DNA from: Methanobacteriota archaeon
GTDB taxonomy: Archaea > Thermoplasmatota > Thermoplasmata > SG8-5 > JAGLSY01
Direction of reading: 5' to 3'
Length of the DNA stretch: 64,000 nt
Assembly (NCBI GenBank): GCA_020696385.1
Contig: JAEHCQ010000001.1
Coordinates: 640,001 to 704,000, forward strand
Part shown: positions 1-64,000 of the stretch, piece by piece
How positions within the stretch are numbered: position 1 is the stretch's first letter
How the letters are laid out: each line of letters begins with the position of its first letter
Position numbers and translations under genes: made by a program
The notes under the pieces: model-generated
The model's database searches: none
What the model was told of the DNA's origin: nothing
The model's input: the letters and a program-made list of their open reading frames with translations, nothing else

Positions 1-2
1 AA

Positions 3-1316
3 GGCCTGGTCCTTGCCATAGTCGGCAAGTATCAAGAAGCTCTCAAATGTCACCTTAAAGCTCTGGAGCTGGACAGTGTGTATATCGATGCCATTTCAAA
101 TATTGGAATGATATATGCCAAGATGAAGAATTTTGATGAGGCGATGGAATATTACGATGCCGCACTGGATCTCCGGCCAGATCATGAGGCTGCATGGAAC
201 AATAAAGGCAATCTGCTGGCCAAGATGGATAAGCATAAAGAATCCATAAAATGCTACAGAAAAGCCCTGGAGATCGATCCAGGATATGTGGCCGCGATGA
301 ATAATCTGGCTGTATCATTGACACATATCAAGGATTATTCAGGAGCGATCGAGCTGATAAACAGCGTGCTCAAAGAAAGACCGACCTTTGCGGAAGGCTG
401 GTATATCAAAGGGAAGGCCCTGATAGGTCAGAAAGAATTTGGTAAGGCCATCATATGCCTGGAGAGAGCACATCGACTCAATCCTGATTTTGTCAAGGCC
501 GAGAAGGCACTCAATATTTTGAAGAAAAGTTTGGCAGATGATGATAGGCCAAGCAAAACGAAGACAAAGAAGAAAAAATCAAAGCCAAAGGATGTCCAAG
601 AGAAGATGGAAGCCGATCTGCAAGAACTCAGCTCGGAAATGGAGATAATTGAGAGTGAATATGATCATATATCAGATCATCTCAATGAGAGCCAGCAGAA
701 ACTTTTCGAGGCCATAGGGGACGATCCAGTCTCGAGATCCGACATCAAAAAGAGTGCTGGTGATATGTCTGAATCCACCCTCCAGAGAGGTTTGAAAGAT
801 CTGGAAGAGAGAGGGATGGTGCAAAAGGAGAAGAGAGGAAGATTCGTCTACTATTTCAGAAGCGAGACACTGGGTGCCATGGATGATGAGATCATCGAAC
901 TGGATGAATCAGATACTGGCAAGAAGAAAAAGAAGAAATTGTCAGAGCCAAAGGATTTCAGTGGCCTTGTCAGCAGGGCGAAATCACTGGCCAAAAAAGA
1001 CAGGCATGTCGATGCCCTGTCTTACTACAAGAAGGCCTTGAAGATCAATCCATATGATGAGATGACCCTTTGCCTGAAGGCTCAATCGCATTATGAATTG
1101 GGAGAGGGGGACAAGGCCATGAGCTCCGTGTCCGAGGTCCTGAGATCGAAACCCAATTCCCTACCAGCGTGGTTCACATTGGCCAATGGCTCATTCCAAT
1201 TGGAAAATTGGCAGGATGCTGCTGATTGTTATGGGAAGATATTGGAGATCTCCCCGGGCAATGCGGATGCTGAGGAAAAGATCGAGATATGCCAAAGAAA
1301 GTTAGGCGAGGAATAG
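3..1316 (+). CDS. TPR protein with a central winged-helix DNA-binding-like domain (5' partial)
   Basis: The frame is open from base 3 (GLVLAIVGKYQEALKCHLKALELD...), so the gene starts before the window. TPR motifs (AWNNKGNLL, YYKKALKINP) flank a wHTH-like segment, SRSDIKKSAGDMSESTLQRGLKDLEERGMVQKEKRGRFVYY. Confidence 0.8.
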   Translation, partial: GLVLAIVGKYQEALKCHLKALELDSVYIDAISNIGMIYAKMKNFDEAMEYYDAALDLRPDHEAAWNNKGNLLAKMDKHKESIKCYRKALEIDPGYVAAMNNLAVSLTHIKDYSGAIELINSVLKERPTFAEGWYIKGKALIGQKEFGKAIICLERAHRLNPDFVKAEKALNILKKSLADDDRPSKTKTKKKKSKPKDVQEKMEADLQELSSEMEIIESEYDHISDHLNESQQKLFEAIGDDPVSRSDIKKSAGDMSESTLQRGLKDLEERGMVQKEKRGRFVYYFRSETLGAMDDEIIELDESDTGKKKKKKLSEPKDFSGLVSRAKSLAKKDRHVDALSYYKKALKINPYDEMTLCLKAQSHYELGEGDKAMSSVSEVLRSKPNSLPAWFTLANGSFQLENWQDAADCYGKILEISPGNADAEEKIEICQRKLGEE

Positions 1317-1317
1317 G

Positions 1318-2565
1318 ATGGATAAGAAACAACTATCCTCGATGATGTTTGTTATTGTTCTCATTATTGGAAGTATGTTCAGTTTCATGCTTATAAATTC
1401 ACAATTATTTCAGGATAAATGGGTGTATGAACAGGTCGACACTTCAGAGCTGGTTGGAGAATACACATCGATAGCCCTGGATGAGAATGGAGATCCTCAC
1501 ATAAGCTATCGTGATAAACAAATGGGAAACCTGAAGCATGCTTGGCTTGATGGAGACGCCTGGAATTTCGAAACAGTAGATGATTCCGGCATGGTGGAAG
1601 AGCACACGAAGATGATCATCGATGATGAAAATATCCCCCACATTTGGTATAATCGATTCAATGGCACATATCATGCATACAAGGTAAATGATGCCTGGAC
1701 AATAGCCAAATATGGGGACTTCAAGATGCCAGAAGAGCACATCATATCTGAAGATGGGGATATGCATTACTTCAGCAGTGAGTGGAATTATGGGCCGGAA
1801 CCCATATTAAAATATGTTACAATAAGTGATGATTCCACATATTCTGAGACAATAGAGAATTCCTACAGTTCCTACAATATGCGCTACTTTACATATGCTC
1901 CAGATGGGGAATATATACATCTGGCCTATCAAATGACCGATATATATGCATTTGAGACAGATCCATTAAATTATTCAAAATTAATATATGGAGAATTCGA
2001 TGGTAGCGAATGGAACTTTGAGATGATCAACAGATCGGACTATTGGAATAGAACTGGCCTATACTCCGACATGATTCTTGATAGTGATGGAGAACCGCAC
2101 ATATTCTACTATCATGAGGGATTGAAACACGCATATATTGAAAACAATGATTGGAAAATAGAATCAATATACGAAAGTTATCTTGATCAAGCGGAGTATG
2201 TGGAGGGGGGTTATGGTATATCGGCTGTTCTGGATTCGAATGACGAGCCTCATGTGGTGTTCTATGATGGTAATGATAGGATTCTGAGAATGGCCGAGAA
2301 AGTGGACGGGGAGTGGATCGTGCATGTCATTGATGAAAATAGCCAAGTTGGAAGGTTCAATTCCATTGCTATCGACTCGGAGGACAATATCCACATAAGT
2401 TATCTGGATGATGACAATGGTTCATTGAAATACGCGAAGGGAACATATGATGGGGATTTCACCTTGCTCTTTATGGCCATATCCGCTCTCATAGTCGCTG
2501 TATTCATCTGGATATTGATTTCCATATCCAGAAGAAAAGACGAGAAGAACAAACTGCCAGAGTAG
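1318..2565 (+). CDS. Membrane-anchored extracellular beta-propeller-like protein
   Basis: N-terminal signal/TM segment and a C-terminal TM followed by RRK. Repeated blades of the form GxYTSIALDxxGxPHISY...LKHA. Confidence 0.7.
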   Translation: MDKKQLSSMMFVIVLIIGSMFSFMLINSQLFQDKWVYEQVDTSELVGEYTSIALDENGDPHISYRDKQMGNLKHAWLDGDAWNFETVDDSGMVEEHTKMIIDDENIPHIWYNRFNGTYHAYKVNDAWTIAKYGDFKMPEEHIISEDGDMHYFSSEWNYGPEPILKYVTISDDSTYSETIENSYSSYNMRYFTYAPDGEYIHLAYQMTDIYAFETDPLNYSKLIYGEFDGSEWNFEMINRSDYWNRTGLYSDMILDSDGEPHIFYYHEGLKHAYIENNDWKIESIYESYLDQAEYVEGGYGISAVLDSNDEPHVVFYDGNDRILRMAEKVDGEWIVHVIDENSQVGRFNSIAIDSEDNIHISYLDDDNGSLKYAKGTYDGDFTLLFMAISALIVAVFIWILISISRRKDEKNKLPE

Positions 2566-2642
2566 ATTGGGTTGAACATCAATACCTTGATATTGCATTA
2601 CTTATTTCTATACCTAGTCTTATATTGTGGCGGGGTAGGTAT

Positions 2643-3833
2643 ATGGACATTGGAATCGTAGGAAAACCAAATGTAGGCAAATCAACCATGTTCTCAGCAT
2701 TGACACTGGCTAATGCGGAGATCGCTAACTATCCTTTTACAACTGTCGAGCCCAATGTGGGTGTGGCTTATGTTCGGGGGAAATGCCCATGCCAGGAATT
2801 TGAAGTGGCTTGTACACCGAGAAATTCCGAGTGTGAAGGTGGTACCAGGCTGATACCTATCAAGGCCATTGATGTCGCTGGCCTCGTTCCAGGTGCCTGG
2901 GAAGGCAAGGGTATGGGGAACCAGTTCCTGGATGACTTGAGGCAGGCGAGTGTTCTAATTCATATTATCGATGCCAGTGGTGGCACGCTCATAGACGGCA
3001 CACCGTGTAAGATTGGTGAGCATGACCCAATAGATGATATTGAATTCTTAGAGAAAGAGATAATCTATTGGATACGCAATATAATCATGAAGGACTGGAA
3101 GAAGATCAGCAGACAGAGCGTGCTGGTCGGTATCAAGATAGAAAAAGCACTTCATGACAGACTCGCTGGTCTGGCCATATCCGAGATCCAGATAACCAGA
3201 GCATTGCGTGCCGCTGGTCTGGAAGGAAATCCAGATAAATGGAGTGATGACGAGATCCTTAAGCTCGCTGCAGAGATCCAGAAGTCGGGGAAACCAATAA
3301 TCATCGCTGCCAATAAATGCGATATCGCCCCCGATGAGAATATTAAGAAACTCAGGGAGCTGGAAGATAGGACCATTATCATGATATCCGCGGAATATGA
3401 ACTGGCCCTACGAAGGGCGGGCGGATCTGGCCTTATAGATTATGTTCCCGGAGACTCATATTTCAAGATCGTGGATGATTCCAAATTATCCAGTGGGCAG
3501 ATAGCTGGCCTTAAGAAGATCGAGGAATTCATGGCCAAGTTCGATGGAACCGGAGTGCAGCCATGTTTGGAGAAGGCTATATTCGACATTCTGGACCTCA
3601 TTTACGTCTATCCAGTAGAGGATGAGAGCAAACTGACAGATAAAGAAGGTCGAGTTCTCCCGGATGTGCATCTGATGCCGAAAGGCAGTAATGCGAAGGA
3701 TCTGGCATACAAGGTCCACACGGATCTTGGCGATAAGTTCATCAGAGCGATAGATGCTAGGACGAAGAGGGTGATCGGTCAGGATCATGAATTGAGCAAT
3801 TGTGACGTTATCACGATTGTCAGCGGGAGGTAG
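2643..3833 (+). CDS. ychF: Obg-family YchF/OLA1-type NTPase
   Basis: GIVGKPNVGKST, NYPFTT, DVAGLVPGA, NKCD and a C-terminal TGS domain (VHTDLG). Confidence 0.92.
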   Translation: MDIGIVGKPNVGKSTMFSALTLANAEIANYPFTTVEPNVGVAYVRGKCPCQEFEVACTPRNSECEGGTRLIPIKAIDVAGLVPGAWEGKGMGNQFLDDLRQASVLIHIIDASGGTLIDGTPCKIGEHDPIDDIEFLEKEIIYWIRNIIMKDWKKISRQSVLVGIKIEKALHDRLAGLAISEIQITRALRAAGLEGNPDKWSDDEILKLAAEIQKSGKPIIIAANKCDIAPDENIKKLRELEDRTIIMISAEYELALRRAGGSGLIDYVPGDSYFKIVDDSKLSSGQIAGLKKIEEFMAKFDGTGVQPCLEKAIFDILDLIYVYPVEDESKLTDKEGRVLPDVHLMPKGSNAKDLAYKVHTDLGDKFIRAIDARTKRVIGQDHELSNCDVITIVSGR

Positions 3834-3841
3834 GGGACCGC

Positions 3842-6769
3842 ATGTCCCCCGCTTACCCGGAAAGAATAGAAATGATGGGAAGAGAGGATGAAATAAGCAT
3901 CCTTGATAAACATCTATCAAATGCCAGGGATTCAAAGGGATCCGCAGTCTTCCTAACTGGCATTACCGGAATTGGAAAGTCCGTGCTCGTGGATCATTTT
4001 TTGGAAAGCCAGAATACAGACGATATCGAGATAATAAAAGCCTATTCCGGAATAGGGGAGTACAAGCCTTTCAATGTATTCGCCACTGCTTTTGAGGATC
4101 ATCTGTCCGAGCCTTTATTTCGCCCTAAGGACCATGTATCATTTTCCAAGGTATTCGCGATAGACCGTTCAGGTCTATTACTAGCCGAATCCTCGGTGGG
4201 GATGGAGGGGGAGATGGATGCCGATATCTTTGCCGGCATGCTGTCCGCTGTGCAGGATTTCGTCAGGGATTCACTGGACACCTCCATGGATAAGAAGAGC
4301 AGTATCAAGAAGATGGAATATGGAGATATGAGCATACTCATAGAGAACGGAGAGCGAATATTCCTGACCGCGACCTACAAGGGAAAAGGACACCCGGATA
4401 TGAACAGGGTGATGAAAAGTATGATCGGTGAGATCGAGTCAGAGCATGAACATCTGCTCTCTTCATGGAGTGGGAAGATGCAGGATATCGAACCCATCCA
4501 GGAGTATGTGGACAGGCTTTCGTCCATTGGTTTCAAAGTTAGACAGGACGTTGAAGGGTCCACCCTGGAGAAAGAGAGAGTGAGGGTGTCGGATCATCTA
4601 CTTAACAAACTTATACAATTATCAAGAGAAAGAACAGTCGTACTGGCGATAGATAATATTCATCTGGCTGATGAGTCATCGCAATTCGTAATAGATTATA
4701 TTGCGAGAAATATCGATGACAAGAAAATACTGATGCTTTGCTCGGTGAAGCCAGATGCTGAAGGGGGACTTCAGGAACTGATAAAAGGAACGGTGGAGGG
4801 GTCTCGCATGCTTCTACCAGTACTCGAACTGGAGACCAAATATATTGTGAAGATAATCGATAGAATGTTCCCGGACAATGATTTTCCAGATAAGTTCATC
4901 GATCGCATCTGCTCGGAAACAGAGGGGCATCCTCTTTTCCTTATCGAGACACTGGAGTCCATGATCAGGGACAATTGCATAATCGATGAGGGAGGAGGAG
5001 CCAAGCTCGTGAATCAGGATTATAGTCCACCGGATTCTTTGGAATCCATAGTCTTCAGTAGATTGGATCATTTGGATTCCAATGCATTGAGCATGGCGGA
5101 ATTCCTATCATGCATCGGCCAGAGATTCAATATTATCGCCACTGGATCTTTGGAATTTATAAAGGGATCTGACAAGACCATGGATGAACTGGCCAGATCA
5201 GGTCTTATCATAAGTGATGATATCTCCGGAGAATTTGCCAGAACGATGTTCAGGGAAGTGATATACAGTGGCATCGACCAGAGATGGAAAATGAAGTATC
5301 ACAAGATCCTGGGTGAATATTTTGAAGGGGTCTATTGGAACGAACTTGATGATACGGTATACGAAGTGGCTCATCATTATTCGAAGACGAAAGAATACTC
5401 GAAGATCTTTGAATATTCTCTTCGAGGCGGGGAACTGGCCGAAAGCTCCTTCTCACCAAAATTAGCCATAAACCTATATGCTGGGGCTTTGGATTCCCTG
5501 AACAATATCAGATCTGGAGATATTCATGAAAATAGGGTGGAATTGAATGAAAGGCTCGGTGATAATCATACCATAATTGGCAATTTTGATGAAGCTTTGG
5601 CTTGTTATTCAGAGATCTTGAAGGTGTCTGAGGACTACAAAAAGAAAGCCAATGCCTACTATAAAATTGCGATCGTGCATGAGAAAATGGGAGATTATGA
5701 AGAAAGCAAAAAAGTCTGCCAGTCGGGCCTTGAGATTATGAAGGATGATATGAACATAGAGACCACGAGGCTGAAAAGGATGATCGGCCTCGCCCACATG
5801 AGGACGGGGGATTATGAGGGGTCGCTCGAAATCATAAAGGATGTACACAATTTGGCTGTAAAACTTGATAGCCAGACTGACATCGCTCAGGCCACCCACG
5901 ATATGGGATTGATATCATGGTTCAGGGGAGATTATGATGAAGCTTTGGCTTCCTTCAATGAGGCCATATCCGTGAGGGATAAGATAGGGGATATTGTAGG
6001 AAGGGGCAATTCACTGAACAATATCGCGGTCATCTATATGGAAAGAGGAGAGAACAACCGGGCACTGGATATCTTCAAAGAATGCCTGGCCATTGATGAA
6101 AAAAGAGAGGATATCCATAGCCGGGCGGGAACCCTTGATAATATGGGAACCATATACCACACATTGGGAGATCTGGAACTATCAAAGAAATACCATGAAG
6201 AAAGCCTTGAGATATTGAAGAGAATCGGAGACAAGAGCGGCTATTCCTGGTCCCTTGGTAGCATGGCGTACGTATTCCAGAGTTTGGAGGAATACGATAT
6301 GTCATTCTATTATCATAATAAAAGCATTGAATTGTGTAATGAGATAGGTGATAAGCAATTGCTGATCCACAATTATTATGGAATGGCTGACACCTTCATA
6401 GACATGGGAGAATGTGAAGAAGCCCTGAAGTATGCTGGAATGGCTCTGGACCTATCCATCGAACTGGGAGCCAAAAGAGATGAAGGAGTGTGTTACATGA
6501 TCCAGGGGATGGCATACAGGGATATGGGAGATATCGAGAAGGCCGAAGCTTTGTTGGAAAAGTCCAATATATTGATAAACGAAGTGGGTGATGACAGCCT
6601 ACTGGGTATGCTTATTTTCGAGATGGGAGTGATGCAGAAGATAAAGGGAAATACAGAGGAGGCAAGAGCCCTTATCACGAAGGCAAACAAGATCTTCAGC
6701 AAGGCTAGTATGAACACATGGACTGAAAAGACTAAAAAGGCCTTGATAGATATGGGAGAAGGTACATGA
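3842..6769 (+). CDS. STAND-like (AAA_16) NTPase with longin-like insert and C-terminal TPRs
   Basis: GREDE, Walker A GITGIGKS, Walker B VLAIDNIHLADESS, GHPLF, insert motif DADIFAGMLSAVQDFVRDS and TPR repeats. Confidence 0.85.
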   Translation: MSPAYPERIEMMGREDEISILDKHLSNARDSKGSAVFLTGITGIGKSVLVDHFLESQNTDDIEIIKAYSGIGEYKPFNVFATAFEDHLSEPLFRPKDHVSFSKVFAIDRSGLLLAESSVGMEGEMDADIFAGMLSAVQDFVRDSLDTSMDKKSSIKKMEYGDMSILIENGERIFLTATYKGKGHPDMNRVMKSMIGEIESEHEHLLSSWSGKMQDIEPIQEYVDRLSSIGFKVRQDVEGSTLEKERVRVSDHLLNKLIQLSRERTVVLAIDNIHLADESSQFVIDYIARNIDDKKILMLCSVKPDAEGGLQELIKGTVEGSRMLLPVLELETKYIVKIIDRMFPDNDFPDKFIDRICSETEGHPLFLIETLESMIRDNCIIDEGGGAKLVNQDYSPPDSLESIVFSRLDHLDSNALSMAEFLSCIGQRFNIIATGSLEFIKGSDKTMDELARSGLIISDDISGEFARTMFREVIYSGIDQRWKMKYHKILGEYFEGVYWNELDDTVYEVAHHYSKTKEYSKIFEYSLRGGELAESSFSPKLAINLYAGALDSLNNIRSGDIHENRVELNERLGDNHTIIGNFDEALACYSEILKVSEDYKKKANAYYKIAIVHEKMGDYEESKKVCQSGLEIMKDDMNIETTRLKRMIGLAHMRTGDYEGSLEIIKDVHNLAVKLDSQTDIAQATHDMGLISWFRGDYDEALASFNEAISVRDKIGDIVGRGNSLNNIAVIYMERGENNRALDIFKECLAIDEKREDIHSRAGTLDNMGTIYHTLGDLELSKKYHEESLEILKRIGDKSGYSWSLGSMAYVFQSLEEYDMSFYYHNKSIELCNEIGDKQLLIHNYYGMADTFIDMGECEEALKYAGMALDLSIELGAKRDEGVCYMIQGMAYRDMGDIEKAEALLEKSNILINEVGDDSLLGMLIFEMGVMQKIKGNTEEARALITKANKIFSKASMNTWTEKTKKALIDMGEGT

Positions 6770-9165
6770 CATCATGGAAAGTTAGATTATTAGCCGCCTC
6801 ATATTCAAGAAGGGACGATGTCACTGTTGAATTATTCGGCAGGACGGATACAGGTAAGTCCATCACTGTCAGGTATAATGGCTTCAAACCTTATTTTTAT
6901 CTGGTCGAGCCCACTGTTGGAGTACTATCTGGCCTGAGATCCGATGACGTGGTTTTGGATGTGGAAGATAATATCGAACTATTCTACAATGGTGGACAAA
7001 GAAGATGTGCCAAAGTGACTATAAAATATCCCTGGATGGTCCCGGATTACAGAAAAAAATATTTTCCACCAACCGTACTGGCAGCGGATATCCCCTTCCA
7101 TCACAGATTCATATATGATATGGATCTGGGAAGCTGCTTCGAAGTGGAAGGCAGTGAGGTGGAGACGAGCATGTACACCACGGATTTGGTGGTCGATGCT
7201 AAGGAATTCAAGGTCACTGAAATATTCAAGCCAGCACTCAAAATATTTAGTTTTGACATTGAGAACAGTATCGCGACCAAGGAGATCTACACCATATGTT
7301 ATTCCATATCCGCTACTGGAAGTTCAGATATCGTAAATTACAGCATCGTTGGTAATGAAAAGAGCATACTCCAAGACTTTGCAAATGTCATAAAAAGAGA
7401 GGATCCGGATATAATAACCGGATACAATATCGATGGGTATGACATCCCCATGGTCCTTGAAAGGGCTGAAAAGCACAAGGTGAAGGTTGACATTGGTAGG
7501 AACTTCAACGAATTAAGGGCCGTGGGAGGGCGATTCTGGCGTTTGAATGGCAGGATCATAGCCGACGCTTGGTGGAATGCTAAACAAGAGCTGAGGCCGA
7601 AGAAAGAGACCCTTAACGCGGTCGCTATGGAATATCTCGGAGAGAAAAAGCACGATGTCAATCCTATCAATATAGATCAGGAATGGGCGGATGACAAAGA
7701 TAAAGTTATCAAATACTGCAAGAAGGATGCGGAATTGGCCTTGAAGATTCTACAATACATTGCTGTTATAGAAAAAGGAATGGACCTTGCCACAGTGGCT
7801 AAACTTCCATTGGACGATGTGGTCAATGGTCGCACGTCCACACTGATAGATTCAATTTTGATAAGAGAGGCAGATCGGAACAAGATCGGAGTACCAGTGA
7901 CATCCGGGCATAAAAAGACCTCCAAGATAGAAGGAGGGTATGTCCACACCATCGATCCTGGATTGTATGAATGGGTGTGCGTGCTGGATTTCAAATCCAT
8001 GTATCCCAGCCTGATAATTGCCAAGAACATCTGCTTCACCACCCTTAGCCCTGAAGGCACGATAAAAAGCCCAGAGCCAGGGGTCAGCTACCTTGACAAG
8101 GGAACATATGAAGGATTACTACCCCAGGTTCTTGAAAAACTGATGGCGGAGAGGGATGATACAAAGATAAAATTGAAAAATGCCACCACGGAAGAGGAAA
8201 AACGATACTATGATGGATTGCAGTTTGCGATCAAGATACTCATGAACGCCTTCTATGGTGTGTTCGCATCCGCTTTTTACAGGTTCACCAATCCCAAGAT
8301 CGGAGCCAGTATAACCGGCTTCGCCAGGGAGAACACAAAGGGTATAATCAACCAACTGGAATCCGAAAATCTGAAAGTCGTTTATGGCGACACGGATTCC
8401 GTATTCTTCCAATCACCAGGCGACACAATGGATGAAGCTGTGAAGATCGGAAAATCAGTTGCCGAAAGATACTCTAAAGAAGGTGCGATACTGGAATTCG
8501 AAGGAATTTACCATCCGCTTTTCTCGCATGGGGCCAAGAAGCGATATGTGGGAAAAGTTATCTGGCCTGAAGAGAAAGTGGTTATTCGAGGCTATGAGAC
8601 CAGAAGAACAGATTCCTTCACACTTCAGAGTGAGGGATTGACCAAGGTTTTCGATCTCATATTGGCACAGGAAACCGATGCCGCAGTACGCCTGGCAAGG
8701 GATATTGTCACGGACACCCTCAATGAAAAAACACCTGTTCAGGATCTTGTAATATCGAGATCCTGCAAGGAATTCAGAGCTTACAAGGATCCGGATTCAC
8801 AAACAACAGTACAGACCGCGAAAAAGATGATGGCAATGGGCTTCGAGTTCGTTCCGGGAATGAAAGTATCCTGGATAGTGACGGATGGAAGTAGATCACC
8901 TATAGAGGCAGAACCTTTCATAGATGGCAAGGAATTCACCCACAAACCTGATTATAATTATTATGCAAGGAGAATGGCAATGACATTCTCCCGTATCACT
9001 GAGGTGTTTGGATGGGATATGAAGAGCCTGATGACCGGGAGCCAGCAGAAAACACTCTTCGGAGAGGGGGGCTTTGGTGATGGCGGTAGCGAGCCATCGG
9101 CCAAGAAGGAAAAGGTCGAGGTCAAAAAGACGGATAAGAAGCTGACACTGGACGACTTCTTATAA
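6766..9165 (+). CDS. polB: Family B DNA polymerase with 3'-5' exonuclease
   Basis: Exo I FDIE, Exo II GYNIDGYD, Exo III YCKKDA; polymerase motifs DFKSMYPS, KILMNAFYG and YGDTDS. The start overlaps the upstream stop (ATGA). Confidence 0.95.
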   Translation: MTSWKVRLLAASYSRRDDVTVELFGRTDTGKSITVRYNGFKPYFYLVEPTVGVLSGLRSDDVVLDVEDNIELFYNGGQRRCAKVTIKYPWMVPDYRKKYFPPTVLAADIPFHHRFIYDMDLGSCFEVEGSEVETSMYTTDLVVDAKEFKVTEIFKPALKIFSFDIENSIATKEIYTICYSISATGSSDIVNYSIVGNEKSILQDFANVIKREDPDIITGYNIDGYDIPMVLERAEKHKVKVDIGRNFNELRAVGGRFWRLNGRIIADAWWNAKQELRPKKETLNAVAMEYLGEKKHDVNPINIDQEWADDKDKVIKYCKKDAELALKILQYIAVIEKGMDLATVAKLPLDDVVNGRTSTLIDSILIREADRNKIGVPVTSGHKKTSKIEGGYVHTIDPGLYEWVCVLDFKSMYPSLIIAKNICFTTLSPEGTIKSPEPGVSYLDKGTYEGLLPQVLEKLMAERDDTKIKLKNATTEEEKRYYDGLQFAIKILMNAFYGVFASAFYRFTNPKIGASITGFARENTKGIINQLESENLKVVYGDTDSVFFQSPGDTMDEAVKIGKSVAERYSKEGAILEFEGIYHPLFSHGAKKRYVGKVIWPEEKVVIRGYETRRTDSFTLQSEGLTKVFDLILAQETDAAVRLARDIVTDTLNEKTPVQDLVISRSCKEFRAYKDPDSQTTVQTAKKMMAMGFEFVPGMKVSWIVTDGSRSPIEAEPFIDGKEFTHKPDYNYYARRMAMTFSRITEVFGWDMKSLMTGSQQKTLFGEGGFGDGGSEPSAKKEKVEVKKTDKKLTLDDFL

Positions 9166-9231
9166 ACACTGGGATATTCGTCAATGGATGACTTTTTGTA
9201 ATTGAGACAAAATAGAGACTGGGGAACATAT

Positions 9232-12200
9232 TCATGTTGCATCAAGGTTCATCATAGCTTTACGGCACTTCTCCACCCATAATTTCATGTCCATTTCATC
9301 AAACATTGATAGAGCTTGCTCCACATACTCATGAGCCATATCGAGCTCACCTTTTATCATGTACAGTAAGGCATATTCATAGATGAGCTTAGCCAGCTCC
9401 CTTCTGTATCCTATCTCATCCATGATGTTCTTGGCTTTTTCAAATTCCTCTTCCGCCTTGCTGTAATTTCCCATATCCCTATGAGCCATACCTAGTATAC
9501 GACGGCTCTTACCCTCTTCACGTTGGGACATGGTCTCTATGGAGTTCGCAACAGCTTTCTCCGCATTTTCAAGAGAGTCTTGAGCCTTGCCAAGATCTAT
9601 GTATACTTCGGCAAGACCACAATATGGATATATGGATTCTATTTTATCACCTATTTCCAAAAATATCTTCAAACTACGCTCGTGGAATTCAAGAGCCTTG
9701 GCCAGATCACCCATTGAATGATGAACATTACCTAATCTGATAAGCACTCGGGCAACACCGTGTTTGTCCCCTATGCTTTCCCTTATTTCTAGACTTTGCT
9801 CATAAAGCTTCAGAGACTTGGCCAGATCACCCATTGAATGATGAACATTGCCGACATTGTTCAGGGACAGCGCGATGCCCCATTTATCACCTATTGATTC
9901 CATAATATCAAGGCCATTCTCATAAAATTCCAGTGCCTTTTGCAAATTTCCTGTGAAATTATGCACATTGCCAATATTGCTCAATGACAGTGCGGTGCCT
10001 TGTTTGTCCCCTATCCTCTCTTTTATCTCCAGGCTGCGCTCGTAGAACTCCAAAGACTTGGTCTGCTCCCCCATCTCGTAGTACACTAAGCCCATATTGT
10101 TCAGGGCAGCTGCAATGCCCTGTTTGCCCCCTATCTTTTCCATTATTTCAAGGCAGTTACCAAAATACTCCAATGCCTTGGCCATATTGCTCATAGCATG
10201 GTGCACGTTGCCGATATTGTTCAATGTGGACGCGATACCATGCTTGTCCCCTATTACTTCCATTATCTTCAGGCTTTTCTCATAAAATTCAAGACTATTA
10301 TCATAGTCACCTTTGTACCAGTGAATATTCCCCACAGCTCTGAGCGCATTGCCGACATCCTTCTGGTCTATGCCAGTGTTCTCCGATATCTTTATGGCCT
10401 CTAGAAGTTGAGGCATGGCCTTGTCAAAATCACCCTTTCTCAAATATGGATTGGCCTCATTCATCAATATCCTGGCATATTCCGCAGATCCCTCTTTCAC
10501 CACTTCTTTAGCCTTAGCCAGTATTTTCAAGGCTTCATCAAACTCACCTTTATTTACATAAACATCTCCGATCTTCCTCAATAACCTGGCCTTGACTCCA
10601 TCACTGTCAGTGGCCTCTAATGCGGTATTGAAAAGTTCTAATGATTTAGTATAATTACTGGTAATCGTACTAACACTTCCCATCCTTTCCAAAAGGTCCA
10701 ATCTTTTTCCTTGATGATCATCTATTGATCTTATTTTCAAGAGAGAAGCGAGTGAATCGTCATAAAAGCTAATCGCTTGCTCCAAAGCAAATATATTCTC
10801 TGCTTTCTCACCAGCTCTACAGCAGTACTCGAAACCTTTTTTATGTTCATTGGATCTGGAAAAATATTTGGCCAGATCATAAAGAACCTCTTCTGTCCTA
10901 TTCATATAGGCTATTTCATAATATTCCCCAATACTCTTGTTATAGGACGATTTCCACCTGTCACTGATATCCTTGTATATGATATCCTGGAAGATCGCAT
11001 GGCTGAATTCAGTGATATCATCATTTGAAATAATAATACCACTGTTTTGTAATTTTTTAAATGCCTGGGTAGGATCTTGAACTGCCTTGATAGACATCAT
11101 GATCCGGGTATTGAAGGCCCTTCCAATGCACGATGCATATTCTGCAAGGGCCATGGTCTCGGGGTCAAGATTCTCCAGTCTTCTTTGAATCACTTCATCC
11201 ACCGAGCCAGGTATGGAATAATCCTGGCTGATGATAATGGCACTTCCCCCATCAGTGGAGACATTTCCATCCAGTTTCATCTGTCGTAGAAGTTCTATCA
11301 CGAAGAATGGATTACCATCACAAGCACTGGAGAGGTGTTCTATGAATGATTCGGGAAATTGATGGCCTGGGTACATGGCTTCTACAAGAGATGACACATA
11401 CGTATTCTCGAGTTTGATTAAGGGCAAGAGCACGAAGCTTCCTTCCTTGCTCATGGCCTCCATAGTTGTTTGGAGGGCAATACCTTTTTCCGGTCTTAAG
11501 GTTCCCAGGATCATGATATTCTCGGTCATGATATTTCTAGATAGATAATTCAATACAAATAATGAGGATTCGTCTGCCCAGTGAAGGTCCTCCAGCAAGA
11601 GGATCAAAGGCCTTTCCCCAGATACCGACCTGAGAAGCTCCAATACTTCATCAGCTATCCTTATCCTCTCATTTTCCAACTTCACTCCTTCGAGATCTCT
11701 CCGTATTAGGAATTTGATATCGGCCAGTGATGATATCTTCTCCTGGATCTGAGATATTTTACCCATATTCCCGGACCAGGATTCAAGGATCTCCCCATAT
11801 TCTTCCTCTATTGAATTTACAGCAGCTTTGAGCATTATCTTCATGTCCGGGTGTTCATTACCCTTGAACATGGTAGTGAGATATAGATGGGGGCCATGTT
11901 CAATCATTATCTTCATATCACCATATTCCAATCGTCCCAATCCAGACTTTTGCTTACCCACGATACCGAATGAGTCTTTGATAAAATCCTGGACTGCTGA
12001 AAGCATACCTGCAAATATATCCGCATCGAGATCATTGTCAGTGGACGATGCCTGGGCAATAAGAATACCTGATCTATCTATGGCAAATATTGCGGCGAAT
12101 GAATTGTATTCTTGATCCCGAATAAGAGGATCTGCAATTTCATTTTCGAGGGCTTTGGAAAATGTTAGAAAAGGGTGTATGGTGTCGGAAGAACTGGACC

Positions 12201-12399
12201 CTGTCAATATCTTCACATCTTTGGCCTCAGCATGAAGTAGGAATTCATCAACAAGCCTGGTTTTACCAATTCCAGCCTCACCAGATATAAGAATTGTTGA
12301 CCCTTTTCCAAGGATCGCGTCCTCAAGATTTACTTTCAATAGATCTAATTCATCTTCCCTACCGATCAATTGGATTTGTTGTGGATGAAGAACTTCCAT
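9232..12399 (-). CDS. STAND-like (AAA_16) NTPase with longin-like insert and long TPR array (paralog of 3842..6769)
   Basis: LIGREDEL, GEAGIGKT, LLLLEDLHWADESS, GNPFF, DADIFAGMLSAVQDFIKDSF and regular 40-aa repeats (GDKxGIAxxLNNIGNV). Confidence 0.88.
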   Translation of the reverse strand: MEVLHPQQIQLIGREDELDLLKVNLEDAILGKGSTILISGEAGIGKTRLVDEFLLHAEAKDVKILTGSSSSDTIHPFLTFSKALENEIADPLIRDQEYNSFAAIFAIDRSGILIAQASSTDNDLDADIFAGMLSAVQDFIKDSFGIVGKQKSGLGRLEYGDMKIMIEHGPHLYLTTMFKGNEHPDMKIMLKAAVNSIEEEYGEILESWSGNMGKISQIQEKISSLADIKFLIRRDLEGVKLENERIRIADEVLELLRSVSGERPLILLLEDLHWADESSLFVLNYLSRNIMTENIMILGTLRPEKGIALQTTMEAMSKEGSFVLLPLIKLENTYVSSLVEAMYPGHQFPESFIEHLSSACDGNPFFVIELLRQMKLDGNVSTDGGSAIIISQDYSIPGSVDEVIQRRLENLDPETMALAEYASCIGRAFNTRIMMSIKAVQDPTQAFKKLQNSGIIISNDDITEFSHAIFQDIIYKDISDRWKSSYNKSIGEYYEIAYMNRTEEVLYDLAKYFSRSNEHKKGFEYCCRAGEKAENIFALEQAISFYDDSLASLLKIRSIDDHQGKRLDLLERMGSVSTITSNYTKSLELFNTALEATDSDGVKARLLRKIGDVYVNKGEFDEALKILAKAKEVVKEGSAEYARILMNEANPYLRKGDFDKAMPQLLEAIKISENTGIDQKDVGNALRAVGNIHWYKGDYDNSLEFYEKSLKIMEVIGDKHGIASTLNNIGNVHHAMSNMAKALEYFGNCLEIMEKIGGKQGIAAALNNMGLVYYEMGEQTKSLEFYERSLEIKERIGDKQGTALSLSNIGNVHNFTGNLQKALEFYENGLDIMESIGDKWGIALSLNNVGNVHHSMGDLAKSLKLYEQSLEIRESIGDKHGVARVLIRLGNVHHSMGDLAKALEFHERSLKIFLEIGDKIESIYPYCGLAEVYIDLGKAQDSLENAEKAVANSIETMSQREEGKSRRILGMAHRDMGNYSKAEEEFEKAKNIMDEIGYRRELAKLIYEYALLYMIKGELDMAHEYVEQALSMFDEMDMKLWVEKCRKAMMNLDAT

Positions 12400-12492
12400 T
12401 GCACATGTGATATGATCGAAGAAGTAAAAGGGTTTCTAAAAAAGAATTAGGGTCAGTATTTCATTGTGATCTAGACTGATTATCATCTCCCT

Positions 12493-12687
12493 TCACAACT
12501 TCCAGGCTTCAGCGAACTTCTCAAATGATCTGTCATAGGTCTTTTCAGCATCATTCGGAAAGCAGCAAGCTGGCAACTGCCTCATCTTCAGATGGTATGG
12601 TAGGCACTCACAACACATGCCTTTACGGCTGCAGCCAGGGTATGAGCAATTGCAATTCTCTAAGTTAATTTCTTTTTTACATTCCAT
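12493..12687 (-). CDS. Small Cys-rich protein (DUF6485-like)
   Basis: 64 aa with CNCSYPGCSRKGMCCECLPYH...LPACCF...YDRSFEKF, which matches the DUF6485 pattern as I recall it. Confidence 0.75.
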   Translation of the reverse strand: MECKKEINLENCNCSYPGCSRKGMCCECLPYHLKMRQLPACCFPNDAEKTYDRSFEKFAEAWKL

Positions 12688-12797
12688 GATATGATAATAA
12701 ATAACTGGCTATATTAACTTACGCTTGGGAGGATGATGTATATGGATCATAGCACGGATGTTCAAACTTATATATGCCAAAATCAATACCATACTTG

Positions 12798-13193
12798 ATG
12801 TACAGGATACCAAAGAGTGGCCAGGTCATTGTCGCCATAAGGGATGTGATGGCCAGGTACAAGGTGGTCAATTCACAGAAAAAGCTTAAGGAATTAGTAG
12901 AGAGAGAATTGAACCAGAACAATGAGAACTTCAAGGTCGGAGGAGCTAGAATGAGGTTACTGGCCATCAATACAGGCATTGCTCATGTGGAAGTACATTG
13001 TAAGGAAACGGAGCAGGAGAAAGAGCCTCTGTCCAGCTGCCCCGTGTGTGGTTCCAAACTGAAGAAATCAAAGAACCAGACAGTCTTCGGTGGAACAGTG
13101 ACGCTGGGTCATACCTGCCCAACCTGCACATACTGGACGGGGATGAAAAGGCGGGTGCCGACCCGTTATGTTTTCAATATCAAGAGGAGGTAG
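12798..13193 (+). CDS. Basic hypothetical protein with zinc ribbon
   Basis: CPVC...CPTC pairs, Lys/Arg rich. A TATA-like TTATATA near 12768 suggests a leaderless start at 12798. Confidence 0.65.
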   Translation: MYRIPKSGQVIVAIRDVMARYKVVNSQKKLKELVERELNQNNENFKVGGARMRLLAINTGIAHVEVHCKETEQEKEPLSSCPVCGSKLKKSKNQTVFGGTVTLGHTCPTCTYWTGMKRRVPTRYVFNIKRR

Positions 13194-13199
13194 AGAAAT

Positions 13200-13619
13200 A
13201 TGCATGGAAAAATAGAGGATAAATTCATCGCATTGAAGCTGGACGATGGAGAAGAATTGTTCGAATGCTTGGAGAAAGCCATTACCGAATATGACATAAA
13301 ATCGGGAATGATAGTTTCTGGGATCGGTATGCTGGCTGACTTCGAGATTGGCTTCTTCAAAGATGGTGGTTATGATTGGGCGGTTTATGATCGGCCTCAC
13401 GAATTGGTGGCCATGCATGGCAGTATCTCGACCAAGGATGAGATCATGATCCATCTCCATGTTGGACTTGCAGGTTCGGATCACAAATTATTGGGAGGGC
13501 ATCTGAAAAGAGCGAAAGTATGTGTTCTCAATGAGATCCTGATACTGAAATTCGATGATGTGGAATTCAGCAGAGTGTTCAATCCCCGATCGGAGCTCAA
13601 AGAGCTTGAGATCAGCTAA
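13200..13619 (+). CDS. PPC/DUF296 domain protein
   Basis: LKLDDGEEL, SGIG, HLHVGL and GGHL motifs. Confidence 0.85.
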   Translation: MHGKIEDKFIALKLDDGEELFECLEKAITEYDIKSGMIVSGIGMLADFEIGFFKDGGYDWAVYDRPHELVAMHGSISTKDEIMIHLHVGLAGSDHKLLGGHLKRAKVCVLNEILILKFDDVEFSRVFNPRSELKELEIS

Positions 13620-13742
13620 TTATCAATAGGCAAAATATATAAATACCAAAAGTAGAGCCATTAACTATAGTTTATAACTATTTATTTATATAGCTATACT
13701 ATCCGAGTGTTATAGAGAGAGTATCAGTTAAAACAGGAGAGT

Positions 13743-16700
13743 TTGACTATGATAAGGAAGGTATACGCAATATTGATATCGCTAGCAATGGTGAGTGTAG
13801 TGTTCATGAACATGGTGGTTCTAGGAGCCACAGTACCTCCACCGCCAGATGATATTACAAATGGAGATCAGTTCATCGAGGGTGATTGGGTTGTCACTAC
13901 ACCTGATGACTATTTTGAGAATGAGAATATATATTTGACAGGGAACCTGACAATACCAGCAGGCGAAACCCTGACACTCGTCAATACGACGATATTGATG
14001 AACTGCTCATTCATAGGCCAGTTCCACATAGAGGTTCAAGATGGAGGGACACTCATTATGCAGGATGGGGGAGATGGCTTCATGCCCACAGATATAATGG
14101 ATTCCGATGCCTCACAGCTTACTGTAAATAATACGAACTTCAATGCGTACTTCTGGATTAGACAGAATGCGGTTGTTGACATCCAGAACAGTATTGTCGA
14201 CAATATGGGAGACATTAGCACTCTCAATGGGGAAATGATCGGTGCAAATAATGCTGAGCCAGACTTCGCAATCTGGGCTACGATCACAGATGGAACATTC
14301 GGTGTCTCCATTGATGGTAACTATGCGGATATCGGACCTATTGATTTCACTGGTGTTACCAGCATGAACGATGTCAGATCCCGAATACAGACAGCTATCC
14401 AGGCGATTGGCACTGGCGGTTTTACAAATGCTCAGTGTAATTGGGATGGGAATTCATTCGCAATAACATCCGGAACCGACATTTCATTGAATATCATGGA
14501 ATCATCCGTCAGTGCTCTGGTCACCAACAGCGGTGCCAATGGTACGGACATATCCGGCATCATACCATCATCATACTCTGCAATATTAACTGGTGGCCTG
14601 GCAGTGGATTCCAATCCAGCAAACTGGGCTCCCATTGTCGATGGTAATTTCACAATCACCATAGACGGGGATGCACAGAACATAGGGCCTATTGATTTCA
14701 CCGGAGTTGCAACAATGCTCGATGTGGCCAACCGTATTCAAACAGGATTACAGACAATTGGTACTGGGGGATATATTGGAGCCACTTGTGTTTGGACAGG
14801 TGTGAATTTCATAATCACCTCTGGAAACATCGACCCAGCTCCTACCATAACCGTTCTTGGAACTCCTGGCTTGGGAACTGATCTTTCAGTGCTTACTGAT
14901 TGCGGGGCAAGTGGAATAGTCACAACACCACCAGTTTACTGGTGGATGGACTCCGCAGCTAATGGGATGGAGCTCCCGGTTTTCGAGAGCAACACCGGAA
15001 TTTACATTCAATCAGACAGTGTGGTCATAGAGAACTCAATGATATTTGATAACTACAATGGCCTGATATTCGACAGCTGCTTCCCAGCTTCTCTGGCTTC
15101 CACCATGATTGCTGGCAATGATGGATTCGGTATTGGGATTGGCAATATGACCAATCCTGCCTATGTTGTGAATGGAATTATCAATGATGTTATGTTGTTC
15201 AGCAACACTGGCTCTGGAATCGAGATAGCGGTTCAGGATGTCGTAATAGAGATGTACAATATACATGCTGATGACAACAACCATGGTGTGGAGATAATTT
15301 CCTCCAACACCATCGATGCCACAGTGTATGACTCGATCTTGGAGAACAGTGGCTTCGTAGGCCTTTATCTGAATGCCATGGACACCATGGTGTGCGACAT
15401 AGACAATGTCAACACATCATTCGGAGGTCATGGTATGTACCTTTACGCAGAGAACGCCCTGAATGCCATGATAAGTGATTCCGACATTTGGGGGAACAAT
15501 GCAGACCTATGCGCGTGGCCTGGACCTGCGCCTGCTGCGGCCATGTATCTTGATACTAATAATGGAGAACTTACAGCCATCGTGGAGAGAAACACCATAG
15601 TTGAGAACTGGGGTGTTCAAGATGGAGGCGTTGTGGCCATTGGTATTGATGGGCCTTGGGGTTCACCATCCTCATCCAACACTACATTGACCTTCACTGA
15701 CAATGTCCTTATCGGGAATGGGGATAAATCCACTGGATCGATGATCAACAATTTCGGAGCACAGAACATATTGGATATCGATATGACAGGCAATTATTTC
15801 AGTGGCTCGGATAACTTCAACTGGGCCGAGAACCTGTACATGTATTCCAATGGTAATCTGGAATTGAACTTCGTTGACAATGTAATGGATTGCAATGGGG
15901 ATAAAAACTGGATGGTCCTATGGTATCTGTTATACATCTATGCTGATGATTTTATGAATGTGACCATGAATGATAACTCCTTTGATATCAACCATAGACA
16001 CGTGGACGGGGCTTCTTTCAATGTAGAAGCTGGAGAAACAATGAACTTTGACTTCGTAAACAACATTGTTTATGATGAGTCGGATAGTTCCAACAATAAT
16101 GATGGGGTATTCTACTTTGAGTCAAATAATGGTGATGTTAACCTCAATTTCCAGGAGAGTACTATATATTGTGATATCGATGGGAGCTATATGGATGCAA
16201 TAGTTTATGGTTATGCTGGTGGAGATATGAGTGCATCTTTCATTGATTGCACAATTGGAGGAGAATTTGATTCATTATATCATATATTCTGGTTCAGTGG
16301 GAATGAAAATGCAAGCATAACCTTTGAGAATATCATGGTGGACGTTGATTGCAACGAAGTTCACGAGGGATTGTATATAACTGCGAATGATGTCTTGGAT
16401 GTTACTATAACTGATTGCTTCATCTACATATACAGTGATTCTCTTAAAGAGGCATTCTACTTTGAAAATGCAGACACCATCAATGCCAACTTCATAAGGA
16501 ATGCCATATCATTTACAAATGAACCTGATATGTGGGATTCATTCTATATCAGGAATTGTGAGGATATCAATGTGATCATCATGGATAATTATATTGAGTT
16601 CGATGTGGGTTCATTTCCATACTCATATGAGGGATCTGCCTTCCACTTCGAATGCTCCAACAATCTCACTGCCATAATAAAAAATAATTATCTACCGATA

Positions 16701-19700
16701 GTTGCAGATGAATATCACAGGCGAACATTTGAGTTATACTCTGATGGGAATATCACCGCGACCATAGAGAACAATATCATCATCATCGGAAGTGACAATT
16801 ATTGTAGAGATAATGACAGGTGGGTGTTCTATGTAACGGCCAATGAAAATATTACCCTGGATCTGATCAATAATAATATCACGATCACCGATGCCTGGGT
16901 ATATACTTCATTTTTCTACATTGAGTCATTCGACCAAAACATGGATCTTGGATTTGAGGGTAATGATATCTACATCACTGGAGACCTGATGGATAATTAC
17001 CATGTGGATGATTTCACACAGGATTGGAAACCCGTCTTCGAGATCTATGCCTATAATGGAGATATGGATTTCACCTTTATAGACAATGTTGTTGATATTA
17101 CCTTACACGGAGCGCATTTGTTCGATGTGGAATCTGATAATATGACTTTGACATTTGATAACAATGACATCAATATCCAAAGGTACATGTTCGATGGATT
17201 TGAATTCTTTGCCGATAACAATATGACCGCATCTTTTAGTCAAAACACAATAATCATGACAGATACTATGACCACCACGTACTTATACGAAAATAAAAAG
17301 GACTTCATAGAATTTGATGCAGACAATGGTGACATGACTTTAGATATATCTGGAAACAATATCATAACATATGGGGTCGGTTACTGTATTGATCGAATAT
17401 TCAACATCGATGCGAGTATAGATATAGATATCACGATTGCGGATAATTACATTCAATCAAAAGTGATTGAGCTCAGAGAAGTGTTTGATGTATATGCAAG
17501 TAATGGTGATCTTACCGCGAATATAACTGGGAATGATATTGAAATCGTATCTCTGGGTAGCGACTTCCCAGAATTATATTCCGTATTTAATCTTGAAAGT
17601 AATGACAATGCCGATGTGTTCTTCTCAATGAACAGGTATTATGGAGATGGTCGAATCGGCCCAGACGGATTACTTGGTGTCGATGCCGATACTGGAGATG
17701 TTATTGTATCAGATAATGAGTTCATTGTGGAAAATATAATGGACGATGACGGGTGCTCCTTTGTGAACCTAGATATCGGAAATTTCCTCAATACCACAAT
17801 AGCCAACAATTATTTCGAGTACTCGGAGATGATAGCATCCTTGGACATTGATATTGGAACCTTGATATCCATTGGTAATGAATGGGGCGTACCAGGAAAT
17901 ATCAGTGCTGATCTTCTGGACAATACAATATTGATCAATATTCAGGGCGGAGGCGGACCAACTGGTGGTGGAATAATCAGCATACTTGGTAATGGTGACA
18001 TATATACGGATATCATTGGCAATGACATCAGATACAACCACATTGCCATCTTCTCAAATAGTGCAAACCTTGAAGGAGCCATCACCATCGGTGCTACTGG
18101 CGGATCTGCTTATGCTGATAACATCTATGCCAAAATATCAGACAATACGATAATCGCGGATTTCGATAAAGATGCAGATGCTGGAGGCGGTATCAAGGTG
18201 GTTTCTCAGAATAATATAACTCTTGAGATGAACAACAATATCGTCCAGGGATTATGGGATGAGGTTTACAATGAGGATGATAGGTATGATTTCAGTGTCA
18301 GGATCGGGGAATGGTGCAGTGGTGCCTCTCTGACCCAAAATGTGTTCGCGACCATGAGGGATAACATTTTCGGACCTGGTGGAAAGGCAAGTGCCTTGAA
18401 GATCAATGCCCAGAACATCCTAGAACTTGATATGATTGGTGGCTCAGTGGTAGGAGCCCTATACGGTAACTGGTGCTCAGGCGGGGATGAGATGAACGGA
18501 AACGGGATCACTCTTCTGGCCAACACCATGGATGTTGACATCTCGGGTGTCGATGTCTACGACAACCGCGGAGCTGGAATTTACATCGAGGCTCTGATGG
18601 GCGGGGATGTTGATATCTCTGATTGTGACATCTATAGCAATTACTGGCATGGTATATACCTGGTCAGCCAGAACGGGGTATTGGATGCCACTGGTTCCAT
18701 AGAGAATGTACAGGTTTACGACAATGGTGGTAATTGGAATGGTGACCTTCCAAGTATTGGTAGTGGACTGTTCACGATGAATACGATCATCGACCTGGAG
18801 AGTAGCTTCTTCGACAACCCCGATGCGGAATTCGATCTGGAATTGATCGCTTGCTCCAATGTAACAGCCTTGGACACAATATTTAACAAGAATAAGGTTA
18901 GTGTTGAGGGCAGCGCAGCAAACCTGACCGGAGATATGGCCGAAGGATTCCAGCCTGCCTGGCAGGGTGTGGCTAACGGCTCTTTCAGGATAGGTATCGA
19001 TGGTGTCTTCGCAGATGTCGATGGCCTTGACTTCTCTGGAATAGCAACAATGGATGATGTGGCCAATATCATTGAGAATGGATTGCAAGCTGTAGGAAGC
19101 GGTGGATTCACCAATGCTACCTGTGTTTGGGATGGAATGAGCTTTGTCATAACATCTGGAACCGTAGGAAGACCTTCCACCATCACAGCAGTAACTTCAC
19201 ACAGTGGAGCCATTGGAACGGATATATCTGGTAATGTGGAATCATCGTATTCGGCAACATTGACTGGTGGGCCAGCGGCTGACGGTGATGTACTCAACTG
19301 GAACTCCACGAATGATGGGAGTTTCACCATTTCGATGGACGGTTCACTTTGGAACCTCGCAGGTATTGATTTCACCACAGCCACCACGATGGACGATGTG
19401 GCAACAATAATCCAAACCGCATTGCAGGCAGTGCCATTGACTGGTTTCATTGCTGCAACATGTACATGGAATGGAACTGCCTTTACTATCATGTCCGGAA
19501 CCCAGCGCCCGACCACGAGCATAACGAATGTGACTGCTGGTACTTCAGGAACTGATGTATCGGGATTGATGGATTGCGGTGACAACGGTGTCATCACTAT
19601 CACTCCGATCATCTACTGGATGGCATGCGTTACTGGTGTTACCATCGTGCCCGGAAATTCCTCGGCTCTCACTGTGCAGTGGTATATGCATGTCAAGGCC

Positions 19701-21410
19701 GAGCAGCAGGGAACGGGACTTGGATTGCCAAATGCAACGGTCGAGGTTCGTGATATCAATGGATTGCTTGTAGCATCTGGAATCACAGGAACAGACGGAT
19801 ACGTACACTGGATAACCGGGCAGGAGTACTTCCAGCTGAACAACTCCATAACCATGTACACACCACACACCATTACCGCGTCAAAGGGTGCGTCCAATGG
19901 CAATGTGGTTTCTACCATCGACATGTCCAAAGACGTTATTGTTATACTTAATTATGTAACTGGACCTCCAACAGCAGATGCTGGATCTGACCAAATAGTG
20001 AATGAAGATACGGTCGTGACCTTCGACGGCTCGGGTTCCACTGATGACGTGTTCTGGATAACAAACTGGACATGGGCCTTCATATCGGATAATCAAACTA
20101 TAGAGTTGTATGGAGTCAGCCCGGCCTATATATTCACAGAACCTGGTGAATACAATGTAACATTGACAGTGACTGATTACGAGGGATTCACGAACTCATC
20201 CATAGTCAACATAATTGTTCTTGATGTGACACCACCGATAGCTGTTGCAGGTCCAGATCAAACTGTTGATGAGGATACTGTCGTGACATTCAATGGAACT
20301 GGTTGCACTGACAATGTGGGTATTGTGAACTATACCTGGACATTCATGAATGGTACCCTGCAAACATTGTACGGGGAGTCGCCATCCTATGTATTTACTG
20401 AACCGGGTGTTTATGTCATCACTCTAATAATATTAGATGAGGTAGGCAACAATGCTAATGGCACATTTACAGTAACCGTTCATGATGTGACACCACCAGC
20501 AATAGTTGGAGGTGGACTGACAGAGGCCGAAGGTTCAACAGTGACCTTGGATGCTTCTGCAAGCACGGACAATGTGGGTATTATTGGCTATGAATGGTCC
20601 TTCAATGACGGGGCAAATGATGTCTTGTTAACCGGTGATGTTGTTAACTACACGTTCATGAACATCGGCAACTTTACCTTGACCATTACAGCATGGGATG
20701 CAGCCGGGAACATTGGCACATTGATCACATGGATTAACATTGTTGATATGACAGCACCAGATGTGCTTGTGATCGCCCCTGGAGAGGCATTGGAAGAAGT
20801 TCCTCTCAGTTGGGATCTCATCATCGTATTCACAGAAGAGATGGACAGGATGACTGTTCAGGAAGCTTTTGACATCGATGGAGCGAATGTGAGTGGCTTT
20901 GTTTGGGATGCGTCTGGAAGATATGTCACAATATCATTCGAAGAGTTGGATGAGAACATGACATACACATTCACTGTAGGAGCCAATGCAACAGATATTG
21001 CAGGCAATGTGATGGGGACAGCACACACAGATAGCTTCATGACCATGGAAGCCGCAATCACACCGGGTTCGGTTGATGATGTTGATGATGTTGATGATGA
21101 TGATTCTTCAGACGACATAGCTGACTCAGGCAATGACTTCATGTGGATCCTGATAATCATCATACTGGTGGTCATCATAGTGATCCAGGCAATGATGAAG
21201 GGTAAGAAACCAGAGGATGAAGATATCCCAACATCAGATGATGGAGCAGTAGAACCAGCAGCGGCACCTGTGGCAGAACCAGTTGTTGAGGAAGCACCAG
21301 CTACAGATTCTGAAGCAGCTCCTGAGCCAGTCGCAGAACCCGAGGTCGAGGCAGATATTGCCCCGGAAGAACCAGGTGACATCTCAGCAGATGACCTCGT
21401 ATCTGAGTGA
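13743..21410 (+). CDS. Giant cell-surface protein (beta-helix, four DUF3383-like inserts, three PKD, Ig-like Big_5, C-terminal TM and acidic tail)
   Basis: GGAG before the TTG start, signal peptide, long beta-solenoid repeats, PKD motifs (ADAGSDQIVNEDTVVTFDGSGSTD), Big_5-like FTEEMD...DIAGN and TM WILIIIILVVIIVI. Confidence 0.85.
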   Translation: MTMIRKVYAILISLAMVSVVFMNMVVLGATVPPPPDDITNGDQFIEGDWVVTTPDDYFENENIYLTGNLTIPAGETLTLVNTTILMNCSFIGQFHIEVQDGGTLIMQDGGDGFMPTDIMDSDASQLTVNNTNFNAYFWIRQNAVVDIQNSIVDNMGDISTLNGEMIGANNAEPDFAIWATITDGTFGVSIDGNYADIGPIDFTGVTSMNDVRSRIQTAIQAIGTGGFTNAQCNWDGNSFAITSGTDISLNIMESSVSALVTNSGANGTDISGIIPSSYSAILTGGLAVDSNPANWAPIVDGNFTITIDGDAQNIGPIDFTGVATMLDVANRIQTGLQTIGTGGYIGATCVWTGVNFIITSGNIDPAPTITVLGTPGLGTDLSVLTDCGASGIVTTPPVYWWMDSAANGMELPVFESNTGIYIQSDSVVIENSMIFDNYNGLIFDSCFPASLASTMIAGNDGFGIGIGNMTNPAYVVNGIINDVMLFSNTGSGIEIAVQDVVIEMYNIHADDNNHGVEIISSNTIDATVYDSILENSGFVGLYLNAMDTMVCDIDNVNTSFGGHGMYLYAENALNAMISDSDIWGNNADLCAWPGPAPAAAMYLDTNNGELTAIVERNTIVENWGVQDGGVVAIGIDGPWGSPSSSNTTLTFTDNVLIGNGDKSTGSMINNFGAQNILDIDMTGNYFSGSDNFNWAENLYMYSNGNLELNFVDNVMDCNGDKNWMVLWYLLYIYADDFMNVTMNDNSFDINHRHVDGASFNVEAGETMNFDFVNNIVYDESDSSNNNDGVFYFESNNGDVNLNFQESTIYCDIDGSYMDAIVYGYAGGDMSASFIDCTIGGEFDSLYHIFWFSGNENASITFENIMVDVDCNEVHEGLYITANDVLDVTITDCFIYIYSDSLKEAFYFENADTINANFIRNAISFTNEPDMWDSFYIRNCEDINVIIMDNYIEFDVGSFPYSYEGSAFHFECSNNLTAIIKNNYLPIVADEYHRRTFELYSDGNITATIENNIIIIGSDNYCRDNDRWVFYVTANENITLDLINNNITITDAWVYTSFFYIESFDQNMDLGFEGNDIYITGDLMDNYHVDDFTQDWKPVFEIYAYNGDMDFTFIDNVVDITLHGAHLFDVESDNMTLTFDNNDINIQRYMFDGFEFFADNNMTASFSQNTIIMTDTMTTTYLYENKKDFIEFDADNGDMTLDISGNNIITYGVGYCIDRIFNIDASIDIDITIADNYIQSKVIELREVFDVYASNGDLTANITGNDIEIVSLGSDFPELYSVFNLESNDNADVFFSMNRYYGDGRIGPDGLLGVDADTGDVIVSDNEFIVENIMDDDGCSFVNLDIGNFLNTTIANNYFEYSEMIASLDIDIGTLISIGNEWGVPGNISADLLDNTILINIQGGGGPTGGGIISILGNGDIYTDIIGNDIRYNHIAIFSNSANLEGAITIGATGGSAYADNIYAKISDNTIIADFDKDADAGGGIKVVSQNNITLEMNNNIVQGLWDEVYNEDDRYDFSVRIGEWCSGASLTQNVFATMRDNIFGPGGKASALKINAQNILELDMIGGSVVGALYGNWCSGGDEMNGNGITLLANTMDVDISGVDVYDNRGAGIYIEALMGGDVDISDCDIYSNYWHGIYLVSQNGVLDATGSIENVQVYDNGGNWNGDLPSIGSGLFTMNTIIDLESSFFDNPDAEFDLELIACSNVTALDTIFNKNKVSVEGSAANLTGDMAEGFQPAWQGVANGSFRIGIDGVFADVDGLDFSGIATMDDVANIIENGLQAVGSGGFTNATCVWDGMSFVITSGTVGRPSTITAVTSHSGAIGTDISGNVESSYSATLTGGPAADGDVLNWNSTNDGSFTISMDGSLWNLAGIDFTTATTMDDVATIIQTALQAVPLTGFIAATCTWNGTAFTIMSGTQRPTTSITNVTAGTSGTDVSGLMDCGDNGVITITPIIYWMACVTGVTIVPGNSSALTVQWYMHVKAEQQGTGLGLPNATVEVRDINGLLVASGITGTDGYVHWITGQEYFQLNNSITMYTPHTITASKGASNGNVVSTIDMSKDVIVILNYVTGPPTADAGSDQIVNEDTVVTFDGSGSTDDVFWITNWTWAFISDNQTIELYGVSPAYIFTEPGEYNVTLTVTDYEGFTNSSIVNIIVLDVTPPIAVAGPDQTVDEDTVVTFNGTGCTDNVGIVNYTWTFMNGTLQTLYGESPSYVFTEPGVYVITLIILDEVGNNANGTFTVTVHDVTPPAIVGGGLTEAEGSTVTLDASASTDNVGIIGYEWSFNDGANDVLLTGDVVNYTFMNIGNFTLTITAWDAAGNIGTLITWINIVDMTAPDVLVIAPGEALEEVPLSWDLIIVFTEEMDRMTVQEAFDIDGANVSGFVWDASGRYVTISFEELDENMTYTFTVGANATDIAGNVMGTAHTDSFMTMEAAITPGSVDDVDDVDDDDSSDDIADSGNDFMWILIIIILVVIIVIQAMMKGKKPEDEDIPTSDDGAVEPAAAPVAEPVVEEAPATDSEAAPEPVAEPEVEADIAPEEPGDISADDLVSE

Positions 21411-21428
21411 AGCAAGACGAAGCAAAAT

Positions 21429-21466
21429 AGGGAAGGCTGAAAACGCCTTCCCTCCTTTTCATTTTT
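21429..21466 (+). terminator. Hairpin plus T-tract downstream of the giant surface protein gene
   Basis: AGGGAAGGC-7 nt-GCCTTCCCT followed by CCTTTTCATTTTT. Confidence 0.6.
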
Positions 21467-21520
21467 AAAAGAATGTGACTATACCAATAATTTCCACGTA
21501 TTTTATTCATTGAATGATTA

Positions 21521-22651
21521 TTATGAGATACTAACCCTGACCCTGGCCTTGGATCTCTTTCCTTTTTCATTCCTCATGAACACCAGGAATATTATCAGGG
21601 CAACCAATGATGCCAGTGTGGCGAGATACATAGTCGCGTAGTATCCGAACATGCCGGCCACCACACCTCCGATTAGTGCGCCCCCTATCGATGATATATT
21701 AAGGACCGAATTAAGGAGACCAGTCGCGGTCGCCCTTTCCTTATTTCTGGACATTATGAATTTTATCGAGCCCACATAAAGGAAAGCCCAGGCCGTGCCC
21801 AGCAATACCTGGGTAGGCAATAATTGCCAAATATTCTGACATAATGTGAAGGAGGCGAAGGTTATCATCGACAGTATGAGACCCCATATTATCAGAGTCT
21901 TGCTCTTGGCCCGGAGTTTTCTCATGACCAGGAACTGGGTAAGAGAATTGATCCCGTATATCACCCCGATCCAGAAGAAAGAGCCACCAATCTCCATCAC
22001 GTATATCGGGAATATCACCCATATGGTGCAGGCTCCCATATGTCTTACCAGGATAGCGAGGTAGATCGGCAGGTTCTTCTTTATGACCTTAATAGGAAAG
22101 AGCGGAACCTTGACCTTGTGTTCCTGAACCTTGGGCATCTTCATAGATACGAGGAATGATAGGAAAAGAAGAATCGCGCTTAGCAGAAAAGGAGCGATGT
22201 AAGGATTGCTCATTACCGCTATTGTCGCTAGAACGCCAGCAACAATAGTGCCCAGTCCCCACCCCAGAGAACCATAGGCCATGAACTTGCCCATCTTCCA
22301 TTTAGATTCATAAGCATAGGCCATCAAAGCAGCGGGGAAGATACCTGCTGAAAAACCCATCAGGGCCCTGGTCATAAGAAGGGTCATGGGGTCATGAGAT
22401 AGTATTTGAAGCAAAGCGGCGAATGTCGAGAATATAAGGCCGAATCTCAGGAATAAACGTCGGCCATGTACATCCGCCAATCTTCCAAATATATAGGAAG
22501 ATATCAGAGAAGCCGTACCGTAACCAGCGACTATCAAGCCTATCTGGACCTCGCTGGCTCCGAGATCCTTGGCGAACAATGGGATCAGGAATAAGGAGGA
22601 AAACCAGGCGGCATTTGACATCATGTTGATCATCGCGGCTTTCATAAACAT
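21521..22651 (-). CDS. MFS transporter
   Basis: Motif A GRLADVHGRR and about 12 hydrophobic segments. Confidence 0.9.
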   Translation of the reverse strand: MFMKAAMINMMSNAAWFSSLFLIPLFAKDLGASEVQIGLIVAGYGTASLISSYIFGRLADVHGRRLFLRFGLIFSTFAALLQILSHDPMTLLMTRALMGFSAGIFPAALMAYAYESKWKMGKFMAYGSLGWGLGTIVAGVLATIAVMSNPYIAPFLLSAILLFLSFLVSMKMPKVQEHKVKVPLFPIKVIKKNLPIYLAILVRHMGACTIWVIFPIYVMEIGGSFFWIGVIYGINSLTQFLVMRKLRAKSKTLIIWGLILSMITFASFTLCQNIWQLLPTQVLLGTAWAFLYVGSIKFIMSRNKERATATGLLNSVLNISSIGGALIGGVVAGMFGYYATMYLATLASLVALIIFLVFMRNEKGKRSKARVRVSIS

Positions 22652-22855
22652 GGGAATGGTATTGGGTATTTAAAAATGTATGAAGTGAAGCGGATAAAGC
22701 AAATGAATTTTCGAGCAGGGTGGGGCGAGTTTTCTTTATTTGTCCGCCTTTTTTCTTTTGGAGCCACATCCAGCGCAGAAAATTCCTAAAAGAAAAAAGT
22801 GGGAGGGGAACCAGGCGGCATTTGACATCATGTTGATCATCGCGGCTTTCATAAA
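22602..22855. repeat. Perfect 47-bp direct repeat (22602-22648 and 22809-22855) duplicating the 5' end of the MFS gene
   Basis: AACCAGGCGGCATTTGACATCATGTTGATCATCGCGGCTTTCATAAA occurs twice, 207 bp apart. Confidence 0.9.
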
Positions 22856-23263
22856 GACGGAAATAAAGGGCGGCTACTTAAACCCGCTACATCGAAGACC
22901 AATAGATAAAAAGGAAAAAGGCAGGGAAGTCAAGTATGAGGGAGGAGATGAGTGGGCTAACACATGAGATATATTCTTACCTGTGCCGTCCCTGCAATAT
23001 GAATGAATCTGTTACCTGATTAATAAGGAGATTGGTACGGATTTTTGTGTAATATTTAACCTTACTTGTACAATATTTTGTATAATAAAAAGTTATTAAT
23101 CAGTGAAAATAGGCAACAATTTATGGGCTCTTTATAGTCAATTGATAAAACACTATTAAAGGTCTTTCGGCACAAGGTTTATATCATAAAATCGCAGTGC
23201 CTTTTGTCTTGGGAACGGGATGCAGAAGCCTAGTGTTTTCAGTATTTTCTCAGGGGTGGTTGA

Positions 23264-25495
23264 GTGAGTATCAGCAAGAACGCATTAACAGTACTGGAGC
23301 GCCGTTATCTGGCAAAGGACGATAATGGGAAATTGATCGAAGGACCAGAGGATATGTTCAGAAGAGTTGCGAAGAACATTGCCTCGGCAGAAGCCAATTA
23401 TGGAAAGAGTAAAAAAGATATCAAAAAGATAGAAAACGAGTTCTACAATTTGATGGCAGATCTTGACTTTCTGCCAAACTCACCAACCCTGATGAATGCT
23501 GGAAGGGATATTCAGCAATTATCCGCATGTTTCGTACTCCCAGTGGGCGATTCCATGGAGAGTATCTTTGATGCGCTCAAGAACGCGGCCCTTATCCATA
23601 AAAGTGGAGGAGGAACTGGTTTTTCATTTACTAGATTGAGGCCTAAGAACGATCCCGTCATGTCCACCAGCGGGGTGAGCAGTGGGCCGATATCCTTCAT
23701 GAAGGTCTTCAATGCGGCCACTGAGGCCATCAAGCAAGGTGGTACCCGCAGAGGTGCCAATATGGGTATATTGCGTGTCGATCACCCAGATATCATGGAG
23801 TTCATAAAATGCAAAGAAGATCTGAGTGTTCTGACGAACTTCAATATCTCCGTGGCCATAACGGACAAGTTCATGAAAGCCCTGAAAAAGGGTGAGGAAT
23901 ATGATCTGATAAACCCCAAAGATGGTAAGAAATGTGGCAAAGCCAGTGCCAAAGAGGTTTATGATGCGATATCCAGCATGGCCTGGAAGACAGGAGATCC
24001 TGGTATGGTCTTCATAGACCGTATCAACAAATTCAACCCCACACCACATGTTGGAGAGGTGGAGAGTACCAATCCATGCGGTGAGCAGCCGCTTCTCCCA
24101 TACGAATCATGCAATCTGGGTTCCATCAACCTCAGCCATATGATGAAGGATGAGGAAGTGGACTGGGACAGGCTCAGGAAAGTGGTGCATACTTCTGTCA
24201 GATTCCTTGATAATGTCATAGACATGAACAAATATCCTTTACCAGAAATAGATGAAATGACCAAGGCCAATAGGAAGATCGGTTTGGGGATAATGGGATG
24301 GGCCGACATGCTTATCCTGATGGATATTCCATATGAATCTACCCAGGCATACAAGTTTGCAAAGAAGATCATGGGCTTTGTTCAGGATGAGGGGTGGATA
24401 GCCTCCGAGAACCTGGCCAAAGAAAGAGGAACATTCCCCAGTTTCAAAGGCAGTATATTTGAAAATGACAGGAAGGTGAGGAATGCCACCATCACGACGA
24501 TCGCTCCTACTGGCACTATATCCATGATCGCGGATTGTTCCAGTGGAATAGAACCAATTTATTCCATCGCGTATGTGAAGACCGTGATGGATGATGACGC
24601 ACTTCATTATGTGCATCCTTTCTTCAAAGAGAAATGTGAAGAACGAGGTATATACACGGACGAGCTGGAAGAGGCCATTGTCAAACTGGGAACCACATCC
24701 AACATACCGGGTTTCCCGAGCGATCTAAAATCACTTTTCAAGACCGCCCATGAAATATCCGCTGAAGGTCATGTCAGGATGCAGGCGGCCTTCCAGAAAC
24801 ACACGGACAATGCTGTTTCCAAGACCGTTAATCTGAATACCAGTGCGACAAAGGAAGATATCGCCAATGTTTACAACCTGGCATTTGAAACAGGTTGTAA
24901 GGGCATTACTGTTTACAGGGATGGTTGCAGAGGAACTCAGGTCCTGGAATCGGGTAGCAGTGCCAGTAAGAGCAAGACCGATACCGCGGTTCACCAGACT
25001 AAATTATCGGATATCGGTATTGACAGTAATGGCAAGCTGAGGCCAAGGCCAAGACCACTGATGATACATGGAGCCACGCACAGGATGAAGACCGGGTGCG
25101 GATACCTGTATGTGACGGTCAATGAGGATAATAACAAACTATTCGAGCTCTTTGCCAGAATGGGAAAGACAGGTGGATGTGCTGCCAGTCAGACCGAGGC
25201 CATTGGCAGATTGATATCCCTGGCATTGAGAGCGGGCATTGATTCAAGTAATATCATAGAGCAATTGAAAGGCATCAGATGTCCCGAGCGAGCACTGGGT
25301 AAGGATAAGATATATTCATGCCCGGATGCGATAGGAAAGGCCATCGAAGGCCATCTTAAAAACAAAGGACAGGTAATACAGGAAATGACGAAACTGGATA
25401 GTGGAGTGAGACCTGAATGTCCAGAATGCGGTGGACCTATCGCATTCATCGAGGGTTGTTTGATCTGCCAAAACTGTGGCTTCTCGAAATGTTAA
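23264..25495 (+). CDS. nrdJ: Class II (adenosylcobalamin-dependent) ribonucleotide reductase with C-terminal TSCPD-like/zinc-ribbon domain
   Basis: PNSPTLMNAG, SACFV, TNPCGEQPL, CNLGS, TIAPTGT, AVSKTVN, KGITVYRDG and C-terminal SCPDAI, CPECG...CQNCGFSKC. Confidence 0.95.
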   Translation: MSISKNALTVLERRYLAKDDNGKLIEGPEDMFRRVAKNIASAEANYGKSKKDIKKIENEFYNLMADLDFLPNSPTLMNAGRDIQQLSACFVLPVGDSMESIFDALKNAALIHKSGGGTGFSFTRLRPKNDPVMSTSGVSSGPISFMKVFNAATEAIKQGGTRRGANMGILRVDHPDIMEFIKCKEDLSVLTNFNISVAITDKFMKALKKGEEYDLINPKDGKKCGKASAKEVYDAISSMAWKTGDPGMVFIDRINKFNPTPHVGEVESTNPCGEQPLLPYESCNLGSINLSHMMKDEEVDWDRLRKVVHTSVRFLDNVIDMNKYPLPEIDEMTKANRKIGLGIMGWADMLILMDIPYESTQAYKFAKKIMGFVQDEGWIASENLAKERGTFPSFKGSIFENDRKVRNATITTIAPTGTISMIADCSSGIEPIYSIAYVKTVMDDDALHYVHPFFKEKCEERGIYTDELEEAIVKLGTTSNIPGFPSDLKSLFKTAHEISAEGHVRMQAAFQKHTDNAVSKTVNLNTSATKEDIANVYNLAFETGCKGITVYRDGCRGTQVLESGSSASKSKTDTAVHQTKLSDIGIDSNGKLRPRPRPLMIHGATHRMKTGCGYLYVTVNEDNNKLFELFARMGKTGGCAASQTEAIGRLISLALRAGIDSSNIIEQLKGIRCPERALGKDKIYSCPDAIGKAIEGHLKNKGQVIQEMTKLDSGVRPECPECGGPIAFIEGCLICQNCGFSKC

Positions 25496-25498
25496 GAT

Positions 25499-25580
25499 CG
25501 GATCAAACACTCGATACGTGCATAGTAAGACCCGTGTTTGACAAAAAAGATGCATGCATTTACTGTAAATGCACATCTTA
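25499..25580. repeat. 82-bp palindromic intergenic element, copy A
   Basis: Shares CG(G/A)ATCAAACACT and GTGTTTGACAAAAAAGATGC...AATGCACATCTTA with the copies at 43228 and 43310. Confidence 0.85.
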
Positions 25581-25593
25581 AAAAAATGAAAGG

Positions 25594-25628
25594 AATGTCC
25601 AGCCTATGTATGGCTGGACATTATTTTT
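25594..25628. terminator. Probable bidirectional terminator between nrdJ and aqpZ
   Basis: 11-bp stem AATGTCCAGCC/GGCTGGACATT flanked by an A-tract and a T-tract, between convergent genes. Confidence 0.6.
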
Positions 25629-25636
25629 AACTTAAT

Positions 25637-26350
25637 TCACTTCCTGGGTTCCAGGACGTATTTCCACACTACAGCTGCTATGACTGCGCCGATTATCGGA
25701 GCCAGCCAGAACATCCAAAGTTGTTCCAGAGCCAGTGTGTTCTCCATCGCCATGACCAATGCAGGTCCCAAGCTTCTTGCAGGGTTGACGGATGTTCCGG
25801 TTATTGGAATTCCGACAATGTGCACGAAGGTCAAAGTAAGACCAATGGCCACTCCAGCGAAGGAGTTCTCAGACTTCTTCGATGTCGCACCCAGCACTAC
25901 AAGCAAGAAGATGAAAGTAAGGACAACCTCGGCTATGAAAGCGGATATCAATGGATAGTTATCTGGAGATGCAGTATCGTATCCATTCTGACCCAGTCCA
26001 ACAGATTCCAGGTCATATCCAGCATGTCCATTCACTATGGAGAAGAGTATGAGAGCGCCAATTATCGCTCCTATGCTCTGATATATTATGTACATGATGG
26101 CATCGCTTTGCTTGATCTTTTTAGATACCAACATCGCGATGGTTATGGCCGGATTTATATGGCAGCCAGATATTGGCCCGATGGCATATACCAGGGCCAG
26201 GACCGTAAGTCCAAAGGCGAATGAGATTCCAAGGAATCCAACATTTCCGCCTGCGATCACCGCACTACCACATCCTATGAAAACAAGGATCATGGTTCCC
26301 AATAGTTCAGCTATATATCTTCTATCTAATACATTGATTTCTTCTGACAT
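25637..26350 (-). CDS. aqpZ: Aquaporin (MIP family, AqpZ-like)
   Basis: Two NPA boxes (SGCHINPAIT, TSVNPARSLGPA), AELLGT and WLAPIIGA. Confidence 0.92.
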   Translation of the reverse strand: MSEEINVLDRRYIAELLGTMILVFIGCGSAVIAGGNVGFLGISFAFGLTVLALVYAIGPISGCHINPAITIAMLVSKKIKQSDAIMYIIYQSIGAIIGALILFSIVNGHAGYDLESVGLGQNGYDTASPDNYPLISAFIAEVVLTFIFLLVVLGATSKKSENSFAGVAIGLTLTFVHIVGIPITGTSVNPARSLGPALVMAMENTLALEQLWMFWLAPIIGAVIAAVVWKYVLEPRK

Positions 26351-26645
26351 TGCTTCACATCCCACGTATGATTTAAATTCCAAGTGGTAAATAGATATAA
26401 TAGTATAAAAATGTTTTATATAAATGATTATTTCTAAAATATCATTGTTATTTAAAGTACTGGCTCATCGTTTTTTGTAATACTTCGATCTTTTCAATTT
26501 TGGGCGGCCAGTGCTCGAAATGTATAAACGAGCACTGTTTTGACAGAACAAAACACTATTTAACCCGAAATTTATGTCGGATGTATTGATGAGAGGGTCA
26601 TGATCCATGATTTTTCCCATATAATGCATAGATGGAGGCAGCTAG

Positions 26646-28322
26646 ATGTCGGATCCAAAAATAGAGAATATCAAGAAAGCGAAGAAGGAATGGGAGAAAG
26701 GAACATATGCAAATGCGGTCAGCAAACATGGTGAGCGCAGGGATGATTTCGTCACAACATCCAGTGTACCGATAAGACCATTACACACGCCGGACGATAT
26801 TGCCGGATTTGACTATATGGAGAAGTTGAACTTCCCTGGTCAATTTCCTTTCACAAGAGGTGTTCAGCCGACCATGCATCGTGGCCGACTTTGGACCATG
26901 CGCCAGTTTGCAGGATTCGGGACAGCGGAGGAGACAAATCAGAGATATAAGTATCTCCTGGCTCACGGAGAAACCGGCCTCAGCGTGGCATTTGATTTCC
27001 CCACCCTTTATGGTAGGGACAGTGACGATCCACTTGCCGAGGGAGAATTTGGCAAGTGTGGTGTTGGCATATCCTCATTGAAAGACATGGAAACTCTCTT
27101 CGACGGCATACCGATGAAAGACGTCAGTACTTCAATGACCATCAATGGACCAGCACCAGTTGTCTGGGCCTTCTATATCGCGGCTGCCGAGAACCAAGGG
27201 GCTTCCAGAGGCCAGATCACGGGAACGATCCAGAATGATATTCTGAAAGAATACATAGCGCAGAAATCATGGATATTCCCTCCAGAGCCATCCATGAGGC
27301 TCATTGTCGATACTTTTGAATTTGGAACCAAGGAAGTTCCGCGATGGAACACGATAAGCATAAGCGGATATCACATTAGGGAAGCGGGATCTACCGCTCT
27401 CCAGGAACTGGCCTTCACATTGGCAGACGGGTTAGCGTATGTCGATGCCGCTATGGAACGTGGTCTGGATCTGGATCAATTCGCTCCCAGATTATCATTC
27501 TTCTTCAATGCACACAATGACCTATTCGAAGAAATAGGTAAATACAGGGCCGCGAGGCGCATCTGGGCAAATGAGATGAAGAAGCGAGGAGCGAAAAAGG
27601 ACAGGACCATGTGGCTGAGGTTCCATACCCAGACCGCCGGTTGTTCGCTAACTGCGCAACAACCGGAAAATAACATTGTCAGAACAACGATCCAAGGACT
27701 GGCTTCCGTGCTCGGTGGTACGCAATCACTCCACACCAACTCAATGGATGAAGCACTGGCACTACCCAGCGAGAAGGCTGTGAAGATCGCTCTCAGAACT
27801 CAGCAGATAATCGCCGAGGAAAGCGGGGTGGTCAATACCATCGATCCTCTGGCAGGTTCCTATTATGTTGAATATATGACCGACTGGATGGAAGAAGGGA
27901 CCTACAAATATTTCGACAAGATCGAGGCTTTGGGCGGAGTTCTCAAAGCCATTGACAAGGGATTCTTCCAGCAGGAGATAGCCAATGCCGCTTTCCAGTA
28001 TCAGAAAGATATCGATAGCGGGGAAAGGACCATAGTGGGTGTCAATGAATATGTGGATGAGAAGGAGAACATCGACATTCCGATACTGAAGATAGATCCA
28101 GAAGGCGAGAAGATCCAATTTGACAGGCTGAATAAAATAAGAAGTACAAGGGATCAGATAAAGACAGATGCCGCATTGGAAGCTCTCAGGAAGGCGGCTG
28201 AAGGAGATGAGAACCTCATGCCCTACATACTGGATGCTGTCAAGAAGCAGGCGACATTGGGAGAGACCTGCGATGCACTGAGAGATATCTTTGGAGAATA
28301 TGAGGAGCCAGCTGTCTTTTGA
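26646..28322 (+). CDS. Methylmalonyl-CoA mutase family, large (substrate-binding) subunit
   Basis: PGQFPFTRGV, WTMRQFAGFG, GTIQNDILKE, SISGYHIREAG and SLHTNSMDEA. No B12-binding domain, so this is the split type. Confidence 0.93.
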   Translation: MSDPKIENIKKAKKEWEKGTYANAVSKHGERRDDFVTTSSVPIRPLHTPDDIAGFDYMEKLNFPGQFPFTRGVQPTMHRGRLWTMRQFAGFGTAEETNQRYKYLLAHGETGLSVAFDFPTLYGRDSDDPLAEGEFGKCGVGISSLKDMETLFDGIPMKDVSTSMTINGPAPVVWAFYIAAAENQGASRGQITGTIQNDILKEYIAQKSWIFPPEPSMRLIVDTFEFGTKEVPRWNTISISGYHIREAGSTALQELAFTLADGLAYVDAAMERGLDLDQFAPRLSFFFNAHNDLFEEIGKYRAARRIWANEMKKRGAKKDRTMWLRFHTQTAGCSLTAQQPENNIVRTTIQGLASVLGGTQSLHTNSMDEALALPSEKAVKIALRTQQIIAEESGVVNTIDPLAGSYYVEYMTDWMEEGTYKYFDKIEALGGVLKAIDKGFFQQEIANAAFQYQKDIDSGERTIVGVNEYVDEKENIDIPILKIDPEGEKIQFDRLNKIRSTRDQIKTDAALEALRKAAEGDENLMPYILDAVKKQATLGETCDALRDIFGEYEEPAVF

Positions 28323-28454
28323 TGTGCATTAAATATCTAAATACAGGTATCCGAAATAGGTCTTTTAATGGCTATCAGTTGCGCATTTGATATTGTGCAG
28401 CTGCATTGATCGCACATCAAAATATTTTATATCCAAACACCCATATCACCATCC

Positions 28455-30596
28455 ATGGAAGACCCTCCGGCAGGACGCATCCAACAAGATGATGAAGAAA
28501 AGGATGAGAATTTCATAAGAGCGAATATCCTATCTGAATACGGGAACTACCAGAAAGCGATAGAATATTATGATAAGGCCTCGGACACACTTAAGGATAA
28601 TGATGTGCTCTTCAATAATTACGGTGTGGCACTGGATGCTCTGGGAAGGCATGAAGAGGCCATCGACATGTACGACAATGCTCTAGCCATATCAGCGGAT
28701 TATTCAATCGCCATGTACAATAAGGCAAATTCCCTGACATATCTGGGGGAACTGGATGAGGCACTGGACGTCTATGATCAGGTCATCGCTATTGACCCCG
28801 AATACATGCACGCTTATTATGACAAGGGACTGACATTATCGTCCCTTGGCAGACTGGACGAGGCACTGGAGCTTTATGATGAGATCATCGAACAGGACCC
28901 GGATATACCGGGGCCCTGGATGAGAAAGGGTCTATTACTGGATGCTCAGAGGGACTATGAGGCCGCATTGGAGCATTATGATGTGGCATTGGAGCTTAAC
29001 CCGGATAGTGAAGAGGCTTGGAATGGTAGAGGAAACACACTGTATAATCTCGAAAGGTTCGAGGAGGCCATCGAATCATACGACGAAGCTATTGATGTCA
29101 ATCCTCAAAGCGAGGAGGCTTGGAACAATAAAGGATTCACTTTCTTCATGCTGGGGCTTCATAATGAGGCTTTGAAAAGCTATGATATGGCCATTGATAT
29201 CAATCCGAATTACAAACAAGCCTGGTACAATAAAGGGTACACTTATCATGGAATTGGAAGACTGGAAGAGGCTGTGGAATGTTATGAGGAAGCTCTGAAA
29301 CTGGATCAGAGGGATGAGGTTCTGTGGAACAATATCGGAAATGCATTGTATAATCTTGATAGATGGCAGGAATCTATTCCTTATTTCGAAAAAGGGATAG
29401 AAGTATCGCCTGGCTATGAGATCGCCTGGAACAATATCGGAAATGCTTTGGATAAGATGGCGAAATATGCCGAGGCCCAGCCATACCATGATAAGGCTCT
29501 GGAATTCAAGCCAGATTTTGATTACGCGCTTTATGCGAAGGGATTTGGCCTTGCCAAATTGGGAGATATCGATTATGGATTGGAGCTCATGAACCAATCC
29601 CTCGAATTGAATCCCAATTACGATCATTCATGGCATGCGAAGGGCGAGGTCATGCACTGGATGGGGAAGAAAGAGGAGGCGATCGATGCCATAAATAATT
29701 CCATCATCCTCAACCCCATGTTCATCGAGGCCTGGATCGACAGAGGCAAAATATTCAAAGAAATAGGGAACTATGAGGAGGCGGAGATAAGCTTCAAGGA
29801 AGCATTGAACATTGTGGATAATCTCCTCATGTACGACCATATGGATATCTCCAACCTTGAGAAGAAGGCGGGGCTTTTGAGCACTCTCAAGAGATATGAG
29901 AGGGCGATGGTATGCTATGATCAGGCCATGGGGGCCGAGGATGCGGAGAAATTAAGGATCAAAAAGGCCGAACTCCTGATAACATTCGAGGAATATGATG
30001 AATTACTCGAATGGATCAATGAACTTCCAAATGAGGAAATAGACAGCCAGATATTGTACTTCAAAGCAAGGGCACTCCATGGCCTTGGTGAGATAGACAA
30101 GGCCTTGATCGCACTCACCAATAGCCTTGAAAAAAGTGGAAAGGAAGGATATGATGAAAATATCCATGTATTCAAGGCCAGGCTTCTTGCCGATATGGAG
30201 AGATATGAGGAGAGCATGGTGTGCTTTGCCAGAAAAGGTCTCGGCCCCTCAGCCTTGACTACGAGGGCGGAGATCGAGATGAAAATGGGAAACAATGCAG
30301 ATGCTTTACTATCCCTCGATAAAGCTTTATCAAAGGATAGTACCTGGCTGCCAGCCTGGAAGCTCATGGGCGAGATCGATATCATAAATGGAGATCATAA
30401 AAAAGCACTGGATACTTATGATAATATCCTGGGCATAGATGAGAATTATATATGGGCCTGGCTTGGAAAAGCAATAACATATTTCAAGATGGGGAAGGAT
30501 AAAAAAGCGATGAGCGCCCTTGACATAGTTCTTGATATGGATCCGGAATTGGAACAAGCTAATGATTTGAAAAATGAAATTTTAAAGGCCCGATGA
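28455..30596 (+). CDS. Long TPR-repeat protein
   Basis: Tandem 34-aa repeats (AWNNKG...YDxAIDINP) along nearly the whole length. Confidence 0.9.
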   Translation: MEDPPAGRIQQDDEEKDENFIRANILSEYGNYQKAIEYYDKASDTLKDNDVLFNNYGVALDALGRHEEAIDMYDNALAISADYSIAMYNKANSLTYLGELDEALDVYDQVIAIDPEYMHAYYDKGLTLSSLGRLDEALELYDEIIEQDPDIPGPWMRKGLLLDAQRDYEAALEHYDVALELNPDSEEAWNGRGNTLYNLERFEEAIESYDEAIDVNPQSEEAWNNKGFTFFMLGLHNEALKSYDMAIDINPNYKQAWYNKGYTYHGIGRLEEAVECYEEALKLDQRDEVLWNNIGNALYNLDRWQESIPYFEKGIEVSPGYEIAWNNIGNALDKMAKYAEAQPYHDKALEFKPDFDYALYAKGFGLAKLGDIDYGLELMNQSLELNPNYDHSWHAKGEVMHWMGKKEEAIDAINNSIILNPMFIEAWIDRGKIFKEIGNYEEAEISFKEALNIVDNLLMYDHMDISNLEKKAGLLSTLKRYERAMVCYDQAMGAEDAEKLRIKKAELLITFEEYDELLEWINELPNEEIDSQILYFKARALHGLGEIDKALIALTNSLEKSGKEGYDENIHVFKARLLADMERYEESMVCFARKGLGPSALTTRAEIEMKMGNNADALLSLDKALSKDSTWLPAWKLMGEIDIINGDHKKALDTYDNILGIDENYIWAWLGKAITYFKMGKDKKAMSALDIVLDMDPELEQANDLKNEILKAR

Positions 30597-30623
30597 ACTT
30601 GAGCCTTTAAACATTAAATTGAC

Positions 30624-30941
30624 TCAGTCTGTGGTTCTGAGTATTATTTCTATATTAACGCCGTCTGGAACCTGGATCCTCATGAGCGCTCTAAGAGCTC
30701 TCTCATCCGCATCCAGATCTATAAGGCGTTTGTGCACACGCATTTCCCAGCGTTCCCATGTTTCGGAACCCTCACCATCTGGTGATTTCCTGCATGGAAC
30801 TATGAGGCGTTTTGTTGGCAATGGTATTGGACCACTCATGGCAACGCCTGTTCTCTCAGATATATTCTTTATCTGGATACAGACACTGTCCACCTTCTCA
30901 GGGTCAGTGCCACTAAGTGAGATCCTTGCTTTTTGAGACAA
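30624..30941 (-). CDS. rps10: 30S ribosomal protein uS10
   Basis: [40 protein letters not shown]. Confidence 0.97.
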
Positions 30942-30984
30942 ACTTACACCCCGTCAAACAAAAAAAGAAAAGGGAAGGAGATCC

Positions 30985-32259
30985 TTACATCTCCTTCTTT
31001 TCTACATCTATGCACATTCCAGCTGCAACAGTCTGACCCATGTCCCTGATGGCGAATCTTCCCAACTGTGGGAATTCCTTTGCCTTCTCAATGACGAATG
31101 GTCTTGACGGCTGCAACTTGACTATTGCTGCATCTCCGGTCTTGAGGAACTGTGGGTTCTCCTCGCTCACTTCACCAGTCCTTGGGTCGAGCTTCTTCTG
31201 AAGTTCGATAAAGGTACATGCGACCTGAGCTGTGTGGCAGTGGAACACTGGTGTGTAACCGACTGTCAGAACCGACGGGTGGTTAAGAACCATGATCTGA
31301 GCAGTGAAGGTCTTTGCCACGGACGGTGGGTTGTCCACTGGTCCAGCGACATCCCCTCTGCGGATATCGTTCTTTCCAATTCCTCTAACATTGAATCCAA
31401 CATTGTCACCTGGCTCTGCCTTTGGCAGAATTTCGTGGTGCATTTCGATCGACTTTACTTCGCCGACCTTGTTAGATGGCATGAAGACCAGCTTCATATC
31501 TGGCTTCAATGTACCTGTCTCCACCCTACCGACCGGAACTGTTCCGATACCTGTGATGGTATAGACATCCTGAACTGGAACCCTAAGTGCGAGGTTTGTG
31601 GATTTTGGAGGCTCTTTGAGATCATTGAGCTGCTGCAACAGAGTGTTGCCCTTATACCAACCAGCCATCTCGCCAGCGTCCTTTGCTGCATTGTCGCCCT
31701 TGATAGCACTGACTGGAACAAAGTTCACCTGGTCATCCTTGTAACCAACTGACTTTACCAGCTTTGTGACTTCCTCAACGACTGCTTTGTATTTGGCCTC
31801 ATCATAGCCAATTGCATCCATCTTGTTGATGGCGACAATAAGCTGTGCGACACCCAAAGTCCTTGCAAGGAACACGTGCTCCTTTGTCTGAGCCATGACA
31901 CCTTCTGGTCCGGCAACGACCAGCACTGCGGCATCTGCCTGGCTGGTACCGGTTATCATGTTCTTGACGAAATCCCTGTGACCAGGTGCGTCAATAATTG
32001 TGAAATAGTACTTTTCGCTCATGAACTTCTTGTGAGCCACATCTATGGTCACACCTCTTTCCCTTTCTTCCTTGAGGCCGTCCATGACCCAGGCAAATTC
32101 GAAACTTGCCTTGCCTTTCTCTTCGGCTTCCTTTCTGTATTTGTCAATTATATGCTGCTCGATAGTACCTGTGTCCAGGAGCATACGACCTACAAGGGTC
32201 GACTTTCCGTGGTCCACGTGTCCTATGAAGACTATGTTTAAATGCGGTTTTTCTGCCAT
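30985..32259 (-). CDS. tuf: Translation elongation factor EF-1alpha
   Basis: [45 protein letters not shown]. Confidence 0.98.
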
Positions 32260-32321
32260 TTTATTTCCTCCAATGGTTTTCTGTCCCTATATCTATTTAA
32301 TATATATTCTTTTCTTAGCTA

Positions 32322-34523
32322 TTATGCTGATGAATAGTAGTGCTCATCGTATGGCTCAGGCTTGAGTCCCTTTCGTGTTCTTATCTTGGCTACAACGTCC
32401 TGCTGCAATTCCCTGGGTATCCTTTCGAATCCACAGTTCTCAGTAGACCAGGATGCCCTTCCGCCTGTTACGCTTCTCATATCATTGGAGAAGCCGAACA
32501 TCTCGGCGACTGGAGCTTTGGACTTGATCACTGTCAGATCTCCATCCTGTTCCATATCCTCGATCACTGCTCGCCTCTGTTGCATCTCACTGGTTGCGCC
32601 TCCCATGACGTCCTGTGGTACACTCACGTATACCATCTGTTTGGGTTCCTGAAGAGTTCTACCTGCAATACACATTGCACCATAGATCGCCTGTCTTACA
32701 GCTGGAATTACCTGGGCTGGACCTCTGTGTATGGTATCCTCGTGAAGTTTCGCATCCATGAGCTTGACCTTCACTCCCATGACCTTTTCCTCGGCCAATG
32801 GACCACGGACCATGGCCTCTTTGAAAGCTTCCTTGCACAATTCCATTGTTTCGTGAAGGTTCTGAACTCCCTTTGAGCCATCTATCAAAACATTGGATCC
32901 TTCAAAGACAACGAGCTTCTTTGCTTCTTCCTTTGTCAAGCCCATTTCCTGAAGCTGAGCACCCAATACTTTACTGTCCTTGATCTTTCCTTCCACCTGT
33001 ATAGTACCCTCTCGGATCGCCTTGACGATCTCTTCTTCCAGAGGAGACACGGTTATGAAAAATCTGTTGTGCTTGTTCGGTGATTTGCCTTCGAATGGGC
33101 CTGCTGGCTTATCGATGCATTCTCTGTAAACAACGATCGGTGGTGAAGACTGGATCTCCACATCGTATTCGTTCTTGATCCTGTATTCTGTTATCTCAAG
33201 GTGAAGTTCTCCCATACCGGACATCAAATGCTCCCCGGTCTCCTTGTTGATATCAACTTGAATAGATGGATCTGCTTTTGCAACGGACCTGAGCACATCG
33301 ACCAGTTTTGGAAGGTCCCTCATGTGCTTTGCCTCGATAGCGACTGTGACCACAGGTTCTGAGTAGTGCACGATCTTCTCGAAAGCTTCCATATCCGGGT
33401 TATCTGCTACTGTTGATCCAGCGATCGCATCCTTCAATCCATTGACAGCGACGATATTACCTGCGTCAATTTCATCAACAGCTATCCTATCAGATCCTAC
33501 ACAGAGTGAAACTTGCTGCACTCTGTTTGGATTTGGCATACCAAGAACATGTAATGTCTGTCCTCTCTTGATACTTCCACTGTACATCCTTCCAATAGCT
33601 ATCTCTCCCGCGTGGGGATCCATGATTATCTTGGTCACCATGAGAGCGACGGGTCCTTTTCCGTCACATTTCATCATGCTCTGGCCTACCTCGGATTCTA
33701 TGTCTCCGTGCCAGATATTTGGGATCCTACGGTTCTGCGCAATGATCGGGTCTGGACAATGCTCGATAACCATATCCAGAAGGATCTGGTGAATAGGAGC
33801 CTTCTTTGAAAGATCTCTCTGCTCATCTTTGTCACAGAAATCATAGATATCCTTGAAACTGATTCCGGATTCCTTCATGAAAGGAACGGATATGGCCCAA
33901 TTGTGGTAGGCGGAACCAAAGGCAACACTGCCATCATCCACCTTGAGGCCCCAGTCCTTCTTGAACTCTGGAGGGACCATCTTCATTATGAGGTCATTGA
34001 CGTTCTTGATGATCTTTATGAAACGCTCCTGCATTTGCTCGGGGGTGACCTGCAGCTCATTGATGAGCCTGTCAACCTTGTTTATGAAGAGGAGAGGTCT
34101 GACCCTCTCTTTCAGGGATTGCCTGATAACTGTCTCTGTCTGAGGCATGATTCCCTCAACAGCACAGACCACGACTATAGACCCATCAACAGCTCTCATT
34201 GCCCTTGTGACGTCCCCGCCGAAATCTACGTGGCCAGGTGTATCAATAAGGTTAATAAGAAATTCCTTGTCGCCGTATGCGTGAACCATAGATGCATTGG
34301 CTGCGTTAATGGTTATACCACGTGCCTGCTCCTGCTCATCGAAATCAAGAAGCAGTTGCTTTCCGGCCAATTCCTCTGACATCATACCGGCCCCGGCTAT
34401 GAGATTGTCACTCAATGTGGTTTTACCATGGTCTATGTGAGCGGCTATTCCGATGTTCCTGATCATCGAGTGCTGAGTCATCAGTGCCTGGGCTTTCTTA
34501 ATATTGTCTTCTTTTCGTCCCAT
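32322..34523 (-). CDS. fusA: Translation elongation factor EF-2
   Basis: [28 protein letters not shown] and diphthamide loop [11 protein letters not shown]. Confidence 0.98.
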
Positions 34524-34564
34524 ATCTATACTTCCTTTAATTTATAGTATATATTATTGAATCA

Positions 34565-35521
34565 TTATCTTGCAGAAGCTGCAACACGTTCGAGCTCTTC
34601 TTTCTTAGATACAGAGAAGCTGTTCATGTCCTTCTTAGAGGCCAGAACGATCTCATTGGCGAGGCATACTTCGATGGATTTCGAGTTCTTGTAGGATGAT
34701 TTAACAGCTCCCTTACAGATATTCCTGAAGGCTATATCCAGTCTTCTGGATGAGCTTGTATCCACTGCCTTTGGAACAGATATTCCACCATATCTCAGCC
34801 TGGTAACTTCTTCTCTGGGTGCGGCGTTCTCCAATGCATCGACAAGTACCTGGACAGGATGTGCCTTGGTTCTCTTCTCGATTATATCGAATGCATCCCT
34901 AACAACCTTGTAGCCCTTTGTTTTCTTTCCTGTGTACTCTTCGGTCCTCATGAGGTTGTTCAGTAATCTTTCGATGATATGGAGCTTGGTCTTTCCGAAC
35001 CACTTGTTGGCATGCTTGGCGCCTGTGTGCGGCACTATTATAGGATCTATATTCAGATACTTTTCTAGGCCTGGATCGTGCACGACCACTTCTGATAAAT
35101 TGTATTTACCGAACAGAAGCACTTTTTCTGGGGGCAGGCCAACAACCTTCTTTGGGCCTTTTGCTTTTGGTGCCTCTTCTGGCTTTGATTCTCCTTCGGC
35201 AACTGGTTCGGGAGTTGGTTCCAACTCAGCAGCTGGCTTCTCTTCTTTGGCCTCTGCCTTGGGTTTAGCCTTTGGTTTCTTAGCAGCTGGCTTCTCTTCT
35301 TTGACCTCTGCCTTGGGTTCTTCCTTGGCTGGCTTGGCAGCTGGCTTCTTTTCCTTGACCTCCGCCTTGGCTTCTTCCTTTACAGGTTCAGCAGCCTTGG
35401 GTTCTTTCTTGACCTCTGGAGCTGGCTCGGCAACTGGCTCTGCCTTGGGTGCTTCTTCCGCCTTGGGTTTAGCCTCGACAGGCTCTTCTTTTTTCTCTTC
35501 TGTCTTAATCTCATCGGCCAT
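34565..35521 (-). CDS. rps7: 30S ribosomal protein uS7 with long low-complexity N-terminal extension
   Basis: C-terminal core ENAAPREE...VPKAVD...KKEELERVAASAR. GGTGA precedes the ATG at 35521. Confidence 0.95.
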   Translation of the reverse strand: MADEIKTEEKKEEPVEAKPKAEEAPKAEPVAEPAPEVKKEPKAAEPVKEEAKAEVKEKKPAAKPAKEEPKAEVKEEKPAAKKPKAKPKAEAKEEKPAAELEPTPEPVAEGESKPEEAPKAKGPKKVVGLPPEKVLLFGKYNLSEVVVHDPGLEKYLNIDPIIVPHTGAKHANKWFGKTKLHIIERLLNNLMRTEEYTGKKTKGYKVVRDAFDIIEKRTKAHPVQVLVDALENAAPREEVTRLRYGGISVPKAVDTSSSRRLDIAFRNICKGAVKSSYKNSKSIEVCLANEIVLASKKDMNSFSVSKKEELERVAASAR

Positions 35522-35526
35522 AATAA

Positions 35527-35955
35527 TCACCTAACTGGCTTCTCCTTTCTACCGCGTACCATCTCATCAAGAGATACACTATTAACTTGGATGACCTTGA
35601 ATCTGACTCCAGGAATATCACCGTAAGAACGACCCATCCTACCGCCGATTCCTTCCACGAGAACTTCATCGTGTTCATCAATAAAATTAATTGCTCCATC
35701 ACCAACAGCGAAAGCAGTGATCTGCCTTCCGTTCTTAATGAGCTGGACCTTGACACACTTCCTGATAGCGGAGTTGGGCTGTTTAGCCTCGATACCCACC
35801 TTCTCCAGGACTATGCCTCTGGCCTGAGCTGAACCCTCGAGGGGGTCAGCCTTCTCCTTAAGACGTTCTACCCTGGTCCTGTATTTTCTGTCGCTCCAGC
35901 GGAACTTCTGTCGGTCGTTCTTCAGTTTCCTTGCAGTATTCAATCCTCTAGCCAA
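35527..35955 (-). CDS. rps12: 30S ribosomal protein uS12
   Basis: [17 protein letters not shown] and [10 protein letters not shown]; GGTG before a TTG start. Confidence 0.97.
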
Positions 35956-36136
35956 TTTTAACACCTTTTTATATTGGAAAGTAGGAGGACAAAGAGCTTT
36001 TTATATATATTACTAACTGAGTGTGATAATATAATATTTTTAGATATCTGGCTATGCCTTTTTTACCATAAATAATGAAATCTAGGCCAAAGATTGAAAT
36101 ATCATCCTTGATTTACAGTGTTTTGGTGAAAATAAT

Positions 36137-36262
36137 ATGGGTTGTCAATTAGGATTAGAACCAGCACAGCACGGTAGATGTGATAGATGGGTTGGCACGC
36201 ACGGAATGTCATCTCAACCCACCCTTGGAAACATCTGCGAGTATTGCACGTATAATCAATAA
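36137..36262 (+). CDS. Small 41-aa Cys-containing protein (absent from the ORF track)
   Basis: MGCQLGLEPAQHGRCDRWVGTHGMSSQPTLGNICEYCTYNQ*, with a GGTGA Shine-Dalgarno at 36125-36129. It ends 18 nt before the GNAT gene. Confidence 0.55.
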   Translation: MGCQLGLEPAQHGRCDRWVGTHGMSSQPTLGNICEYCTYNQ

Positions 36263-36280
36263 ATACCGGCGAGTGACCGT

Positions 36281-37207
36281 ATGCTGGGACTTGAGATATC
36301 AGAGCTGAAAAATGAAGAAATAGATGATCTCAGGCATATGCAGGCATTAGTCTGGCAGGATCATTTTTTGAAGGAAAGAGGGCAGGAAGTTCCCTTGCTA
36401 TATAGAAGTCGTAAGAATATAGAATCATATATGACTAAGAAGGGTGGATTTTGCTTTGTGGCCAGGATAAATGGTAAGATCATTGGATCCATAATCTGTC
36501 ATACCTGGGGCAGTGTTGGATGGTTTGGCCCCTTCGAGGTGCTTCCCGAGTACCAGAATAGAGGAATAGGCAAGGAGCTGGTCAAGCACGCCATGAACTT
36601 TTTGAATGAAAGCCGATGCTCAACGACGGGATTGGAAACAATGAGTGGAAGTGCCAGAAATGTGGCATTTTACACAAAATATGGCTTCAAATCGAAGAAA
36701 TTATCCTATGTCCTTTTCAAGGATCTGGAAGCTCGAGCTGGCCAGACAGACAAATCATTGATCGCGAGAAAGATAGGACGCGAGGATATTCCAAGGCTCA
36801 GGCCAGCATGGGAAAGGATAGAGCATGGATTGGACTATTCGGCAGAGATACATGCCACAGAAGATCATGAGTTGGGCGAGATGTGGGAATTCGATGATGG
36901 AACGGACTTTCCGAACCACGCGATCCTTCACACATACGAGCTGATAGATGGTAGCATGAACACACTTATGAAATTATTAGTGGCCGATAAAAAAGAGACC
37001 GCACTGGCCATGCTCGCCTGGTTCGAAGAAAGAACACAGAATCTCGGTAAAAAAGGAATATTTCTCAGGTATTATCAGGGAACCGGGCTGGAACTGGCAG
37101 ACCTGCTTGATCAAGGATACATGTTGAATGGCACCCTCATCAGGATGCAGATGTTGGGTGATGGTGAGGATACGGAACTCGCCCATATTTCCTGCTGGTC
37201 TGGATGA
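36281..37207 (+). CDS. GNAT family N-acetyltransferase
   Basis: Acetyl-CoA motif VLPEYQNRGIGKELV and NVAFYTKYGF. Confidence 0.85.
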   Translation: MLGLEISELKNEEIDDLRHMQALVWQDHFLKERGQEVPLLYRSRKNIESYMTKKGGFCFVARINGKIIGSIICHTWGSVGWFGPFEVLPEYQNRGIGKELVKHAMNFLNESRCSTTGLETMSGSARNVAFYTKYGFKSKKLSYVLFKDLEARAGQTDKSLIARKIGREDIPRLRPAWERIEHGLDYSAEIHATEDHELGEMWEFDDGTDFPNHAILHTYELIDGSMNTLMKLLVADKKETALAMLAWFEERTQNLGKKGIFLRYYQGTGLELADLLDQGYMLNGTLIRMQMLGDGEDTELAHISCWSG

Positions 37208-37274
37208 AGGCGGCAGAACTTCTGAGTGAAAAATAAGCGACGATTTCAAATATCACAAAACATATCGCCCTCGG

Positions 37275-37907
37275 ATGAGTGATTTGGATATCGGTTTCAA
37301 GGAAATATCAGAGGTCCACCGGAGCGAAAAGCGGAGCAAGACATTGACAAAATTGCCCCACTTGTTTTACGATCTGGCAGGGGAGCATTTGGAGCTTCTC
37401 AAGGACCAGTATAAAGAAAAAGCCAGGAACCCATCCAGTACCGACGCGCTGATCCACCAGGATAATATTAAAAAGATCAATAAAAGACTGTGTCAGATCT
37501 ACGATCTTCGTGAGCGGAAGATCGTAATTGCCGCTCTCAATGGAGTGGAAGGTAGCCAACCACCCAAAGACATGACCAAAACTGAAGCGAAAATGTACAC
37601 CGAGGTGATCTCCACTTTGAAGAGGTTCAGGGAATGTCCGATCGATGAGCCAGTGGAGGTTCAGACATCGATCACCAGCAAGCCCGCGCCCACTGTGATA
37701 GAACCAGTGGCTGCCAAGGGCGGCTTCCCCGAAGAGGAAGTGAAAAAGGAATCCGTCACCTGCCTGGTCAGGGTATTGGAAGAGGTTCCGCCATTTGTCG
37801 ATGTGGACCAGACCTACAATCTGAAAAAAGAAGATGTGGTCACCCTACCCGAAAAATTCGCCAGAATACTCTCACTTAAGGGAGCGGTGAAGATACTGGA
37901 TATTTGA
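37275..37907 (+). CDS. DNA replication complex GINS subunit (Gins51-type)
   Basis: LTKLPHLFY, RERKIV and C-terminal B-domain VRVLEEVPPFVDVDQTYNLKKEDVVTLP. Confidence 0.85.
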   Translation: MSDLDIGFKEISEVHRSEKRSKTLTKLPHLFYDLAGEHLELLKDQYKEKARNPSSTDALIHQDNIKKINKRLCQIYDLRERKIVIAALNGVEGSQPPKDMTKTEAKMYTEVISTLKRFRECPIDEPVEVQTSITSKPAPTVIEPVAAKGGFPEEEVKKESVTCLVRVLEEVPPFVDVDQTYNLKKEDVVTLPEKFARILSLKGAVKILDI

Positions 37908-37957
37908 TCATCCAGTACGATGGGCTCTTATTCCCACTTATTCTCATTTTGTAGATA

Positions 37958-38749
37958 TTATTTATTGATCTTTCCGGCTGGTGAAAGATATACTGTGAAC
38001 TCGTCCTCGCCATCCACACCTATTATTCCATCCATTAGTTTCTGGTCATAGGCCGCGATACCGCACGCACCTGCACCGATGGCTTCGCATGCCAGGTAGA
38101 GATTCTGGCATACGTGACCAGCCTCGATAGCGATGTCCTTATGAGCCACAATGCTGTATCTCCATTCGGCCCGATATGGAACCGCGGCCCAGATAAAGGT
38201 GGCCGCGCATTTTCCCACAAAGCTCTGACCATAGGATGCTTCCTTCACCTTCTGCTGCTGGTCGGGTATTTCATCCTTGATCAACAACAGCTTATGTTCA
38301 ATAGGGATGTATCTGTAAATTCCAGGCTCGAGACCATCCACCCAGTTGACTGCCAGATATGTTTCAAAGGGTTGGCGTGCGCCTCCAGAAGGAACAGTTC
38401 TTTTCGTCCAGACCTTGCTACCATCTACTTCCCGCACACCCTGTGTGGCCCATAGAAGGAAAGATAATTCTTCCATTGTGAGAGGTGTTTCCGTGAAAGA
38501 GCGGCGGCTTCTCCTATCGCCGATCACTTTAGCGATAGGCGTCTGGCCAATGCTCTCGAATGGAGGATGTACCAGATCTATTAATTCGGCATTATCCGGA
38601 TAAGGCTTTTGAAGAGGTGGTGGAGCGATACCTTTCCCCTGATCGGATTCGAAATCAGCATCATCGCCATCCAATAGTTCCCAGTCCAAGGCCTTGATGG
38701 CCTCCCTGTTCTTCCTGATCATCTCTTCTTTCTTGTTCAATTTTACCAC
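37958..38749 (-). CDS. SagB/ThcOx-type nitroreductase family protein
   Basis: RRSRRSF, LSFLLWATQG, RTVPSGGARQP, EAGHVCQNLYL. Confidence 0.88.
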   Translation of the reverse strand: MVKLNKKEEMIRKNREAIKALDWELLDGDDADFESDQGKGIAPPPLQKPYPDNAELIDLVHPPFESIGQTPIAKVIGDRRSRRSFTETPLTMEELSFLLWATQGVREVDGSKVWTKRTVPSGGARQPFETYLAVNWVDGLEPGIYRYIPIEHKLLLIKDEIPDQQQKVKEASYGQSFVGKCAATFIWAAVPYRAEWRYSIVAHKDIAIEAGHVCQNLYLACEAIGAGACGIAAYDQKLMDGIIGVDGEDEFTVYLSPAGKINK

Positions 38750-38756
38750 CTTTGTT

Positions 38757-38793
38757 TTGCTAATGACTCAGGATGACCCCAAGTCATTAGCAA
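38757..38793. other. 12-bp inverted repeat between the YkgJ and SagB genes
   Basis: TTGCTAATGACT-13 nt-AGTCATTAGCAA. Confidence 0.6.
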
Positions 38794-38802
38794 TTTTTCC
38801 TT

Positions 38803-39177
38803 TCATCTTCTATGTTTTCTCTCATCCTTCAGTTTCCTTACGAGGGCCATGATGATATCCTTATCATGGCTTGTTGGCTCCATCTCGTCGATATGAGGGC
38901 ATTCGTCATCCAGCACCGCCCCGGTATCATCATCGTACAGAAGGGGATAGCTCCTACACCCTTCTGGCCGTACCTCGTAGATGGTGCAAAGACGACCATC
39001 GTGAAAGACGCATAGACCATTACGATTCCTCAATTGCAGCCAGTGATCGACCTCGACAGCGAAATCATCATATGTATTTCCCATTGCCATTATGCGTTTG
39101 ATATCCATCTCCGAGAGGGGCATCTCCGTGTCCTGGCAACATCGAATGCAATTTTGTTCCGTGCAGGGGTATTTCAT
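38803..39177 (-). CDS. YkgJ family Cys-cluster protein
   Basis: CxxxxCxxCC, CVF, CTIYEVRPEGCRSYP. Confidence 0.85.
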   Translation of the reverse strand: MKYPCTEQNCIRCCQDTEMPLSEMDIKRIMAMGNTYDDFAVEVDHWLQLRNRNGLCVFHDGRLCTIYEVRPEGCRSYPLLYDDDTGAVLDDECPHIDEMEPTSHDKDIIMALVRKLKDERKHRR

Positions 39178-39361
39178 ATTGATCATGCCCTATATACTAA
39201 GGATAATATAGATACATAACTGAGAATATATAAATGATTATATTCAATATTGTATGTTATTCTTTTTCTATAATCGCATTCGTAGCAATCCTTAATTAAT
39301 CGGAATGTGGTTTACCTCGTCCTGGAGATGAGAGGTGTTTCATCTCCGGGACGTGACGAAG

Positions 39362-39916
39362 ATGGCGAAGAAAACTGGCATCGACAGGGATAAACTGGCA
39401 TTGGTGATAATAGATATTCAGGACAAGCTTTTTCCAAACATTCATGAAAAAGAAAATGTGGTGGAGAATGTGATCAAATTGATAGAATTCTCGAAGATAA
39501 TAGGAATTCCGATCATCCTTTCTGAGCAATATCCAAGAGGTTTGGGTGGGACATTGAATGAGATACAGCAGGTTCTTGACGAATACCAGCCGCATGAGAA
39601 GACCACCTTCAGCTGTTGTGGAGAAAACGGAATAGAAGACAAATTACTGGAGCTGGGGGCGACGACCATCGCCATCACGGGTATCGAATGCCATGTGTGT
39701 GTTTTCCAAACCACCAGGGATCTGCTGACTCGAGGATACGATGTCCACGTGATCAGTGACGGTGTTTCTTCAAGAATATCGGAGAACAAGAAAGTGGGTT
39801 TGGATCGCATGAGGGTACTGGGTGCGACAATATCCAGCACGGAGATGTTCATGTTCGAAGTGATGGAAAAGGCTGGAACTCAAGAATTCAAAGATGTGGC
39901 TCCACTCTTGAAATGA
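39362..39916 (+). CDS. Isochorismatase-like hydrolase
   Basis: IDIQDKL, EQYPRGLGGT, KTTFSC, GIECHVCV. Confidence 0.9.
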   Translation: MAKKTGIDRDKLALVIIDIQDKLFPNIHEKENVVENVIKLIEFSKIIGIPIILSEQYPRGLGGTLNEIQQVLDEYQPHEKTTFSCCGENGIEDKLLELGATTIAITGIECHVCVFQTTRDLLTRGYDVHVISDGVSSRISENKKVGLDRMRVLGATISSTEMFMFEVMEKAGTQEFKDVAPLLK

Positions 39917-39935
39917 TGTTGATGGAAGGATAAAA

Positions 39936-39972
39936 CTGGGCTCAAATACATAGAGCCCAGGCTATTGTTTTA
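39936..39972. terminator. Hairpin between convergent genes
   Basis: CTGGGCTC-9 nt-GAGCCCAG followed by T-rich sequence. Confidence 0.5.
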
Positions 39973-39994
39973 ATAAAATAGGTTAAAAGATTGC

Positions 39995-40708
39995 CTATTC
40001 CTCGGTCTCTTCAGGTGCGACAGGTGGTTCTGGGGCTTCTTCTGCAACGGGCTTCTCTTCCTCACCCTCTGCTGCTCCTTCTTCCTCTTCATGCTCATCT
40101 TCATAGACGTGCACAATCTCACCCTGGCGAAGGACCTCGGTCTTGCGGATCTCCACCCTCTGCATTGGCTGGATCACTTTGCAAGCGATGGCCGCTTCTC
40201 GACCCATCTGGCCTCCGATGATGCCTTTGACAACCTCGTTCAAGGATCTTGTACGTGTGTAGTTGTTTATGACATCGAAGACCTTCTGGCGAATGGCCGT
40301 CTGCTGGGATGACTTTATCCTGCGCTCGGATATGATCAGGGGCTTGATCCTGAGTAGGAACTTGTCCCTTGTGTAAGCATCGACAATGAGATCGGTCTTC
40401 GTCCTCTTCCTTCTGGTCAGCCTTCTGACATAATCACTTGTCATGTCATGACCGACGAAGGTCGTGTGGGCGTCTGATCCTCTTACATCGATGATCTTGA
40501 AAGCCATCTTTATGTGCATCTTTGAGAAATCCCCAGTAAGGTCCTGAACAGTGACCTCGGCTACTCTACCAATAAGCTTTTCTGGCTCGTCTGCCAAGGC
40601 TTCTGATACCTTTGCCCTGTCGAACATATCGGGAGCCATTACATTATACCAGCTTTTGGACTTCCACTTGTCTTTCTTTGGGCCTCCTCGACCTCTTGGT
40701 GCTGCCAT
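39995..40708 (-). CDS. rps3ae: 30S ribosomal protein eS1 (S3Ae)
   Basis: DKWKSKSWY, GRVAEVTVQDLTGD, DYVRRLTRR, RVEIRKTEV and an acidic tail. Confidence 0.95.
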   Translation of the reverse strand: MAAPRGRGGPKKDKWKSKSWYNVMAPDMFDRAKVSEALADEPEKLIGRVAEVTVQDLTGDFSKMHIKMAFKIIDVRGSDAHTTFVGHDMTSDYVRRLTRRKRTKTDLIVDAYTRDKFLLRIKPLIISERRIKSSQQTAIRQKVFDVINNYTRTRSLNEVVKGIIGGQMGREAAIACKVIQPMQRVEIRKTEVLRQGEIVHVYEDEHEEEEGAAEGEEEKPVAEEAPEPPVAPEETEE

Positions 40709-41072
40709 TTAAGATTCTCCTGGAATGGGTGGGATATTATATTTCCTATATAAAAACTACCATTGAATTGATAGGGATTGTGTGTATACGTATGATGGGG
40801 ACTAAATCACACTCGATAATATGGGCGTGGGACGGGGGCTATGGCAATAACTGGGGATCAAGCTTTCATTGTATCCTTTTCCATAGGGTTTACGTGTCGT
40901 GGGACGGGGTGGTACACAATCACCCTAGGGGATGAATGTGTCCCTAAATAGGCCATAGTCCCGACTCGCAGCGGTACACTCGCTGCGTTAAGTTGAATCA
41001 TCATTGATGGGACTACGGCGGTGTTCCTGGGTTCAAACCTTGCTCCGCCCCCTCTAATGATATAAAAATAGG

Positions 41073-41200
41073 TGTCGGGGACGGGGTTTGAACCCGTGAC
41101 CTCCGGATCGCTCAGGATCCAAGGTTAGACTTCTGGGCGCCATTGTTACCCTAATGGGTCCCTATGAGTCCGGCGCTCCACCAGGCTGAGCCACCCCGAC
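41073..41200 (-). tRNA. tRNA-Met (CAU, elongator-type) with 54-nt intron at 37/38 (intron 41109-41162)
   Basis: Acceptor GTCGGGG/CCCCGAC+A, anticodon arm CCGGA-CTCATA^A-TCCGG and T-loop GGTTCAAACC. The bulge-helix-bulge is formed by exon CTCA pairing with intron TGAG. Confidence 0.93.
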
Positions 41201-41317
41201 AGGATGTTTATTGTCTTAGCCTAGGAATTCTTCCTTCTGATTTCCAGGGTTTATTTTCTTATCGTTAGTAAAGGTTTGCATAACTGGTAATTGCTCTTGA
41301 TTATTGAGATCCATATT

Positions 41318-43117
41318 TTATAAATCTGGTTCTCCAAGAGGTGCTATACAAACTGGACATCTATCAGTTCCATCACAGCAATCATGGTGGAAGGATGTCC
41401 CACACCTGCATTTGATGCAATCAGAACCATGTTCGATAGTGTTCATGCAGATCGCACAGCTCCTATCAAGATCGTTATGTGTGCCATTGGTCCTATTGAT
41501 AGCGACACTTTTTAAGATATCGGTGGGGGTTCTGAGCGATGTGCCTTCGGTCTCATGTGCCAGTACTTCTATCTGAGAATCTATTTCGGATAGGAGCCTC
41601 TCCCCTACAGATCCCTTTATCAGATCCTTCTCCCAAGCTTCTTTGACAGACTCCTTCTTAGCCTCAAGGGTCTCCTTCACCGAGTATGTGTATTCCTCTC
41701 TGGGAATGAATCCATGTTCCTGTACCAAAAGTCCCAATTCAGTCAGAAGCTGGGAATTGGCCTGGCTATACTTGTGAATGAGCCAATCGTAGGCACTGGA
41801 GGATATCTCACCATCATCCTTCAATTGTATCAATTCATCCACCGTGTCTTTCAGCAGGGTGGCTATCTCTCTTTCTTCCTTTTCAGCTTCCTTTTTGGAG
41901 ACCGAATGGAATCCCAATTTCTTGATCAATGTCTTCAGGCTCAAACCCTGAAGAAGAAGTGTCATTAGGACCACGCCAAAGGTAATGGCCAATATAAGAT
42001 CCCTATGAGGGAAAAGTGTGCCATCATCCAATGTGAGTGGTATCGACAAGGCCAGAGCTATGGGTATCGCACCTCTTAGGCCACCCCACCACATGACCGC
42101 CTGCCATTTTTTGGGAAGGTTATTCGGCTCATTCTTGTTCATTATCTTGCCTATTATGAATATTGACGCGGCTCTCGCGAACCAGAGAGCTAATACGCAA
42201 AATACTACCAACCCGATCTCATTCCAGACAGCACCCAGATCGACATTCATTCCAACCACTATGAAAAGGAAGGAATTCACCAGAAACACTATGAAGCCCC
42301 AGAAGCTCAAAAGCGTGTGTCTGGCTGAAGGCGTCATGGCAAATCTTGTTCCATAGTTTCCGAGTATCAGACCTGCCATCACAACAGCGAATACACCGGA
42401 TGCCCCCATGTTCTCAGCCATCGCGAATAGGCCGAATACCATGATCAAAGTTATCATGACCTCGGTGAACTTATCATCTATCTTTGAGATTATCAGGAAT
42501 AATATGTAACCGACGGCCAATCCCAGAAGAATCCCAAAGATGGCCATCCTGAGGAAATCCACTATACCTGTCATGATGTCCAGATTACCACTTCTAATAA
42601 GATCCAGAATAACAGCGAATAGAACAAGACAAGTTCCATCATCAAATATGCTCTCCCCCTCTATTATGTTCTTCAATTTGGTGGGGATCTTGGTATCCTT
42701 GTAAATGGCCAGTATGGAAACCGGATCTGTAGGGATTATTATTACCGCGATCAGAAGAGCGATGGGGAAGGTCAGGGCCGAGGCAAAGAAAGAATCTGTG
42801 AAAATATATATCAGCCAGCCCACGAAGAAAGATGATATGATCAAGGCTGGAATAGCCAATAATGAAATCACCTTGGCATTCTCCTTCAGATGCTTCAGGC
42901 GCATGTGTAGGGCACCCTCGAATATCAATGGAGGGAGAAGGATATGGAAGATCATGTCCTTATCAAGAACAAATGGGGGTTCGACATTGAAATAAGCGAT
43001 GACCAGGCCAGATATCAAAAGCACGATGGTATAAGGCCACCTTATGTACTTTGCCACGATGGCCACGATCACGGCCACCATCATAATCACAAGGAACTGG
43101 TCTATATCCAATGCCAT
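41318..43117 (-). CDS. CPA1/NhaP Na+(K+)/H+ antiporter with C-terminal RING-like zinc finger
   Basis: LLPPLIFE, PTDPVSI, GESIFDD and WGGLRGAI, with terminal CAIC-x12-CRC-x4-HHDC-x6-CPVC. Confidence 0.9.
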   Translation of the reverse strand: MALDIDQFLVIMMVAVIVAIVAKYIRWPYTIVLLISGLVIAYFNVEPPFVLDKDMIFHILLPPLIFEGALHMRLKHLKENAKVISLLAIPALIISSFFVGWLIYIFTDSFFASALTFPIALLIAVIIIPTDPVSILAIYKDTKIPTKLKNIIEGESIFDDGTCLVLFAVILDLIRSGNLDIMTGIVDFLRMAIFGILLGLAVGYILFLIISKIDDKFTEVMITLIMVFGLFAMAENMGASGVFAVVMAGLILGNYGTRFAMTPSARHTLLSFWGFIVFLVNSFLFIVVGMNVDLGAVWNEIGLVVFCVLALWFARAASIFIIGKIMNKNEPNNLPKKWQAVMWWGGLRGAIPIALALSIPLTLDDGTLFPHRDLILAITFGVVLMTLLLQGLSLKTLIKKLGFHSVSKKEAEKEEREIATLLKDTVDELIQLKDDGEISSSAYDWLIHKYSQANSQLLTELGLLVQEHGFIPREEYTYSVKETLEAKKESVKEAWEKDLIKGSVGERLLSEIDSQIEVLAHETEGTSLRTPTDILKSVAINRTNGTHNDLDRSCAICMNTIEHGSDCIKCRCGTSFHHDCCDGTDRCPVCIAPLGEPDL

Positions 43118-43227
43118 TCTATTGCTCCATTAGGGATTTGCTGAAATATAGGGACGCATATATAAGTGTATAGCCCGTTTTATTAGGGCCATTCTGAGAA
43201 AAGATATTTAATTGATACTAAAATTAG

Positions 43228-43390
43228 CGAATCAAACACTGGACATCAATGATTTATTGAATATGTGTTTGACAAAAAAGATGCTTGCATTCCTGGAATG
43301 CACATCTTACGAATCAAACACTTTACTGATAATATAATTGAAAACGTATTAGATAAAAAAGATGCTTGCATTCCTGGAATGCACATCTTA
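43228..43390. repeat. Tandem copies B (43228-43309) and C (43310-43390) of the 82-bp palindromic element
   Basis: Both contain CGAATCAAACACT and AAAAAAGATGCTTGCATTCCTGGAATGCACATCTTA, separated by differing 24- and 23-nt cores. Confidence 0.9.
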
Positions 43391-43422
43391 AAAAAAAAAA
43401 GAAAATAAGAAGTAGGGGGTGC

Positions 43423-43641
43423 CTACTTCTTCATTATTTTCATCCAGCCGCCACTTTCGTAGACCTGGAGCTTCCTCTTACCGAGAGTTGTTTTGAACTC
43501 GTCCCAGTCGATGATCTCCAAGCGGTCATTCTTGCCCTTTGTGAACTGAATGCCCTGTGTGTTCTTAACACGGCCTGGCTTTAATCCCTTTCTCTTTGCT
43601 ATGTCTATTGCTTTGTCTACTGTAATTGGTTCCATTACCAT
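43423..43641 (-). CDS. Small basic hypothetical protein (72 aa)
   Basis: GGAGG SD before the ATG at 43641, BRE/TATA-like AAAGGCTTAAATA near 43721-43733 (minus strand), and a hairpin plus poly-T after the stop. Confidence 0.75.
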   Translation of the reverse strand: MVMEPITVDKAIDIAKRKGLKPGRVKNTQGIQFTKGKNDRLEIIDWDEFKTTLGKRKLQVYESGGWMKIMKK

Positions 43642-43917
43642 TTTCTTTTCCTCCACTGTTTATTTAGCATGACTGGCTCATCGAGCCACACCATGGCCAG
43701 TAGTGTATGGCTAATGAATATATTTAAGCCTTTGGGTATACTGGCTACAAAAATTCATTGATAAATTAACATTGATAAACATTTTGTTCACTATCGACTG
43801 AGACACCTTAACAAAATGATAATCGATGAAAAGGCCTGCCAGATAAAGCAATAGGTGATTGGATCATTTACCAATATTTTTATACCAATGTCATTCTTGT
43901 GGTGGATGGGGTTCCAA

Positions 43918-45810
43918 ATGAGGGCACTATTCATTCACGCTGACTACCTCGAATACGAGGCGAAGAAGAAAACGAAACTGGCCGATGACATATCGGATGA
44001 TAAAAAGAAAGGCCGCATAGAGGAGGCTCTGGTCACCTACATCAGCTTCGAAGAGATTGATGAGGGGAAAGAAGAGGCCAGTGCTAAATTATTGGCAGAG
44101 AATGTCATGGAGATAGCGGAGAAAGTGGAGACCAAGAACACGGTACTGTACCCCTATGCCCATCTGAGCTCGTCCCTCGGAAAGCCAGCATCCGGTAAAG
44201 AGATACTGGAAAAGACCGCGGAGATATTGGAAGAGAAGGGATACACCGTTCTCAGTTCGCCTTTCGGCTGGTACAAGAGCTTCAAGATAAGCTGTAAAGG
44301 ACACCCCCTGTCCGAGCTATCCAGAGAGATCGTCGCCGGTGAGGATGAGGGGGGCGATGGCGAGGAAGTGTCTGAAGCCCTCAAGTCCGAGGAAAAGGCA
44401 GTGTCCAGCTGGTTCGTACTTGGCCTCGATGGAGAATTGACATCTCTGGAGCTCAAGAAAAACAAAGTCAAGGGCTATGATTTTGGAGATCATAAGCGAT
44501 TGAAACAGTTCGTCCAGTACGAGATGGCGAAGAGTAGGACGGCTGGAAAAGAGCCACCGCATGTGGATATTATGAAAAGACTGGAGCTTGTGGACTACGA
44601 GCCCGCGTCCGATCCAGGCAATTTCAGATATTATCCAAAGGGCAGGATGATGAAGTCCCTACTGGAAACTTATGTGAACCAGGAAGTTAAGAGAACTGGC
44701 GGCATGGAGATCGAAACACCCATCATGTACGATTTCGAGCACCCGTCCCTCAAAAGCTACCTGCACAGATTCCCAGCCCGTCAATATTCGATCCAAACAC
44801 CTGATAAAAGGGTATTTCTCAGATTCGCGGCCTGTTTCGGCCAGTTCCTCATGATGCACGATGCCACGGTATCGTACAAACATCTGCCAATGAGGCTGTA
44901 CGAGATGAGCCATTATTCCTTCAGAGCGGAGCAGCGTGGGGAGCTTACTGGCCTGCGAAGGTTGAGGACCTTCACAATGCCGGATTGCCACTCATTTTGC
45001 GCCGATATCGAAATGGCCAAGCTCGAGATGCAGGACAGATTCCAACTATCTTGGGATGTCCTCAATGGAATTGGTTTCCAGGTTCCGAATGAGCTTGAAT
45101 TCGCCATCAGAGTTACAAAAGAATTCTATGATGAGAATTCGGAATTCCTTGCTGGCCTTGTCAAGAAATGGGGCAAGCCAGCCCTTGTCGAGATGTGGGA
45201 TAAGAGATTCTTTTATTTCATATTCAAATACGAGTGGAACTTCGTAGATTCTCAGGGAAAGGCCAGTGCCCTCAATACGGATCAGCTGGATGTGGAGAAT
45301 GCCGAGAGATATGATATCAATTATGTTGGTATGGATGGCGAGAAGCATCATCCATACATCCTGCATCAATCACCATCAGGCGCGATCGAGAGGGTGATGT
45401 ACGCGCTTCTGGAAAATATCCATTTGAAGCAGATGACGGGCGAGAAGCCGAAATTCCCACACTGGCTGGCACCAACCCAGGTCAGATTTTTACCAGTGCA
45501 CGATGATGTGCTGGAAAACTGTAAGGAGCTGGCTGGCAAGCTCAATGCCAGAGCCGATGTGGATGACCGCGACCAGAGCATTGGCAAGAAGATCCGGGAT
45601 GCGGAAAAGGACTGGATAGACTTCATTATCGTATATGGAGAGAAGGAACAGGAAAGCGGAAAGCTATCCGTCAGGAGAAGGGATGGGGTCCAGGAAGAGC
45701 TGACAATTGAGGAATTGGCCAGCAAGCTTGCGGAACTGCAGAGAGGGATGCCAATGACATCCCTGCCATTGCCCATGCTCCTGAGCAAAAGGATCTCATT
45801 CCGTGGATAA
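43918..45810 (+). CDS. thrS: Threonyl-tRNA synthetase, archaeal type
   Basis: Editing domain YPYAHLSS and PFGWYK; LRFAACFG, FRAEQRGEL, RLRTFTMPDCH, SGAIER, WLAPTQVR. Confidence 0.96.
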   Translation: MRALFIHADYLEYEAKKKTKLADDISDDKKKGRIEEALVTYISFEEIDEGKEEASAKLLAENVMEIAEKVETKNTVLYPYAHLSSSLGKPASGKEILEKTAEILEEKGYTVLSSPFGWYKSFKISCKGHPLSELSREIVAGEDEGGDGEEVSEALKSEEKAVSSWFVLGLDGELTSLELKKNKVKGYDFGDHKRLKQFVQYEMAKSRTAGKEPPHVDIMKRLELVDYEPASDPGNFRYYPKGRMMKSLLETYVNQEVKRTGGMEIETPIMYDFEHPSLKSYLHRFPARQYSIQTPDKRVFLRFAACFGQFLMMHDATVSYKHLPMRLYEMSHYSFRAEQRGELTGLRRLRTFTMPDCHSFCADIEMAKLEMQDRFQLSWDVLNGIGFQVPNELEFAIRVTKEFYDENSEFLAGLVKKWGKPALVEMWDKRFFYFIFKYEWNFVDSQGKASALNTDQLDVENAERYDINYVGMDGEKHHPYILHQSPSGAIERVMYALLENIHLKQMTGEKPKFPHWLAPTQVRFLPVHDDVLENCKELAGKLNARADVDDRDQSIGKKIRDAEKDWIDFIIVYGEKEQESGKLSVRRRDGVQEELTIEELASKLAELQRGMPMTSLPLPMLLSKRISFRG

Positions 45811-45828
45811 ACTGGCAGAGGAATTTCA

Positions 45829-47610
45829 ATGCCCCTTCTGATGTCCGTGAACTCGATAAGTAAATCATATGGCCCACAGCCAGTGCTGTCAGATATTTCA
45901 TTCATAATAGACGAAGGCCAGAAGGTGGGACTCATAGGACAGAACGGGACTGGCAAGACCACGCTTTTGAACATCATCTATGGTATCGAAAAGGCAGACA
46001 GTGGCGAGATCACGGGAATGAAGGACAAGACACTGGGTTACATGACCCAGCTCAGCCCCCTGGAAGATTCGAAGACATTGATCGAGGCCATATCCAAGCC
46101 AACTGGCAAGCTGGGATCGCTTGCCAAAAAGATCGCTTATTTGGAGAATCGGCTGGAGAATCCAGGATCTATATCCACGGAGCAGATGGAGGAGATCTCT
46201 AAAGAGTACGCTAATTCTTTAGAGGAATTTGCGTCAAGTGGCGGCTATGGCCAGCCAACCCGGGCGGAGGCAGTGCTTGAGGATCTGAAATTCACGAAAA
46301 GACACTTTCACACAAAAGTGGGTGATCTGAGTGGTGGTGAGAAGACCAAAGCAAGGCTGGCCAGCATACTTCTGGAAGCGAAAGGAGCAGATCTACTTCT
46401 ACTGGACGAGCCCACGAATCACCTTGATATCGAGACAACGGAATGGCTGGAGGACTATCTGGCCAATTACTCTGGCGCGGTCCTCATCGTGTCCCACGAC
46501 CGGTACATGATGGACAAGGTCATCACAAAGAGCGTGGAGATCGAGAATACCGTGTCCAAGATATACTCTGGCAATTATTCTGATTATTTGGAGAAAAAGT
46601 CTTTCGATCTTGAGAAGAACATGAAGATGTACGCCAAGCAGCAGAAGGAGATCCAGAGACAGAAGGAAATGATCCAGTGGATGCACAGTGTGTACAGTTT
46701 CAGCTCCCTGCACAAGACCCAGCAGAAGAAACTGGATCGCATGGACAAGATGGACAGGCCGACGGATTATTCCAGGAAACTGGGACTGGAATTCGGAAAG
46801 GCTGAAAAGAGCGGGAAGGACACTATCGACGCACTGGGTGTGAAGAAATCATTCGGAAAGACTTCGATAATCGGAAAGTGTGATTTCAGGATCGAGAAGG
46901 GCGATAGGATCGGCCTAATCGGCCCCAATGGCTCTGGAAAAACAACTCTCATTCGCATGATAATGGGAGAGATCGAACCAACCGCTGGCTCGATCAAAGT
47001 GAGCAAGGGTACGAGGATCGGCTACTACGCCCAGGAGCAGGATGGACTTATTCGAGGTAATACGGTCATCCAGGAGATTCGAAAACACAAAAAGGACGCG
47101 GGCGAAGAATGGGTGCGGAAATACCTTGGCAAGTTCTTCTTCAGAGGCGAAGACGTGTTCAAAAAGGTCTTCACCCTGAGCGGTGGGGAGCGTGCGAGAT
47201 TGTCGATAGCCAAGCTCCTGATGAGTGAACATAATATGCTGATACTGGACGAGCCCACGAACTATCTGGATCTATACGCCAAGGCCTCGGTGGAAAAGGC
47301 CTTGAGAGATTATGAAGGCACGGTGATGATAATAACTCACGATCGAGCACTACTGGACAGTGTGGCCGAGAACATATTCGACCTGAGGGATGGGGCACTG
47401 AGCACCTTCAGCGGCAATTATTCAGATTATCGCAAGAAGGCGGGGAAAGCAAAGCTTTCCACCGGCGGAGACCTATACGAAGTTACCAAGAAATTCACCG
47501 ACTGGATATCTGGCAAGAAGTATCAGAAGGGTGACAGGATAAGGATACCCGAGGGTGACATGGAGAAGTTCGCCTGGGCTGTCGAGAACAATCACCTGAA
47601 AAAGAAGTGA
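45829..47610 (+). CDS. ABC-F family ATPase
   Basis: Two ABC cassettes (GQNGTGKT/LSGGE/LDEPTNHLD and GPNGSGKT/LSGGE/LDEPTNYLD) and no TM segments. Confidence 0.93.
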   Translation: MPLLMSVNSISKSYGPQPVLSDISFIIDEGQKVGLIGQNGTGKTTLLNIIYGIEKADSGEITGMKDKTLGYMTQLSPLEDSKTLIEAISKPTGKLGSLAKKIAYLENRLENPGSISTEQMEEISKEYANSLEEFASSGGYGQPTRAEAVLEDLKFTKRHFHTKVGDLSGGEKTKARLASILLEAKGADLLLLDEPTNHLDIETTEWLEDYLANYSGAVLIVSHDRYMMDKVITKSVEIENTVSKIYSGNYSDYLEKKSFDLEKNMKMYAKQQKEIQRQKEMIQWMHSVYSFSSLHKTQQKKLDRMDKMDRPTDYSRKLGLEFGKAEKSGKDTIDALGVKKSFGKTSIIGKCDFRIEKGDRIGLIGPNGSGKTTLIRMIMGEIEPTAGSIKVSKGTRIGYYAQEQDGLIRGNTVIQEIRKHKKDAGEEWVRKYLGKFFFRGEDVFKKVFTLSGGERARLSIAKLLMSEHNMLILDEPTNYLDLYAKASVEKALRDYEGTVMIITHDRALLDSVAENIFDLRDGALSTFSGNYSDYRKKAGKAKLSTGGDLYEVTKKFTDWISGKKYQKGDRIRIPEGDMEKFAWAVENNHLKKK

Positions 47611-47649
47611 TATCGATATTTTATTTTTATATTGTGGATCTAAGAATCA

Positions 47650-50217
47650 TTATCGATCCCTTTCATAATGATCGTCATCATCATATCCATCATCTTCACC
47701 ATATTCACGCTGTTCGGAATTCACAGAACTGGTCTTCCTGAAATAGAAGGCCATGATGATTATCACAGAAAGTATCAGGATCAGCACGAATATCACGATC
47801 ACCCAGTTGTAACCACTACCGGATGTGCTTATGCCTTCTTCTATGAAGATCTCGACAGTGTCAGTAGCTGTGTTGCCAGCTTCGTCAGTAACTGTGAGTG
47901 TGACATTGTAAGTGCCGTGTTCCATGAACTTGTATTTTGGATAGATGCCGTCCAGAGTGACCATGGAGCCATTGTAGACGAAGGTCCAGGTGTAGTCGAT
48001 TATACCCACATTGTCAGTGGAGTCCGAGGCATCGAGGGTGATCCAGATAGACATCTCGCTCTGTTGATCCGCCCCAGCATCCGCGACCGGAGCCTCATCA
48101 TCCTCGACATGGACCAATATGGTATCTTGATGTGAATTTCCCGCATTGTCCATCACGGTCAATGTTACCAGATACTGGCCATAATGATTGAAGGTGAAAT
48201 TAAAGGTCTCGCCGTGGAATTCCACACCCTGAGCCTCGTAGATGAAGTTCCACGTGTAATTGGAGATCCCCATATTGTCCGTCGAGTTCGACGCATCGAA
48301 TATCATAGTGCTGAATTGGGATATTGTGTAATTGTCCTCATCGCCAGAAACCGCCACTGGCAATATCGTGTCAACAGCGATGGTCACGTCATACTGCGCT
48401 GGCGGGGCTTCCAGATTCCCGGCCAGATCCTGCGCGATGGTGTAGAACCGGTACCAGCCGTCATCCAGTACCGTGACATTGTGGATGGTGGAATTGACGA
48501 TATCCTCCTCTACCAGCTCCCAGCTACTCCATGATTGATTATTGAAGCTCTCGCGCATCCAGAGGTCGACATTCTCGGCGGCTGGATACTGGCCAACCGA
48601 CATCGGGCCGAAGCCACTGGCTGAATCATCAGCCTCCCATTCCAGGAATATCGTACGGTTATCTTGCCAGAAGTCTGGCTGTGATACTTCGGAAGAAGGA
48701 GCGGTGATATCGTAGGCGCATGCCCCATAGTCCGATAGGGGCATGGACTCGGTGTTGTTGAAAGCGTCAGTGGCTATGGAGTAGAATTCGTAATAACCTT
48801 CGCCATCCGGGAAGTCGAAGGTGAAGTTCCAGGGCGACTGGAAATCGGTTCCGAATTCGGTCCAGGAACCGAAGGAGCCATTGTCCAGGGAGAAGATGTA
48901 GAAGAGGGTGATGTTCGTGATATAGGAATCATCACCATCATCATGTGTTACATTGATCTGGATCGGTGTATTGGTCCAGTATGAATTGATCATGACTGTC
49001 GAGTTGGGAGTGGTGATGTCGTCTATCTGGGGCATGGTTCCATTGTAGGGATTCATGAGTGGATAATTGTCCACAGCGCCAGATCCACCGGATATTCCCG
49101 TGTAGTTTGTATCCCCGATACCATCGGTTCCCAGGATGTTCTGATCGGGGCCGTAATGTGTGTCAGTTCCAGTGTAATCGGACCAGTAATTACCACCGGA
49201 GGGATAGCCATTGTCCCAATAGTTGGTTCCAGTGTTGTCAAATGCTTGGTTTGTATTATCTAATATAAGATTATAATAAATTGAATTGTTGTGTGAATTA
49301 TCTATATTAATTCCTTCTACAGTGTTGGAATACATGGTGTTGTCGATCACTGAACTGTAATTAGTATCATCGAGCCACAAACCACGCCAGGAATTATCAC
49401 TGCAATTATTGTCTATGATTGTAAAATTATGTGATGATTTTATGAATATGCCAGCGACATTGTTGAGGCATTTGTTTCCTTTAATTTCAGTGTGATTGGA
49501 CCAAACAGAATTTATGCCCCAGTCGCCGTTGTCAGAACATGTGTTATTGATCATCGTATTGTTGGTTGAGAAGGATTGGAAGATCCCGCAATTGGAAATA
49601 TCATTGAGCTCATTGTTAGAAACAACATTGTTCTTGGTGTTGACCAAAGCTATTCCAATACCATTGGTGGACGAATTGGTGAATATATTATTGGTAATGT
49701 AACTGTTGTTAGTATGTTCTAAATGAATTCCTTCAAGTCTGTTGTAATCGCCAGTGCAGTTATCAACATAAAGGTCAGAGGATTTATAAAGATAGATTCC
49801 ATAATAAAGATTGATGCTGGTGGTTGTGTTAGTAATAGTCCCAAATGTGGCATTGTAAATAATTAATCCCGATTGCATGAAATATGGAAATGTATTGACA
49901 TCACTGGCATTGAGTAAACTACAATTCCTCACCACGAAATACTCGGTGGTATTTCCGATATACAGACAATACCCAAACCCAGTCCCATTGATCTCCCAGT
50001 TCTCGATTATCCAGGGATCTGCCGATGTGCCGCTTCCATTCAGGCCAAGTGTGGCGAAATCCGTGTTATTGTTTATCCTCACTGGAGCATGAGGCGTGAG
50101 CGCGGAAACCGTATCCGGAACACCAGCCTCCACATCTCCAGTATCACCTGGAACTATCATCATGCTCGTGAACATCATCATGCTTAACAGAATTATAATC
50201 GTCTTTCTCATACCCAT
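47650..50217 (-). CDS. Cell-surface protein with NosD/CASH beta-helix and PKD domains
   Basis: Signal peptide, GSGTSADPWII, NNxCSxN repeats, WDNGYPSGGNYWSDY...DNYPL, two PKD domains and a C-terminal TM. Confidence 0.85.
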   Translation of the reverse strand: MGMRKTIIILLSMMMFTSMMIVPGDTGDVEAGVPDTVSALTPHAPVRINNNTDFATLGLNGSGTSADPWIIENWEINGTGFGYCLYIGNTTEYFVVRNCSLLNASDVNTFPYFMQSGLIIYNATFGTITNTTTSINLYYGIYLYKSSDLYVDNCTGDYNRLEGIHLEHTNNSYITNNIFTNSSTNGIGIALVNTKNNVVSNNELNDISNCGIFQSFSTNNTMINNTCSDNGDWGINSVWSNHTEIKGNKCLNNVAGIFIKSSHNFTIIDNNCSDNSWRGLWLDDTNYSSVIDNTMYSNTVEGINIDNSHNNSIYYNLILDNTNQAFDNTGTNYWDNGYPSGGNYWSDYTGTDTHYGPDQNILGTDGIGDTNYTGISGGSGAVDNYPLMNPYNGTMPQIDDITTPNSTVMINSYWTNTPIQINVTHDDGDDSYITNITLFYIFSLDNGSFGSWTEFGTDFQSPWNFTFDFPDGEGYYEFYSIATDAFNNTESMPLSDYGACAYDITAPSSEVSQPDFWQDNRTIFLEWEADDSASGFGPMSVGQYPAAENVDLWMRESFNNQSWSSWELVEEDIVNSTIHNVTVLDDGWYRFYTIAQDLAGNLEAPPAQYDVTIAVDTILPVAVSGDEDNYTISQFSTMIFDASNSTDNMGISNYTWNFIYEAQGVEFHGETFNFTFNHYGQYLVTLTVMDNAGNSHQDTILVHVEDDEAPVADAGADQQSEMSIWITLDASDSTDNVGIIDYTWTFVYNGSMVTLDGIYPKYKFMEHGTYNVTLTVTDEAGNTATDTVEIFIEEGISTSGSGYNWVIVIFVLILILSVIIIMAFYFRKTSSVNSEQREYGEDDGYDDDDHYERDR

Positions 50218-50355
50218 CCGTCCTAATAATCAGATTATGCCATTCCGCTATTTATGGTTTGGTATGTTGCAAATCGCACATATGCGCGTTGATAATGCAA
50301 CACGTGCACATGATTTAACCAAACCTTTATGAATACAATGATATTGTTGGGGCAG

Positions 50356-50784
50356 ATGACCGATGTCAAAAGGTTCAATATGATACTGGGAGCTATCGCG
50401 ATAACCATACTGGTGACCTCGTGCGCGGCCTTCGCCTACACGATGGTTCCGAAGGGCGATACCGACAAGATCATCGTGAACGGTGTGGATTTCACATGGA
50501 GCGATATTGAGAATGATTATGAAATCATCTCATTCAGTGTTGGCGATCTGGATTTCGAAGGCGTGAAGCTCAGCGAGATAATCGAGGACGCGGACATCCA
50601 GGATCATGAGACATACCAATACAAATTCACAGGAGCTGATGGGTATCAGAAGGATGTGGATTGGGACGATGTCAATACTGGCTACATTGTTCTGGAAGAC
50701 AAAAAGGTCGTATTCACGGAACAAACAAAGAGCTTCTGGGTCAGGGACCTGGTGACGATCGATATCGTTTGTATCAACTGTTAG
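50356..50784 (+). CDS. Membrane-anchored protein with one molybdopterin-oxidoreductase-like domain
   Basis: N-terminal TM, then FEGVKLSEII...FTGADGYQKDVDW...WVRDLVTI, resembling the Oxidored_molyb fold. Confidence 0.55.
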   Translation: MTDVKRFNMILGAIAITILVTSCAAFAYTMVPKGDTDKIIVNGVDFTWSDIENDYEIISFSVGDLDFEGVKLSEIIEDADIQDHETYQYKFTGADGYQKDVDWDDVNTGYIVLEDKKVVFTEQTKSFWVRDLVTIDIVCINC

Positions 50785-50857
50785 TAACGGAGAGTGAGTT
50801 CAATGAGTGAGCGAAGCAAACACATTGAAAATATCGGAATAAAATGGAGAGATTCAA

Positions 50858-51616
50858 GTGAGTGAGAAATTAGGAATCGGGATCGCACTGGCTGTCGTAG
50901 TCGTTATCATAATCGGAATAGTGTATGTTGTTATTCCGGATGGGGACACTATTGATACCGGGGACACCGTGGAGTTCGATGGACAGGATTATTCCTGGGA
51001 CGATCTGGCCGAGGATCTGGAGACCAAGACCGTGGATGGAAAAGAAGGACTGGCTCTCAGTGACATTCTGAACCTGACTGCTTTTGGCGACGAACTTGAT
51101 GATGATAAAAATGAGACTTTGTTCACCATCATCGCGGAGGATGGCTGGCAGAAGAATGTATCATGGAATGACATGATGCAGGGTATCCTGCTGGAAGAAA
51201 ATACAGCCACTTATTTCCCACATTTGCCAGGAGCTTACAAGATCAGGGATATAGCATCCATAAATGAGATCGATCTGGGTGCACTGGCCATCGTTGACCC
51301 AAATGGCTCATGGTCCTCAAGTGTGGAACTGACCTGGGATGGGATCTTCAATGATCTGAACACGACACAATTCACCAGCGGAGATATCACATACGATGGT
51401 GTGGAACTGGTCGAAGTTCTGGAATATGCTGGATTCACAGATCTGGCCAATAAGACTTACAAGATAACCGCGGTTGACGGATATCAAAAGGATGTCGGCT
51501 GGATTGATATCCAGAATGGTTATCTAATCCTGGAGGACAATATGAGCGTGTTCCCGGACCTTACAAGCAAATACAGTATCAAGAATATCATAAGAATAGA
51601 GGTGGCAGACCTATGA
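50858..51616 (+). CDS. Membrane-anchored protein with two copies of the same domain
   Basis: N-terminal TM; EGLALSDIL...AEDGWQKNVSW and DGVELVEVL...AVDGYQKDVGW. Confidence 0.55.
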   Translation: MSEKLGIGIALAVVVVIIIGIVYVVIPDGDTIDTGDTVEFDGQDYSWDDLAEDLETKTVDGKEGLALSDILNLTAFGDELDDDKNETLFTIIAEDGWQKNVSWNDMMQGILLEENTATYFPHLPGAYKIRDIASINEIDLGALAIVDPNGSWSSSVELTWDGIFNDLNTTQFTSGDITYDGVELVEVLEYAGFTDLANKTYKITAVDGYQKDVGWIDIQNGYLILEDNMSVFPDLTSKYSIKNIIRIEVADL

Positions 51617-52302
51617 GAAAAATGAAGGATAATAAAGACAATATGAAGATCCTCGCGGGGATCATAGTATTTGGATCGATTTGGGGACTTCTGGAATGTA
51701 CACTGGGCGGTGTGAAATTCGGAGGAGTCCTGAGCAATTTCCCTATGGGCGCTCTTTTGGGCGGCCTGGTCGGGCTCGGGCTAATGGCCTACACCAGGAA
51801 GACGTACAATATCCTGGGCATGCAATTGGGCATGGCACTTGTTGCTGGATTGCTCAGATTCTGGGCTCCCATAGGCACATGCGTGATATGCTCCGCACTG
51901 GCTATAGCCGCTGAGGGTTTGGTCTTCGAGATGATATTCAACAGGCCGATGTTCGATATCAGAAAGGCTGGTAATCCACTGGTCAACCCAAAAAGTCTGG
52001 CAATGATCGGTGTGATCGCGGGATTCACGATTTACGTCACTGGCTACATGTTCACCCAGGTCTTTACTCCAGTCATCACGACCGGCGCATTCAACTTCTC
52101 CAACTTCAGCGCTGTCCTTCCACTCATAATTGGAAGGGGCTTCTTCGCAGCCGCTCTGGGTGGTATCTCACTACCAGTGGCTGTCATGGCGAAGCAACTG
52201 TACATGAATGTCTACGAGATCAGGAAGGAACATTACTACGGAGTGGCAGCCAGTGTTTCAGCATTCTGCTGGATCGCGATGTTCGCCATATTCTACCTTT
52301 AG
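51613..52302 (+). CDS. Integral membrane protein, ECF S-component-like
   Basis: About 6 TM segments; FGSIWGLLECTLG and AIAAEGLVFE; overlaps the upstream stop. Confidence 0.5.
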   Translation: MRKMKDNKDNMKILAGIIVFGSIWGLLECTLGGVKFGGVLSNFPMGALLGGLVGLGLMAYTRKTYNILGMQLGMALVAGLLRFWAPIGTCVICSALAIAAEGLVFEMIFNRPMFDIRKAGNPLVNPKSLAMIGVIAGFTIYVTGYMFTQVFTPVITTGAFNFSNFSAVLPLIIGRGFFAAALGGISLPVAVMAKQLYMNVYEIRKEHYYGVAASVSAFCWIAMFAIFYL

Positions 52303-52313
52303 GAGTGAGAAGA

Positions 52314-52757
52314 ATGGCAACTGTCAAGATAATAAAGTTCGATCCATCGAAGTGCGATGGCGATCTGGCATGCGAGAAAGCATGCTCCAATGTCCACCAT
52401 AAGAACGAGAATGGTGGAGGATGGTCCGCGATAAGGATCATAAAAGGCGATACTGGCTTCGTGATGGAGAACTGCAATCATTGCGGTCTGTGCATCGACA
52501 TGTGCCCGGTCCAGGCGATAAGAAGACTTGGAAGCGGGACCGTGGTCATAAACAAGAAATTGTGTATCGGCTGCCAGGCCTGTGTGGGATTCTGCTCCAG
52601 CGAGGTCATGAGAAAGGCTCCCGAGGTCATCACGCCCTTCAAATGCATATCCTGTGGCAAGTGCGTCAGCGCTTGTCCAAATGGCGCATTGGAGCTCGTA
52701 GAGGTGGAATTGGATGACATTGAGGAAACCGTATACCACAAACAGGGGGTGTGCTGA
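52314..52757 (+). CDS. 4Fe-4S polyferredoxin, partner of AOR
   Basis: CDGDLACEKAC, CNHCGLCIDMCP, CIGCQACVGFC, CISCGKCVSACP. Confidence 0.9.
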   Translation: MATVKIIKFDPSKCDGDLACEKACSNVHHKNENGGGWSAIRIIKGDTGFVMENCNHCGLCIDMCPVQAIRRLGSGTVVINKKLCIGCQACVGFCSSEVMRKAPEVITPFKCISCGKCVSACPNGALELVEVELDDIEETVYHKQGVC

Positions 52758-55111
52758 TGAGTGATGAGAATTGTAAAGCAGAAGCGAAATTGATTGGAAA
52801 CCGGGCTATCGGTTTCCAAACTGGGAACACGGAACATAAATGGGATCTGGACGCGCTGAGAGCCAGCCACGTTGTTCTGGCCGAATACGCTTATGAGAAA
52901 AAGCCGATAGTCAAGGGCTATGCTGGCCGCACTCTGTATGTGGATCTGACAAAGAAGGAAATTAGAGAAATACCAATAACAGAGGACATGAAGAAGAAGT
53001 TCACCGGGGGCCGAGGATTCGGTCTCAAGCTCCTCTGGGATTCCATCAACCCCTCAACACGCTGGGACAGTGATGAGAATGGACTGGTACTGACAGCTGG
53101 ACCGATGTGCGGTTCCACCCAGTATCCGGGCTTTGGAAAATCACTGGCACTGTCTGTTTCTCCTTCCACCGATATCATATGCGATTCCAATGCTGGCGGT
53201 TACTTCGCGCCATACATGAAATTTGCTGGCTTTGATGCTGTCCAGATACATGGAAAGGCCGATGAAGATGTTATCGTCCTCATCGACGGTGTCGAAGGAA
53301 AAGTTCGTATCGAGACCGCACCTGGCGAGGAGACGAACTCCCACGTACTGGCTGAGCAATTGACCCACCTGTATGCCTTCGAGGATTCCGAGAAGGGCAA
53401 GCAGGGAGTGGCTGTCGTATCCGCCGGAACTGGAGCGGAGAACTCCTACTGGGGATGCTTGAACATCTCATTTTACGATATCCGAAGAAAAGTAGCCAGG
53501 TTGAAGCAACATGGCCGTGGTGGACTGGGAACAGTTCTGAGACACAAGAAGATCAAGGCCGTTGTTTCCAGGATAGACGAGTTCGATGCCACAACTAACG
53601 ATGCTGTCGATCTGGATAAAATTGCTGAAATAGGCGCGAACTATCACAAGGAAATGAGGGATCTGGACAAGGACCAGTGCAATATGAGGACCGTTGGAAC
53701 CGGCCACCTGGTGGAGATCATGGACGCCTATGACCTTCTACCAACTGAGAATTACAGATTTGGCCAGCACCCGAAAGCACCGAAGATATATTCACCTCAT
53801 TTCTACAAGCTGTGGACCCAGGTGATACCCGATGGCTGCTGGTACGGATGCACGATGGCATGCGCGAAAGCCGCTGACGGATACACGGTCATGACCGGAC
53901 CTTACAAGGGTCATAAAGTGACCGTTGACGGTCCAGAGTACGAGACACTGGGCTGTTCAGCCAATATGAGCATCTGGGATCCACTATGGGTGCTGGAGTT
54001 CAACTTCTACTGCGACACATACGGACTGGACACGATCTCAAGTGGAACCGCCATCGCTTTCTACATGGAGATGTACGAATACGGCATCCTGAACAAGGAA
54101 AGATGCGGTGGTCTGGAGCTTTGCTTTGGAAACGCCGATGCGATGATGGAATTACTCCACAGAATGGCCGCTGGTGATGATGACGAGTTCGTCAAGATCG
54201 CTGGAAAGGGCGCACGCCGTGTGAAGGACTGGCTCAAGACCAAGAACTGGGGAGACCAGCAGCTGATCGAGGATTGCGGTATGGAATCCAAGGGTCTGGA
54301 ATATTCCGAATACGTTACCAAAGAAAGCTTGGCCATGCAGGGCGGCTACGGTCTTACACTCAAGGGACCTCAGCACGACGAAGCCTGGCTGATCTTCATG
54401 GACATGGTGAACAATCAGATCCCGACCTTCGCTGATAAGGCCGAAGCTCTCCACTATTTCCCGATGTGGAGAACGTGGTTCGGACTGAACGGATTATGCA
54501 AACTACCATGGAACGATGTCGAACCTGAGGACAATGCAAGCACTGGTGAGCCAGCTAAGGTTCCAGGGCACGTGCAGAATTATGTCGATATCCAGAACGC
54601 GATCACTGGCTGGAACGTGACCAAGGAGGATCTCATTCTGCAAAGCGAGAGAGCGTACAACTGGCAAAGAGCCATGAATGTCTGGATGGGCCGTGGACGA
54701 AGAGCGGACGACTGGATACCATACAGGTCCATGGGACCCGTCACCAGACTGGAATACGTCTCCCGCCAGGAAATGTACGACAAGCAGATGGTGGAGGACA
54801 TTGGAGTTCCGGCAGACAGCCTGGAAGCCATGAGCATTGAAGATCGTATGAAGATGATGTACCATTATCGACAGAACCGTTATCAGAAATTGGCAGACGC
54901 GGTTTACTTCCGAAGAGGATGGACACACAATGGTGTGCCGACTGTTCAGAAGATGATCTCACTTGGATTCGCTGACGAGACCAAGATGCTGGAAATGCTG
55001 AAACAGAAGATCGACGAAGATGAAGCAGCTGGCCTGAACAAGTGGGGCGGGGATTACACAGGAGATGAAAAACCACCGACCGATGATGCGAAGTACTGGG
55101 AATCGTGGTAA
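52757..55111 (+). CDS. aor: Tungsten-containing aldehyde:ferredoxin oxidoreductase family protein
   Basis: GGRGFG, SNAGGYF, GRGGLGTV, CWYGCTMAC, GPEYET, CDTYGLDTIS; TGATG coupling to the ferredoxin gene. Confidence 0.92.
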   Translation: MSDENCKAEAKLIGNRAIGFQTGNTEHKWDLDALRASHVVLAEYAYEKKPIVKGYAGRTLYVDLTKKEIREIPITEDMKKKFTGGRGFGLKLLWDSINPSTRWDSDENGLVLTAGPMCGSTQYPGFGKSLALSVSPSTDIICDSNAGGYFAPYMKFAGFDAVQIHGKADEDVIVLIDGVEGKVRIETAPGEETNSHVLAEQLTHLYAFEDSEKGKQGVAVVSAGTGAENSYWGCLNISFYDIRRKVARLKQHGRGGLGTVLRHKKIKAVVSRIDEFDATTNDAVDLDKIAEIGANYHKEMRDLDKDQCNMRTVGTGHLVEIMDAYDLLPTENYRFGQHPKAPKIYSPHFYKLWTQVIPDGCWYGCTMACAKAADGYTVMTGPYKGHKVTVDGPEYETLGCSANMSIWDPLWVLEFNFYCDTYGLDTISSGTAIAFYMEMYEYGILNKERCGGLELCFGNADAMMELLHRMAAGDDDEFVKIAGKGARRVKDWLKTKNWGDQQLIEDCGMESKGLEYSEYVTKESLAMQGGYGLTLKGPQHDEAWLIFMDMVNNQIPTFADKAEALHYFPMWRTWFGLNGLCKLPWNDVEPEDNASTGEPAKVPGHVQNYVDIQNAITGWNVTKEDLILQSERAYNWQRAMNVWMGRGRRADDWIPYRSMGPVTRLEYVSRQEMYDKQMVEDIGVPADSLEAMSIEDRMKMMYHYRQNRYQKLADAVYFRRGWTHNGVPTVQKMISLGFADETKMLEMLKQKIDEDEAAGLNKWGGDYTGDEKPPTDDAKYWESW

Positions 55112-55124
55112 GTGTCTGAATAAA

Positions 55125-55162
55125 TGCCAGGCCGATAAAAAAGCCTGGCACCTTTAACTTTT
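55125..55162 (+). terminator. Hairpin plus T-rich tract after aor
   Basis: TGCCAGGC-10 nt-GCCTGGCA followed by CCTTTAACTTTT. Confidence 0.55.
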
Positions 55163-55173
55163 TGGGGGATAAA

Positions 55174-55917
55174 ATGAAGATATCTATGGAATCAAAAGTA
55201 AGTCAAATGTACGCCATGTTCCTGGTCGGCGCAGTCATGGTACTGGCCGCCCTCTGGCTCTTCGCAACCAGCATGACGGAGATGGTGCCATTCCCTCCAG
55301 AGACCACCATGGAGTTCGTCATAATCATCTTCGTCGTTCTGGGAATGAACTTCGGCATATCATCTGGAAAGAAGCTGGCTTACACCATCCACGATCGTGA
55401 TATCATTCTGAATCGTGTCGAAGGGCAGGGCAAGGTCACCACCATGCTCGGCAAGATAATGAGCATGCCGATACTCTTCACAGCCACTACGACGATCATC
55501 TGGATCGTGTTCATCATCATCGTCAGCCTTATGAAGAACATCGTGGTGGATTCCGTGATTATCGGGACCGTGCGGTGGTTGATGATCATTGCGATGATCA
55601 TACTGATACCCGGTTCCTTCCTCATATACAGAGCCGCGAGCTATGGCAAGCCCCATATGCTGACCTTGAAAGGAAAGATCATAATGAACAAGAGTAGCAG
55701 GGTGGTGGCGGAAGCGATGGAGAAGATCGACCATGTGGAAGACAGGGGAAGGGAGATGGTCCATAATCCAGGGGATGCTGGCAGGGATCTGTATCACAAG
55801 GTGGAAGATACTGGAAGAGACATGATGCATCAAGCCACGGACACTGGTCGGGATATGGCCGAGCGGGTTGATGATAAAGGGAAAGATGTTTTTGATCGGA
55901 TACGGAAGAAATTATGA
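55174..55917 (+). CDS. 4-TM membrane protein with C-terminal 11-mer repeats
   Basis: Four hydrophobic segments, then five DxGR/KD-type 11-aa repeats. Confidence 0.65.
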   Translation: MKISMESKVSQMYAMFLVGAVMVLAALWLFATSMTEMVPFPPETTMEFVIIIFVVLGMNFGISSGKKLAYTIHDRDIILNRVEGQGKVTTMLGKIMSMPILFTATTTIIWIVFIIIVSLMKNIVVDSVIIGTVRWLMIIAMIILIPGSFLIYRAASYGKPHMLTLKGKIIMNKSSRVVAEAMEKIDHVEDRGREMVHNPGDAGRDLYHKVEDTGRDMMHQATDTGRDMAERVDDKGKDVFDRIRKKL

Positions 55918-55993
55918 GAACTGTCCCTCACATCCGCAAAATCCAAAAGCATATTTAACCCAACTATATTCACCCCCACTATAGGTGAATGAT

Positions 55994-56383
55994 ATGGATG
56001 AAAAAGTATATGACATGTTCACGCGCAGGGAGATAGATTTCCGCGCACTGGCCAATACATTTCCAGGAATTGCAGATTACTTCCGGAGCACACAGCCCGG
56101 AAAGATAAACGAGTATGACAACGGTGTGATGAGCACCGTCATCGAGGGACAGGACAAGCCTTCCCCTTCGACATTCGGATACCTACCGGTCGGTGAGTTC
56201 GTCTTCAATGTAGGTGGCAATCAGGAGACCATGCATTTCCTGTACGGGGAGATCACTTGGGGTGTTGGCAAGGGCGATATCGTGCCAAAACAATACGACA
56301 CATTGCTGATACCCGCGGGCAAGGATCTAGTGCTTAATGTTAAGAAGCCCACATTGTATGTGTGTGACTATCTGAAACAATGA
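55994..56383 (+). CDS. Cupin resembling pyrimidine/purine nucleoside phosphorylase PpnP (DUF1255)
   Basis: KINEYDNGVMS...GEFVFN...ETMHFLYG...VKKPTLYVCDY parallels PpnP (NEYFxGxVKS, GEYxF, ExM, YLCxY) as I recall it. Confidence 0.6.
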   Translation: MDEKVYDMFTRREIDFRALANTFPGIADYFRSTQPGKINEYDNGVMSTVIEGQDKPSPSTFGYLPVGEFVFNVGGNQETMHFLYGEITWGVGKGDIVPKQYDTLLIPAGKDLVLNVKKPTLYVCDYLKQ

Positions 56384-57252
56384 AAAGCACATTCATAGCA
56401 CCCTATTTGCTCTACCTCGAATCAAAGAGGAAGATGCTCGGCACCAAGTTCTTCGCCGAAATCGACGTTACTGACAATTGTAATCTCAGATGTAAGCATT
56501 GCTATCACTTTCACGGTAAAGATGATTTTAAGGAAGAGGAATTGCCAATAGAACTTTGGAGAGAGCGGTTGGAAAAGCTTCATAAACAGGGTATCAGGCT
56601 TGTTCTGCTTGTCGGTGGAGAGCCCGCCCTAAGGATCGATGTGCTTATGCTGGCTCATGAGATCTTCCCATTTGTATATGTCATAACGAATGGGGTGGTA
56701 TTCATCCCTAAGGAATTCGATCATCTTCTGTACATGTCGATGGACGGCATGCGGGAGACCAATGACACGATAAGAGGTCGGGGAACATTCGACAAGATCC
56801 TGAAGAATTATTCCGGTGACGAGCGTGTTGCCATAAACATGACGATAACCATGGACAATTACAAGGAACTGGAGGATGTGGTCAAACTCTCGAAAGAACA
56901 TGGTTTCAGAGGGGTTGTTTGTAATATATGTGCTTCAGGAATGGAGACCGATATCCCGATGAATGTCAAAGCAGATGGTAGGAAACTCATTGTGGACGAG
57001 ATAAGAAGGGTCAAAGAAGCACATCCCAAGCAGTTCTTGATCAGTGATACGATGATCAAGTGGTATGAAGTGGCCGATCACCGCTCCAAATGCTACTGGG
57101 GTGACGATGTCCTGCATTTTGATGTGAATTGGAAATCCAGACGCTGTTTCGGACCCAATACAGATTGCTCGAATTGTGGATGCTTGGCTGGTTCTTTCCA
57201 GAGCCCGCTTTATATGGCTTTCACGGCCAAGGAATTCAGGAAATTGGTTTGA
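56380..57252 (+). CDS. Radical SAM protein
   Basis: CNLRCKHC, GGEP, TNG, SMDG and a C-terminal Cys cluster (C...C...CSNCGC). Confidence 0.9.
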   Translation: MKSTFIAPYLLYLESKRKMLGTKFFAEIDVTDNCNLRCKHCYHFHGKDDFKEEELPIELWRERLEKLHKQGIRLVLLVGGEPALRIDVLMLAHEIFPFVYVITNGVVFIPKEFDHLLYMSMDGMRETNDTIRGRGTFDKILKNYSGDERVAINMTITMDNYKELEDVVKLSKEHGFRGVVCNICASGMETDIPMNVKADGRKLIVDEIRRVKEAHPKQFLISDTMIKWYEVADHRSKCYWGDDVLHFDVNWKSRRCFGPNTDCSNCGCLAGSFQSPLYMAFTAKEFRKLV

Positions 57253-57331
57253 ATTTATTCATAATCATATTCATTTCTATTTACAGGGAATTGATATTTA
57301 TTCTCTGAAATTTTACCGTAGCATGGATATT

Positions 57332-57880
57332 ATGAATGATAATGATGCCTGGATGGCGAAGATAGAAGAGGATAGGGTCGAGAAGGACGCATGGCTTTCA
57401 AAAGATGGCCAGTCTCCAATTCCTCTCATGAAAAGGAAGAAGTTCAAGGGTCTGGAATATTTCACACCAGATGCTAAATTCACTTTCAAGCTGGAACTTC
57501 GGGAGCATGCGGATAAGATCGAGCTCGTGGTCAAGGACTCCAAAGGTAATGATCGGAAGTTCATCGCCTTTGGAGAATTTGTTTTCAATATCGATGGTGT
57601 GGATCACACTCTCCAGGCTTACAAAACAGATGCTGGAGAAAAAAGACTCTTTATTCCTTTCAAGGATGGAACATCCGGAAAGGAATCATATGGAGCTGGC
57701 CGATACCTCGACCTGCAGGAGGAAACTGACCTTTCGGATGGCAAATGGACCCTGGATCTCAATAACGCTTACAATCCCTGGTGCGCGTACAATCACAATT
57801 ACGCCTGCCCTTTGGTGCCAGTGGATAACTGCCTGAACGTGAAAATAGAGGCTGGAGAGCGCGACTATTCCAAATCTTAG
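57332..57880 (+). CDS. DUF1684 family protein
   Basis: FIPFKDGTSGKESYGAGRYLD, DLNNAYNPWCAYN...CP, IEAGE. Confidence 0.88.
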   Translation: MNDNDAWMAKIEEDRVEKDAWLSKDGQSPIPLMKRKKFKGLEYFTPDAKFTFKLELREHADKIELVVKDSKGNDRKFIAFGEFVFNIDGVDHTLQAYKTDAGEKRLFIPFKDGTSGKESYGAGRYLDLQEETDLSDGKWTLDLNNAYNPWCAYNHNYACPLVPVDNCLNVKIEAGERDYSKS

Positions 57881-57927
57881 ATGTGCAAAATCATAATTAT
57901 CATAATGCCTTTTACAGAATGATTATC

Positions 57928-60870
57928 ATGGGTCGTTCTACAAGTGGAAAGTATATCATGGGCTTTGTTTTGACATTGATTATTTTGACAGGTACTATCT
58001 TCATGGCCGCGATGCCGGCCAGTTCCATAGTGACTGGGGCTGTCAAGTACTGGGATCTGGATGAGGGAAGTGGGAATGTGATTTCCGATTCCGTGACCGG
58101 GGATCTTGCCTCTGTCAATGGAGCTACCTGGGTGGATGGGTTAACTGGTACTGGGTTGAGCTTCGATGGTGTGGATGATTATGTCGGTATGTCTGATTCG
58201 GTCGATCTAAGGCCAGCGTCCTTGACAGTCTCACTATGGATGAAGATCAATGTCATGAAGGATTGCGGTCTGGTCATCAAGAGAATGGGAACCACAGGAC
58301 CTGAGTCCAATTGGCAGGTGGAGATGTTTGCAGACGGGGATCTGAGATTCAGTTATAATGATGGGAGCACGTGGAACACGCTGGACACTCACATTCAGCC
58401 AATAACCGATACCAACAGATGGTACAATATCGTGATGACATTCGATTCCGGGGAGATCGTCATCTATGTCGATGGATCGATAAGAAATTCCGGCGGAGGG
58501 TTCCCGGCCCTGGATACGACCTACACTGGACAGGTCCAGTTCGGAAGAGGATGGGGAGGATATTTCAATGGAGTGATGGACGAAATAACACTTCATGACC
58601 GCGCACTATCACAAAGTGAGATAAATGCGGATTTCCAGACCTACACACCTCCAGATTCCGGAACTGGCCAGACACCTGTGGACAATACTCCAGTTGACCC
58701 GGTACCTTCGGGTGAGAGCACACCATACACAGGTGTATTGAAGGTGCATTGGGACTTCGACCACATGCAGGGCAGTGATGTGCTGGATGTGTCTGGCAAT
58801 GATAATGATGCTGGAACCTCTGGAGGGGCAGAATTTGGAGAAGGCGTGTTCTGGGATGGCTTCGTCTTCACTGGCGAGAACTTCATGGAGGCCTATAACA
58901 CGGATGATCTGAACATGGAGGCCTTCACTATTGAGTTCTGGCTCAATCCCTCTGAGTATGGGGATCAAAATACCAGGGTGATGGAGAAGGGAGGATACCA
59001 GGTTGGTGGTGGATTCGGAATAGAGTTCAACCGGTTCGGTAACCACAATATCGGATTCCTTGTCTGGGATGGCGCAGATGCCTATGCTGTGGTGTCAGAT
59101 GGAGAGATACCACTGGATACCTGGACCCATGTCATAGCCAGCTTTGATGGGGAGAATATCAGGCTTTACATAGATGGTGAGGCTCAGGGACAGCCAGTGC
59201 CTGCCGCGATGTCAACAAATACAGCCCCCATGTACGTTGGAAGGGCTGGACGAGCCTACACGGATCTTTTTGTTGGGCAGATGGATGAACTGAAGCTCTG
59301 GGAAGGCGGAGTTTCGGACACGGATGTCATCAATATGATGGAAGGTGCCGAGCCGTCCATACAGAATAAGATAGATGCGGGTATGGAGGACCTGGCTGGC
59401 ACCTTGCTGAACTCGAAATATTTCTATTATTCAATTGGTGCCATGACACTTCTGTTCTTCACCCTCATAGCTATACTGACTGCCATTGTCACGAAGAAGG
59501 GCAGGCTCATGAACAGATTCAAGGAGGCGAAAGAAGCGGGGTTCAATAAGGAATTCCAACTTGGTGATGATGATGAGAATGATGGAAAACATATCGAGGG
59601 CCAGGAGCTGCTTGCAGGATGGAAAGAGGCGATTACTTCTTCCAGTGAAGCTGAAAATTTCATCAAGGTCGAAACTCTGAATGAATACAAAATTCTTGAG
59701 ACCCGGAAATTCTGGGGCGTGAAGGTGTCTGGAGACAAGGAAACCGAGACCTTCACCACCTCGACAAGGAAACAGGCTGGCATTGTCCCAAACCTCAATG
59801 AAGGCGCTGAGCCACAAACACCCACGGATTACACTAACAATGTGCAGGAATTCGCAGTAGCTGGCGTGGAAAGGAAATGTACAAATTGTGATGGAGTGGG
59901 CGATTTCCATTGTACGACCTGTGATGGAGACTTGAAGGTATCTTGCCCAGACTGTTCCGGGCAGGGTGTTTCAACATGCAGTAGCTGTAGTGGCAGTGGT
60001 GGACACAGATGCTCGTATTGTGATGGTCACGGATCATCCAATTGCTCCGTGTGCGATGGCAATGGAACGATTGGAGGAGGCTATGGGGCCACGACCTGGA
60101 CCACTACGATTGACAATAAAGGTTCACATAGCGAGGCGAATACCAGCTACAGCGAGAAGCAGACATGCTATAGCTGTCATGGTTCTGGCAAGTCCAGTTG
60201 TTTCCATTGCGATGGGGGCGAGATCACCTGTAGCAAATGCAAAGGCGAGGGAACATTCAATTGCAAGAAGTGTGAGACCACGGGGATCATCACCTGTCCA
60301 ACATGCACAGGTACTGGCCGTATGAAATGCAATCACTGTGGGGGATGGACCGTGATAGCGGAAGTGGACTACAAAAAATGGACATACGAACACCATAACC
60401 TTGAGGGAGTGAACAAGGACATACCATGCGAGATAAAAGAGAAGGAATATCAGGATGATGAACTGGGTTCCCTGAACTTTGATGATCTGGAGAAGGAAAT
60501 GCCGGGAACCATCACCGAGAAAGAAAAGGGAATGGGGACGCTGGAATGGGCCAGGAACCAGTATAATTCCTGGGAGGTCGGTGGAGATAAAATACTCTTT
60601 GAAAGATTCAAAGCCCGATTGCTACCAGTAACTGGAATAAAGGTCAAAGCCCCCCCGAGCGGGAAGAAGAATGAGGATGTTCCGGACTTCTGGCTGTGGA
60701 CTGTCGGTGGTAGGAGCAAATCGAGGCTATATGCCCATGACACTCCAGCCATCTTCAATACCTCATTCTCGAAGATAAAGATCATGGGTCTGTTGGTCAT
60801 ACTGGCCGAGCTGGCATTGATGGCTTTATTGATCCTCATGGCCTTTGACATATTCTTACTGCCTTTGTGA
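57928..60870 (+). CDS. Membrane protein: two LamG-like domains, TM, twelve CxxC (DnaJ/SSUH2-like) motifs, C-terminal TM
   Basis: Signal peptide; YWDLDEGSG...FDGVDDYV...FNGVMDEI and a second LamG; TM; CxxCxGxG repeats; terminal TM. Confidence 0.8.
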   Translation: MGRSTSGKYIMGFVLTLIILTGTIFMAAMPASSIVTGAVKYWDLDEGSGNVISDSVTGDLASVNGATWVDGLTGTGLSFDGVDDYVGMSDSVDLRPASLTVSLWMKINVMKDCGLVIKRMGTTGPESNWQVEMFADGDLRFSYNDGSTWNTLDTHIQPITDTNRWYNIVMTFDSGEIVIYVDGSIRNSGGGFPALDTTYTGQVQFGRGWGGYFNGVMDEITLHDRALSQSEINADFQTYTPPDSGTGQTPVDNTPVDPVPSGESTPYTGVLKVHWDFDHMQGSDVLDVSGNDNDAGTSGGAEFGEGVFWDGFVFTGENFMEAYNTDDLNMEAFTIEFWLNPSEYGDQNTRVMEKGGYQVGGGFGIEFNRFGNHNIGFLVWDGADAYAVVSDGEIPLDTWTHVIASFDGENIRLYIDGEAQGQPVPAAMSTNTAPMYVGRAGRAYTDLFVGQMDELKLWEGGVSDTDVINMMEGAEPSIQNKIDAGMEDLAGTLLNSKYFYYSIGAMTLLFFTLIAILTAIVTKKGRLMNRFKEAKEAGFNKEFQLGDDDENDGKHIEGQELLAGWKEAITSSSEAENFIKVETLNEYKILETRKFWGVKVSGDKETETFTTSTRKQAGIVPNLNEGAEPQTPTDYTNNVQEFAVAGVERKCTNCDGVGDFHCTTCDGDLKVSCPDCSGQGVSTCSSCSGSGGHRCSYCDGHGSSNCSVCDGNGTIGGGYGATTWTTTIDNKGSHSEANTSYSEKQTCYSCHGSGKSSCFHCDGGEITCSKCKGEGTFNCKKCETTGIITCPTCTGTGRMKCNHCGGWTVIAEVDYKKWTYEHHNLEGVNKDIPCEIKEKEYQDDELGSLNFDDLEKEMPGTITEKEKGMGTLEWARNQYNSWEVGGDKILFERFKARLLPVTGIKVKAPPSGKKNEDVPDFWLWTVGGRSKSRLYAHDTPAIFNTSFSKIKIMGLLVILAELALMALLILMAFDIFLLPL

Positions 60871-60888
60871 TGTGTTAAAAAGAATATA

Positions 60889-62148
60889 TCACACACTCAC
60901 AGTGCTGGCCTTCCTAACGGCCACCATTGGTAGAAGAGCGATGTATATTATGCCCACAACTGCAAGTGCCTGGCCAACCCCATATACGTCTGCCAGATAT
61001 CCTATGAGGGGGGCGAAGACCGCGGTTATCATCGTCTTCACCTGAGATTCCACACTGAGGCCAGTGGCCATCACCTTGCTGGGTATGGTGTCGCTGATGT
61101 AGCCGACGTTCATCGGCCGCCTTATATTATGGACTATGTAGAGGCCGATAAGAGCGGATATCGCGATAGGATACCATTTCATGTAGGCGGAAATTCCCGA
61201 AATGACAATGAGTGCTCCCCCGATCACGTATGTGACGTTTATCCCTCTGGATACATCGGATAACTTGGACGCGATCCTTCCCGCGCTCCTGGACGTGGCG
61301 GATGTCATGAGATAGAGGAAGAAGTATGTCAAGCCAACAAGCACTGCCACCCTCTCCTGGTCCACGAGGTAGAGGAATACTGGCAGGGCGATGGCCTGTG
61401 CCTCAAGGATCGGCTGTAAGTATTCCTTGGAAGATCTGAACACGCCTCCAAATACAGACGAGCTCATTATGCCACGCATGGCGTTTTTATTTCTGAAAAT
61501 ACCAATGAAGGAATGCCATGTTTCCGAGAAGGACCTTTTCAACCCTTCTCGGGACTTCTCCCTGCCCATTGCGATATCCCCATCCAGATAAACCGGATAC
61601 GAGGCCATCAGAAATAGTTCCATGACATAGGGTATGGTGGATGCCAGGAACACGATCTTGTAATCGCCAGTGTAGATGACCAGGACGATGGCGATGAGGG
61701 CGGACAGCGCGGATCCAAGCTGAGATGCTGATCTCGTTCGCCCATAATATTCCACTTTCTTGTGCGTGATCTTCTTTATTTTCAGATAATCAAGTATCAT
61801 GGCCTTGTGAGTGCCTGACCTGAAGGCTTCTCCAGCAGCGAGGAACACCATGGCCAGTGCGTAGAACCAGAAGCCGGGGAAGATGTAGAATATGACGAAG
61901 GCTCCGAGGCAGAAAGAGAATGAAAGTATCATTGACTTCCGCCTTCCGAAAGTATCTGCCAGGAATCCGGTTGGCAGTTCGAATATATTTATGAATATCT
62001 CACGAATCGCGTACAAAAGACCAATGGATAAAAAGGAGAGGCCAGCATCCATGAAAAATAAGAGGATGAAGGGGTCGAAAAAACGCAGGTTCTTCAAAAA
62101 GCCGTAAAGGCGGAATTTCAAGTACATGCGGTCGCGGGGGATGCCCAT
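60889..62148 (-). CDS. MFS transporter
   Basis: ELPTGFLADTFGRRKS, AFRSGT and multiple TM segments. Confidence 0.88.
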   Translation of the reverse strand: MGIPRDRMYLKFRLYGFLKNLRFFDPFILLFFMDAGLSFLSIGLLYAIREIFINIFELPTGFLADTFGRRKSMILSFSFCLGAFVIFYIFPGFWFYALAMVFLAAGEAFRSGTHKAMILDYLKIKKITHKKVEYYGRTRSASQLGSALSALIAIVLVIYTGDYKIVFLASTIPYVMELFLMASYPVYLDGDIAMGREKSREGLKRSFSETWHSFIGIFRNKNAMRGIMSSSVFGGVFRSSKEYLQPILEAQAIALPVFLYLVDQERVAVLVGLTYFFLYLMTSATSRSAGRIASKLSDVSRGINVTYVIGGALIVISGISAYMKWYPIAISALIGLYIVHNIRRPMNVGYISDTIPSKVMATGLSVESQVKTMITAVFAPLIGYLADVYGVGQALAVVGIIYIALLPMVAVRKASTVSV

Positions 62149-62232
62149 GAGCGTGTATCGACCGGGGAGTAAATAGAATTTCCTGAGAATATCGGCAAAG
62201 GTTTAAGTTCCAAATCCATATAATCTGTTAAT

Positions 62233-62433
62233 ATGACCATAACGGTAAATGGAAATGAGATAGAGTTCGTGGAGGGTGAGACCATCAGCCAGCTATTGAA
62301 ACGCATGAACTTCATTTTCCCATTGATCGTGGTCAAGATAGATGGACAGCTGGTGAAAAAACCTGATTTCGGATCCACGAGCTTTTTAGATGGAGCCAGC
62401 ATCCAGATGATACACCTGATAAGTGGAGGCTGA
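62233..62433 (+). CDS. ThiS/MoaD-family sulfur carrier (ubiquitin-like)
   Basis: 66 aa, MTITVNG start and C-terminal ISGG. Confidence 0.9.
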   Translation: MTITVNGNEIEFVEGETISQLLKRMNFIFPLIVVKIDGQLVKKPDFGSTSFLDGASIQMIHLISGG

Positions 62434-62437
62434 TATA

Positions 62438-62611
62438 TTGAATATCGAATTGATAAAAGAAAAACTGACAGAAGCGAGTCATGATGGAAAGATCACATGT
62501 GCCAAGTGCTTCGCAGTTGGTGAAGAACTGGGTGTTTCGGTCGATGGGTTCGCCCAGATATTGACCGATATGGACATCAGGATAATCAAGTGCCAGTTAG
62601 GTTGTTTTTAA
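62438..62611 (+). CDS. Small Cys-containing hypothetical protein
   Basis: GGAGG before TTG; GKITCAKC...IRIIKCQLGCF. Confidence 0.65.
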   Translation: MNIELIKEKLTEASHDGKITCAKCFAVGEELGVSVDGFAQILTDMDIRIIKCQLGCF

Positions 62612-63156
62612 TCCTCCCAAATCTCCACTTCAAACCCATGCTCTGCCCCAACCGATTTGAAATGGAGGACTATTTTGTCGTACACTGCCAGGTCCTTGCC
62701 TTCGTATAAGTACGATTCTTCCTCAACCTCGACCAATATTTGCCACTTATTATACGGCTCCTTCATCGGGCCGTATCTCACGCTCTTTATCTCCTTATTG
62801 GGAAGTAAATGATAGACGGTCCTCAGCCTTTTGCTGTCCTTAAAGGTACCAGTCGTGTATCGGAGCCCATTAACATGGATGATCGGCTTGGTGTATTTCT
62901 TTCCAATGCTGTGCAGACGTACCATGATTGGCCAGAAGGCTATGTATCCGACCACTAGCTCTATAAGAATTATCCATTTGGGAAAGCCGTAGAAAAAGGG
63001 ACTTGGCTCGTTGTAATCCCTTAAAAATAAAAAGAGAGTGATACTCATGAAGGCATAGCCAACTATCATGACCGGCGGGTATAGCTTGTCCCATTTTGGG
63101 AAATTCAGGATATTCTTCTCGCCATATATCAGTTCGCCAAGGTCTGGATCGGTCAT
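62608..63156 (-). CDS. Hypothetical membrane protein (2 TM)
   Basis: Two hydrophobic segments and a soluble C-terminal domain. Confidence 0.55.
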   Translation of the reverse strand: MTDPDLGELIYGEKNILNFPKWDKLYPPVMIVGYAFMSITLFLFLRDYNEPSPFFYGFPKWIILIELVVGYIAFWPIMVRLHSIGKKYTKPIIHVNGLRYTTGTFKDSKRLRTVYHLLPNKEIKSVRYGPMKEPYNKWQILVEVEEESYLYEGKDLAVYDKIVLHFKSVGAEHGFEVEIWED

Positions 63157-63346
63157 GGTTTACATCTCTTCCACTCATGTAAGAATCATGATCTGGGGAT
63201 ATAAGGGTTTGGAGGGATAGCCCAAAATCATCCTAATCTATGAAATAATGTAAATCTTACACAAACTCTATAATGTTGCCAGAAACGAATTTAAATAAAT
63301 GAAGAAATCAAAGTCTTATTATGCAATTAATGGTTATTGGATTTCC

Positions 63347-63874
63347 ATGATCATCGTTTCTCTTATCGGATTGAAGAAATGCGGCAAGACCACCACGGCT
63401 GAAGCTCTCATATCGGAGTTCAAATCACGCGGTATGAAGGTCGGTGGTGTGAAGTGGATGGTGCATTCCAATTTCACCATCGACACCGAGGGGAAGGACA
63501 CCTGGCGCCAGAAAAGAGCAGGTGCGGATTTCGTCATATCAATGTCCAAAGATGAGCTGGCCTTTGTACAAAATCGGCCGGATAGACCCAGCCTGGATGA
63601 TGTGCTGGCTCTGGTTCCGGAGGGCACTGAAATTCTCATTTGCGAGGGTTTGATGGATAGCAGACCGAATGTGATCAAGGTAGTGGTCGCCAAGGCACTG
63701 GAGACATTGAACGAGACCTTCGAGGTGAGGGGGATCAAAGATGGTGTCATTGCCTTATCTGGCATTATCTCCAATGAAGCACTGGAGCATCCGGAATATC
63801 CGGTATTCAACTGCACACTGCCCAAAGGGGCGGAAGGTCTGGCAGATCTTATTTTGAAAGAAGCTGGAAAATGA
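63347..63874 (+). CDS. mobB: MobB-like molybdopterin-guanine dinucleotide biosynthesis protein
   Basis: GLKKCGKTT, IDTEGKDTWRQKRAGAD, ILICEG. Confidence 0.85.
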   Translation: MIIVSLIGLKKCGKTTTAEALISEFKSRGMKVGGVKWMVHSNFTIDTEGKDTWRQKRAGADFVISMSKDELAFVQNRPDRPSLDDVLALVPEGTEILICEGLMDSRPNVIKVVVAKALETLNETFEVRGIKDGVIALSGIISNEALEHPEYPVFNCTLPKGAEGLADLILKEAGK

Positions 63875-63883
63875 GAAAGATAT

Positions 63884-64000
63884 CTATCTGACCAAATTCA
63901 TAACTCTATCGACAAGCTCTGGCTCCCTTGTTATCACAACTACTTTGTCGCCCTTCTTGAACTTGTCCGTTTTGAGAACTCTTTGTGCTCCAGCCACATC
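63884..64000 (-). CDS. 3' end of a gene that continues beyond the window
   Basis: Open frame DVAGAQRVLKTDKFKKGDKVVVITREPELVDRVMNLVR*, with the stop at 63884-63886. Confidence 0.5.
   Translation of the reverse strand, partial: DVAGAQRVLKTDKFKKGDKVVVITREPELVDRVMNLVR

Follow-up and report, generated by a model that had tools for sequence, protein, structure and literature searches.

Four modules of about 117 amino acids, encoded in the open reading frame 13743-21410 of the window (the whole stretch of 64,000 nucleotides of DNA from a Thermoplasmata-like archaeon analyzed here), are copies of the InD (insertion domain) found on the outside of phage tail sheaths of the XM1/E217 type (DUF3383). 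They are arranged as two pairs (14223-14981 and 18912-19655), and the order of their sequence elements suggests that each pair is a recursive insertion, one module placed within the other, which would give each site a hairpin-like protrusion of two domains; we assign this reading a probability of about 0.6. The wider statement, that the arrays are true recursive insertions of the domain into the same loop of itself, to a depth of two here and of four in a relative (G015), and that the domain has been exchanged between virus tails and the archaeal surface, stands at about even odds in our judgment.

The carrier gene (13743..21410, + strand) was taken from the list of open reading frames and its translation; reading from the TTG at 13743 gives a giant type-I surface protein of 2555 amino acids, and an ATG lies at 13749. 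Hydrophobic windows (mean KD >2) were found only at residues ~7-30, the signal-like N-terminal segment, and at residues ~2466-2485 (21138-21197, + strand), the C-terminal transmembrane helix, which is followed by an acidic, proline-rich tail. A beta-helix-like repeat body and the two module arrays are followed by a beta-sandwich, three PKD domains, one Big_5 domain and an acidic stalk, and the Pfam matches were PKD_4 (5.5e-43), Big_5 (2.5e-10) and DUF3383 (1.3e-41). With its signal-like N-terminus, the Ig-like PKD and Big_5 domains and the C-terminal transmembrane helix it has the features of an archaeal membrane-anchored surface protein. The three PKD domains and the Big_5 domain (19965..21060, + strand) share 58-64% identity with three paralogues. 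Homologues were searched for within the length band of giant proteins, which returned 7 proteins, and one homologue is already named "DUF3383 family protein" by NCBI. Matches to Beta_helix (PF13229) were obtained for the homologues P0025, P0034 and P0046 only. The gene neighbors are PolB, a PCC-domain protein, an MFS transporter, ribonucleotide reductase and an AAA_16-TPR protein (TPR-ATPase), and no phage tail genes (tube, baseplate etc.) were found among them. Given PolB, ribonucleotide reductase, the MFS transporter and the TPR-ATPase as neighbors, the locus is not a prophage.

Translation of 13743-21410 confirmed four module copies in two pairs, as originally predicted, and both host junction strings quoted in that prediction are present in the protein. 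Array 1 (14223..14981, + strand) was placed by paralogue comparison within a loop that belongs to the beta-helix-like region at the N-terminus (site 1). Its outer module W1 (14229..14564, + strand) consists of the N-side element, the Trp helix and the core up to GTDISG, as defined by alignments and by a Pfam match of 36.7 bits at profile positions 90-185. The inner module W2 (14580..14927, + strand; 41.1 bits) is, from its element order, complete, with its own xLTGG element, core, GTDLS, the first closing element and a strand. A second, outer closing (14937..14966, + strand) is read from the element order as the C-terminal piece of W1; when the tails were compared by eye with those of the orthologue in G002, the outer closing was better conserved than the inner one. 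Array 2 (18912..19655, + strand) follows the beta-helix-like body and precedes the next beta-sandwich (site 2). Here the outer module W3 (18918..19232, + strand; 49.4 bits) extends from the N-side element to GTDISG and is 89% identical to the corresponding module of the G002 orthologue, and the inner module W4 (19254..19604, + strand; 56.1 bits) is complete with xLTGG, core, GTDVS, closing and strand. The outer closing of array 2 (19614..19649, + strand) is read as the C-terminal piece of W3, on the element order and a structure model of W4 only. Pairwise identity among W1-W4 ranges from 35 to 49%, with 26 invariant columns, a likeness far above chance level; near-invariance in the module alignment is confined to Gly, Phe, Ser and the GTD motif, and no conserved residues pointing to a ligand site were seen in the module alignment.

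Each module singly scored above the Pfam gathering cut-off of PF11863 (DUF3383), which is 34.9 bits (E 3e-9 to 4e-15). The likeness to the inserted domain of DUF3383 sheath proteins, which the original prediction had pointed out, is thus correct, since each copy alone passes PF11863 at positions 88-188. A profile search against the PDB likewise returned sheaths, namely XM1 (7kh1, E 1e-11, residues 117-213), E217 (8env, 7.7e-6) and Pa193 (9b42, 1.6e-5). An HPr-like Crh in the same search (E about 0.4) was treated as a chance match. The AlphaFold model of a single module (W4) reached a pLDDT of 88.2 and a pTM of 0.80, its terminal strands (residues 2-5 and 114-117) being confident, and in a Foldseek search against BFVD tail sheaths ranked top (TM 0.64-0.78); the fold agrees with that of the sheath InD (XM1 gp6 type) over the whole domain. 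The fold is putatively of the type of flagellar FliD D3 and the outer domains of flagellin, in agreement with the XM1 paper. Matches in the ESM Atlas were used as leads only, because all scores were below 0.9. NCBIfam gave no match on either pair with its flanks, and PHROGs gave no sheath match on either pair (one family of unknown function at E 0.0023 on pair 1, nothing on pair 2); full-length viral carriers of the domain match phrog_205.

The label "tail-sheath-like" used for the modules in the original prediction is misleading, as what is present is the accessory insertion domain without a sheath body. PF11863 matches in the window protein cover only profile positions ~84-188 of 493, and the N- and C-terminal domains of the sheath (handshake strands) gave no Pfam match in this protein. 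No sheath body was found in 22 genomes of the order either, where all 29 PF11863 matches lie at profile positions 78-206.

The domain search yielded 1158 representative proteins at E<=1e-3, and 115 of these carriers were scanned for other families. Sheath bodies were found in 32 of them, tube domains in 5, cement in 1 and archaeal PKD/Big_5 domains in 6, while collagen, DUF2793, GH16, Collar and Gly_rich_2 occurred once each; 63 contained nothing else and 3 no family. The domain is promiscuous, occurring in sheath, tube, cement, fibre/collar, collagen-like, GH16 and archaeal PKD proteins, and the assignable carriers are mostly virion proteins. On viral contigs the modules of 36 loci share 29-49% identity with the query alignment (best tblastn segment). 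The likeness between archaeal and viral modules was 36.0% and 34.8%, and that of archaeal modules among themselves 38.6%, the viral loci having been chosen by their likeness to the query.

Removal of each pair had been described as rejoining ordinary host sequence, and natural counterparts of both removals were found among the homologues. In the paralogue Pa (G000 C11:595755-600842) site 1 is empty, with about 10 residues replacing the array, and in the G013 homologue (L074) site 2 is empty and the host sequence is continuous. Homologues without the insert thus exist for either site, and the view of the modules as two-module units at two discrete sites within a host protein is supported. Site 1 holds no module in Pa, one each in the paralogues Pb and Pc, two in the window gene and in the G002 orthologue, and four in G015 (L010); site 2 holds none in G013, one in Pa, and two each in Pb, Pc and the window gene. 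From these sequence comparisons, copy number per site appears to change by gain or loss of whole modules.

InD is an alpha/beta domain of roughly 115-130 residues, a canonical copy of which runs from an xLTGG strand through a Trp helix, a beta-hairpin, a helix and three strands to GTDISG, and ends with a closing element of the [W/F]MDC type and a return strand. With this layout the two ends of the domain would adjoin, so that it can be seated in a loop. In a nested pair the chain would leave the host, run through most of the outer module, then through a complete inner module before the outer closing is reached, and go back through the outer closing. The protrusions would sit on a loop of the beta-helix (site 1) and at the junction of the beta-helix body and the PKD stalk (site 2), and they would face outward, as the carrier has a signal-like N-terminus and a C-terminal membrane anchor. 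By analogy with decoration domains on virions, we infer that they may serve as passive decoration of the surface, as adhesion modules or as spacers. That the modules instead enable the protein to polymerise or contract like a sheath is highly improbable: the one point in its favour is the name of the Pfam family, but the match is limited to profile positions 84-188 of 493, the sheath N- and C-domains are unmatched both here and in the 22 genomes, and InD is a peripheral add-on in XM1 according to that paper. Since no sheath body is present, a contractile or polymerising role of this kind is not expected.

The nested order of elements claimed in the original prediction is real, and together with the single-module model it supports nesting of the domains as the probable reading. 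In single viral copies the module is preceded by one xLTGG-type element and followed by one closing. In archaeal arrays the N-side xLTGG element precedes every module, but the closings of the WMDC type stack up behind the last one; their number is about 1, 2 and 4 in arrays of 1, 2 and 4 modules. When the 60 residues following each array were scanned with a regular expression for the closing element, the 12 single arrays gave 12 closings, the 10 pairs 19 and the one four-module array 3 (four by eye), the background being 0.10 per 60 residues; the expression is loose, and the counts are not independent, because many of the arrays are related by orthology or paralogy. A single closing was also found in each of two further single arrays, and closings are mostly missing from the linkers of archaeal arrays, where the expression matched in 2 of 13 cases. 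Stacking is also seen in the collagen-repeat protein P0027, where closings are placed at the array end as in the archaeal proteins. The W4-only model shows the inner closing with confidence (pLDDT >=83 to residue 120) but the outer one at low values (59 and 53), so W4 does not need the outer closing. A model of the pair (9-row alignment) had a pLDDT of 58.8, with closings below 50 and not placed. Pairing of cysteines between module core and closings, judged by eye, was dropped, as nested and alternative pairings fit equally.

A plain tandem array, in which the modules are contiguous beads, the closing has degenerated into the linker and the terminal WMDC-type elements form a separate cap or return strap, is in our opinion unlikely. 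The four modules can indeed be aligned head to tail, with the linker falling opposite the closing region of the inner modules; in an alignment reading, the linker before the inner module also resembles the C-terminal end of the XM1 module, and the linker of one archaeal pair (L022 / P0010) contains a closing-like match. Moreover, tandem arrays of the same domain occur elsewhere: in 10 of 25 multi-module arrays, P0008, P0009 and P0018 among others, a closing follows every module. However, this explanation does not account for a number of terminal closings that tracks the number of modules, nor for the clear closing in every linker of real tandem arrays such as P0009 and P0018, and the W4-only model uses one N-side strand and one closing, with the second closing disordered. 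For the recursive insertion preferred here, no description of self-nesting of one domain type to such depth was found in the literature searched.

To follow the distribution of the family, 41 genomes were surveyed, 22 of the order and 19 from the rest of the class, plus a phylum sample of 300. The module was present in 8 of the 21 other genomes of the order, and was found neither in the rest of the class (0/19) nor in the phylum sample (0/300). In fragmented MAGs, giant genes with so many repeats are probably broken up. The scaffold was found in the same 9 of the 41 genomes as the module, and every scaffold homologue seen had at least one module, so the domain may be as old as the protein family; among the archaea searched the whole family is limited to one order. 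In the unrooted tree W1 and W2 as sisters were rejected (AU p 0.007), and pair 1 therefore did not arise by a simple local duplication. W1 groups with the site-2 outer module of the paralogue Pc (81/80), the site-2 inner modules of the window gene and Pc are orthologous (96/88*), and the pair structure is older than the split from G002. For the predicted grouping of W1 with W3 and of W2 with W4, the tests gave neither proof nor rejection (AU p 0.105 and 0.101).

A viral origin of the module is plausible. The scenario in which the domain came from a tailed virus, was domesticated and was then copied as a two-domain cassette from site to site is possible, yet we hold it only tentatively. It would agree with virion proteins being most of the assignable carriers, with the 36 viral-contig loci, with the restriction of the module to one order among the Thermoplasmatota searched, and with the rejected W1-W2 sisterhood and the affinity of W1 to the outer module of Pc. 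Nevertheless, no tree is rooted, so that the trees do not show the direction of transfer, the groupings into outer and inner clades lack resolution, and a search of the order's 22 genomes revealed neither a sheath body nor another DUF3383 carrier. Scaffold and module, found in exactly the same genomes, may have arisen or arrived together, and archaeal modules are about as near to viral ones as to each other. For the InD of XM1, moreover, the opposite direction, from cell to phage, was proposed by the authors of the XM1 paper for their phage. Rather unlikely, in turn, is that the modules are an ancestral part of the protein and that the differences among homologues are losses and local duplications instead of insertions into an existing host protein. 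The shared genomes, the presence of at least one module in every scaffold homologue, the orthologous site-2 inner modules and the age of the pairs would all fit this history, but it is at odds with the clean join at the empty sites of Pa and G013, with a copy number at site 1 of 0 to 4, and with the movement of the domain between unrelated proteins elsewhere.

Pfam DUF3383 merges the sheath body with a separable, mobile decoration domain, and the name "DUF3383 family protein" on archaeal surface proteins is therefore uninformative about contractile tails. One small fold would connect the decoration of virions with the outer domains of flagella and with a family of archaeal cell-surface proteins. 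If the nesting is true, the protein would be a natural example of recursive domain insertion, in which a surface loop is built out into a rigid hairpin-like protrusion with both chain ends anchored; it would be of interest to work on protein architecture and engineering, because it would show how a loop can be extended into a multi-domain stalk.

Compared with known systems, the nearest counterpart is the InD of XM1 gp6 (PDB 7kh1/7kjk), a single copy in a sheath subunit on the virion, with the same domain in E217 gp31 and Pa193 gp32. In the archaeal carrier, by contrast, the domain occurs in pairs, or four in a relative, within a membrane-anchored beta-helix/PKD protein, and is apparently nested. 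With respect to the families named "tail sheath" (PF11863 and PHROG 205), the modules pass the cut-off but contain only about 100 of 493 profile positions, and the name of PF11863 refers to the usual carrier and not to the module domain. The outer domains of flagellar axial proteins (FliD D2-D3, flagellin D2/D3) may also count among the closest systems. Tandem arrays such as P0008, P0009 and P0018 contain the same domain 3-5 times with a closing between copies, whereas the archaeal proteins stack the closings at the end. The archaeal protein is an unusual case of domain shuffling, and not a new kind of system.

The modules lie within a single ORF of 2555 aa (13743-21410, plus strand), as given by the ORF list and its translation. 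At its N-terminus, the encoded protein has a hydrophobic signal-like segment; its C-terminal end consists of an acidic stretch, one hydrophobic helix at residues ~2466-2485 and a tail rich in Pro and acidic residues. Besides the two hydrophobic segments, no strongly hydrophobic window was detected in a hydrophobicity scan of the protein. Pfam matched three PKD, one Big_5 and four DUF3383 stretches (PF11863, E 1.3e-41), and Beta_helix in the N-terminal part of homologues. From its sequence, we read the product as a putative type-I anchored giant surface protein. The neighbours are ordinary chromosomal genes, encoding PolB, a PCC-domain protein, an MFS transporter, ribonucleotide reductase and an AAA_16-TPR protein. 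An AAA_16 ATPase of 1055 aa with a long TPR array is encoded at 9232-12399 (minus strand), and by eye its N-terminal ATPase motif is resembled by that of a 987-aa ORF at 3806-6769 (plus strand). The giant protein has a central body (15700-18000) made up of degenerate repeats whose starts lie at multiples of 177 or 204 nt from each other, and G+C falls to 0.375 at 16001-18000, compared to ~0.45 elsewhere. No Pfam family was matched above its own cut-off in this 1300-aa body.

Four repeated modules in two pairs had been noted beforehand and were confirmed, ~117 aa each, at about 14229-14966 (W1 and W2, site 1) and 18918-19649 (W3 and W4, site 2), with pairwise identities of 35-49%. The resemblance proposed for them, to the domain inserted in DUF3383 tail sheaths, proved correct, far beyond chance, because each module alone exceeded the PF11863 cut-off (36.7-56.1 bits vs 34.9), every time on profile positions 88-188 of 493 only. 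A PDB search with a profile of the four copies returned three solved tail sheaths, XM1 gp6 (E 1e-11, residues 117-213), E217 gp31 and Pa193 gp32. The AlphaFold model of W4, built from a 59-row alignment of archaeal and viral module copies, was confident (pLDDT 88.2, pTM 0.80), and Foldseek, with a weaker pair model and against BFVD, again gave tail sheaths as top matches. The remainder of the DUF3383 profile had no match in the window and was absent in 22 genomes of the order, where all 29 matches fell within positions 78-206. The module is thus the accessory outer domain of the DUF3383 sheath family, not the sheath itself. According to the excerpt of PMC10329688, the E217 sheath has three globular domains, one of which is missing from pyocin sheaths.

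The same genome holds seven further modules in three paralogues, ~40-58 kb upstream of the giant gene: Pa (C11:595755-600842, 1695 aa, one module), Pb (C11:601010-608002, 2330 aa, three) and Pc (C11:608171-614878, 2235 aa, three). They form a tandem block (C11:595755-614878) that precedes the window, ending ~25 kb and beginning ~44 kb upstream of it, and have in common a signal segment, a PKD/Big_5 stalk and an anchor. A 1476-aa ORF (591045-595475) lies directly upstream of Pa. The predicted cytoplasmic tail of the giant protein after the membrane helix (window 21198-21407; ~70 residues, low complexity, rich in Glu, Asp, Pro and Ala) is shared with Pb and Pc. Alignment placed the modules of all four proteins at the same two sites; the numbers of modules at sites 1 and 2, respectively, are 0 and 1 in Pa, 1 and 2 in Pb, 1 and 2 in Pc, and 2 and 2 in the window gene. 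At site 1, Pa has ~10 residues and no module. In related genomes, a same-genus orthologue (G002, 2621-aa frame) carries both pairs, a homologue in G013 has a pair at site 1 and an empty site 2, and G015 has four modules at site 1.

In a tree of 21 modules, each window module paired with its G002 counterpart (93-100% bootstrap). Of the site-2 modules of Pc, the inner one grouped with W4 (96/88*) and the outer one weakly with W1 (81/80), whereas the two in Pb grouped with each other (89/88); a 62-row tree was mostly without resolution. In AU tests of clades chosen after inspection of the first tree, W1 and W2 with their orthologues were rejected as one clade (p 0.007), and neither "all outer" (p 0.105) nor "all inner" (p 0.101) was rejected. 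Simple local duplication did not produce pair 1. The predicted grouping of copies 1 with 3 and 2 with 4 may hold and is compatible with these data.

Among 41 genomes, including incomplete MAGs (completeness 59-100%), the module occurred in nine, the window's own among them; within the order, 8 of the 21 other genomes had it, and it was found in none of 19 genomes from elsewhere in the class and in none of 300 other sampled genomes of the phylum. A scaffold-only query (343 residues before site 2) found the same nine genomes, so scaffold and module travel together. Mean identity of the archaeal modules was 36.0% to viral sheath-type modules, 34.8% to viral non-sheath-type modules (viral loci being picked by similarity to the query) and 38.6% among themselves. 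Horizontal arrival of the module in this lineage is the economical reading; for the XM1 domain, its authors proposed cell-to-phage transfer.

An exhaustive HMM search yielded 1158 representative carrier proteins (E<=1e-3). By our own tally of a Pfam scan covering 115 of 150 listed carriers (four oversized proteins and P0121-P0151 omitted), 32 also had a sheath body, six belonged to the archaeal-type PKD/Big_5 class, five had Phage_tube_2, and one each had Phage_cement, Collagen, DUF2793, GH16, Collar or Gly_rich_2; 63 had the module alone and three no family at 1e-5. The domain is promiscuous. P0038, P0048, P0061, P0082 and P0085 are Phage_tube_2 tail tube proteins with an inserted module, and P0069 is a Phage_cement capsid protein of the E217 gp24/Pam3 gp6 type, likewise with an insertion. 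Viral contigs held 36 module loci; DUF3383 was matched over the whole profile in 5 of 17 carrier ORFs scanned and phrog_205 "tail sheath" in 4 of the 12 also run against PHROGs, with others being tail-fibre/Collar proteins or without assignment. In Table 1 of PMC5595980, DUF3383 is listed as the seventh commonest CDD domain in flagellin hypervariable regions (24 cases). A 656-aa bacterial ORF of a Candidatus Peregrinibacteria MAG has a weak Kelch motif and, close to its C-terminus, a single module.

Across 59 module copies, Gly, Phe, Ser and the GTD motif are almost invariant, and these positions seem structural. Elsewhere the module is carried on sheaths, tubes, cement proteins and fibres, and by analogy it may act here as an exposed decoration, adhesion or spacer domain; with the sheath body missing, polymerisation in the manner of a sheath is excluded. 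The observation behind the original prediction is real, its interpretation right in part only. One homologue is already named "DUF3383 family protein, partial [Thermoplasmata archaeon]" at NCBI, so the DUF3383 match itself is not new. Among the full-text papers searched, none with the term DUF3383 had archaeal proteins as its topic, judged by title and abstract; "tail sheath", "insertion domain" and "FliD" occurred together only in the XM1 paper and its preprint, and nothing relevant was found on Thermoplasmata giant surface proteins. Three points are new: the module is recognised as the mobile insertion domain on its own, an archaeal cell-surface family makes use of it, and its arrangement appears recursive.

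That arrangement had been predicted as nesting, with W2 and W4 inserted before the closings of W1 and W3, and we judge this right with a probability of about 0.65-0.7, based on element order and a W4-only model. Where viral proteins have a single copy, one xLTGG-type element precedes its Trp helix and one closing, a [W/F]MDC-like element followed by a short strand, comes directly after the GTDISG motif. Head-to-tail alignment of the modules had suggested contiguous units; this was given up, as the archaeal linkers are without closings, which instead accumulate behind the last module. With L011_949 and P0062 removed as duplicates, a loose regex (background 0.10 matches per 60 residues, 38 in 22,395 positions; some matches were spurious "LTAS" and some closings were missed) found, in the 60 residues after each array, 12 matches for the 12 single-module arrays (0-2 each), 19 for the 10 pairs (1-3 each) and three for the lone four-module array, and it matched 2 of 13 linkers; the arrays compared are related to one another. 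Two additional single arrays had one closing each. The four-module array (L010, G015:C113, contig ~17899-19278) is the deepest seen: four modules in a row, then four closing-type elements, the fourth degenerate and recognized by eye. When W4 was modelled singly, confidence was high for the N-side strand (residues 2-5) and, up to residue 120, for the first closing and its strand, but not for the second closing (pLDDT 59 and 53); this suggests that a single closing is enough for the inner module, leaving the other for the outer. Two points weigh against nesting: the linker between modules is similar to the C-terminal end of the XM1 module, and in one archaeal pair (L022/P0010) it contains a closing-like string where the N-side element is expected.

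Partial internal duplications of the module, adding a hairpin or a helix-to-GTD part, occur in the full-length DUF3383 sheaths P0006, P0011 and P0033; the domain therefore tends to duplicate internally at several points besides the gap before the closing. Among 25 multi-module arrays in representative proteins, 10 had a closing in every linker, nine had a linker without closing and 1-2 closings at the end (seven in archaeal giant proteins, the other two in P0041 and in P0027, a collagen-repeat protein), one was the G015 array, and five, sheath-type or other, had no linker closing by regex and no more than one terminal closing. In tandem proteins such as P0009 and P0018 the whole unit is repeated, with a closing between each two modules, whereas in the archaeal proteins every module has its N-side element, the linkers lack a closing and the closings are piled up after the last module.
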